Virus record (IMG/VR): IMGVR_UViG_3300045988_136903
Reading direction: 5' to 3' (one strand)
Origin: a virus
DNA length: 34,655 nucleotides
The stretch's first letter is position 1; each line of letters starts with the position of its first letter. The notes beneath the pieces are model-generated. The model had not been told where the DNA came from and did not search any database. It saw nothing but the letters and a program-made list of their open reading frames with translations. A program made the translations under genes and the position numbers. Positions 1 to 34,655 of this stretch are shown here, piece after piece.

Positions 1-99
1 GTTTTTTTTTTAATTTGAACACCAAGAGCATTAGTAACCATTAAGCCACCAACTTGTCTACCTTGTAATGCAGAACTTCCAATATGTTTACCATCTTTA
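1..99. repeat. window-terminal direct repeat, left copy (circular closure overlap)
   Basis: 99/99 identity with 34557-34655, read directly. Confidence 0.95.
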
Positions 100-830
100 A
101 TATCTTCAACAGATGGCTCTTTCTTCCATACTTCATATTTTTGACAAAATCTTTTATCGTAAATAACAAATTCTACATCTTCATCCATTAAATAATTAGC
201 CTTTACAGGCACACCTGCGATTTTACCAATTACTCCTTCTCTAATCAATTCAGCACCAATTGTTGATGAAGTATTAGCAAATACTTTATCAGTTAATAAT
301 AATTTTTCAACATCTGCTGAAATAACAACTCTCATTGAACCAACTTTCATATTTCTTTTCTTCATATTTGTAACTTCTGCAACTATTTTTTCATAGACAT
401 CATTAACTGTTAATGCAGTTGTATCTGTTGAAACAGTACCTGTCATTAAACATTCAATTGCCATTGCCTCTTTTTTCATACCAATAGAATATCCTGCACT
501 TTCAATTCTTTGTGCTTTTAAGTTATCTGGAACTGCATCTGCCTCGTATCCATCAATTAACTCGTTTACACCATAGTCTTTATCAATTGGAAGTGGTAAG
601 AAATCTGTTGCAGATTGTGTTAATTCAATACCATTTTTAATATCATAATCTGAAACTTTTACCTCTCCATTTCTTGTTGGAACATTGATTTGTCCTGTTA
701 CTCCATCTTTTTCGTAATCTTCTGAAAAATCCTCATAAATATTTGTTTCTGCTCTCGCAATTGCTAACACTTCATTAGCATAAGTTTCTTTTCTTTTATG
801 TGTACCATTTGTACCTAATGCATTTGCCAT
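1..830 (-). CDS. major capsid protein, 5' part (continues over the circular junction into 34391..34556)
   Basis: ATG at 830 with GAGAGG RBS; open to the window edge (MANALGTNGTHKRKETYANEV...); lies directly after the scaffold gene; 830+166 nt = 996 nt in one frame through the overlap. Confidence 0.8.
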   Translation of the reverse strand, partial: MANALGTNGTHKRKETYANEVLAIARAETNIYEDFSEDYEKDGVTGQINVPTRNGEVKVSDYDIKNGIELTQSATDFLPLPIDKDYGVNELIDGYEADAVPDNLKAQRIESAGYSIGMKKEAMAIECLMTGTVSTDTTALTVNDVYEKIVAEVTNMKKRNMKVGSMRVVISADVEKLLLTDKVFANTSSTIGAELIREGVIGKIAGVPVKANYLMDEDVEFVIYDKRFCQKYEVWKKEPSVEDIKDGKHIGSSALQGRQVGGLMVTNALGVQIKKK

Positions 831-851
831 AATATATTACCTCTCTTTCAT

Positions 852-1427
852 TTAACTAAATAATTCAGGGTGTTTTTGCTTTAATATTGCTGAAACACCA
901 CTATCTTTTTTATTATTCATATTTCTTACTGATACACCATCAGTATTATTTCTAGGATCATCATTATCACTTTCAGATTTTCCTAAATATTTTGGATTAT
1001 CTTTAAGGAATTGTGTTAAATTTTCCTCAAAATCTCCATCCATTTTTGAAACTGTATATTGAACAAAGTCCTCATAATCTCTTGACACTCCACTTCTTAA
1101 TATGGCTATTGTCTTGTCTTTTTCCTCGACATCGGTTAAGGCTTTTTGATAAGCAGTTTCTTTTTCTGCTGCTTTTTCAGCATCTGTTTTTTTGCTTTCT
1201 TTATATTTCTTAAATTCTTCCATTTCTTCTTTTGATGGAAGTTTAGATTTCATTAAAGCATCTACTGCTTTTTGATAATCCTCTTGTGTTTGAAATACTT
1301 TAAAAGCACCCTCATTTTGTTTTGTAGTTTGAGTATCTACTTTCCCAGTTCCTTCGTTTCCTTCTACTGTTCCATTTTGTTGATTTAATTTTTCATCAAC
1401 TTGATTGTTATTGTTTTCATTGTCCAT
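852..1427 (-). CDS. capsid scaffolding protein (DUF4355-like, acidic and coiled-coil)
   Basis: 191-aa charged helical ORF immediately upstream of the capsid gene. Confidence 0.65.
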   Translation of the reverse strand: MDNENNNNQVDEKLNQQNGTVEGNEGTGKVDTQTTKQNEGAFKVFQTQEDYQKAVDALMKSKLPSKEEMEEFKKYKESKKTDAEKAAEKETAYQKALTDVEEKDKTIAILRSGVSRDYEDFVQYTVSKMDGDFEENLTQFLKDNPKYLGKSESDNDDPRNNTDGVSVRNMNNKKDSGVSAILKQKHPELFS

Positions 1428-1492
1428 TTTTATTACCTCCCGTTTTCGCCCGTCGGCATATTCCCAGTTCTTTAATGTCTACCTGTAAAAGA

Positions 1493-1523
1493 CAATAAAA
1501 AAAGACACCTTTTATGTGTCTTT
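1493..1523 (-). terminator. rho-independent terminator after the small acidic ORF
   Basis: 8-bp stem AAAGACAC/GTGTCTTT (1501-1508/1516-1523) followed by a U-run on the minus strand. Confidence 0.6.
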
Positions 1524-1538
1524 AATTAACTAATTCAT

Positions 1539-1766
1539 TTAATCATTGTAATTGTTTTCTATATCAACTACAATGTCTAGGATATTTTCATATTCTGTTG
1601 CCTTATCAGTAAAGTTTTGTTCCGAATCTAAATTATCCATCATTTTATTATAGACTTTATCCTCAAAATCTTCCAACCTTTCTTTGTTGAAATCTTGTTC
1701 TATGTCTATATGCAATTCTGCAATCAATTCTAATTGCCTTTCATCAAATTTACTTTTTATTTTCAT
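1539..1766 (-). CDS. small acidic protein, candidate immunity partner of the MuF C-terminal domain
   Basis: 75-aa D/E-rich ORF inserted between the MuF and scaffold genes, with its own terminator. Confidence 0.45.
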   Translation of the reverse strand: MKIKSKFDERQLELIAELHIDIEQDFNKERLEDFEDKVYNKMMDNLDSEQNFTDKATEYENILDIVVDIENNYND

Positions 1767-1780
1767 TTTTTATCATCCTT

Positions 1781-3226
1781 TTAATTATTTTTAGGGTACA
1801 CAGTAATCAATTTTCCTGTTTTAGTATTTAATACAACAGTACAATGTGCACCTTTTATTTGTTGGCTATTATCTGTTCTTATTTTACCATAGCCAACAGG
1901 ATTTTTCAATGTATCTTCAACATCTTCAAAACTAACTTTCTTTCCATAAGTTCTTGAAATGATGTGTTCTCCAATTTCTTGTATCTTAACACCATTTACA
2001 TTCATTCCTATAATACCACTATTATTATATTTATTAGCAATTTTAGTTACAACTCCAATTTGTGTACCTATAACCTTTTCTTGTTTTCCAATATATAATC
2101 TAGTATTATCATTTTTTGTTAGTATTTGTTGAACTAAACTGTTTAATTCTTTTTTATGTGAATTATAATATAATGTTCTTCTTGCAAATTCTGTTCTAGT
2201 ATCTTCTAAAAGTTTATTATCATTAGTTGTACTTGTTAAAATTCCCTGTAATCCTGCTAATTCTTTTTTATCCTGTCTTATTTGTCTTTCTAATTGTCTT
2301 TGAATTTGTGTTGCATCATATTTTGACATCTTATTGCCATTATATACAACACTTTCATTTTTTAAATCTTCTAATTCTTGGTCTGTATATGTTCTCGCAG
2401 AACCTTCATAATATGGTCTCCAATCATGATAACAATTTATTCCTTTAAATCCTGTTATTTCTCCATATTCTATATCTTCTAATGATAAATAACCTGCTTT
2501 TCCACTTAAACTAACTACTTTTCCTTGCCATTCTGCATGAGATGGTCTTGCATTTGCATGGGCATCAATCTCCATTAAATCCCATCCCAATTCTTCTGCT
2601 CTCATTTGTTGCAATTTACCACAAGTTTGATTAACTCCTGTAACAATATTCATTCTTACTGCATTTTCAACACTTGTCTTATGTCCTGATGGATATATAA
2701 CAGATGCTCCTTTTTGTGCAACACTATCAACAGCATCAATTATTGCTTGTGAATAACTTTTTACTCCTGTTGAAATTTCCATATATGCTTGATTCATTGC
2801 ATTAAAAAAAGACTCTTGACTAGATGTAGCAGTTGTCATTACTAAATTTTCTAAATTACTATCAGTTTTTCTTACTGTTGCTAATAAAAAATCCATCATT
2901 GATTTATCTTGTTTTATTGCAATAGGATCTAGTCCTGCCATTTTATATATTTTGTCATCATTCTTTATTGTTGTTGCTCCTGCATCTTCAAAAATAGAAC
3001 GAATTTCATCAAATGACTTTCCACTTTCTTTGGCTGCTATTTTTACAATATCATTATAAAGAACTCCCATTTGTTGTGCTATCATAACATCATTTTTAAC
3101 AACTGTATTTGCATATCCTACATTTACAATTCTTTCTGCTATTTCTTGTATAATTTCAAGTTCTAGATTACCATATATATTTATTGCTTGTTTCTCTACT
3201 TGTTTTAAATAATTTGGAGGTAACAT
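1781..3226 (-). CDS. head morphogenesis protein (SPP1 gp7 / Mu F family) with an extra toxin-like C-terminal domain
   Basis: Position after portal; MuF-type motif HAEWQGKVV...GINCYHDWRPY; 65-aa C-terminal tail EHIISRTYGKKVSFEDVEDTL...VVLNTKTGKLITVYP resembles DUF4258/BrnT-like toxins. Confidence 0.7.
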   Translation of the reverse strand: MLPPNYLKQVEKQAINIYGNLELEIIQEIAERIVNVGYANTVVKNDVMIAQQMGVLYNDIVKIAAKESGKSFDEIRSIFEDAGATTIKNDDKIYKMAGLDPIAIKQDKSMMDFLLATVRKTDSNLENLVMTTATSSQESFFNAMNQAYMEISTGVKSYSQAIIDAVDSVAQKGASVIYPSGHKTSVENAVRMNIVTGVNQTCGKLQQMRAEELGWDLMEIDAHANARPSHAEWQGKVVSLSGKAGYLSLEDIEYGEITGFKGINCYHDWRPYYEGSARTYTDQELEDLKNESVVYNGNKMSKYDATQIQRQLERQIRQDKKELAGLQGILTSTTNDNKLLEDTRTEFARRTLYYNSHKKELNSLVQQILTKNDNTRLYIGKQEKVIGTQIGVVTKIANKYNNSGIIGMNVNGVKIQEIGEHIISRTYGKKVSFEDVEDTLKNPVGYGKIRTDNSQQIKGAHCTVVLNTKTGKLITVYPKNN

Positions 3227-3229
3227 TTA

Positions 3230-4765
3230 TTATTCCTCCTTTTCTTCTTCTTTCTTACTATTTACTTTTTCCTTTTTTTCTTCCTTTTCATCTTTCTTTT
3301 CTGCATTTGTATCATCCGGAGTTCTTTCAGTAGGAAAACCAAACATTTCCTGATTTGTCATTTTTTCATCAGCAATTGTTTGTAATTCTTTTTCTGCTTG
3401 TTCCTCTGTCATACCCTCATATTTCATTAAGTATGATTTTTTACTTTTTAATCCCTGTTGAACTTCCATCAATGCTAGTGTTTTTTCTGCATTTTTATCT
3501 TCAATTATAGAATCATCAGGAGTTATTGATATATCTGTTGTTTTTATTCCCTCAATATGACATATTGCTCTAACTAAATCATAAACAACATCATTAACAT
3601 TTATTAAATGATGTGCTCTTGTTCTAAATGCCTCACTATTTTCAGACATAACCTCCGTTGCAGTTTTTGTTGAAACTCCATCAAATTTATAAAAATTATT
3701 TCCTAATCCTACATTTGAAGATAACCAATTCAAATCTGCATTTATAGAATCAATGTGTTCTTGTGCTCTTAATTTAAAATCAATCTCTTTTGCAGGTTGT
3801 TTTTCCATTCCCTCTACTGCAACATATACTGTATCATTTTTATCAAAGTATTGAACATAGTCAATAGTTCCATCTTCATTAGGAATTGCTTTTGCTTTCA
3901 AACTAGAATTATCAACTAATATTCTTTTCTTTCCTAAAATAAATTCATTCATAAAAGAGTCATATTTAACATCTATTGACTTAAACCTATCAATAGAATT
4001 AGCACATATAGATATCCCCAAAGGACTTGCCATATCCAAATTATTTGCTAAATTTGGTTTTATTATTTGGAAATAAGGAACATCTGTCTCAATCTCTGAA
4101 CTCTTTTTTACATCAGGAAATTCAACATTAAAATCAATTTCTTTTCCTAATTCATCCTCTGTTTTTGAAACATATAATTCATTATTCTTTTTATATATTC
4201 CATTTTCATATTCATGATATGTAATATGTGTAAAATATTTTACTTTTCCTTTTTTCCCTTTTGCATCTGCATCAATTTCTGAATATCTAGAAATAGTTAT
4301 AATTCCATAAACATACGAATTCGTATATTTATATGGTATAATCAAATCTCCTGTAACATAATCAATAGTTGTTAATCCATTTTCTTTATATTCTATCAAT
4401 GCACCATTTCCCAAAGCACATATTTGCTCCAAAAATATTGGAAAATTTGTTGTAAAATTATTTACTTTATTATCTAAAACTGCCCATAATTTCTTTGTAG
4501 CATTTAATGAACTTAATTTAATCTGTGTTTTTTCTGTCCATAATAATTTTGCCATATCTTCACACAATTTTTTAAACATATTCATTGTTAATCTTTCACA
4601 TTCAACAGTTTGTCCATTTGCTAATTTTGCATTGTAATGGTGGAAATCTGCAACATCTCCGGCATACCATTCTTTCCATATTTCCATATAATCGTAAATA
4701 TCTCCAACTGCTAAATGTATATTTCTTTTATTTAAAACATCTGAAATATTATTATATAGATCCAT
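3230..4765 (-). CDS. portal protein
   Basis: 511 aa, between TerL and MuF; acidic C-terminal tail. Confidence 0.75.
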   Translation of the reverse strand: MDLYNNISDVLNKRNIHLAVGDIYDYMEIWKEWYAGDVADFHHYNAKLANGQTVECERLTMNMFKKLCEDMAKLLWTEKTQIKLSSLNATKKLWAVLDNKVNNFTTNFPIFLEQICALGNGALIEYKENGLTTIDYVTGDLIIPYKYTNSYVYGIITISRYSEIDADAKGKKGKVKYFTHITYHEYENGIYKKNNELYVSKTEDELGKEIDFNVEFPDVKKSSEIETDVPYFQIIKPNLANNLDMASPLGISICANSIDRFKSIDVKYDSFMNEFILGKKRILVDNSSLKAKAIPNEDGTIDYVQYFDKNDTVYVAVEGMEKQPAKEIDFKLRAQEHIDSINADLNWLSSNVGLGNNFYKFDGVSTKTATEVMSENSEAFRTRAHHLINVNDVVYDLVRAICHIEGIKTTDISITPDDSIIEDKNAEKTLALMEVQQGLKSKKSYLMKYEGMTEEQAEKELQTIADEKMTNQEMFGFPTERTPDDTNAEKKDEKEEKKEKVNSKKEEEKEE

Positions 4766-4780
4766 TTTTTTACTCCTTTA

Positions 4781-6154
4781 CTAATATTTTAATCCTAATT
4801 TAACTAAATTATCTTTAACCCAATATTGAAATTCATCTTGTGTATGGTCTGCATAAGTATAAGCATAAGTTTGCGAATGAGAATTATAATACCTCTCATC
4901 AGAAGGAAAATCCTTTTCTGTTTTGTCAGGTATCGGTTTCCCTTTTTCAACTGTTTTTGGTAACCATTGATAATTTTCATTTTCTTTTTTAAAAATCCTA
5001 TTGTTACCATTATCAATTACTCTAAATTTTTTAGCAGCAATAAAATCTTGCGAATAATCAATCAATTTTTCTTTGTCTGTTCCTTTATCAACTGGATTTA
5101 ATCGTGTTCCAAAATCTTTATAATATTGATTTCTTAATGCTCCCTCTGCTGAATCTATTGTTTCTCTATCTGTCATTGCTTTATATTTTTGTGTCATTGC
5201 TCTTTTAAAATTAAATAAATCTCTACTCAATTCACTAGGAGCCTTTTTAATAGGTTTTTCATTTGGAGAATAGTAATATGTATCTAATAAATAAAAATAA
5301 CCATCATTTCCTAATCCATAACATCCACATGCAGTAGCAGATGTTTGGTGTCCGGAGTCAATGGCAAAATCTAAATACAGAATTTTTATATTGTTTTTTT
5401 CAATATAATCTTCTGAAACATATTCAATTAAATCAGGATTATATATTAACCCTTCCAATCCAATTACTTGACCTAACCAAATCCAATTGTACCTTTTTTC
5501 ATCATTTTTTCTTAAATTTTCAGCCTGTTTTATTGCTATAATACCAACCCATTCAGGATTTACTGTTCTATAATCACTATGATTTACCAAATAATCTTTA
5601 TCTTTTTTCTTTTTTTCTACCCATTGATTTACCCAATCAAATTTATTTTTTGGTGGATTAAATGAATAAAGAGCCATAAACCAATCGTTATTACCTCTTG
5701 TAAATGTTGCTTTTATTTGTTCAATTGTTTCTTCATCTTTAAAATTGGTTAACTCCTCAAACCAAATAATCTTAATTAGTTTTTTCTCATCAATAGTTCC
5801 TTTTATTGTTTCAAAATCCTCTCCACCGGCAAAGTATATTTTGTTATCATTTTTTAATAGTGTAATTTCCATTGGAGATAGAGTTGCCTTATAATCTATT
5901 CCCTCAATTAGTCCTAATCTTCGGCAAGCCCTTTTGATTTCTCTAAATACTGACTTTCTTAAATCTACTTGATGATTTCTTAATATTACCGCAGAACAAT
6001 TATCTTCATTCAAACAATTATAAACAACTTTTATTGCTATCATTGATGTTTTTGTGGAATTTCTTCCACCTTCATATATTTGATTTGTTTTTCTTGAATT
6101 GAAAGTATTTATAAAATGCGGTGCAATAATATCTCTAATCTGTACTTGGCTCAT
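4781..6154 (-). CDS. terminase large subunit
   Basis: Walker-A-like GGRNSTKTS near the N-terminus; size and position; likely ATG at 6154 (the ORF is open to 6193). Confidence 0.8.
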   Translation of the reverse strand: MSQVQIRDIIAPHFINTFNSRKTNQIYEGGRNSTKTSMIAIKVVYNCLNEDNCSAVILRNHQVDLRKSVFREIKRACRRLGLIEGIDYKATLSPMEITLLKNDNKIYFAGGEDFETIKGTIDEKKLIKIIWFEELTNFKDEETIEQIKATFTRGNNDWFMALYSFNPPKNKFDWVNQWVEKKKKDKDYLVNHSDYRTVNPEWVGIIAIKQAENLRKNDEKRYNWIWLGQVIGLEGLIYNPDLIEYVSEDYIEKNNIKILYLDFAIDSGHQTSATACGCYGLGNDGYFYLLDTYYYSPNEKPIKKAPSELSRDLFNFKRAMTQKYKAMTDRETIDSAEGALRNQYYKDFGTRLNPVDKGTDKEKLIDYSQDFIAAKKFRVIDNGNNRIFKKENENYQWLPKTVEKGKPIPDKTEKDFPSDERYYNSHSQTYAYTYADHTQDEFQYWVKDNLVKLGLKY

Positions 6155-6794
6155 TTTCTTCAACTTCCTCATCATCTGGGTTAGGTAAATCATTTATAAT
6201 AACAACTCTATCAGTTGCTGATTGTGGATTATCATTATTTTTAGATTGAACATAACTAAATTTTTCATTTTCAATTTCTATTTTATGTAATGAATCTATT
6301 GCCCTTCTTTTTGCCTCTTGTATTTTAGTTAATGCTTTTTCTAATCTTTCAATTAAGAATAAGGTATGTTCTGCCTCTGTTGATGTGGTAATATATTTTG
6401 ACAATCTAACAACAGTTAAATCTTTTCCTTTATCTTTTAATTGTTTTATTTCTTTAAACATTCGCATTTCCCTAATTTCTAGATATTTTATTTCTTTTTC
6501 CAATTCTTCCTTTTTTGTTTTTAATGGCTGTTTTAAATATTCCAATTCTTCTTTATCAAAACATCCCTCTAAATTAGAATATGCTCCTGTTACAAGTGCA
6601 TTTTTATTTCCTATTGTCCCATGTCCACCTTTATTACCTTTTTTTCCTTTCCTTTTTCTTCTTTTCCACTTATTTTTAACTATTTGATAATTTAATTGTC
6701 CTATCGTGATATGGTGTTTTGTGATTATTTCTTGTTTAGGCATTCCTGAATTATAATCTTTCTTTAACTCTTTAATATTCACATGAACCACCAC
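6135..6794 (-). CDS. terminase small subunit
   Basis: N-terminal HTH-like segment and GNKNALVTGAYS motif typical of TerS; overlaps the TerL start. Confidence 0.65.
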   Translation of the reverse strand: MVVHVNIKELKKDYNSGMPKQEIITKHHITIGQLNYQIVKNKWKRRKRKGKKGNKGGHGTIGNKNALVTGAYSNLEGCFDKEELEYLKQPLKTKKEELEKEIKYLEIREMRMFKEIKQLKDKGKDLTVVRLSKYITTSTEAEHTLFLIERLEKALTKIQEAKRRAIDSLHKIEIENEKFSYVQSKNNDNPQSATDRVVIINDLPNPDDEEVEENEPSTD

Positions 6795-6804
6795 ATCCTT
6801 TCCT

Positions 6805-8058
6805 TTAATCTATCAATTCGGCTTTTTCCCCTGTTAGTTTTTCCCATCTTTTTATAATAACATCACAATATTGCGGGTCTAACTCCATCATATAACATCT
6901 TCTTTGCATTTGTTCTGCTGCAATCAATGTTGTACCTGAACCACCGAAACAATCTACAACAACATCATTTTTATCAGTTGTTAATTCAATTGCTCTTGCA
7001 GGTAGTTCAACAGGAAAACAAGCCTTATGATTATCTAATTGAGTGTTGCCTGTTCCAATTCTCCAATAATTCGTAATACCTTTCCCTTTTTTCTTGTTAA
7101 AATATCCTCTTTGTTCTGTTGTACCCAAATAATAAAGTTCCATATCATTTGAAATACTTGCATCATCTCCTAACATCAAAATATCTTCATATTGTCTTGT
7201 TAGCATATCTTTTGAAACAATGGGCATTCCATGTCCTTTATCCCAAACAATCAATTCCATATATCTTAATCCTGACTCTTTTATCATTCTATATAGAATT
7301 TCAATAAACTCCCATCTAGTATTTTTGTTGTAACTAATATTCCAAAATAAATAACCTTTTAAATGTTCAATCCATGTCATTACAACATTGATATTAAAGT
7401 CTATATATTTTTTGCTTTCCAAATTATCTGTATAATTTTCATATAAATTTGCTCCCATATTGTATGGAGGGGATGTAAATAAGCATTTTATTTTTTCTCC
7501 ATTTAATAATCGTTTTACATCATCTCTATTTGTGCTATCTCCACACATTAACCTATTATTTCCTAATTTCCATATATCGCCCATTTTAGTAATAGGTTTT
7601 TTCTCAACTTCTTTCAATGCCTCTTTAACATCAAAATTATCATCTTGGATTTCCTCATTATTTTTTAATAAATCCGTAATTTCTTCTTCTGTAAATCCTG
7701 TTGCAAATAATTCTTCATCAGATAAATTTAATTCTTCAAATAATTCTTCTAATTTAGTTTCATCCCATAATCCTGAATTTTTATTTAATGATAAATTTAA
7801 TCTTTTTTCTTGTTTTTCTGTTAATTCTAATAATACACAATCGGCATCTTTCATTCCCAAATCTTTTAAAATATTGTATCTTTGATGCCCTCCTATAATT
7901 GTCATTGTTTTACTATTTACTATTATTGGATCAACTAATCCAAACTCTTGAATACTTGCTTTTATTCTTTGGTATCTTTCATCTTCCTTTTGTAATTCTA
8001 CTCTTGGATTGTATTTTGCCGGATTTAATTTCTCCAGACTTATTTTTTCTATTTTCAT
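6805..8058 (-). CDS. ParB-like nuclease domain fused to an N4-C/N6-A DNA methyltransferase
   Basis: N-terminal LNPAKYNPR...GGHQR (ParB N domain); FTSPPY catalytic motif; C-terminal FGGSGTT AdoMet motif; ATG 8058 with AGAAAGGA RBS. Confidence 0.8.
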   Translation of the reverse strand: MKIEKISLEKLNPAKYNPRVELQKEDERYQRIKASIQEFGLVDPIIVNSKTMTIIGGHQRYNILKDLGMKDADCVLLELTEKQEKRLNLSLNKNSGLWDETKLEELFEELNLSDEELFATGFTEEEITDLLKNNEEIQDDNFDVKEALKEVEKKPITKMGDIWKLGNNRLMCGDSTNRDDVKRLLNGEKIKCLFTSPPYNMGANLYENYTDNLESKKYIDFNINVVMTWIEHLKGYLFWNISYNKNTRWEFIEILYRMIKESGLRYMELIVWDKGHGMPIVSKDMLTRQYEDILMLGDDASISNDMELYYLGTTEQRGYFNKKKGKGITNYWRIGTGNTQLDNHKACFPVELPARAIELTTDKNDVVVDCFGGSGTTLIAAEQMQRRCYMMELDPQYCDVIIKRWEKLTGEKAELID

Positions 8059-8078
8059 GGCACTATCCTTTCTAATAT

Positions 8079-8116
8079 AAAAAATAAACCTACTTGTTTT
8101 TACTACAAATAGGTTT
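8079..8116 (-). terminator. intrinsic terminator in the leader of the late operon / end of the early operon
   Basis: 11-bp stem (8086-8096/8106-8116, one G-U pair), 9-nt loop, then a U6 run on the minus strand. Confidence 0.65.
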
Positions 8117-8192
8117 ATTTGGAAGAATTGATTATGCAACCAAAGGCATTACATTTTTAGTTTTCATCACACTATCATTTTAATTTATTGAT

Positions 8193-8221
8193 ATTATACA
8201 GTCAAGGACATTTTTTGGACA
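8193..8221 (-). promoter_or_regulatory. candidate late promoter (-10 TATAAT, weak -35) with two ATGTCC direct repeats
   Basis: Minus strand reads TTAATGTCCAAAAAATGTCCTTGACTGTATAAT; -10 at 8193-8198; repeats spaced 11 bp over the -35 region. Confidence 0.45.
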
Positions 8222-8821
8222 TTAAGATAAATCCAATCCATCTATTCCAAAAATTAAAACCGACAGTTCCTCAATAGCCTTCTTTCTATCTCTATTTACT
8301 GTTTTTTGACTAATATGTTCAATTTCTGCAATTTCTTCATAAGTCATTGGTGTTTCATTTATGTATAAATCAGATATAACATTATACCTTCTAATCATTT
8401 CTTGATTATTTGTTTTTATTGCTTTCGCTTGAAAAAAGTCTAAACAAAGGTTAATATGGTCCAATATTATTCTCGTTTTTTCTTTACTCTTTAATATACT
8501 TGCTACAATATAAGCATCATCTTGTAAATTATAGAAATCATCAAATAATTGTACTTTTAAATTGTCCTTTTCTATTTCTTTTTTTATAGGATTTTCCACA
8601 AGATATTTAGCATTATCACAATGCTCAACAAAAGACCTATAATTCTTCAATAATAATCTTGTATTTCTCAATCTTTTATCATATCTAAATTTTGTTTTGT
8701 TTTTTTGCATATTATCATATTGTTTTAATCCTTTTTGAATACCTTCGTTAACACCTGATTCAATCATTTTTTCTATAAGAAATAATATATCGTTATCAAT
8801 CTCAATCTTTTTTTCACTCAC
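8222..8821 (-). CDS. late transcriptional regulator, ArpU/RinA-like (sigma-70 region-4-like HTH)
   Basis: C-terminal MTYEEIAEIEHISQKTVNRDRKKAIEEL; last gene before the packaging genes; GTG 8821 with AGGAGG RBS (the ORF is open to 8857). Confidence 0.55.
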   Translation of the reverse strand: MSEKKIEIDNDILFLIEKMIESGVNEGIQKGLKQYDNMQKNKTKFRYDKRLRNTRLLLKNYRSFVEHCDNAKYLVENPIKKEIEKDNLKVQLFDDFYNLQDDAYIVASILKSKEKTRIILDHINLCLDFFQAKAIKTNNQEMIRRYNVISDLYINETPMTYEEIAEIEHISQKTVNRDRKKAIEELSVLIFGIDGLDLS

Positions 8822-8878
8822 TATTTCCCTCCTCCTCATTTGTGCTTTAAACTGCACAACATCAACAAAACATAAATA

Positions 8879-9052
8879 TTATTCTATTATTTTATTTTGC
8901 TCTAATTCTTTATCTATAAAATCAATACTATTTTGTAATGATTTTTCTTGTATTTTTAATAAATCCAATGCATGTTGTAATCCCTCTCTTTGTCCAATTA
9001 GTTGACTTCTAAATGTATATACATCAATTTCGTTTGATAATTTCTGTGCCAT
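8879..9052 (-). CDS. hypothetical coiled-coil protein
   Basis: ORF with AAGGGAG RBS 9 nt before ATG 9052. Confidence 0.5.
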   Translation of the reverse strand: MAQKLSNEIDVYTFRSQLIGQREGLQHALDLLKIQEKSLQNSIDFIDKELEQNKIIE

Positions 9053-9185
9053 TCTCAACATCTCCCTTCTCAATTTTTGTAATTGTTCTATGTGCTTTTA
9101 TATATTGGTCACAACCTATGATTTTTTCATCTGCTCGTTTGCAGTTAAGGAAATATCCACAATCTAAACATATATTTCTAGCCAC
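9024..9185 (-). CDS. hypothetical Cys-rich small protein
   Basis: GTG 9185 with AGGAGG RBS; CLDCGYFLNC...GC motif. Confidence 0.45.
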   Translation of the reverse strand: MARNICLDCGYFLNCKRADEKIIGCDQYIKAHRTITKIEKGDVENGTEIIKRN

Positions 9186-9198
9186 AATTATTTTCCTC

Positions 9199-9366
9199 CT
9201 ATATTTCTTGAATAAAGACACAATCATCTTCTGTTCCTTTTATTTCATAAATTTTATCTATTCCTCTGCCTGAATCTAATATTGGGTTTTCATCACAATA
9301 TAATATTACTACTTGTTTTTCCTTATCAAATTCTGATAATTTTTCTATCAATTCCTTAACTTTCAT
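9199..9366 (-). CDS. hypothetical 55-aa protein (below the ORF-track cutoff)
   Basis: ATG 9366 with AAGGAGGG RBS; translation MKVKELIEKLSEFDKEKQVVILYCDEN... Confidence 0.5.
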   Translation of the reverse strand: MKVKELIEKLSEFDKEKQVVILYCDENPILDSGRGIDKIYEIKGTEDDCVFIQEI

Positions 9367-9483
9367 TATTTATTTTCCCTCCTTATTTTGCTTTATACTT
9401 TGTTGGATTGCATATACTATCAATGCAACAAATTCAACTCCTATTGTGGCTAATACACCACACCAAAATTCACTAATATACAT
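9367..9483 (-). CDS. hypothetical 38-aa single-TM peptide
   Basis: ATG 9483 with GGAGGGG RBS; MYISEFWCGVLATIGVEFVALIVYAIQQ... Confidence 0.4.
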
Positions 9484-9488
9484 AATAG

Positions 9489-9797
9489 TTACCCCTCCTC
9501 TATCTCTCCAAATATTTCTATATATTTGTCTATTTTGTTTAATTCCTCCAATGTCTTTTTTACATCTTCCTCTGTTTGTAATTCAATATAATCTTTATCG
9601 TTATAAGATATATCCGTTCTACCAACATATTTTCCTATATGAACAAAGAATTGTCCTTTTGAACTTTTATATAAAGTATGTTCATACCTAGGATATGTTG
9701 TTACAAATAAACTTTTATGTTCTATTCCTTGTGTATATTTTATTATTTCTGTACTTTTTTCAGTATCATAAACTTTATGATCTATAATATATTTCAT
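9489..9797 (-). CDS. hypothetical protein
   Basis: 102-aa ORF packed tightly in the early operon. Confidence 0.55.
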   Translation of the reverse strand: MKYIIDHKVYDTEKSTEIIKYTQGIEHKSLFVTTYPRYEHTLYKSSKGQFFVHIGKYVGRTDISYNDKDYIELQTEEDVKKTLEELNKIDKYIEIFGEIEEG

Positions 9798-9803
9798 ATT
9801 ATT

Positions 9804-9968
9804 TTATCCTCCTATTATTTTTACTCCATTGAATTTAGCCACTTGTAATTCTTGTTTCGTAATCCATTTTAGCCATTTTCCACATTCTCCACAATATAAC
9901 CCTCTTCGTGTTCCCTGTATTTCTACAAATAATTTTGTACTATTACATTTATCACATTTATTTTTCAT
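9804..9968 (-). CDS. zinc-ribbon small protein
   Basis: CDKC...CGEC pairs; GAGGTGG RBS before ATG 9968. Confidence 0.5.
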   Translation of the reverse strand: MKNKCDKCNSTKLFVEIQGTRRGLYCGECGKWLKWITKQELQVAKFNGVKIIGG

Positions 9969-9987
9969 GTTTTCCACCTCTAATTTA

Positions 9988-10260
9988 TTATTCATAATAT
10001 TCAATTTTAAAATCTTCTTTAATGCTATCATCTACTTTTATTGGTATCCCTAAATATGAATGTAAATTCATTGGTTCTTGTCCTACTAAAACCTTTTTTA
10101 GACATTGTTTTTTTAAATCTTCGTACACATATTGTCTAACTTTAATACATCTTATTCCTTTTCCGTGTCTGCCTCCTATTTTCATCTCGAATTTACTATC
10201 ATTATCAAATATTCCTAAAATATGTGTTTTATATAAATCTGAAAAATTATTCTCTTTCAT
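9988..10260 (-). CDS. hypothetical protein
   Basis: GAGGTGG RBS before ATG 10260; overlaps the rusA stop. Confidence 0.5.
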   Translation of the reverse strand: MKENNFSDLYKTHILGIFDNDSKFEMKIGGRHGKGIRCIKVRQYVYEDLKKQCLKKVLVGQEPMNLHSYLGIPIKVDDSIKEDFKIEYYE

Positions 10261-10666
10261 TTTCCACCTCATCAATCATAACAACTACACTAGCAACATC
10301 TGAATAATATTTTTCTACTTCTAGTTTAACTACTTGTTTATCATCTAAATAAGCAATATTATTTAAAGAATCCAAAATGCTTTTTGCAATATTATCTGTA
10401 TCAGGTTTTACTGTTGGAAATACCTTATCATCTTTCATTTCTAATCTTCTTTTTTTGCTTGTGCTTTTAGGTATTTCATAATAAGCAATAATCTTTACTT
10501 TTAATGGATTTTCTAATATAGGTTGTCCTCTGTATTTTTCTAAATAACAAGTTCTAACCCAATTTTCATAAGCAATAGTTTCTTTTGGAGTATAAGCAAA
10601 TTTCCCATTAAATCTTGGTCTTTGTTTTGCTTGTACTTTTCCCGGTATATTAAAATTTCTTTTCAT
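10247..10666 (-). CDS. rusA: RusA-family Holliday junction resolvase
   Basis: KQRPRF...TPKET...KPDTDNIAKSILDSLNNIAYLDDKQV matches the RusA signature; ATG 10666 with AGAGGTGG RBS. Confidence 0.8.
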   Translation of the reverse strand: MKRNFNIPGKVQAKQRPRFNGKFAYTPKETIAYENWVRTCYLEKYRGQPILENPLKVKIIAYYEIPKSTSKKRRLEMKDDKVFPTVKPDTDNIAKSILDSLNNIAYLDDKQVVKLEVEKYYSDVASVVVMIDEVENERE

Positions 10667-10802
10667 GTTTTCCACCTCTTTTGTATCTTTTTATTAAATA
10701 AATAATTCCAATTATAAATATTTCAAAAATGATTGCAAAAATCACTCCAAAAATACTTCCATATAAAAATATAAACCAAAATAATTGTGCAAATATATTC
10801 AT
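10650..10802 (-). CDS. hypothetical 50-aa membrane peptide
   Basis: ATG 10802; MNIFAQLFWFIFLYGSIFGVIFAIIFEIFIIGIIYLIKRYK...; overlaps the rusA start. Confidence 0.4.
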   Translation of the reverse strand: MNIFAQLFWFIFLYGSIFGVIFAIIFEIFIIGIIYLIKRYKRGGKHEKKF

Positions 10803-10957
10803 TTTTTCATCTTTCCTTTCGTTTATCAGTTCGTTTCAAAAATCGCCGTGTAGTTGTTAAAAAATTCTATTAAATTTCTTCCAAATTTCATTCTATTTTT
10901 CTTTTAAATTGTTTTCCAATGTAATTTATCATTTTGAAAAATAAAACCTCTTAAAAT

Positions 10958-11128
10958 CTATTTTGAATGTTTTCTATTTTTGCTATATGCATTATTTAAA
11001 CTTTCTCTCCAATCTTTATATCCAGGAGTAAAATTTCTACATCTTCGCCATCCTGCAAAATTTTCATCCTCTAATTTATTACATCCTAAACAATATTTGC
11101 ATAATACCTCACTACTTATTTGTTTCAT
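10958..11128 (-). CDS. hypothetical 56-aa Cys-rich protein
   Basis: ATG 11128; MKQISSEVLCKYCLGCNKLEDENFAGWRRCRNF... Confidence 0.4.
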   Translation of the reverse strand: MKQISSEVLCKYCLGCNKLEDENFAGWRRCRNFTPGYKDWRESLNNAYSKNRKHSK

Positions 11129-11925
11129 TTTTCAAATCCTTTCTCAAACAAACAATATAATAATTCATAAATTCTTCTAGATTTTCCTCATCATTTATCG
11201 GACAATATTTATTTGCTTGTAGATAATTAAATGTTAATTTCTCATCAGTTAAATCATTCATATAGATTTTATAAGAACTTAAATATAATTGAGTAACTGC
11301 ATAATATTTTATTTGTAATTCAAATTTTATCTTTTCAGGTAAATATGTATCATTTTCAATAATCAATCCCAATCTTTTAAGTATTGTTTGAATTGCTATT
11401 TTATCCACATCTGATAACCCTTCAAAGTTTTTTCTCCTATTATTTATATATAAATATAAATAATTTAATTTAGTTTTATTTAATTTATTATTTTTTTCAT
11501 TATTACTTTTATTTTCCTTATTATCTTTATTATATTGTTGTTGATTGTTTGTTAATTGATTGTTATTTGATTGTTTCTTGCTTGTTGATTTGTTTGTTGA
11601 TTTTTCTTCCTTTGATTGATAAAACCCATAATTTACAATAGTTATAACGGAGTATTTGTTTGTTGATTTGATTGTTATTTCTCCGAGTTTTCCTCAATTT
11701 ATTTAATACCGTTCTAACCTGTTGTACTGATAAATTAGTTTCATCTGCAAGATGTTCAATAGATATTACTCGTTGTCCTCTATCAATATTTATTCCATGC
11801 CATTTTTGTTTGGTCCAATTCGCAGTATATATTAAATGAGTAAAAACTCTATATACATTTACATCGCTATACCATTCCCAATTTAATATCTTTCTGTGCA
11901 TATTTATATATCCTTCTGTGAACAT
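11112..11925 (-). CDS. replisome organizer / replication initiator-like protein; needs a +1 shift at the CGG codon 11685-11683
   Basis: The N-terminal wHTH ORF (11563..11925) reads ...VRTVLNKLRKT. The +1 frame continues GEITIKSTNKYSVITIVNYGFYQ..., is open for 95 codons with no start codon, and runs into the 11112..11408 ORF. 814-1 nt = 271 codons. Confidence 0.65.
11541..11673. repeat. TTGATT(G/T)TT iteron-like direct repeats (at least 8 copies) beside a nearly pure A/T tract (11440-11530)
   Basis: TTGATT at 11541, 11556, 11567, 11585, 11596, 11612, 11663, 11668. Confidence 0.5.
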
Positions 11926-11945
11926 CTTGCTTTTCTCCCTTCTTT

Positions 11946-12818
11946 TTATTTATTAAAAAAGAAATTTGTATCATCTTCCGTTCCTTCAATATTAGTGTCA
12001 TCATTTTCAACATTTGTATGTTCTTCATTTTCTACTGAAATTACTTCCGTTTCTACTTCACTATTATCAACATAATCATAAGTTCCATTGTCATTTACAA
12101 CTGCCATATCTGATTCAAGAGCCTTTTGCATTGTTAAATCAATACTCATAATACCCCATTTAGAAATCAATTGTCTTAACATTGTTTTATATGCCATTCC
12201 GTCAAAATCTTTTTCCCAAAATGTATATCCTTTTTTTGCTCTATATCCCATTGAATACTTTAATGCATGAGCCTCCATTTTCTCTTTTGACCAATATAAT
12301 GTTTTTCTAAATCCATTTAGATATTCAAACATTGCATAATATCCAATAGTTTCTTCTTTTTCTCTATCTTCTTCATTTTCAATAAGTTCCACTTCTATTT
12401 CTTCATTTAATGGATCATATTTTTTTAGTTCTCCCTTTTTAATTGCTAAAACATTTAACTTTTTATATTGACCGCTCCTAATTGCTAATTGAATATAACC
12501 TTTATAACCAATTTGAAATTGTGCTACCTTACAACCTCTTTTGCTATCATTAAAAGGGACCATATAAAATTGTCCTAATTGTGGGCTTGGACTTAAATTA
12601 AGTGCTTGTCCTACTAATGCAGCAGAAACTATTGATGCATTATCACATTCTGCTAATTGAGGATTTGCAGAAACAGCAGAAATAATTGCAGTAACAAATT
12701 GTTGTCCTTTTTCTCCCCCTACCATTTCATTTACCTTTTTTTTCATTGCATCTGTTGCTAAAAATGCACTAAATGTTTGTTTTTGATTTTTTGCTACTAA
12801 ACTATTTTGAACTGCCAT
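11946..12818 (-). CDS. recT: RecT-family single-strand annealing recombinase
   Basis: N-terminal region ...FVTAIISAVSANPQLAECDNASIVSAALVGQALNLSPSPQLGQFYMVPF typical of RecT; paired with a YqaJ exonuclease. Confidence 0.8.
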   Translation of the reverse strand: MAVQNSLVAKNQKQTFSAFLATDAMKKKVNEMVGGEKGQQFVTAIISAVSANPQLAECDNASIVSAALVGQALNLSPSPQLGQFYMVPFNDSKRGCKVAQFQIGYKGYIQLAIRSGQYKKLNVLAIKKGELKKYDPLNEEIEVELIENEEDREKEETIGYYAMFEYLNGFRKTLYWSKEKMEAHALKYSMGYRAKKGYTFWEKDFDGMAYKTMLRQLISKWGIMSIDLTMQKALESDMAVVNDNGTYDYVDNSEVETEVISVENEEHTNVENDDTNIEGTEDDTNFFFNK

Positions 12819-12820
12819 AT

Positions 12821-13168
12821 TTATTTACCTACCTTTCCAAATAAACTTTGTTGTTCATTTACATTTTTTACTACTATGTTATTTTCATCATCTATTTCAA
12901 CAGAGTAATTAAATCCTACTGAACTTTTATAAGAGCCTTTTTCTTCTTTTATTTTTTCTGATAACTGATATTCATACATTGGTTGTAAATATTCTTCAAT
13001 TTCATCGTTGAATTCCCTATCTTTTTTACTTACACCAATATTTATTTTTAATGTAATTTCAGCCTCTTTTCCTGTAAGAATTGCATTTTTAGTTAATATA
13101 TCAATTGTTTTTTCTAACCTTTCCTTTATAGGTTTTAATAATTCATTATCTAAATTTAATTTTTCCAT
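12821..13168 (-). CDS. hypothetical protein
   Basis: 115-aa ORF in the recombination module. Confidence 0.5.
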   Translation of the reverse strand: MEKLNLDNELLKPIKERLEKTIDILTKNAILTGKEAEITLKINIGVSKKDREFNDEIEEYLQPMYEYQLSEKIKEEKGSYKSSVGFNYSVEIDDENNIVVKNVNEQQSLFGKVGK

Positions 13169-13172
13169 CTTA

Positions 13173-13472
13173 CTAATCCTCCATTATTTTATTTAATAAT
13201 TTTTCAATATCTTTTGCTTTTTCTTCATTGTCAACTTTTATTACTTTAACTTTGCTTTTTTTATTTTTTTTGCTTTCTTCTAATGCATATAATATAGACA
13301 TTTCTAATATTTCTCTATTAAATCCATCCTCTAACATGCTTTGTATCAATGCTCCAATTGATGCTGCCAATCCTTCTTGTGTTCCTTCTACTTTTATCAT
13401 TTCTTCATCTTGTTTTCTTTCATCAAATTTAATATGAATTTCTGCATAATCTTTATTTTTAAATAATCCCAT
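13173..13472 (-). CDS. hypothetical protein
   Basis: 99-aa ORF. Confidence 0.5.
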   Translation of the reverse strand: MGLFKNKDYAEIHIKFDERKQDEEMIKVEGTQEGLAASIGALIQSMLEDGFNREILEMSILYALEESKKNKKSKVKVIKVDNEEKAKDIEKLLNKIMED

Positions 13473-13475
13473 TTT

Positions 13476-14291
13476 TTATATCCTCCTAAAATCTATTTTA
13501 TTTTCTATTAAGAAATCTCTTAATTTTTCAAATTGTTCTCTTGTTGCTAAAACCCTAAAATCAATTTGTAATAATTTTTCACTATTTGTTATATTTTGTT
13601 CATTTTCTGTTATATTTTGTTGACTTTTTGTTACATTTTGTGTATTTTTTAATGATTCTAATTTTTTCCTACTTTCAACAATTCTCTGATATTCTTGTAA
13701 TGAATTTCCCAATACAGAAGGCTCATTTATATTTTTGAAATAGAAAATTTTTATTTGTGGTAATAATGATTCATCCTCTATTGTGTTTTCAATTATTTTT
13801 AAATCATCAGTTGTTTTATTTATTAAATGTTTTATTTCTTCCTCTATTTTCTTCATTGTATATGTTTTATTTATCCATCTAGGATTGAATATATTGTCAA
13901 AATCAATTAACTCCTTAAAGTCTCCTATATATGTATTAAATATGTTTCTTATTTCTTCTTTCTTTTCGTTTTGCTCTTTTTCCTCAAAACTTTTTACTTG
14001 TTTATCTATTGTTTTTGATGCATCATCTACTATCGCCATCAATTCCTTACATTTATTTTCAAAATCAACATAAGGCTTTAATAATTCATTTTTTATTCTT
14101 TTCTTTTCATTGTTTATAGCATCTGATACTTTATTTAATGTCGCTCTATCTTGTTTTGCTAATGATATTGTTTCAGGGGTATAAACAACACTCTTATATT
14201 CAGCAGTTTTTTCAGTAACCCATTTCTTTATATCTTCATAATTAAATCTTACTGGTGCTAATTCTTTTATTTCTTCTACTTTTAATTCCAT
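13476..14291 (-). CDS. DUF1351-like phage protein
   Basis: N-terminal MELKVEEIKELAPVRFNYEDIKKWV... and its position between exonuclease and RecT are typical of DUF1351. Confidence 0.5.
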   Translation of the reverse strand: MELKVEEIKELAPVRFNYEDIKKWVTEKTAEYKSVVYTPETISLAKQDRATLNKVSDAINNEKKRIKNELLKPYVDFENKCKELMAIVDDASKTIDKQVKSFEEKEQNEKKEEIRNIFNTYIGDFKELIDFDNIFNPRWINKTYTMKKIEEEIKHLINKTTDDLKIIENTIEDESLLPQIKIFYFKNINEPSVLGNSLQEYQRIVESRKKLESLKNTQNVTKSQQNITENEQNITNSEKLLQIDFRVLATREQFEKLRDFLIENKIDFRRI

Positions 14292-14641
14292 TATTCTTTC
14301 TCTCCTTCACTAAAAAATTTTTCTTTATCTAATCTTGTCTCTATTACTTTCATAAAGTCTTTAATTTTTTCAATTTCTTTTTTCTCAATATTTATTCTAG
14401 TAACCATTGCAATTGATTTTCCATATCTTGTAGGAACTTCAACTATGTCTCCAACTTCTAGATCATCAATAGCAGAATAATAACTGTATTCCCTTCCTGA
14501 AAATGTTTTCTTTTCAAATCTATCTTCGTATTTGACTCCAACAATTTTAAATTCTGTTGGATTACTCTGTGCAACACATTCAGAATCTACTTGATTACTA
14601 AATGCCATTTTTTCTTTTTCAATGAATTCATTTTTATCCAT
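14291..14641 (-). CDS. hypothetical protein
   Basis: AGGAGG RBS before ATG 14641 (the ORF track extends to 14719). Confidence 0.5.
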   Translation of the reverse strand: MDKNEFIEKEKMAFSNQVDSECVAQSNPTEFKIVGVKYEDRFEKKTFSGREYSYYSAIDDLEVGDIVEVPTRYGKSIAMVTRINIEKKEIEKIKDFMKVIETRLDKEKFFSEGEKE

Positions 14642-14657
14642 TATCTTTCCTCCTAAT

Positions 14658-15281
14658 TTATAAATTTGGTAATATAAGTGGAGGCATTTTATCATCCTCG
14701 ACATATTTCCAAAATTCAATTTCTTTTTTTTCTAAATATCTAATATCTTCTTCAACATCCTTTTTTTCAATTGTATAAGTTTTAGTTGCCTGGTAATTTT
14801 CATCATAATTTAATTCTGCAAATAACTTTACAAATGAAAAACCTGTAACATTCAAATAATGTAATATTTGACAATAATAATTTGGTGGAATGCTATCTTT
14901 CCATTTTTCTTTTTGCATTGACCTTAATATCTCTGATGTTTTAATTTCCAAAATCCCTTTTTCTCCTGTTTCTTTATTGACTAATATTCCATCTAAACTA
15001 GCAAAGAGAAAAGGATATACAGGATGTTTTATTATTGTGTTTTCTTCATGTAACACTTCAAATTCAGGATGCTTAATTTTAAAACTTTCTCTTAAAACTG
15101 GTTCCATATTAGTTCCATATTTCACATAAGGTTTATTGGAAATATCTTCTGCCTCTCTCCTTCCTGTTTTTTCTTCCCAAAGTTTGATATTATCCTTATA
15201 TGGATTTTCTCCTACAATTGCAGATGCATCTGAACCACCTATTCCTTTTTTTCTTTCGTTCAACCATTCTTCCCTAGTCAA
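14658..15281 (-). CDS. YqaJ-type (lambda Exo-like) recombination exonuclease
   Basis: TREEWLNERKKGIGGSDASAIVGENPY N-terminus typical of the YqaJ family; TTG start with AGGAGGG RBS. Confidence 0.75.
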   Translation of the reverse strand: MTREEWLNERKKGIGGSDASAIVGENPYKDNIKLWEEKTGRREAEDISNKPYVKYGTNMEPVLRESFKIKHPEFEVLHEENTIIKHPVYPFLFASLDGILVNKETGEKGILEIKTSEILRSMQKEKWKDSIPPNYYCQILHYLNVTGFSFVKLFAELNYDENYQATKTYTIEKKDVEEDIRYLEKKEIEFWKYVEDDKMPPLILPNL

Positions 15282-15470
15282 AATTCAATCCCTCCTATTG
15301 AACTTCAAATGATTTTGTGTTAAAATGCAAATGAAGTGAATTTATATAAATTTTCTTTTATAGAACTATTTATTACTTTGGTCGGTATTGGTAGTTCTAT
15401 TTTTTATGTTAGGAACATTAATTGTTAATTGTGCAAAATAATTTTTCTTGTTTTCTGCATATTCTTTTAT

Positions 15471-15692
15471 TTATCTAACTTTTTGTTCAGGTTGTCCATA
15501 ATCATTTCTTGTTGCTATCTCTGTAATTTTTCTAAACCCTAAAAACACATCTGCTATTAAATCAGATAATTCATTATTTTTATGTTGATATTGTTCTTTT
15601 AATTGCTGAAACATCATTTCCTTAACTTCTAATTGATTTCTTAAACTTTCATTTTCAATTTTTAGTTTTTCAATTTCATCCTTATTAAACAT
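15471..15692 (-). CDS. hypothetical coiled-coil protein
   Basis: 73-aa ORF with a GGAGGGAAAG RBS region. Confidence 0.5.
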   Translation of the reverse strand: MFNKDEIEKLKIENESLRNQLEVKEMMFQQLKEQYQHKNNELSDLIADVFLGFRKITEIATRNDYGQPEQKVR

Positions 15693-15766
15693 TTTCTTTC
15701 CCTCCTTTCAAAATTGATAATTTATACTTCATTCTAGCAAGAGTTAACATGTGCCATACTAATGAT

Positions 15767-15994
15767 TTACCTAATCTTTCTTCCATATCTTATTTTCCTT
15801 TCCATTTTCATTTCTTCAATTTCCATTTTAATAATTAGTATTATCAATGTTGGAATTGAAATATAAACTACTGTCATTATCATATCCATTGTTATTATTG
15901 TAGATAGCCATTCAGCAATAATAGAACCTATAATTGGTAGCCAAATAATTGATGTTCCTAAAATAAATTCTAAAATGTTTCTTATAATCTTCAT
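15767..15994 (-). CDS. hypothetical 2-TM membrane protein
   Basis: Two hydrophobic stretches and a basic tail. Confidence 0.5.
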   Translation of the reverse strand: MKIIRNILEFILGTSIIWLPIIGSIIAEWLSTIITMDMIMTVVYISIPTLIILIIKMEIEEMKMERKIRYGRKIR

Positions 15995-15996
15995 TT

Positions 15997-16191
15997 TTAA
16001 TCTCCCTCCTTATTCCTTTTTCTTTTGTACCATTCTCTTATTGCACTTCCCAAAGCGACTTTTTCTTTTCCATAGTTTTCACTTGGAAAATCTTTTGAAT
16101 TAAATATTGCTTGTGCTGTTGGTAAACTACAAGACCTTAATTCAGCAAATTCTGTTGGACTATAAAAAACATCATCTTTTAACTCTTTCAT
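15997..16191 (-). CDS. excisionase-like / MerR-type HTH DNA-binding protein
   Basis: YSPTEFAELRSCSLPTAQAIF HTH; ATG 16191 with AGGAGGGAGAAT RBS. Confidence 0.4.
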   Translation of the reverse strand: MKELKDDVFYSPTEFAELRSCSLPTAQAIFNSKDFPSENYGKEKVALGSAIREWYKRKRNKEGD

Positions 16192-16259
16192 ATTCTCCCT
16201 CCTTTGAATAATTTGTGTAGTGTACGGCAATACATTTTACTTTTTTCATAATTCCTCCT

Positions 16260-16279
16260 TTGGTTGTTTTTTTAACCAA
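16260..16279. promoter_or_regulatory. operator-like palindrome O3 (TTGGTTG-N6-TAACCAA)
   Basis: Same dyad as the two sites in the cI/cro intergenic region. Confidence 0.55.
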
Positions 16280-16283
16280 TTTG

Positions 16284-16496
16284 CTAAAAAATAATATAGT
16301 CATTGATATTTAGACCATTCCTTTTACAATAATCAATAATTCCTCTACATGCCTTTGGACTTGTAGGCTCTTTTGTTCCCTTCATTATTTGATTAAAGTA
16401 ATGAGCATCCATTGTCAATTCTTCGGCAAACCAAGACTGATTATTTCTAAATTTTTCTTGTATCAACTGCTTTACTGCCACTATGTTAATTCTCAT
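16284..16496 (-). CDS. Cro-like HTH regulator (first lytic gene)
   Basis: 70-aa XRE-type HTH, divergent from the repressor gene; AGGAGG RBS. Confidence 0.65.
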   Translation of the reverse strand: MRINIVAVKQLIQEKFRNNQSWFAEELTMDAHYFNQIMKGTKEPTSPKACRGIIDYCKRNGLNINDYIIF

Positions 16497-16517
16497 ACTA
16501 TATACCTCCTTTAACTT

Positions 16518-16537
16518 TTGGTTATTTTTTTAACCAA
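16518..16537. promoter_or_regulatory. operator O1 (TTGGTTA-N6-TAACCAA)
   Basis: Perfect 7-bp inverted half-sites just downstream of the lytic -10. Confidence 0.65.
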
Positions 16538-16541
16538 ACTC

Positions 16542-16570
16542 ATTATATAGTTTCACTTTTTAATTGTCAA
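16542..16570 (-). promoter_or_regulatory. early lytic promoter (TTGACA-17-TATAAT)
   Basis: -35 at 16570-16565 and -10 at 16547-16542 on the minus strand; both consensus. Confidence 0.7.
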
Positions 16571-16577
16571 TACTTTT

Positions 16578-16597
16578 TTGGTTATTTTTTTAACTTT
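16578..16597. promoter_or_regulatory. operator O2 (TTGGTTA-N6-TAACTTT)
   Basis: Exactly 60 bp from O1, between the two divergent -35 boxes. Confidence 0.6.
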
Positions 16598-16600
16598 TTA

Positions 16601-16629
16601 TTGATTTTTTTTAAAACCTGTTATATACT
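16601..16629 (+). promoter_or_regulatory. repressor maintenance promoter (TTGATT-17-TATACT)
   Basis: -35 at 16601-16606, -10 at 16624-16629, GGAGG RBS, ATG 16648. Confidence 0.55.
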
Positions 16630-16647
16630 AGTTTTGGAGGTATTGTC

Positions 16648-17298
16648 ATGTTTGATAAAAATAGATTTTCTGAAATACTAAAAAATATTTATAATACTTA
16701 CGATAACCAAAGACTATTTGCAGAGGCAACAGGAGTTAATAGAGGTTATTTATCAAGATATATAAATAAAAAAATAGACAGTCCCCCATCTCCTAAAATA
16801 TTAAAAGGAATTGCTGATGCATCAAAAGGAATAACTACTTATGAAGAATTGATGAAAATATGTGGTCATGTTACAGAAAAAACATTTGGAAACAATTCTA
16901 TGGTAAATAATAATATATCTGTTATTACAATATTTGAATTTTTAAATGGAAAATTACAACCATACAATGATTTATGGATAGATAAAAGTATATTAGAACC
17001 ATCTCATCAATATTTTGCATTTAAAACTAATGATGATTCAATGTTGCCACTATTAGGAAAAGGAGATATTGCTATAATAGAAGAATCTAATTCTTACGAA
17101 AATGGTAATACTTGTTTAATTTCTATTGATAACGATATTTTAATTCGTAAAATTGTAGATTTTAAAGATTATATTGAATTGTATACTGCTATTCCATATA
17201 GTCAACCAACTAAAATAACAAATGAAGAAAAAACAAAAAATAAATTTAAAGTTTTAGGAAAGGTTATTAGAGTTGAAAATTCTAGTGCTTTTAAATAG
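16648..17298 (+). CDS. cI-type repressor (XRE HTH + S24 LexA-like autopeptidase)
   Basis: N-terminal HTH (QRLFAEATGVNRGYLSRYI); C-terminal DDSMLP Ser and IRKIV Lys motifs. Confidence 0.8.
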   Translation: MFDKNRFSEILKNIYNTYDNQRLFAEATGVNRGYLSRYINKKIDSPPSPKILKGIADASKGITTYEELMKICGHVTEKTFGNNSMVNNNISVITIFEFLNGKLQPYNDLWIDKSILEPSHQYFAFKTNDDSMLPLLGKGDIAIIEESNSYENGNTCLISIDNDILIRKIVDFKDYIELYTAIPYSQPTKITNEEKTKNKFKVLGKVIRVENSSAFK

Positions 17299-17308
17299 GA
17301 GGTTATTG

Positions 17309-17749
17309 ATGAAATTTGGTTTTAGAACTCCAAGTATAAAGAAATCAATTAAAGCACGAACAACAGGAAAAATTAAAAGAAGTATAAAAAAATCAGTTAA
17401 TCCTGTATATGAAAAAAAAGGAATTGGATATATAAAAAATCCTGAAAAAGCATTAAAAAATAGTTTATATCATAAAACAACTATTGATATTACAAAAACT
17501 TTAAAATCTAATGCTAGTAAAAATGATCATACTACTAATAATTCAATATTAGAAAAAATGAATAATCAACAACATAAAATAGAACAAAAAAATCAATCAT
17601 CCAAAATAAAAGAAGATATAAAACTTTCTCCTAAAACAGAAAAAATTATTGCTATCTTTGCATATATCATATCTACTATTATTATTGGTTATATTCTTAT
17701 TTTGGTTATTTCCTTTGTAATTGGAATTATAAAAGGATTTATTGTTTAA
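17309..17749 (+). CDS. membrane-anchored protein co-transcribed with the repressor (candidate superinfection exclusion)
   Basis: TAGGAGG RBS; basic N-terminal MKFGFRTPSIKKSIKARTTGKIKRSIKK and a C-terminal TM helix. Confidence 0.5.
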   Translation: MKFGFRTPSIKKSIKARTTGKIKRSIKKSVNPVYEKKGIGYIKNPEKALKNSLYHKTTIDITKTLKSNASKNDHTTNNSILEKMNNQQHKIEQKNQSSKIKEDIKLSPKTEKIIAIFAYIISTIIIGYILILVISFVIGIIKGFIV

Positions 17750-17904
17750 ATAAAAAGGATAATGTGTTTAGTATATTTGCCGTACACTACACATTATCCA
17801 AAGCGAAACCACTATTGAAAGTGATTACTGTATTATAATATCAAATAATACTTTCATTTTCAATAGAAATGGTAAAAAAATTTTATTGAAATGGAGGTTT
17901 TTTT

Positions 17905-19092
17905 ATGGGAACTGCCAAGAAAAGAGGTAATGGCGAAGGAACCATATTCAAAAGAGAAATAAACGGAAAAACATATTGGATTGCAGAATACACTATTGCA
18001 ATGTATGATAAAAACGGAAAAAGGAAACGAAAGACTATTTCAGGTAAAACTAGACAAGAAGTAAAAACAAAATTAGAAAAAGTTATTACAGAACTGAATA
18101 CAGATACTTATGTAGATAAATCAAAAGTAACATTTTATCAAATAGCAAAAGAATTCATTGATACTGGTTATAAAATGAACAAATTAAAACCATCATCATA
18201 TAAAAGGAAATTACATACATTACAAGAAATTTCAACACATTATATAGCAGAAATGGAACTACAAAAAATAACCGAAAATGATTTAAAGGATTTCTTTGCT
18301 TATATAACTAAATATTCTAATTCTACTATTGCTAAAATATATGGAATTGTTAACCATACTTTTAAAATAGCAGTTAGAAGAAATATATTAAGATATAATT
18401 TTTTAGATGATCAATTAGAATTCTCTATTCCTTATTCTGATATTAAGGATAAAAAAGTTTCTGCTCTTACTATTGAAGAACAACAACAGTTTATAAAAGC
18501 AATGAAAGAAACAAATTGTAGATATAAATATCAATTTTTAGTAAGTTTATTCACAGGAATGAGAATGGGCGAAATAAATGCATTAGATATTGATGATATT
18601 GATTTTACTAATAAAATTATTCATATAAGAAGAACTATAACTCGTGGATTAGATGAAAGAGCAATGATAGGAACCTATACAAAAACAATAAATGGTACTA
18701 GAGATATAATAATGGATAGCCATGTAGAATCTATTTTCAAAGAATATTTGTCATCATCTTATTATCATGAAAATGATATGCATTTATTATTCTGTAATTC
18801 TAGAAAACAATGTATAAGTACAGATACAACTAATATGATGTTCAAATATATTTGCGAACAATATAACATTGGCAAAGGTTATGAATTACATCAACACATG
18901 TTAAGACATACTTTTGCAACTAGATGCATTGAAGCAGGAATGCCTGCATCTGTTTTAGCAAAAATAATGGGACACGCAAATGTGTCCACTACACTAAATG
19001 TTTATTGTGATGTTTTTGATAAGTTCAAACAAACTCATATTGATTTATCATACAATTATCTAAAAGAAAATGGCTTAACAATGGATTTTTAA
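17905..19092 (+). CDS. int: tyrosine integrase
   Basis: HMLRHTFATRCIEAGMP...GHANVSTTLNVY catalytic region (R, HxxR, Y). Confidence 0.85.
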   Translation: MGTAKKRGNGEGTIFKREINGKTYWIAEYTIAMYDKNGKRKRKTISGKTRQEVKTKLEKVITELNTDTYVDKSKVTFYQIAKEFIDTGYKMNKLKPSSYKRKLHTLQEISTHYIAEMELQKITENDLKDFFAYITKYSNSTIAKIYGIVNHTFKIAVRRNILRYNFLDDQLEFSIPYSDIKDKKVSALTIEEQQQFIKAMKETNCRYKYQFLVSLFTGMRMGEINALDIDDIDFTNKIIHIRRTITRGLDERAMIGTYTKTINGTRDIIMDSHVESIFKEYLSSSYYHENDMHLLFCNSRKQCISTDTTNMMFKYICEQYNIGKGYELHQHMLRHTFATRCIEAGMPASVLAKIMGHANVSTTLNVYCDVFDKFKQTHIDLSYNYLKENGLTMDF

Positions 19093-19243
19093 TTATAACT
19101 TTTTTCAGCCACCATTTCAGCCTTGCGAAATAATTTCAACATATTTTGTATTTATTTGAAAATATGATAAAAATGTAAAAGTCTTTAATATGTAGGGTTT
19201 GAACTATTTTGAAATCAACTCATAATATGTTCAAATCCTATTA

Positions 19244-19313
19244 TTATGCCTGTTTTTGCCATCCGATTGAATTCTTTTCCGTCATATTCTATTGTTAATT
19301 TTATATTTCTCAT
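19244..19313 (-). pseudogene. truA: truA 5' fragment (tRNA pseudouridine synthase A N-terminus), likely marks attP
   Basis: MRNIKLTIEYDGKEFN then C-GGA TGG CAA AAA CAG = GWQKQ in the +1 frame, then stops; matches the conserved TruA N-terminus. Confidence 0.55.
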
Positions 19314-19351
19314 ATCTACTCTCCATTCGCTTTTACGATTTTTTATTATAT

Positions 19352-19543
19352 TTATTTATTATTCTTAATCTTTACTTTTTCAGCCTTATTACAGCCGTGC
19401 CAATCTTTAAAATTATACCCATCATCAAATCCCATCTTATATATAAATATAGTATATCTTTTAAAAATCATCAATAATATTTTATTTTTAAAATTTAGTT
19501 TTCTACTTATATATAATAAAATGTTTTGTTTAACTTTCTTCAT
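19352..19543 (-). CDS. hypothetical 63-aa protein
   Basis: Strong AAAGGAGG RBS before ATG 19543. Confidence 0.4.
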   Translation of the reverse strand: MKKVKQNILLYISRKLNFKNKILLMIFKRYTIFIYKMGFDDGYNFKDWHGCNKAEKVKIKNNK

Positions 19544-19686
19544 AATATACCTCCTTTATAGAGATACCTCTTATATACATTATATCATATTATGTTAAAC
19601 AAAATAACTATTCTTGGTGTTATGTATTATCTTCTATTTTCATTGATATATCTGTATTACATAATTCGACAATTTTCGACTTTTTA

Positions 19687-19878
19687 CTATTTTAAATCTC
19701 TAATTAAACTATCCAAATATTCTGAACTTGTACTAGTAACATTATTTCTAATTTTTTCTACATCCTTTTTTTCATTTTCTAAATATTTTTTTATATCCTT
19801 AATATTCTCTTTATTATTTATTTTTTCTATTACATTATTTATTATATCTAAACATCTAGAATATCCTTCTTTTCTCAT
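19687..19878 (-). CDS. hypothetical small protein
   Basis: GAGGGTGG RBS before ATG 19878; divergent from the XRE gene. Confidence 0.4.
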   Translation of the reverse strand: MRKEGYSRCLDIINNVIEKINNKENIKDIKKYLENEKKDVEKIRNNVTSTSSEYLDSLIRDLK

Positions 19879-20015
19879 TATAACCACCCTCTCAATTATA
19901 TACCATTTATATAACATAGACAATAGGTATCATTCATTTCACTTAATGCTAGTATAGTTAAAATAAAATTAACTTTATTCTAAAATAATTATATAAAAAA
20001 GATTGGAGGTGTGAA

Positions 20016-20240
20016 ATGATATATTTTAGAATTAACGAACTACTAAGGAAAAATAAAAAGAGTAAATATTGGTTTATAAAAAACATGGAAGGAGGATATC
20101 AATCATTATCTCATCTTATGAATAACGAAACTAGATCAATTCATTTCGACACATTAGAAAAAATGCTAAATCTATTTGATTGTGAAATTGGAGAGTTAAT
20201 TGTTATAAAAAAAGATAAAAGAAAGGATAAAATGAAGTGA
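20016..20240 (+). CDS. XRE-family HTH regulator
   Basis: 74 aa, Cro/C1-type HTH; GGAGGTG RBS. Confidence 0.6.
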   Translation: MIYFRINELLRKNKKSKYWFIKNMEGGYQSLSHLMNNETRSIHFDTLEKMLNLFDCEIGELIVIKKDKRKDKMK

Positions 20241-20632
20241 GTAAATTATTAAATCAATTTAATGAATTAAAAAAGCAAGATGCATCTTCAATATATATTT
20301 TCAGAGTTGGAATCTTCTATAACATACTGAATGAAGATGCACACACTTTAAATGAGAAATTAGGATTAAAACTCACATCTTTGAGCCCTGAAATTACAAA
20401 GTGTGGTTTCCCTATTTCTTCACTAGATAAATATACCCAAAAACTTGATAAAATGCAAATAAAATATAGTATCATTGATAATCTTACAGATATAACTATT
20501 ACAGATTATTCTAATAATATTGAATTTAAGAAAATAATCAATAAAATAAAGTCAATAGATATTGATAATACTAATCCAATTGATGCTCTAAATATTTTAA
20601 ATGATTTAAAAAATAAGATTGAAAAAATTTAA
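20237..20632 (+). CDS. mini-MutS: MutS domain I-like protein without ATPase domains
   Basis: LLNQFNELKKQDASSIYIFRVGIFYNILNEDAHTLNEKLGLKLT...CGFP...YTQKL parallels MutS MMQQYLRLKAQ..LLFYRMGDFYELFYDDA...LT..AGIP; GTG start overlaps the XRE stop (GTGA). Confidence 0.55.
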   Translation: MSKLLNQFNELKKQDASSIYIFRVGIFYNILNEDAHTLNEKLGLKLTSLSPEITKCGFPISSLDKYTQKLDKMQIKYSIIDNLTDITITDYSNNIEFKKIINKIKSIDIDNTNPIDALNILNDLKNKIEKI

Positions 20633-20652
20633 GGAGGGATTTTATCCCTCCT
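20632..20652. terminator. bidirectional terminator between convergent genes
   Basis: 9-bp stem AGGAGGGAT/ATCCCTCCT, 3-nt loop, T-rich flanks. Confidence 0.7.
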
Positions 20653-20656
20653 ATTA

Positions 20657-21655
20657 TTATTTTAATTTTCTATTTACTATTGCTTGAATATCACTATAAT
20701 TATATCCTGCTGCTTGAAGTTTTGCTTTTCTATCTGCACCATTTCCCCATAATCCTTTTATAACTTCATCAGCAATGGTTTCGTTAGACTTTTTATTAGA
20801 AACAGGTTTTGCACCTAATTTTTGATTAACAATAGATTGTATTACATTATAATTGTATCCTGCTTGTGTTAATCTATTTTTTCTATCTTCTCCATTACCC
20901 CAAGCACCATTTATTACTTCTTGTGCAATAGTTTCATTTGATTTAGTATTATTTTTAGTTGTTGAAGATGAACCATTTAATTTTTTATTAACAATATTTT
21001 GAATAGTATTGTAATCATATCCTGCATTTGCTAATCTGTTCTTTCTGTCATTTCCATTTCCCCATTGTCCTGCAATTACTTCATTTGCAATTTCTTCGTT
21101 TGATTTCTTTCCTGAACTTTGACTAGGAGTTGAAACATTACCACCATCTAATTTAGCATTTACAATTCTTGCTAATTCTGGTAATTTACTTTTTAAATAT
21201 GGTCCAGGGCAATTTGTATTTGCAAACATATCATGTCTTGTTAAACTACCATTTTTTGTTCCATCATAACTTAATCTGAAACCATATCTTCTACAAATGT
21301 CAACACAAAGATTTATTAAGGAATTCCATGCAGCATCTGATATTGTCCAATCTCCACCTGTTTTATTGTTTGAAACTTCTATTGTGATTGATTGGCAATC
21401 ATTCCAACTAGAACTAGATGTCCATGCCCTATTATTTTCATCAACACAACCTACTATTCCACCATCATTTCCTATGCAATAATTTGCACTTGCTTGTCTG
21501 TTTGGATTTTGGAATATTCTTGCACATTGTTCCCCACTTAATACACCTGCCATGTGATGAGGAGTTATTTTGCAAACTTTATATCCTTTTCTACCATTTG
21601 TGTAATTACTTCCTGATGCTAAAACTTTACTTTTAATTAAACTTGAAAATCCCAT
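20657..21655 (-). CDS. endolysin: N-acetylmuramoyl-L-alanine amidase (Amidase_2/PGRP) + 3 CW_7 repeats
   Basis: N-terminal amidase region (ITPHHMAG, TIEVSN); three repeats of ...VIxGxWGNGxDRKxxLxxAGYxY..IQ..VN.KL. Confidence 0.8.
   Translation of the reverse strand: MGFSSLIKSKVLASGSNYTNGRKGYKVCKITPHHMAGVLSGEQCARIFQNPNRQASANYCIGNDGGIVGCVDENNRAWTSSSSWNDCQSITIEVSNNKTGGDWTISDAAWNSLINLCVDICRRYGFRLSYDGTKNGSLTRHDMFANTNCPGPYLKSKLPELARIVNAKLDGGNVSTPSQSSGKKSNEEIANEVIAGQWGNGNDRKNRLANAGYDYNTIQNIVNKKLNGSSSTTKNNTKSNETIAQEVINGAWGNGEDRKNRLTQAGYNYNVIQSIVNQKLGAKPVSNKKSNETIADEVIKGLWGNGADRKAKLQAAGYNYSDIQAIVNRKLK
20660..21103 (-). repeat. three tandem CW_7-type cell-wall-binding repeats (coding)
   Basis: Repeated about 48-aa units visible in the protein and the DNA. 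Confidence 0.7.
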
Positions 21656-21729
21656 TATTCTTCTCCTTTCCCATTTGATAATTCTTGTTCCATCTCTGGT
21701 GTTAAAGTTATTTCTTTGTTTTCTTCCAT
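21655..21729 (-). CDS. 24-codon upstream ORF coupled to the endolysin start (TAATG)
   Basis: AAGGAGG RBS, MEENKEITLTPEMEQELSNGKGEE; its stop overlaps the endolysin ATG. Confidence 0.3.
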   Translation of the reverse strand: MEENKEITLTPEMEQELSNGKGEE

Positions 21730-21746
21730 TTTGAAGACCTCCTTAT

Positions 21747-21784
21747 AAAAAAATTTACTGGAAGAAAAACAATAATTCTTCCAG
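21747..21784 (-). terminator. hairpin + U7 between holin and endolysin
   Basis: 9-bp stem CTGGAAGAA/TTCTTCCAG (21758-21766/21776-21784) then TAAATTTTTTT on the minus strand. Confidence 0.45.
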
Positions 21785-21816
21785 TATTTTATAAACACCG
21801 TAATTTTTTTACGGTA

Positions 21817-21996
21817 TTATTCAGATTTGTTGGAACTTCCTTTTTCAAATTGAGTTCCAAAATAAAAAGCAATGATCATTAAATATATTTGTTCAATATC
21901 CATCTGACCGACTATTGCCTTATATGCTACTACTAATGTTAGAACTATTGTAACGATGCTCTTAACATTTATCAATTTTGCAATTTTTTCTTTCAT
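21817..21996 (-). CDS. holin (59 aa, below the ORF-track cutoff)
   Basis: AGGAGG RBS; MKEKIAKLINVKSIVTIVLTLVVAYKAIVGQMDIEQIYLMIIAFYFGTQFEK: two TM segments and the YFGTQ motif of clostridial-type holins. Confidence 0.65.
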   Translation of the reverse strand: MKEKIAKLINVKSIVTIVLTLVVAYKAIVGQMDIEQIYLMIIAFYFGTQFEKGSSNKSE

Positions 21997-22006
21997 AGTA
22001 AACCTC

Positions 22007-22300
22007 CTATTTTAAAACAAGAGCAATAATCGCACCGACTATTGCTCCTACTATTGTTTTTATAATGGTATCTACAACACTTTCCCATTTTTTTTGTGGT
22101 TTTTGTTCTATACTTTCTAATCTTTCATTCATTTTGTTAACATCTTCTCTATTGGCTTTTGTTTCCATTGCTATTTCTTTTACTGCAATTGTCAATTCTT
22201 TAATTTCGCCAATATCATTTTCTAATTTATCCAATCTATGATGTGCTGATTTACAACTATCTTTATTTTCGATTATCATTTGAACATATTTTTCATCCAC
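22007..22300 (-). CDS. xhlA: XhlA-like lysis-associated membrane protein
   Basis: N-terminal coiled coil + C-terminal TM (IIKTIVGAIVGAIIALVL); position before the holin, as in PBSX. Confidence 0.55.
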   Translation of the reverse strand: MDEKYVQMIIENKDSCKSAHHRLDKLENDIGEIKELTIAVKEIAMETKANREDVNKMNERLESIEQKPQKKWESVVDTIIKTIVGAIVGAIIALVLK

Positions 22301-22330
22301 TAGACATTTCTCCTCTCTCGTAAAATTTAC

Positions 22331-22358
22331 AAAAAAATAGAACGATTATTTATCGTTC
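22331..22358 (-). terminator. rho-independent terminator after xkdX
   Basis: 7-bp stem GAACGAT/ATCGTTC then U7 on the minus strand. Confidence 0.65.
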
Positions 22359-22362
22359 CTAA

Positions 22363-22497
22363 CTATTTATAATCTTCTCCTGTTATTTCTTTATATTCTT
22401 TATTTGTTATCCATTTTCCTACTGCGTTATATACTCTTTTTTTACTCCATATTCCATTATTGTAATATGTTTTTACTTTTTCAAAATTCTTACTCAC
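22363..22497 (-). CDS. xkdX: XkdX-family small protein (44 aa)
   Basis: GTG 22497 with GGAGGTG RBS; SKNFEKVKTYYNNGIWSKKRVYNAVGKWITNKEYKEITGEDYK matches the XkdX pattern. Confidence 0.6.
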   Translation of the reverse strand: MSKNFEKVKTYYNNGIWSKKRVYNAVGKWITNKEYKEITGEDYK

Positions 22498-22498
22498 G

Positions 22499-22822
22499 TT
22501 ACACCTCCAAATCTACATCAGTCATCATTGCAAGATATTCGATGTTTCCTTGTATTTTAGCCATATTTATTTCTTCCTGTGATAATTCTCTTAATACAAA
22601 ATAATATCCATCTTCATAATGAACTATTTGCACTAATTCCATATTTTTATATTCATTAACAACTTTTTTACCATCTTCTATCCCTTCTATTGTAACCTTT
22701 AATAATTTTCCATCAAACATCTCTTTCTTAATTTCTGTCTCTGATACAAAATTATTTCCATTTAATCTAAGGTTTTCAATTGTTGTTCCATCAGATAGTG
22801 TAATTTTCCATGATTTTTCCAT
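22499..22822 (-). CDS. hypothetical tail-associated protein
   Basis: AGGAGG RBS; 107 aa; overlaps the RT 3' end by 61 nt. Confidence 0.5.
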   Translation of the reverse strand: MEKSWKITLSDGTTIENLRLNGNNFVSETEIKKEMFDGKLLKVTIEGIEDGKKVVNEYKNMELVQIVHYEDGYYFVLRELSQEEINMAKIQGNIEYLAMMTDVDLEV

Positions 22823-23886
22823 TTTATTTTCCTCCTAAACAAATCATAATATAATTGAGACATATTAGTTATCTGTTGCCTAGACATATTTTTATAATTT
22901 CCTGAAATCCAACTTTTAAATATATTCTCAATTTCTTCATAATTTAGTCTATTATTATCTAATAGCCTTTTATATGCTTTTAACTTTCTTCTTTGTCTAG
23001 TTATTGCTTTTGGACTTATTCTCCTTATAATTCTTCCTGTTTCTGTTAATTGATAACTTAATTGCAGAATTCTAAAAGGTTGTGATAATTTTACAATTCT
23101 TGTTTTTTTATCATTGATTATCAAACCCAATTCATTAGCAATAACTTTTATTTCTTTTTGTAATTGTTTTAAGAATTCCTTATCCTTATGAATGATATAA
23201 CTATCATCTGTGTATCTTCCATAATATTTACATCCTTTTACTATTTTTATGTAATTGTCAATTTTGGATGGATAAGCAATCCCTATATTTTGTGAGGGTT
23301 GACTTCCTATATCTACCCCTCTCCCATTTTTATTATCTACATTATAGACATCAAATAAATTTTTTAAAATCCACATAGTAATTTTTGCTTCTTCAGGGTT
23401 TACTTTTCTTAAAAAATATTGTAACTTCTTTAAACATAAATCATGAGGAATACTTGCATAATATCCGCTAAAATCAATTAACAATATGTATCCCTCATTA
23501 CTTTTATATTTTCTATAATATTGATGTAAGTGTGTTTCAAATCTTTTTCTATGAAAAGCCACACCTCTATTCTTTTGACTTGCACCATTATCATAGATTA
23601 AATATGGAGAAATAGCTGGACTTAAAACATTATCGCAAAGTAAATGATTAATTGTTTTATCAACCATATTATTACTTGTAATATGTCTTATTTTTCCTCG
23701 TTCATTTATAGTAAATTTTTTTCCTGCTACTTGTTTATATTTCCACTCTTTCAAATCTTTTAAAATTTGTGCTGTTTCTATCAAATGGTTCATTTCGAAC
23801 AATTGTGATTGATATTTAAAAGGTGCTCCTTGAATTGCCTTTGTTCCAGCTTCATAAATTTTATTTGCATCATAAAAAATATTCAT
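22762..23886 (-). CDS. DGR reverse transcriptase
   Basis: IGSQPSQ ([LIV]GxxxSQ, 23290-23310), YTDD (23203-23214), LLIDFSGYYASI motif A; probable ATG 23886 (the ORF is open to 23928). Confidence 0.9.
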   Translation of the reverse strand: MNIFYDANKIYEAGTKAIQGAPFKYQSQLFEMNHLIETAQILKDLKEWKYKQVAGKKFTINERGKIRHITSNNMVDKTINHLLCDNVLSPAISPYLIYDNGASQKNRGVAFHRKRFETHLHQYYRKYKSNEGYILLIDFSGYYASIPHDLCLKKLQYFLRKVNPEEAKITMWILKNLFDVYNVDNKNGRGVDIGSQPSQNIGIAYPSKIDNYIKIVKGCKYYGRYTDDSYIIHKDKEFLKQLQKEIKVIANELGLIINDKKTRIVKLSQPFRILQLSYQLTETGRIIRRISPKAITRQRRKLKAYKRLLDNNRLNYEEIENIFKSWISGNYKNMSRQQITNMSQLYYDLFRRKIKWKNHGKLHYLMEQQLKTLD

Positions 23887-24034
23887 AAAAATCACTTTAA
23901 TAGTATTACTGGTCGTAACCAAATACATAATGATTAGTATTTATCAATTCTGCTATTGAAGGGATAATCTTTCCTTTCCTTTTCCCATATCCATACGATG
24001 GAATCAAGTCCATATAAATAAATTGTATGGGTTG

Positions 24035-24130
24035 TGAAATCAGGACGAACACCGTTGACATTCGAAGCGTTGTTGTAACTCGAATTACCATTGTTGCTGA
24101 CATTCGCGAAATTCGTAGAAGAAACGACAT
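24035..24130 (-). repeat. DGR template repeat (TR), non-coding RNA template
   Basis: 96 nt aligning to 24805-24900; AAY-rich in the target frame. Confidence 0.9.
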
Positions 24131-24151
24131 ACAAAGATTACCCACTAATTA

Positions 24152-24664
24152 TTATTTTTTTATATTTTTTAAAAACCTATTGTCAGTTTGTCGAAGTGAT
24201 TTTATCATATTAAATTCTTTTTGAATTTCTAGAACCAAATTCATATACTTATTCAAATCAGCATATAAACATTCTCCTGCATATTGCAATTCATCTTGAA
24301 GTGCATTACAACAAGCCATAGCTCTGTCCATTTCTATACGTCTTTCTTCAAACTCTGACATATATGTTGGAAATATTGTATTTGCAATTCTTAAATGCCT
24401 ACTTATTCCTGTTGCTAATTCTATTACATTGTCTGATACTCTATTTATTTGATTTCTATAAAATTTATACATATTTTCTTTTATTCTTATTTGTTCCTTT
24501 TCATCAAGTCCTTTTATTCTATTGTTTATTTTCTCTTCTATTTTTGAAAATGTTATATAAAAATTATTTTCTGCTAAATTTGTTACTGCCATTCTTATCA
24601 TATATGCATTATGAATTGTTTGCAATTTTGATTCTTTTCTTTCACTTTTCTTTATCTCTGACAT
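24152..24664 (-). CDS. avd: Avd-like DGR accessory protein (helical, basic)
   Basis: Position between VR and TR; 170-aa all-helical basic protein. The call is mainly positional. Confidence 0.55.
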   Translation of the reverse strand: MSEIKKSERKESKLQTIHNAYMIRMAVTNLAENNFYITFSKIEEKINNRIKGLDEKEQIRIKENMYKFYRNQINRVSDNVIELATGISRHLRIANTIFPTYMSEFEERRIEMDRAMACCNALQDELQYAGECLYADLNKYMNLVLEIQKEFNMIKSLRQTDNRFLKNIKK

Positions 24665-24763
24665 TGTAAAATAATACTATTTCTCCTTTTCTATTTTTTC
24701 AACAGAAATTATATCATTTTTATTTTCTTATTTTAACTATCTTGAAAGCTAACTATACTATAT

Positions 24764-24784
24764 GACAGGGCATAAAGCCCTGTC
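24764..24784 (-). promoter_or_regulatory. GC-rich hairpin 21 nt downstream of VR (DGR target-recognition type)
   Basis: 8-bp stem GACAGGGC/GCCCTGTC, 5-nt loop, no U-run after it. Confidence 0.5.
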
Positions 24785-24793
24785 GATGTCTGA

Positions 24794-25666
24794 TTACACG
24801 ATTAGGAAAGCAGGACGAACACCGCCGACATTCGAAGCGGCGCGGTAACTCGAATTACCACCGCGGCCGACACTCGCGAAATTCGTAGAAGAAACGACAT
24901 CTCTTAACCAGTACCAATATCTATCTCCAGCATCAGTTCTAGCAATAATCGAATCATGTCTTAACCTGAATAATGATAATTGAGAATTGTCTATTTGATA
25001 ATTGTTAGGAAATGTAGATCCATTTGTAGCATTTTTGAATATTTGACAACCATAAACCATTATCTCATTCATCAATTCTATATCAGAATCGTACCATGTT
25101 CCTCCGGTCTCACATCCATTTGAAACTGCATTTTGTAAATGATTTCTATGCTTTAATATGTGACTTGTTTCAAAATCATTTTTTATTACTGTTTTAAATT
25201 GTGCTAAATTTGTTTTATACATCGCACTACCAATATAAGCTCCATCAGTTATATTACTAGCATTCATTTGTGCTGTTCCCATTATTCTTTCCGGAATTAC
25301 TAAAACATGTTGTGTCTTACATTCTGTATCTCCACAATGTAATCTGTAATTTATATCTGCAACAATATATTTTCTATTACTTGTTTTTCCAATAATATAA
25401 TCTCCTACAAAAATATTATCGAATGTTCCATCAGCAACTGCTTGACTAAATGTTTTTTCATTATATTTTTCTCTACCATAAAAGTATTCTGTAATATCTT
25501 TTCCTCTATATATTGCATTATGTCCTCCTGCATTACTAGGAACTATTACATTTAATAAATTTTCTATTACTGCCTTTTTTGTTGTTCCATTGGTAGTATC
25601 AACAAATGGAATAACATCTTTTTTAAGTGGCTTTCCTTCTGTTAATTCAGTAATCTTTTTTATCAT
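24794..25666 (-). CDS. DGR target: tail-fibre tip / receptor-binding protein with a C-type-lectin-fold-like variable C-terminus
   Basis: C-terminal WYWLRDVVSSTNFASVGRGGNSSYRAASNVGGVRPAFLIV carries the VR; follows the tail fibre genes. Confidence 0.8.
   Translation of the reverse strand: MIKKITELTEGKPLKKDVIPFVDTTNGTTKKAVIENLLNVIVPSNAGGHNAIYRGKDITEYFYGREKYNEKTFSQAVADGTFDNIFVGDYIIGKTSNRKYIVADINYRLHCGDTECKTQHVLVIPERIMGTAQMNASNITDGAYIGSAMYKTNLAQFKTVIKNDFETSHILKHRNHLQNAVSNGCETGGTWYDSDIELMNEIMVYGCQIFKNATNGSTFPNNYQIDNSQLSLFRLRHDSIIARTDAGDRYWYWLRDVVSSTNFASVGRGGNSSYRAASNVGGVRPAFLIV
24805..24900 (-). repeat. DGR variable repeat (VR)
   Basis: 82/96 identity to TR; every mismatch is opposite a TR adenine. 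Confidence 0.9.
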
Positions 25667-25703
25667 AATTTTACCTCCTATTTTTTTATTAAAAATTTCT
25701 TTT

Positions 25704-34655: not shown

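Follow-up and report, generated by a model that had tools for sequence, protein, structure and literature searches.

Diversity-generating retroelements (DGRs) are abundant in gut phages. The prototype, the DGR of BPP-1 (mtd-avd-TR-brt), has the same gene order and strand as the locus described here, and the likeness extends to the repeats and the RNA. In both, the VR ends a tail protein gene, TR and VR mismatch at adenines only and a GC hairpin follows the VR; TR is followed by a stem-loop, then by a strand that base-pairs with the 3′ end of TR, then by a 13-bp duplex with a segment upstream of TR and, further on, by a short stem-loop, an A-rich single strand and a 3′ stem-loop at similar positions of a spacer that is 144 nt long in BPP-1 and 149 nt here. 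The differences concern size, sequence and host. TR has 134 nt in BPP-1 but 95 nt here; the strand of the long-range duplex that precedes TR is within the accessory coding sequence in BPP-1 but in a 21-nt gap after the stop codon here; the accessory protein bAvd has 128 amino acids (aa), against 170 aa here, with no sequence similarity between the two; and the target is Mtd in BPP-1 but here a DUF6273 protein in which similarity to Mtd is undetectable. The carrier here, unlike BPP-1, is a temperate siphophage of a low-GC gut Firmicute.

In phages of gut Firmicutes, DUF6273 is already known as a domain of DGR targets. Such targets occur, in the same habitat, in Faecalibacterium phages Roos, Pioen, Lelie, Taranis and Brigit, Roseburia phage Shimadzu, and nd4 and nd12, which have been reported as DGR carriers (PMC11792537, PMC10743442). 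The reverse transcriptases (RTs) of this group are 26-34% identical to the present one over >85% of their length; in contrast to their targets, the target here is short (290 aa) and has a single domain, and a tblastn search of their records (E<=1e-3) returned no homolog of the 170-aa accessory protein.

A cultured relative, Acutalibacter phage Fontainebleau (ON453893.1), can be induced from its prophage state in A. muris, a member of the OMM12 mouse consortium. It is the sole annotated phage record with an accessory homolog (43% identity), has the closest RT (47%) and shows the same synteny: tail genes, DGR, holin and amidase, in that order. TR measures 94 nt, and 16/19 mismatches are at adenines. 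As here, a hairpin follows the VR and the long-range helix is present, its pairing kept by compensatory changes; to judge from the sequence, the host is richer in GC. Annotation of the Fontainebleau DGR genes goes no further than ‘hypothetical protein’ and ‘reverse transcriptase’, the paper reporting the phage does not mention a DGR, and the literature searched contained no link between A. muris and DGRs.

The window, i.e. the whole stretch of DNA analysed (34,655 nt), is the complete 34.6-kb genome of a temperate siphophage of uncultured gut Clostridia. The tail module of this low-GC phage very probably ends in a complete, currently active DGR with BPP-1-type architecture. Its mechanism is that of a standard DGR, and the sole unusual part is an elongated, unannotated Avd-like family.

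Layout and RNA structure

Read along the minus strand, the target with its VR is followed by the 170-aa accessory ORF, TR, the spacer and the RT. The genes and repeats are as follows.

24794..25666, minus strand: target, 290 aa; tail-module protein with C-terminal DUF6273
24806..24900, minus strand: VR, 95 nt; the last 31 codons of the target ahead of FLIV-stop
24806..24824, minus strand: invariant, IMH-like 3′ end of VR; no VR variation 3′ of TR position 76
24764..24784, minus strand: GC-rich hairpin 21 nt downstream of VR; 8-bp stem (GACAGGGC/GCCCTGTC), 5-nt loop
24152..24664, minus strand: accessory gene, probable elongated Avd, in the avd position; 170 aa, pI 9.05
24036..24130, minus strand: TR, 95 nt; repeat match to VR
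22762..23886, minus strand: DGR RT, 374 aa from the second ATG of a long ORF (22762-23928)

A sequence-only reading of this DNA had proposed a complete DGR aimed at a tail protein. That proposal is upheld on each testable point, and all the parts it named were found within 1 nt of the positions given. TR starts at 24130 as had been stated, but ends at 24036 rather than 24035, the latter bringing in another A/C mismatch; the spacer is present, but measures 149 nt and not 148 nt from the end of TR to the ATG of the RT.

The spacer RNA, together with a short segment upstream of TR, is divided into modules whose order and sizes agree with the BPP-1 cryo-EM description.

24133..24146, minus strand: H1 5′ strand (AGTGGGTAATCTTT), between the stop codon of the avd-like gene and TR; pairs with 23960-23972
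23887..24035, minus strand: spacer (Sp) RNA, 149 nt
24031-23991, minus strand: stem-loop H4/H5, first spacer module after TR
23987-23973, minus strand: spacer strands pairing with the TR 3′ end
23972-23960, minus strand: H1 3′ strand, in the spacer
23959-23944, minus strand: stem-loop H6, in the spacer
23943-23927, minus strand: A-rich single strand of the spacer
23926-23903, minus strand: stem-loop H7, in the spacer

This structure is conserved. The consensus fold, obtained with RNAalifold on 12 diverse loci, comprises 48 pairs, with 97.2% of cells paired (compared with 38-51% with slid partners) and compensatory changes at 25 pairs (compared with 4-9 in controls); none of 500 shuffles reached the observed values. 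The long-range helix H1 accounts for 13 pairs, six of them with compensatory changes and 98.7% of cells paired; it is also compensated in phage Fontainebleau, and it occupies the place taken in BPP-1 by the ‘cPRT Stop’ duplex (bioRxiv 10.1101/2023.10.23.563531). The single-sequence MFE fold gives H1, H4/H5, H6 and H7 again. Helices H2 and H3 form a predicted template:primer duplex; they are invariant, so that covariation speaks neither for nor against them. Taken as a whole, the modelled fold is of the kind expected for DGR RNA.

The protein in the avd position

The accessory gene ends 21 nt before TR. The sequence-only reading saw here a helical, basic 170-aa ORF, longer than typical Avd and perhaps undescribed. 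The pI of 9.05 and an all-helical model (an AF2 helical bundle, pLDDT 76.6) bear out the first part; the second agrees with the lack of any match among Pfam, NCBIfam, PHROG and PADLOC models and with the label ‘hypothetical’ in the sources. The family is large, with 498 clusters at 50% identity, members typically of 160-220 aa and a mean pI of 8.7.

Avd resembles S23 ribosomal proteins (Handa et al.), and the Avd/S23-like four-helix-bundle family (PF22296; 4dwl, 2rld, 2gsc) shares with the accessory protein an all-helical, basic character and a place upstream of TR. It differs in giving no profile match and in being ~40-60 residues shorter; the extra segment of the accessory protein is poorly conserved and lies at about residues 37-65, after the first helix. 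Sequence profiles thus do not place the protein within Avd, while its small size, basic charge and location next to TR and RT are those of an Avd.

Two other readings of the protein have to be weighed. The first, which we hold tentatively as the less favoured option, is that the protein represents a distinct, as yet unnamed class of DGR accessory factors, either an extremely diverged, elongated Avd with an insert or a convergent helical-bundle cofactor. The second, which we consider unlikely, keeps the DGR but denies any homology with Avd: in the Avd slot, the 170-aa protein would then be an accessory factor of unrelated origin, or just the product of some conserved phage gene, and the RT would act alone or with a different partner. 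In its favour, the Pfam models bAvd and 23S_rRNA_IVP match neither the protein nor 57 diverse family members, under conditions where bAvd itself scores 123 bits on PF22296, and NCBIfam, PHROG and PADLOC models are equally silent on protein and family; hhalign of the accessory family against bAvd stays below 1% probability, even at a profile Neff of 5; the protein exceeds the 128-aa bAvd by ~40 residues; and about a quarter of DGRs lack avd, other accessory classes being known (Wu et al., PMC5758913). Against it, avd genes are themselves ‘very poorly conserved’ (PMC5758913), the gene lies immediately 5′ of TR, as avd does, and a covarying stem-loop directly follows TR, at the site of the Avd-binding stem-loop of BPP-1. 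The family is moreover basic, like Avd and unlike the other accessory classes, CH1 being acidic and MSL and HRDC neutral (PMC5758913).

Structure comparison bears on both sides. Foldseek returns as top PDB matches the S23-family bundles 2rld and 2gsc (probability 0.96-1.00, TM over target 0.72-0.81) and as top BFVD matches ‘Avd-like protein’ entries (probability 1.00 and 0.99), with weak E-values of only 0.06-0.5, all above 0.05, for a fold, the helical bundle, that is common. The bAvd structure 4dwl is absent among the best 50 matches listed. Even so, Avd-type proteins come first in two independent structure libraries, with probabilities of 0.99-1.00, and generic or designed bundles have lower scores. 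On the strength of this modelled fold, the charge and the position, the accessory protein is probably an elongated Avd. Were it instead a distinct class, current DGR annotation would miss it and part of the ‘Avd-less’ DGRs would carry it.

Repeats, target protein and turnover of the VR

TR and VR are 86% identical over 95 nt, and all 13 mismatches fall on TR adenines, of which there are 24 in the 95 nt (hypergeometric P 7e-10). A search of both strands of the window detected no further TR-like copy. Read in the frame of the target, TR is rich in AAY codons and its adenines are distributed over codon positions 1, 2 and 3 as 12, 12 and 0, a placement that fits stop avoidance combined with maximal amino-acid diversity.

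The 3′ part of the VR behaves differently from the rest. VR position 24810 is always C where TR has A (24040), so that TR A91 is C in 10/10 VRs of elements sharing this TR; according to the BPP-1 model (PMC5758913), such a fixed A/C difference would fit an IMH/IMH* pair outside the copied segment. The hairpin downstream of the VR is kept at the same position in 17 aligned loci, with compensatory changes in 5/8 pairs; it has no T-run behind it and was not called terminator-like. Its counterpart in BPP-1 is the GC-rich inverted repeat downstream of the IMH (PMC5758913, PMC3240598). By this analogy, the invariant 3′ segment and the hairpin may provide a directional cue, with a putative role in homing.

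The target lies directly behind the Sipho_Gp37 and phrog_1220 tail genes, in line with its proposed place right after the tail genes; upstream are found tape measure, Dit, Sipho_Gp37 and a phrog_1220 fibre-like protein. Its C-terminus reads ...WYWLRDVVSSTNFASVGRGGNSSYRAASNVGGVRPAFLIV. Pfam DUF6273 (PF19789) matches residues 228-289 on profile positions 106-170 of 172 with E 8e-5 and 23.0 bits, i.e. 0.5 bit below the cutoff of 23.5, a shortfall despite which the domain was accepted; DUF6273 is matched in 25/25 aligned members of the target family (best E 5.9e-9). The VR occupies the C-terminal end of this domain, and the hypervariable columns of the family's protein alignment coincide with it. 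Three homologs of 423 aa have in addition an N-terminal Phage_tail_fib domain. The target has no match in the PDB, by sequence or by profile, and its AF2 model has a pLDDT of 38.7. Other DUF6273 proteins have been modelled as C-type-lectin-like (PMC10743442), and a lectin-like fold of the present target would follow from the DUF6273 match together with these published models. The protein may serve in receptor binding.

Comparison with related elements shows that the VR changes while TR stays constant. In other metagenomes, ten nearly identical elements have the TR in common but carry ten different VRs, which speaks against the possibility, raised in the sequence-only reading, that the VR is invariant. 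Among these elements, all TR-to-VR differences (143/143) fall on TR adenines and 22/24 adenine positions vary. TR is identical in 8/10; the other two (L003 and L004) carry a single C62T change, and this change is mirrored in their VRs. Since accessory gene and TR are 98-100% identical between elements bearing ten different VRs, turnover of the VR is much faster than background divergence. More widely, 36/38 loci encoding the accessory protein have a TR/VR pair, and 503/515 of the mismatches in these 36 related loci are at adenines, where the sequence-only reading had named non-adenine differences as the sign of error; one locus (L029) is an exception with nine non-adenine mismatches, and in another (L035) TR and VR were looked for and none was detectable.

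The between-sample comparison, through VR turnover and a TR change copied to the VR, points to ongoing mutagenic retrohoming. It could be objected that the TR/VR pattern is the record of past activity and that the DGR of this particular genome no longer diversifies: a single assembled genome cannot reveal current activity, and a second sample contains an identical target protein, hence an identical VR. Such a fossil is improbable, given that all three ORFs (target, accessory and RT) are intact, with catalytic motifs in place, that TR and all RNA elements are conserved, and that the many VRs sit on otherwise nearly identical elements. An active DGR is the reading retained.

Reverse transcriptase, phage context and significance

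A start of the RT at 23886, as in the sequence-only reading, is supported by its homologs, most of which have 372-374 aa. The protein carries GVDIGSQPSQ and YTDD, in accordance with the proposed DGR-type RT defined by [LIV]GxxxSQ and YTDD. In BLASTP it is 23% identical to BPP-1 bRT over 284 aligned residues (E 1e-12), and in this alignment IGSQPSQ falls on IGSLTSQ and YTDD on YMDD; profile searches match RVT_1 (E 9.5e-14) and the phrog_1423 reverse transcriptase (E 6.7e-50). In the PDB, bRT (8ub7, E 1.5e-6) is the best match and the sole one with E below 0.01; a group II maturase comes next (E 0.012), and retron RTs are absent. Among annotated sequences, the RTs nearest to it come from phages for which DGRs have been reported. 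PDB match, motif alignment and relatives together indicate that the RT belongs to the DGR clade. Its [LIV]GxxxSQ motif differs from the group II form. An RT derived from a group II intron, a retron or a defence system, with repeats owed to duplication plus ordinary diversifying selection on the receptor-binding tip, could appeal to the top NCBIfam model (group II intron RT/maturase, 55.6 bits against a cutoff of 300) and to many weak matches with defence-RT models, all far below cutoffs, but is effectively refuted by mismatches restricted to the adenines of one copy, which is noncoding and invariant, with further evidence against it from the Rfam search, where no group II intron or retron RNA family was found, and from the four orders of magnitude by which bRT precedes the group II maturase.

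A stand-alone protein encoded nearby deserves mention.

20237-20632, plus strand: MutS domain I protein, 131 aa; MutS domain I at 50 bits

Its ORF lies 2.1 kb from the RT, on the opposite strand and beyond the lysis cassette. Among 40 viral loci with this ORF and enough flank, 16 have this DGR, 5 a distant RT and 19 neither; in Fontainebleau, which has the DGR, a MutS-I homolog was not detected. It was considered as a candidate for the MSL (MutS-like) accessory class of Wu et al. 2018, whose members are small, belong to the DGR cassette and co-occur with avd-containing DGRs (PMC5758913). Conceivably, the syntenic MutS domain I protein influences how mismatches are processed while cDNA is being integrated.

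By analogy with BPP-1, the element may work as follows. A transcript would span the short segment upstream of TR, TR and the 149-nt spacer, and the 13-bp long-range helix would close TR into a loop. Beside this helix, the TR 3′ end would pair with the spacer, giving a template:primer duplex suited to cis-priming, while the spacer stem-loops would dock the accessory protein and the RT. The RT would then work with the basic 170-aa protein, a predicted helical bundle in the role of Avd, to produce cDNA from an initiation site at about TR position 80 toward the 5′ end, with misincorporation opposite adenines. This cDNA would replace the VR, with the unvarying 3′ segment and the GC hairpin beyond it as guides. 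The process could randomise as many as 22 adenine positions, spread over 12 codons of which 10 are AAY, at the C-terminus of the DUF6273 tail protein, with changed receptor binding as the expected consequence.

Neither the DGR mechanism nor DUF6273 targets are new, and the value of these results is practical. A sizeable accessory family next to DGR RTs is invisible to Pfam, NCBIfam and PHROGs, and surveys in which DGRs are scored as Avd-lacking may therefore count too few accessory genes; a profile made from the family would mend this. The RNA modules seen by cryo-EM in BPP-1 all recur in a Firmicute phage that is distant from it and has an accessory protein unlike bAvd in sequence, and, being mostly covarying, they give independent comparative support for the generality of RNA-guided cis-priming. 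Finally, Fontainebleau in OMM12 gnotobiotic mice would offer a tractable system for following DGR-driven tropism switching in a defined gut community.

Organization of the element, its reverse transcriptase and its target

On the minus strand, the diversity-generating retroelement (DGR) runs in the order target, accessory gene, template repeat (TR), noncoding stretch and reverse transcriptase (RT). The ORF map and a repeat search confirmed the gene and repeat layout claimed by the sequence-only reading, with the following features:

25666-24794, minus: target gene, 290 aa (ORF map)
24900-24806, minus: variable repeat (VR), the second repeat copy, forming the final 31 target codons before FLIV-stop (repeat search)
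24664-24152, minus: accessory gene, 170 aa (ORF map)
24130-24036, minus: TR, the noncoding repeat copy, 95 nt (repeat search)
23928-22762, minus: RT gene, a long ORF from 23928 with probable start at 23886 and end at 22762 (ORF map, homolog lengths)

Since the approximately 2,100 RT homologs are mostly 372-374 aa long, the second ATG at 23886, already preferred by that reading, is favoured as the start, which leaves a spacer of 149 nt. TR and VR differ at 13 positions, all 13 of them TR adenines (24 A in 95 nt; chance ~7e-10). The interpretation as a DGR of standard mechanism was right. When the TR is read in the target frame, 24 of 24 adenines fall at codon position 1 or 2, mainly within AAY codons, as would be expected from the design of a DGR template. 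An adenine-tolerant scan of both strands found no further TR/VR copies in the window, and the element thus has a single target.

Some neighbouring reading frames deserve mention. A 66-aa ORF at 23934-24134 (minus) is the TR in the target frame, extending into the spacer, and almost certainly does not constitute a gene; this artefact recurs, annotated as hypothetical protein WAK78963.1, in Acutalibacter phage Fontainebleau (ON453893.1), at 4506-4760 of its locus L056. The 3′ end of the RT gene shares 61 nt (22762-22822, minus) with the next ORF (22499-22822, 107 aa, no family match), which is XkdW-like by position and is followed by an XkdX-family gene (22363-22497). A promoter scan was uninformative (31 sites versus 30.4 expected), and no match to the 5-kb locus was found by megablast among 50,697 phage records.

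The RT has matches to RVT_1 in Pfam and to a reverse-transcriptase family in PHROG, and NCBIfam and PADLOC give weak generic RT matches far under their cutoffs. Among all solved structures, only 8ub7, the DGR RT of the Bordetella phage, matches with E <0.01 (E 1.5e-6), followed by a group II maturase (E 0.012) and then a Cas6-RT-Cas1 fusion; no retron RT is found among the PDB matches. Alignment with the RT of Bordetella phage BPP-1 (bRT, from the GenBank record), which carries the prototype DGR, spans 284 residues at 23% identity (E 1e-12), with the motifs IGSQPSQ/IGSLTSQ and YTDD/YMDD in register. At Rfam gathering thresholds no known RNA family, including group II intron and retron RNA, is found in the window, so the DGR RNA lies outside known families. 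The closest RT in annotated phages is that of Fontainebleau (47%), and other relatives occur in Roseburia phage Shimadzu, in phages nd4 and nd12 and in several Faecalibacterium phages; of these, nd4, nd12 and the Faecalibacterium phages have been described as DGR carriers (PMC11792537, PMC10743442). In five related IMG/VR loci (L063, L067, L070, L081 and L095), which have the MutS domain I gene and the endolysin in common with the window, the equivalent position holds an RT with just 24-26% identity to that of the window; this suggests that a different RT lineage may sit in the same slot of related phages.

The C-terminal 62 residues of the target align with the final part of Pfam DUF6273 (E 8e-5, 0.5 bit below the curated cutoff), and this family is matched by 25 of 25 aligned target relatives (best E 5.9e-9). 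Three relatives of 423 aa possess an additional N-terminal phage tail-collar fibre domain. The hypervariable columns of the target-family alignment fall on the VR. In all, the target has 1,545 homologs. DUF6273 has been reported in DGR targets of gut Firmicute phages, with the variable region of Faecalibacterium prophage targets at its C-terminus (PMC11792537), and other DUF6273 proteins were modelled as C-type-lectin-like (PMC10743442); by analogy, the present target may adopt such a fold. Its own model, built from the 25-sequence alignment, is too low in confidence for a fold search (pLDDT 38.7), and neither the target-family profile against the PDB nor hhalign against Mtd gave a match. The target gene is preceded by genes for tape measure, Dit, Sipho_Gp37 and a fibre-like protein and followed by XkdX, holin-like genes and an amidase endolysin, a tail-gene neighbourhood from which a role in receptor binding can reasonably be inferred.

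Turnover of the variable repeat in related loci

A profile built on the 170-aa protein, run over species-representative genomes, identified 38 loci, all from uncultured gut Clostridia MAGs (human, mouse and ruminant). In 36 of them a repeat of ~87-97 nt follows the accessory gene, and a matching copy lies at the 3′ end of the preceding gene. Related genomes were also where TR/VR differences outside adenines had been thought able to contradict the DGR reading; over the 36 loci, 503 of 515 mismatches fall at template adenines (490 of 493 excluding L029). In locus L029, 9 of 22 mismatches lie off template adenines, and locus L035 encodes the accessory protein with no TR/VR pair found within 6 kb; the two may be decaying elements or cases of a remote target.

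Invariance of the VR, another finding that would have counted against a DGR, was examined across elements from different metagenomes that share the same or nearly the same TR (n = 10: the window, five MAG loci and four IMG/VR contigs). The ten elements carry ten different VRs, with 143 of 143 TR/VR differences at template adenines and 22 of the 24 adenine positions variable across the set. Four of the five MAG loci, when compared in 200-nt bins, show 98-100% identity over the accessory gene and TR, and hence the VR changes far more rapidly than the sequence around it. Two loci, L003 and L004, have a C-to-T change at TR position 62 and the same T in both VRs, which is a prediction of information flow from TR to VR. 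TR adenine 91 is C in all ten VRs, and there is no variation 3′ of position 76; this pattern fits a fixed difference of the IMH/IMH* type (the VR and TR 3′-end sequences of the BPP-1 model) outside the copied segment. The window DGR is evidently standard in mechanism and active. The bases found in the ten VRs at template adenines are A (97), G (81), C (26) and T (26); the strong excess of G among the substitutions could come from misincorporation bias of the RT or from selection at the protein level.

The noncoding RNA and the accessory protein

Alignment of 12 diverse loci from the accessory-gene stop to the RT start produced a consensus fold with seven helices outside the TR (all on the minus strand):

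24146-24133 (the 14 nt directly upstream of TR) with spacer 23972-23960, minus: H1, long-range helix of 13 bp
TR 3′ end with spacer, minus: H2 and H3, two short helices
directly after TR, minus: H4/H5, two-part stem-loop
directly after H1, minus: H6, short stem-loop, then a 17-nt A-rich single strand
3′, minus: H7, stem-loop

This fold pairs 97.2% of cells, a share that drops to 38-51% once the partners are shifted by 1-3 columns, and 25 pairs show compensatory changes, versus 4-9 in the controls; none of 500 shuffles matched the observed pairing and compensation values. H2 and H3 are invariant across the aligned loci and are therefore supported by energy alone. The minimum free energy fold of the window RNA by itself recovers H1, H4/H5, H6 and H7.

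The order and approximate spacer positions of these elements match the RNA modules of the BPP-1 ribonucleoprotein seen by cryo-EM (bioRxiv 10.1101/2023.10.23.563531), the comparison being one of architecture. H4/H5 resemble the Avd-binding stem-loop after the TR, H2/H3 the template:primer duplex between the TR 3′ end and Sp (the spacer), and H1 the adjacent 'cPRT Stop' duplex with the upstream segment, which averages 13 bp across DGRs (bioRxiv 10.1101/2023.10.23.563531). The predicted priming nucleotide is close to the H2/H1 junction (~23973-23970). H6 and the first adenosines after it correspond to a short stem-loop followed by adenosines, the remaining A-rich single strand to the single-stranded 'Thumb Ring', and H7 to the bRT-binding stem. 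In addition, a GC-rich hairpin (24784-24764, minus) lies 21 nt past the VR; 17 aligned loci have it at this position, and five of its eight pairs show compensatory changes. Its BPP-1 counterpart is the inverted repeat downstream of IMH (PMC5758913, PMC3240598). A function as intrinsic terminator is ruled out, since the window and most loci are devoid of a T-run and the terminator scan was negative.

The accessory protein is basic (pI 9.05), as is its family (mean pI 8.7, median length 178 aa), which comprises 498 clusters at 50% identity in an exhaustive profile search and is named, where sources give a name, 'hypothetical protein'. Models from Pfam, NCBIfam, PHROG and PADLOC match neither the protein itself nor 47 diverse full-length and 10 shorter members; the Pfam bAvd model, to which the BPP-1 accessory protein (bAvd) scores 123 bits, matches none of the members tested. 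Comparison of two family profiles with bAvd by hhalign was negative, and phmmer/hmmsearch of the family against PDB sequences provided no bridge to Avd. This failure of all sequence bridges would suit a cofactor unrelated to Avd, an alternative considered unlikely. The predicted structure is a helical bundle (pLDDT 76.6) whose top fold matches are S23-type bundles and Avd-like entries. In the PDB, ten chains of 2rld and 2gsc rank first, small bundles found with probability 0.96-1.00 and TM 0.72-0.81 over target length and with weak E-values; 2rld bears the deposited name 'S23 ribosomal protein family', and Handa et al. note a resemblance of Avd to S23 ribosomal proteins. In a viral structure library the top two matches, again with weak E-values, are entries named 'Avd-like protein'. 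Across both libraries E ranges from 0.06 to 0.5, and bAvd is absent among the matches listed. The accessory protein is thus read as a probable Avd, very diverged and elongated, whose extra segment, after the first helix (~residues 37-65), is poorly conserved.

Phage context and a cultured relative

The window is identical to ENA contig k99_123414 (assembly ERZ27261597), and its ends (1-99 and 34557-34655) are an exact 99-nt direct repeat, which together indicate a complete circular assembly (~34,556 bp) whose ends overlap by one k-mer. An integrase, a CI-like repressor and a siphovirus-type tail module mark the genome as that of a temperate siphophage. A 444-aa protein (6805-8139, minus) combines a ParB-like nuclease/partition domain with a DNA methyltransferase (phrog_498, phrog_620).

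Just beyond the lysis cassette, and converging on it, lies a pair of genes formed by a Cro/C1-type HTH ORF (20016-20240, plus) and, overlapping it by 4 nt, a stand-alone MutS domain I protein of 131 aa (20237-20632, plus; PF01624, 50 bits). The latter resembles the 'MSL' class of DGR accessory proteins of Wu et al., and at least 33 related loci retain it close to the DGR. Among 40 viral contigs with this gene and enough flank, 16 carry the present DGR, 19 lack an RT, and in 5 a distant RT occupies the place of the DGR. Since about half of the encoding phages have no RT nearby, the closest relatives of the protein occur without a DGR and Fontainebleau lacks the protein, an obligate accessory role is ruled out; the association may come from shared phage ancestry.

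In annotated phage records, a homolog of the accessory protein is found only in Fontainebleau, an inducible prophage of cultured A. muris from the OMM12 consortium (L056 = ON453893.1 30580-39062). This phage carries a complete DGR homologous to that of the window, with the same synteny, a compensated long-range helix, a hairpin after the VR (3805-3898 in L056 coordinates) and a 94-nt TR (4520-4613) in which 16 of 19 mismatches fall at adenines. Its GenBank record is not annotated as containing a DGR, the paper reporting the phage mentions neither RT nor DGR, and no paper linking A. muris to a DGR was found in the searched literature.

The window DGR is one more of a well-populated kind. Its novelty is modest and resides in an accessory-protein family that annotation models do not recognise, in the recurrence of the BPP-1 RNA modules, with covariation, in a distant lineage, and in a cultured relative within a gnotobiotic model.

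Follow-up and report, generated by a model that had tools for sequence, protein, structure and literature searches.

The 34,655-nt viral sequence analyzed here (the window) carries on its minus strand what we read, with a probability of roughly 93%, as a complete diversity-generating retroelement (DGR) that is active in its population and belongs to a temperate siphovirus lysogenising low-GC gut Clostridia. The carrier is a very common human-gut prophage. The activity refers to the population level, while the DGR of this particular genome is known from its sequence alone.

Organization of the cassette

Read along the minus strand, the cassette consists of tail genes, a target gene with a C-terminal variable region (VR), a GC-rich hairpin, an accessory ORF, the template region (TR), a spacer of 148 nt and the reverse transcriptase (RT) gene. 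The genes and repeats are:

27587-28444, minus strand: Dit gene, an upstream tail gene
26528-27583, minus strand: Sipho_Gp37/Tal-like gene, an upstream tail gene
25704-26528, minus strand: phrog_1220 gene, just upstream of the target
24794-25666, minus strand: DGR target gene, 290 aa, the last gene of the tail module
24805-24900, minus strand: VR, with its mutable part at 24825-24900
24152-24664, minus strand: accessory ORF, 170 aa, pI 9.05, between target and TR
24035-24130, minus strand: TR, 96 nt with 25 adenines
22762-23886, minus strand: DGR reverse transcriptase, 374 aa, with its ATG at 23886

By profile and motif comparison the RT was shown to be of the DGR type. DGR RTs carry [LIV]GxxxSQ, where the RTs of group II introns and retrons have QGxxxSP, and a catalytic YxDD. 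In our alignment the window RT has IGSQPSQ at the first of these motifs and YTDD at the second, where distant relatives have YMDD. It matches RVT_1 (9.5e-14) and phrog_1423 (6.7e-50) and scores far under the cut-offs of the group II intron, retron and Drt models. An in-frame ATG at 23928 is an alternative start and would give a protein of 388 aa.

The VR covers residues 256-288 of the 290-aa target. Residues 228-289 match DUF6273 weakly (23.0 bits against a cut-off of 23.5, E = 8e-5). The 1,545 target homologues mostly carry a precomputed PF19789 annotation, some of them have a fused PF12571 tail-collar fibre domain, and the conserved scaffold around the hypervariable columns reads WYWLRDVVSSxxFAxVxxxGxAxxxxASxxxGVRPAFLI. 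Searches of PDB with the target, both by sequence and by profile, were empty, and its AF2 model had a pLDDT of 36.5. Gut-phage DGRs have been described in which the target is a DUF6273 protein of C-lectin fold (PMC10743442, PMC11792537), and following this literature (PMC10743442) the VR domain may adopt the C-type-lectin-like DUF6273 fold. Homology to relatives breaks at about 25429-25453 within the target gene, so that the target N-termini differ among relatives.

Differences between the two repeats

A preliminary description of this DNA held that TR and VR align without gaps at an offset of 770 and differ only at adenines of the coding strand. Programmatic re-alignment returned the same ungapped pairing of 24035-24130 with 24805-24900, and all 14 differences were located at coding-strand TR adenines, exactly as described (P = 1.9e-10, hypergeometric, for 14 differences all on the 25 adenines among 96 positions). 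The plus-strand sites agree with those listed before, namely 24035, 24040, 24055, 24056, 24070, 24071, 24073, 24074, 24091, 24092, 24094, 24095, 24098 and 24103; each is a T on the plus-strand TR and hence an A on the coding minus strand. Recounting gave the same 25 adenines in 96 positions with 14 changed in the VR (nine A>G and five A>C), and the 71 non-A positions were all the same in both copies. Substitutions at non-A positions, which would speak against the claim, were looked for and none was found in the window pair. The mismatch 24035/24805 forms the final alignment column with no matching base past it, and the repeat search stops at 24036.

On the protein level, the change from ...NVSNNGNSSYNNASNVNGVRPDF in the TR to ...SVGRGGNSSYRAASNVGGVRPAF in the VR was reproduced, and the reported preference for AAY codons is borne out by nine such codons in the TR. 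Every one of the 25 TR adenines occupies codon position 1 or 2, and by enumeration no stop codon is reachable by TR adenine substitution. Searching the window with the A-masked TR pattern yielded two matches (0 expected), the TR and the VR themselves. As these are the only two sites, the window holds a single VR, and a second VR or target within it was ruled out by this search.

TR-to-VR transfer in the population

The adenine pattern had been interpreted as the footprint of recent or active mutagenic homing, to be checked by comparing VRs from independent isolates. Among relatives we observed 19 distinct VRs, and of the 25 TR-A positions 23 are variable in them. The TR was 100% identical in 22 of 22 copies in relatives, while the cassette overall is only about 93% identical, and nucleotide diversity was 0.132 in the VR versus 0.035 in the rest of the target gene. 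This first population set was drawn by a pattern that fixes the non-A bases of a 46-nt core, so that the absence of non-A variation in the core is circular there. An unbiased set (L127-L136) was fetched through the identical accessory protein. In these loci the own TR and own VR differ at 13-18 positions, all of them A but one. Comparing L128 with L133, we found 1 difference in 6,596 positions outside the VR and 14 in 96 inside; L134 and L135 have 5 differences outside and 16 inside. In near-identical prophages the rate of VR differences is thus about 1000-fold that outside the VR. A C>T polymorphism in the TR is mirrored in the cognate VR in this set, and so is the alternative whole TR scaffold of L131. 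Family-wide, in 58 distinct TR/VR pairs that were likewise gathered free of this bias, 809 of 851 mismatches are at TR-A positions (A>G 399, A>C 222, A>T 188). Taken together, these comparisons show real TR-to-VR transfer in the population. Mutagenic homing as previously proposed is supported by these data, except that two of the 14 differences in the window turned out to be fixed rather than products of recent mutagenesis (see below). When the cassette was compared by blastn with 50,697 deposited phage genomes, nothing matched.

A pair of direct repeats with a spacing of 770 bp might in principle be duplicates, so that ordinary partial gene duplication followed by point mutation, gene conversion or base-specific deamination might have produced the pattern without reverse transcription; the most frequent change, A>G (9 of 14 in the window, 49% family-wide), would fit deamination. 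However, about half of all changes are A>C and A>T, which deamination cannot yield, and the restriction of 14 out of 14 differences to A has the chance probability given above. Moreover, one copy is invariant and the other hypervariable, and an intact DGR-type RT and a structured spacer adjoin. We regard duplication without reverse transcription as effectively refuted.

VR diversity might also come mainly from recombination of existing VR alleles or tail-fibre modules among co-infecting prophages and not from de novo mutagenesis. The cassette is indeed mosaic, with the homology break in the target gene described above, near-identical prophages swap endolysin modules, and one locus (L017) combines the TR of one lineage with the VR scaffold of another. 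Recombination nevertheless leaves unexplained why variation is confined to TR-A positions and why 19 of 20 VRs are unique. Nor does it account for pairs that differ at 1-5 positions in the flanks and at 14-16 in the VR, without flanking variation hitch-hiking along, and even if alleles were exchanged they would be DGR-made. This explanation therefore appears very improbable to us, and mutagenic transfer from the TR remains the preferred reading.

Transfer boundary

The two fixed differences define where transfer ends. The relevant block is present in both repeats:

24811-24823 (VR copy) and 24041-24053 (TR copy), minus strand: A-free GC-rich block GGTGTTCGTCCTG, the IMH-like boundary

Directly after this block the VR reads CTTTCC and the TR ATTTCA. 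At 24040/24810 and 24035/24805 the VR base is C in 19 of 19 distinct VRs of relatives, and the distinction between GAUUUC in the TR and GCUUUC in the VR is kept family-wide, down to 40% RT identity. Both sites are therefore fixed TR/VR differences of the IMH*/IMH kind, so that 12 and not 14 differences are plausibly products of mutagenesis, and the transfer boundary falls at the GC-rich block that had been flagged earlier as a candidate IMH-like element. Variation is seen at adenines 5' of the block (up to 24055), and the two that lie on its 3' side are never transferred; the block is flanked by the last mutable adenines, 24055/24056, and by the first never-transferred adenine, 24040. It is the most conserved TR/VR segment across the family, and the predicted cDNA initiation site follows immediately on its 3' side. 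Its A-free state, its conservation and its place at the limit of transfer give functional support to the IMH-like assignment. An IMH lies at the VR 3' end, differs from IMH* and limits transfer, and the window element appears to share these three properties. The predicted first templated base is an A that was never seen transferred, and the cDNA initiation site is for this reason approximate.

RNA elements around the TR and in the spacer

Comparison of relatives pointed to several putative cis elements on both sides of the TR:

24133-24143, minus strand: 5' arm of an 11-bp duplex, GGGUAAUCUUU, 2 nt upstream of the TR
23984-24031, minus strand: stem-loop directly past the TR, an outer 6-bp CCCAUA/UAUGGG stem around an inner hairpin in MFE folds
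23973-23978, minus strand: GAAAGG motif, with GAAA (23978-23975) complementary to UUUC of the TR (24039-24036)
23962-23972, minus strand: 3' arm of the duplex, AAAGAUUAUCC, spacer positions 63-73
23933-23959, minus strand: 5-bp stem-loop (pairs 23955-23959/23944-23948) plus the conserved A-rich UAAAUACUAA
23903-23926, minus strand: 9-bp stem with a UACG tetraloop (23914-23917), shortly before the start of the RT gene

The fold of TR and spacer as a single sequence was no stabler than shuffles (z = +0.5), and the structures emerged through comparison alone. An Rfam scan of 22000-26000 found nothing relevant and no match to a DGR RNA family. Per-locus RNAduplex z-scores for the duplex between upstream sequence and spacer were weak (median -1.5), since A/U- and purine-rich shuffles pair readily, and motif-anchored covariation was used as the test in their place. 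Across 33 distinct sequences 98.1% of the cells were paired and 7 of the 11 pairs had changes in both partners; in 500 shuffles the observed value was never attained, and pairing in slid controls was 57-64%. This supports the view that the 11-bp duplex bracketing the TR is an analogue of the avd:Sp 'cPRT Stop' duplex of BPP-1, in which likewise sequence upstream of the TR pairs with spacer positions around 59-73.

Within the GAAAGG motif the AAAGG part never varies, and 32 of the 33 distinct sequences also have the first G. Variants of the GAAA:UUUC pairing are compensatory: AAAA:UUUU in L118, CAAA:UUUG in L046 and a G-U pair in L107. By analogy, the priming adenosine is predicted to be 23975 and the first templated base 24040. 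The geometry at 23975 (an A, then 2 nt, then the duplex) matches that of Sp A56 and Sp59-70 in BPP-1, where the adenosine is also followed by G and the preceding bases pair with the TR 3' end. Pairing and covariation thus point to counterparts of both the cPRT Stop duplex and the primer duplex of Handa et al.

The remaining elements are likewise assigned by position and conservation. The stem-loop past the TR recurs in the same topology with other stem sequences in most of 49 relatives, with weak single-sequence z-scores (median -1.2 for the 49), and could be the positional analogue of the Avd-binding stem-loop. RNAalifold on 42 spacers gave 84-100% pairing for the stem at 23933-23959, with three pair types at each of three positions; this element would correspond to the cPRT Stop stem-loop plus adenosines, a short stem-loop and adenosines also following the duplex in BPP-1. 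For the UACG-capped stem the same alignment gave 95-100% pairing and 2-6 pair types per position, and it may be the positional analogue of the RT-binding stem-loop.

Hairpin downstream of the VR

Past the VR we found a further element:

24764-24784, minus strand: hairpin/cruciform 20 nt past the VR, with an 8-bp stem (GACAGGGC/GCCCTGTC) and a 5-nt loop UUUAU

Six of the 8 bp are GC pairs, and the DNA fold has a z-score of -3.9, none of 200 shuffles being as stable. Nearly all of 50 surveyed family members have a GC-rich stem of 6-11 bp with unrelated sequence, mostly 13-30 nt past the VR and in most cases with a 5-nt loop of consensus YUYRU. An intrinsic terminator was considered and rejected, as no U-tract follows and the terminator scan did not call the site. 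DGR hairpins as defined by Guo et al. 2011 have a stem of 7-10 bp and a 4-nt GRNA loop and lie 4-34 bp from the VR, and in BPP-1 both size and sequence of this loop are critical (PMC3240598). The window hairpin agrees with this definition in stem and distance, but differs in the loop (5 nt, YUYRU).

The cis elements also bear on whether this copy still works. The window alone does not separate past from present activity, and the DGR of this genome could be a recently inactivated relic, with a TR/VR pattern inherited from an active ancestor and no homing now. Its RT has YTDD where distant relatives have YMDD and is only 87% identical to that of the commonest lineage, and a 100% identical target protein is found on two contigs, from which we conclude that the VR allele is at least transiently stable. 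On the other hand, every ORF is intact, the TR, GAAAGG, both duplex arms and the hairpin all fit the family consensus, and the TR is identical to that of lineages with clearly recent VR turnover. We hence consider a relic improbable and favor a DGR that is active in its population.

Accessory ORF

From its position and predicted fold the accessory ORF may be Avd-like, and its size and basic pI would also suit this reading. The protein has no Pfam, PHROG, NCBIfam or PDB sequence match, and these resources likewise revealed no Avd family when searched with 30 homologues and with two distant ones. Its AF2 model (pLDDT 82.7) is all-helical with five predicted helices. The fold matches with the best target coverage, 2rld and 2gsc, are S23/IVS four-helix bundles (TM 0.72-0.83, with a weak E of about 0.06). 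In a BFVD fold search the top match was an 'Avd-like protein' and 4 of the 20 best were Avd-like, again with weak E-values (0.04-0.06). As in the Avd/S23 family, the protein is basic and all-helical and superposes best on 2rld and 2gsc; it differs from this family in being about 40 residues longer, in its five predicted helices and in Foldseek E-values that are not significant. The distant relatives L045 and L046 have accessory homologues in the same slot, and the exact window protein appears in 6,883 indexed blocks of public assemblies. A candidate promoter upstream of the gene (24736-24708) is not claimed, because promoter-like sites occur at shuffle frequency (28 versus 26.9 in shuffles, no excess).

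Proposed mechanism

Following the BPP-1 model, minus-strand transcription would cover the avd-like gene, TR, spacer and probably the RT gene. In the folded RNA the 11 nt upstream of the TR would pair with spacer positions 63-73, and the spacer GAAA ending at A23975 with the UUUC at the TR 3' end. RT and Avd-like protein would then prime cDNA in cis from A23975 and copy the TR from about 24040 toward 24130, with misincorporation at template adenines and a halt at the duplex. At the 3' end of the tail receptor-binding gene, the VR would then be exchanged for the cDNA, with a downstream junction inside the A-free GGTGTTCGTCCTG and with help from the GC-rich hairpin that lies 20 nt further on. In this way as many as 23 adenines, spread over 14 codons, could be randomised, corresponding to about 4e13 possible proteins with no reachable stop, and the randomised residues would lie on the surface of the C-type-lectin-like DUF6273 domain. 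A switch of host-receptor specificity is the likely benefit. Four functions are inferred by analogy with BPP-1, namely priming in cis at A23975, the parts played by the Avd-like protein and by the hairpin, and the binding of a receptor by the target.

Comparison with known systems

The reference mechanism is that of the prototype DGR, found in Bordetella phage BPP-1 (PMC6182149, bioRxiv 10.1101/2023.10.23.563531, PMC3240598). The order of target, accessory gene, TR, spacer and RT is the same as in BPP-1 (mtd - avd - TR - brt), and both systems have the VR at the C-terminus of a tail receptor-binding protein, or what is probably one in the window, adenine-specific mutagenesis with AAY codon design, and a spacer of about 140-150 nt. 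They also share an A-free GC-rich element at the TR/VR 3' end with fixed differences beyond it, in the logic of IMH* and IMH, and a GC-rich 8-bp hairpin past the VR inside the reported range of 4-34 bp. The systems differ in several dimensions: the TR has 96 nt in the window and 134 nt in BPP-1, the IMH-like block comprises 13 nt of mixed G/C/T as opposed to (G/C)14 plus 21 bp, the hairpin has a 5-nt loop (YUYRU in the window family) instead of 4-nt GRNA, and the accessory protein has 170 aa and no Avd family by sequence, compared with 128 aa. Templating is predicted to begin at an A (GAUUUC), whereas in BPP-1 it begins at a G in a GC-rich stretch, and the 5' duplex arm is intergenic, past the accessory gene, whereas in BPP-1 it lies inside the accessory coding sequence. 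The 290-aa DUF6273 target has no sequence similarity to Mtd of BPP-1 and, unlike BPP-1, the window phage has a Gram-positive gut anaerobe as host.

Further parallels are found in nd4/nd12-like phages ('tgt2', 234-294 aa) and Faecalibacterium prophages, which likewise have a single-domain DUF6273-type target, about 290 aa long, whose extreme C-terminus contains the VR. They too are temperate gut Firmicutes phages, with about 21-25 TR adenines, and have the signature of identical TR and different VRs across related genomes (PMC10743442). In contrast to these DGRs, the window phage has one VR and no tentaclin-type second target. The likeness to both groups is one of described features. In blastn, no deposited phage genome was similar.

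We raise tentatively, and with more doubt than confidence, that the large clade of gut-Firmicutes phage DGRs to which this one belongs (RT identity down to about 40%) is a distinct mechanistic subtype. Four features may characterize it: a homing hairpin whose conserved loop is 5 nt long and pyrimidine-rich (YUYRU) and not a 4-nt GRNA loop, an enlarged Avd of 170-210 aa that escapes current family models, a near-invariant GAAAGG motif that may serve in priming, and cDNA initiation that may occur opposite an adenine never transferred to the VR. If true, and recognition rules do differ, the clade would give parts orthogonal to those of BPP-1 for engineered DGRs, as well as a sequence-only rule for finding priming sites and transfer boundaries.

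DGRs are especially common in human-gut phages and are, to our knowledge, the most powerful natural protein diversifiers. The window DGR is a well-known kind of system and reveals no new principle, but it is an unusually clean and very prevalent example. We know of only one model phage in which the RNA and DNA cis elements of a DGR have been defined experimentally. Natural variation in the clade described here records the transfer from TR to VR, the point where it ends and the majority of these cis elements. It can thereby serve as a comparative test of the generality of the BPP-1 mechanism in Gram-positive gut phages, and the window DGR as a well-annotated candidate for experiments or engineering.

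Layout of the genome and of the DGR cassette

The window carries the whole genome of a temperate siphovirus, 34,556 bp long and with a GC content of 27.5%, plus a 99-bp terminal repeat. The direct terminal repeat is exact (window 1-99 and 34557-34655), and the genome is therefore complete and either circularly assembled or terminally redundant. Its genes include an integrase, a CI-like repressor, RecT, terminase, portal, tape measure protein, Dit, a Gp37/Tal-like protein and a lysis module. A 444-aa ORF (6805-8139, minus strand) combines ParB-like nuclease/partition and DNA methyltransferase domains (phrog_498, phrog_620). The DGR cassette has the following parts:

24794-25666, minus strand: target ORF, 290 aa, closing the tail module; its last 33 codons are the variable region (VR)
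24764-24784, minus strand: GC-rich hairpin with an 8-bp stem, after the target ORF
24152-24664, minus strand: accessory ORF, 170 aa, between hairpin and template region (TR)
24035-24130, minus strand: TR, 96 nt, after the accessory ORF
148 nt, minus strand: non-coding spacer between TR and reverse transcriptase (RT)
22762-23886, minus strand: RT, 374 aa, after the spacer

In profile searches the RT matches RVT_1 and phrog_1423; it carries the DGR-type motifs IGSQPSQ and YTDD and stays far under the thresholds set for group II intron, retron and Drt models. At residues ~224-228 the YTDD of the window is YMDD in two relatives of 41-45% identity (L045 and L046). A 107-aa ORF (22499-22822, minus strand) shares 61 nt with the 3' end of the RT gene. 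Profile searches gave it no family match. All close relatives keep it as a 106-aa gene, with an XkdX-like small ORF after it, and it may be part of the tail/lysis module and not of the DGR.

Differences between TR and VR fall on adenines

Programmatic re-alignment of TR 24035-24130 with VR 24805-24900 was gapless at an offset of 770 and reproduced exactly the 14 mismatches of the preliminary description (24035, 24040, 24055, 24056, 24070, 24071, 24073, 24074, 24091, 24092, 24094, 24095, 24098 and 24103). At each of them the TR has T on the plus strand, which is A on the coding minus strand. The TR contains 25 A in 96 nt, and all 71 non-A positions are the same in the VR, so that the claimed absence of non-A substitutions inside the repeat holds; the chance of 14 of 14 mismatches falling on A is 1.9e-10 (hypergeometric). 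Nine of the changes are A>G and five A>C. In the frame of the VR-containing ORF every one of the 25 TR adenines lies at codon position 1 or 2, and nine codons are AAY. The A-masked TR pattern has two sites in the window, TR and VR only, and a repeat search of the window recovered the same pair independently (D3). A 66-aa ORF, beginning MYVVSSTNFANVSNNGNSSYNNASNVNGVRPDF, runs through the TR in the VR frame (23934-24134, minus strand); this is almost certainly no gene but a side effect of the TR copying coding sequence.

Information flow from TR to VR among related prophages

For the population comparison we used three sets of loci. The first, 28 loci from viral, genome and metagenome collections, was retrieved with the A-masked TR/VR pattern, which fixed the non-A bases of its 46-nt core; unbiased sets were therefore used as well. 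In the first set the cassette is ~93% identical overall and all 22 TR copies are identical, against 19 distinct sequences among 20 VR copies, which vary at 23 of the 25 TR-A positions. Nucleotide diversity was 0.132 in the VR, 0.035 in the target gene outside the VR, 0.009 in the accessory gene and 0.002 in the spacer. The second set was collected by RT homology, from 93% down to 40% RT identity, and 57 of its 58 loci have a TR/VR pair in the same place. Across 58 distinct pairs (including that of the window) 809 of 851 mismatches are at TR adenines (A>G 399, A>C 222, A>T 188).

The third set, which gave the decisive evidence, consists of ten loci (L127-L136) retrieved by their identical accessory protein. 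Here each TR differs from its own VR at 13-18 positions, all but one of them at A. Between L128 and L133 there is a single difference in 6,596 aligned positions outside the VR, against 14 in the 96 inside; for L134 and L135 the numbers are 5 and 16. Four loci (L127, L129, L130 and L136) share a TR with a C>T change at the non-A position equivalent to 24069 in the window, synonymous (AACAACGCT to AACAATGCT), and the same change is found in the VRs of exactly these four, in effect a marker-transfer experiment done by nature. In L131, TR and VR share an alternative scaffold, with 15 of 15 mismatches between them at A. The near-identical pairs, the marker and the alternative scaffold together show that information flows from TR to VR. 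This flow is recent on the timescale on which these prophages diverged, in line with the recent or active homing proposed before.

At one locus (L017:2898-5583; ENA OROD01004952, 7.8 kb, coverage 1.9x) TR and VR differ at 10 non-A positions. Its TR is the alternative scaffold of L131 and L041 and its VR has the scaffold of the common TR. This is either a recombined-in TR that has not yet homed or a chimeric low-coverage assembly; if real, the DGR was caught between TR replacement and its first homing event.

The 3' boundary of transfer

At the two differences nearest the 3' end, 24040/24810 and 24035/24805, every VR examined has C, and 24035 is the terminal column of the alignment. The corresponding TR GAUUUC and VR GCUUUC are kept family-wide down to 40% RT identity. 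These two positions are thus fixed TR/VR differences and not products of mutagenesis. This is the single correction to the preliminary description, whose reading of the 14 differences as a homing footprint stands for the others; its observation was confirmed and its interpretation is otherwise supported. Since 24040 and 24035 are fixed and never transferred, the limit of information transfer lies between 24055 and 24040, in or at the A-free block GGTGTTCGTCCTG; no other part of the repeat is as conserved across the family. The block had been proposed as an IMH-like element, and its lack of A, its conservation and its place at the boundary support that role in a functional sense, with CTTTCC (VR) and ATTTCA (TR) as putative IMH and IMH*. 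In BPP-1, the Bordetella phage with the prototype DGR, the IMH consists of (GC)14 and 21 bp (PMC3240598), whereas the element of the window differs in sequence.

Homing of BPP-1 requires a GC-rich hairpin/cruciform 4-34 bp after the VR (PMC3240598). The hairpin of the window follows the VR at a distance of 20 nt, and none of 200 shuffles was as stable (z=-3.9); no U-tract was found after it (24764-24784). Nearly every family locus has a GC-rich stem of 6-11 bp and unrelated sequence, mostly 13-30 nt after the VR. The loop of BPP-1 is a 4-nt GRNA, whereas most loci of the window's family have 5 pyrimidine-rich nucleotides with the consensus YUYRU (UUUAU, CUUGU, CUCGU, URUAU). Family-wide, a repeated TAATC motif is often present between VR and hairpin.

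RNA elements and a candidate priming site

In BPP-1, spacer A56 primes cDNA synthesis in cis, the spacer bases up to and including A56 being paired with the 3' end of the TR, and the 'cPRT Stop' consists of an 11-bp duplex of the avd 3' end with Sp59-70, a short stem-loop and adenosines (PMC6182149; bioRxiv 10.1101/2023.10.23.563531). The window has two complementary stretches, GGGUAAUCUUU at 24143-24133, whose end lies 2 nt before the TR, and AAAGAUUAUCC at 23972-23962, which corresponds to positions 63-73 of the spacer. With arms anchored by sequence motifs only, 98.1% of the cells of this 11-bp duplex were paired in 33 distinct family members and 7 of 11 pairs showed changes on both sides (60 cells); 0 of 500 shuffles reached these values, and sliding the partner strand left 57-64% paired.

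Directly 5' of the spacer arm stands GAAAGG, with AAAGG invariant and the first G in 32 of 33 sequences. Its last A, 23975, is followed by G, one nucleotide and the duplex, the geometry of BPP-1. GAAA is complementary to UUUC of the TR (24039-24036), and the two covary in rare variants (L118 AAAA:UUUU, L046 CAAA:UUUG, a G-U pair in L107). Because of this geometry, complementarity and covariation we infer that cis-priming would occur at A23975 and that 24040 would be the first base copied; this would explain why the adenines 24040 and 24035 are never transferred to the VR. The consensus structure of 42 spacers further contains a covarying 5-bp stem-loop (23959-23944), followed by conserved UAAAUACUAA, and a 9-bp stem (23926-23903) that covaries strongly and ends in a UACG tetraloop. 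A candidate stem-loop right after the TR (~24031-23984) recurs in most relatives' single-sequence folds.

Accessory and target proteins

Profile and PDB searches with the accessory protein and its homologues found no sequence family. The protein is basic (pI 9.05) and was modelled with confidence as helical throughout (pLDDT 82.7). By target coverage the best Foldseek matches are the S23/IVS four-helix-bundle proteins 2rld and 2gsc (TM 0.72-0.83), with the weak E-values usual for helical bundles. In a viral structure library, also with weak E-values, the top match is an 'Avd-like protein', as are 4 of the top 20 by annotation. Avd has been structurally assigned to the S23/IVS family (bioRxiv 10.1101/2023.10.23.563531). 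Homologues occupy the same slot in the most distant relatives, and we call the protein Avd-like by position and predicted fold.

The DUF6273 match of the target is borderline. Most of its 1,545 homologues are annotated PF19789, some fused to a tail-collar fibre domain, and their alignment has hypervariable columns within the conserved scaffold WYWLRDVVSSxxFAxVxxxGxAxxxxASxxxGVRPAFLI. The AlphaFold model failed (pLDDT 36.5) and sequence searches against the PDB gave no match; the predicted C-type-lectin fold therefore rests on the DUF6273 match and on models published for gut-phage DGR targets with DUF6273 (PMC10743442, PMC11792537). By enumeration, A-to-N changes at the 23 transferable adenines affect 14 codons and yield 7e13 DNA and 3.9e13 protein variants, and no stop codon can be reached.

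Nucleotide homology among relatives ends at ~25429-25453 (window 25429-25666; genes of L127-L136 at 2011-2871). The first ~75 residues of the target vary by lineage (290 aa vs 286 aa), and some homologues have 423 aa with PF12571, a tail-collar fibre domain, at the N-terminus, which suggests that the virion-attachment end is exchanged as a module.

Host and relation to known systems

Some of the matching contigs exceed 1 Mb, which demonstrates a prophage state, and human-gut MAGs labelled Clostridia bacterium and uncultured Clostridium sp. are among the matches; the exact accessory protein occurs in 6,883 indexed blocks of an assembly collection. The endolysin, Amidase_2 with three CW_7 repeats, fits a Gram-positive host. 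Its three cell-wall-binding repeats correspond to three tandem 136-nt DNA copies of 66-71% identity (20663-21113, family D1). Prophages with the identical accessory protein have either of two endolysins, Amidase_2 + CW_7 or GH25 + CW_7 + LysM (~6060-6513 in L127-L136; 20657-21655 in the window); the lysis module beside the DGR has been exchanged.

Among described systems, gut-phage DGRs with DUF6273 targets come closest, and the element belongs to an already known kind of system. Its clade-specific details, namely the 5-nt loop, the enlarged Avd-like protein that family models do not recognise, GAAAGG and the predicted initiation opposite an untransferred adenine, matter to specialists only. 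As far as sequence can tell, all defining features of a DGR are present except a sequence-level Avd match and the GRNA tetraloop, and the element appears to work like the DGR of BPP-1.
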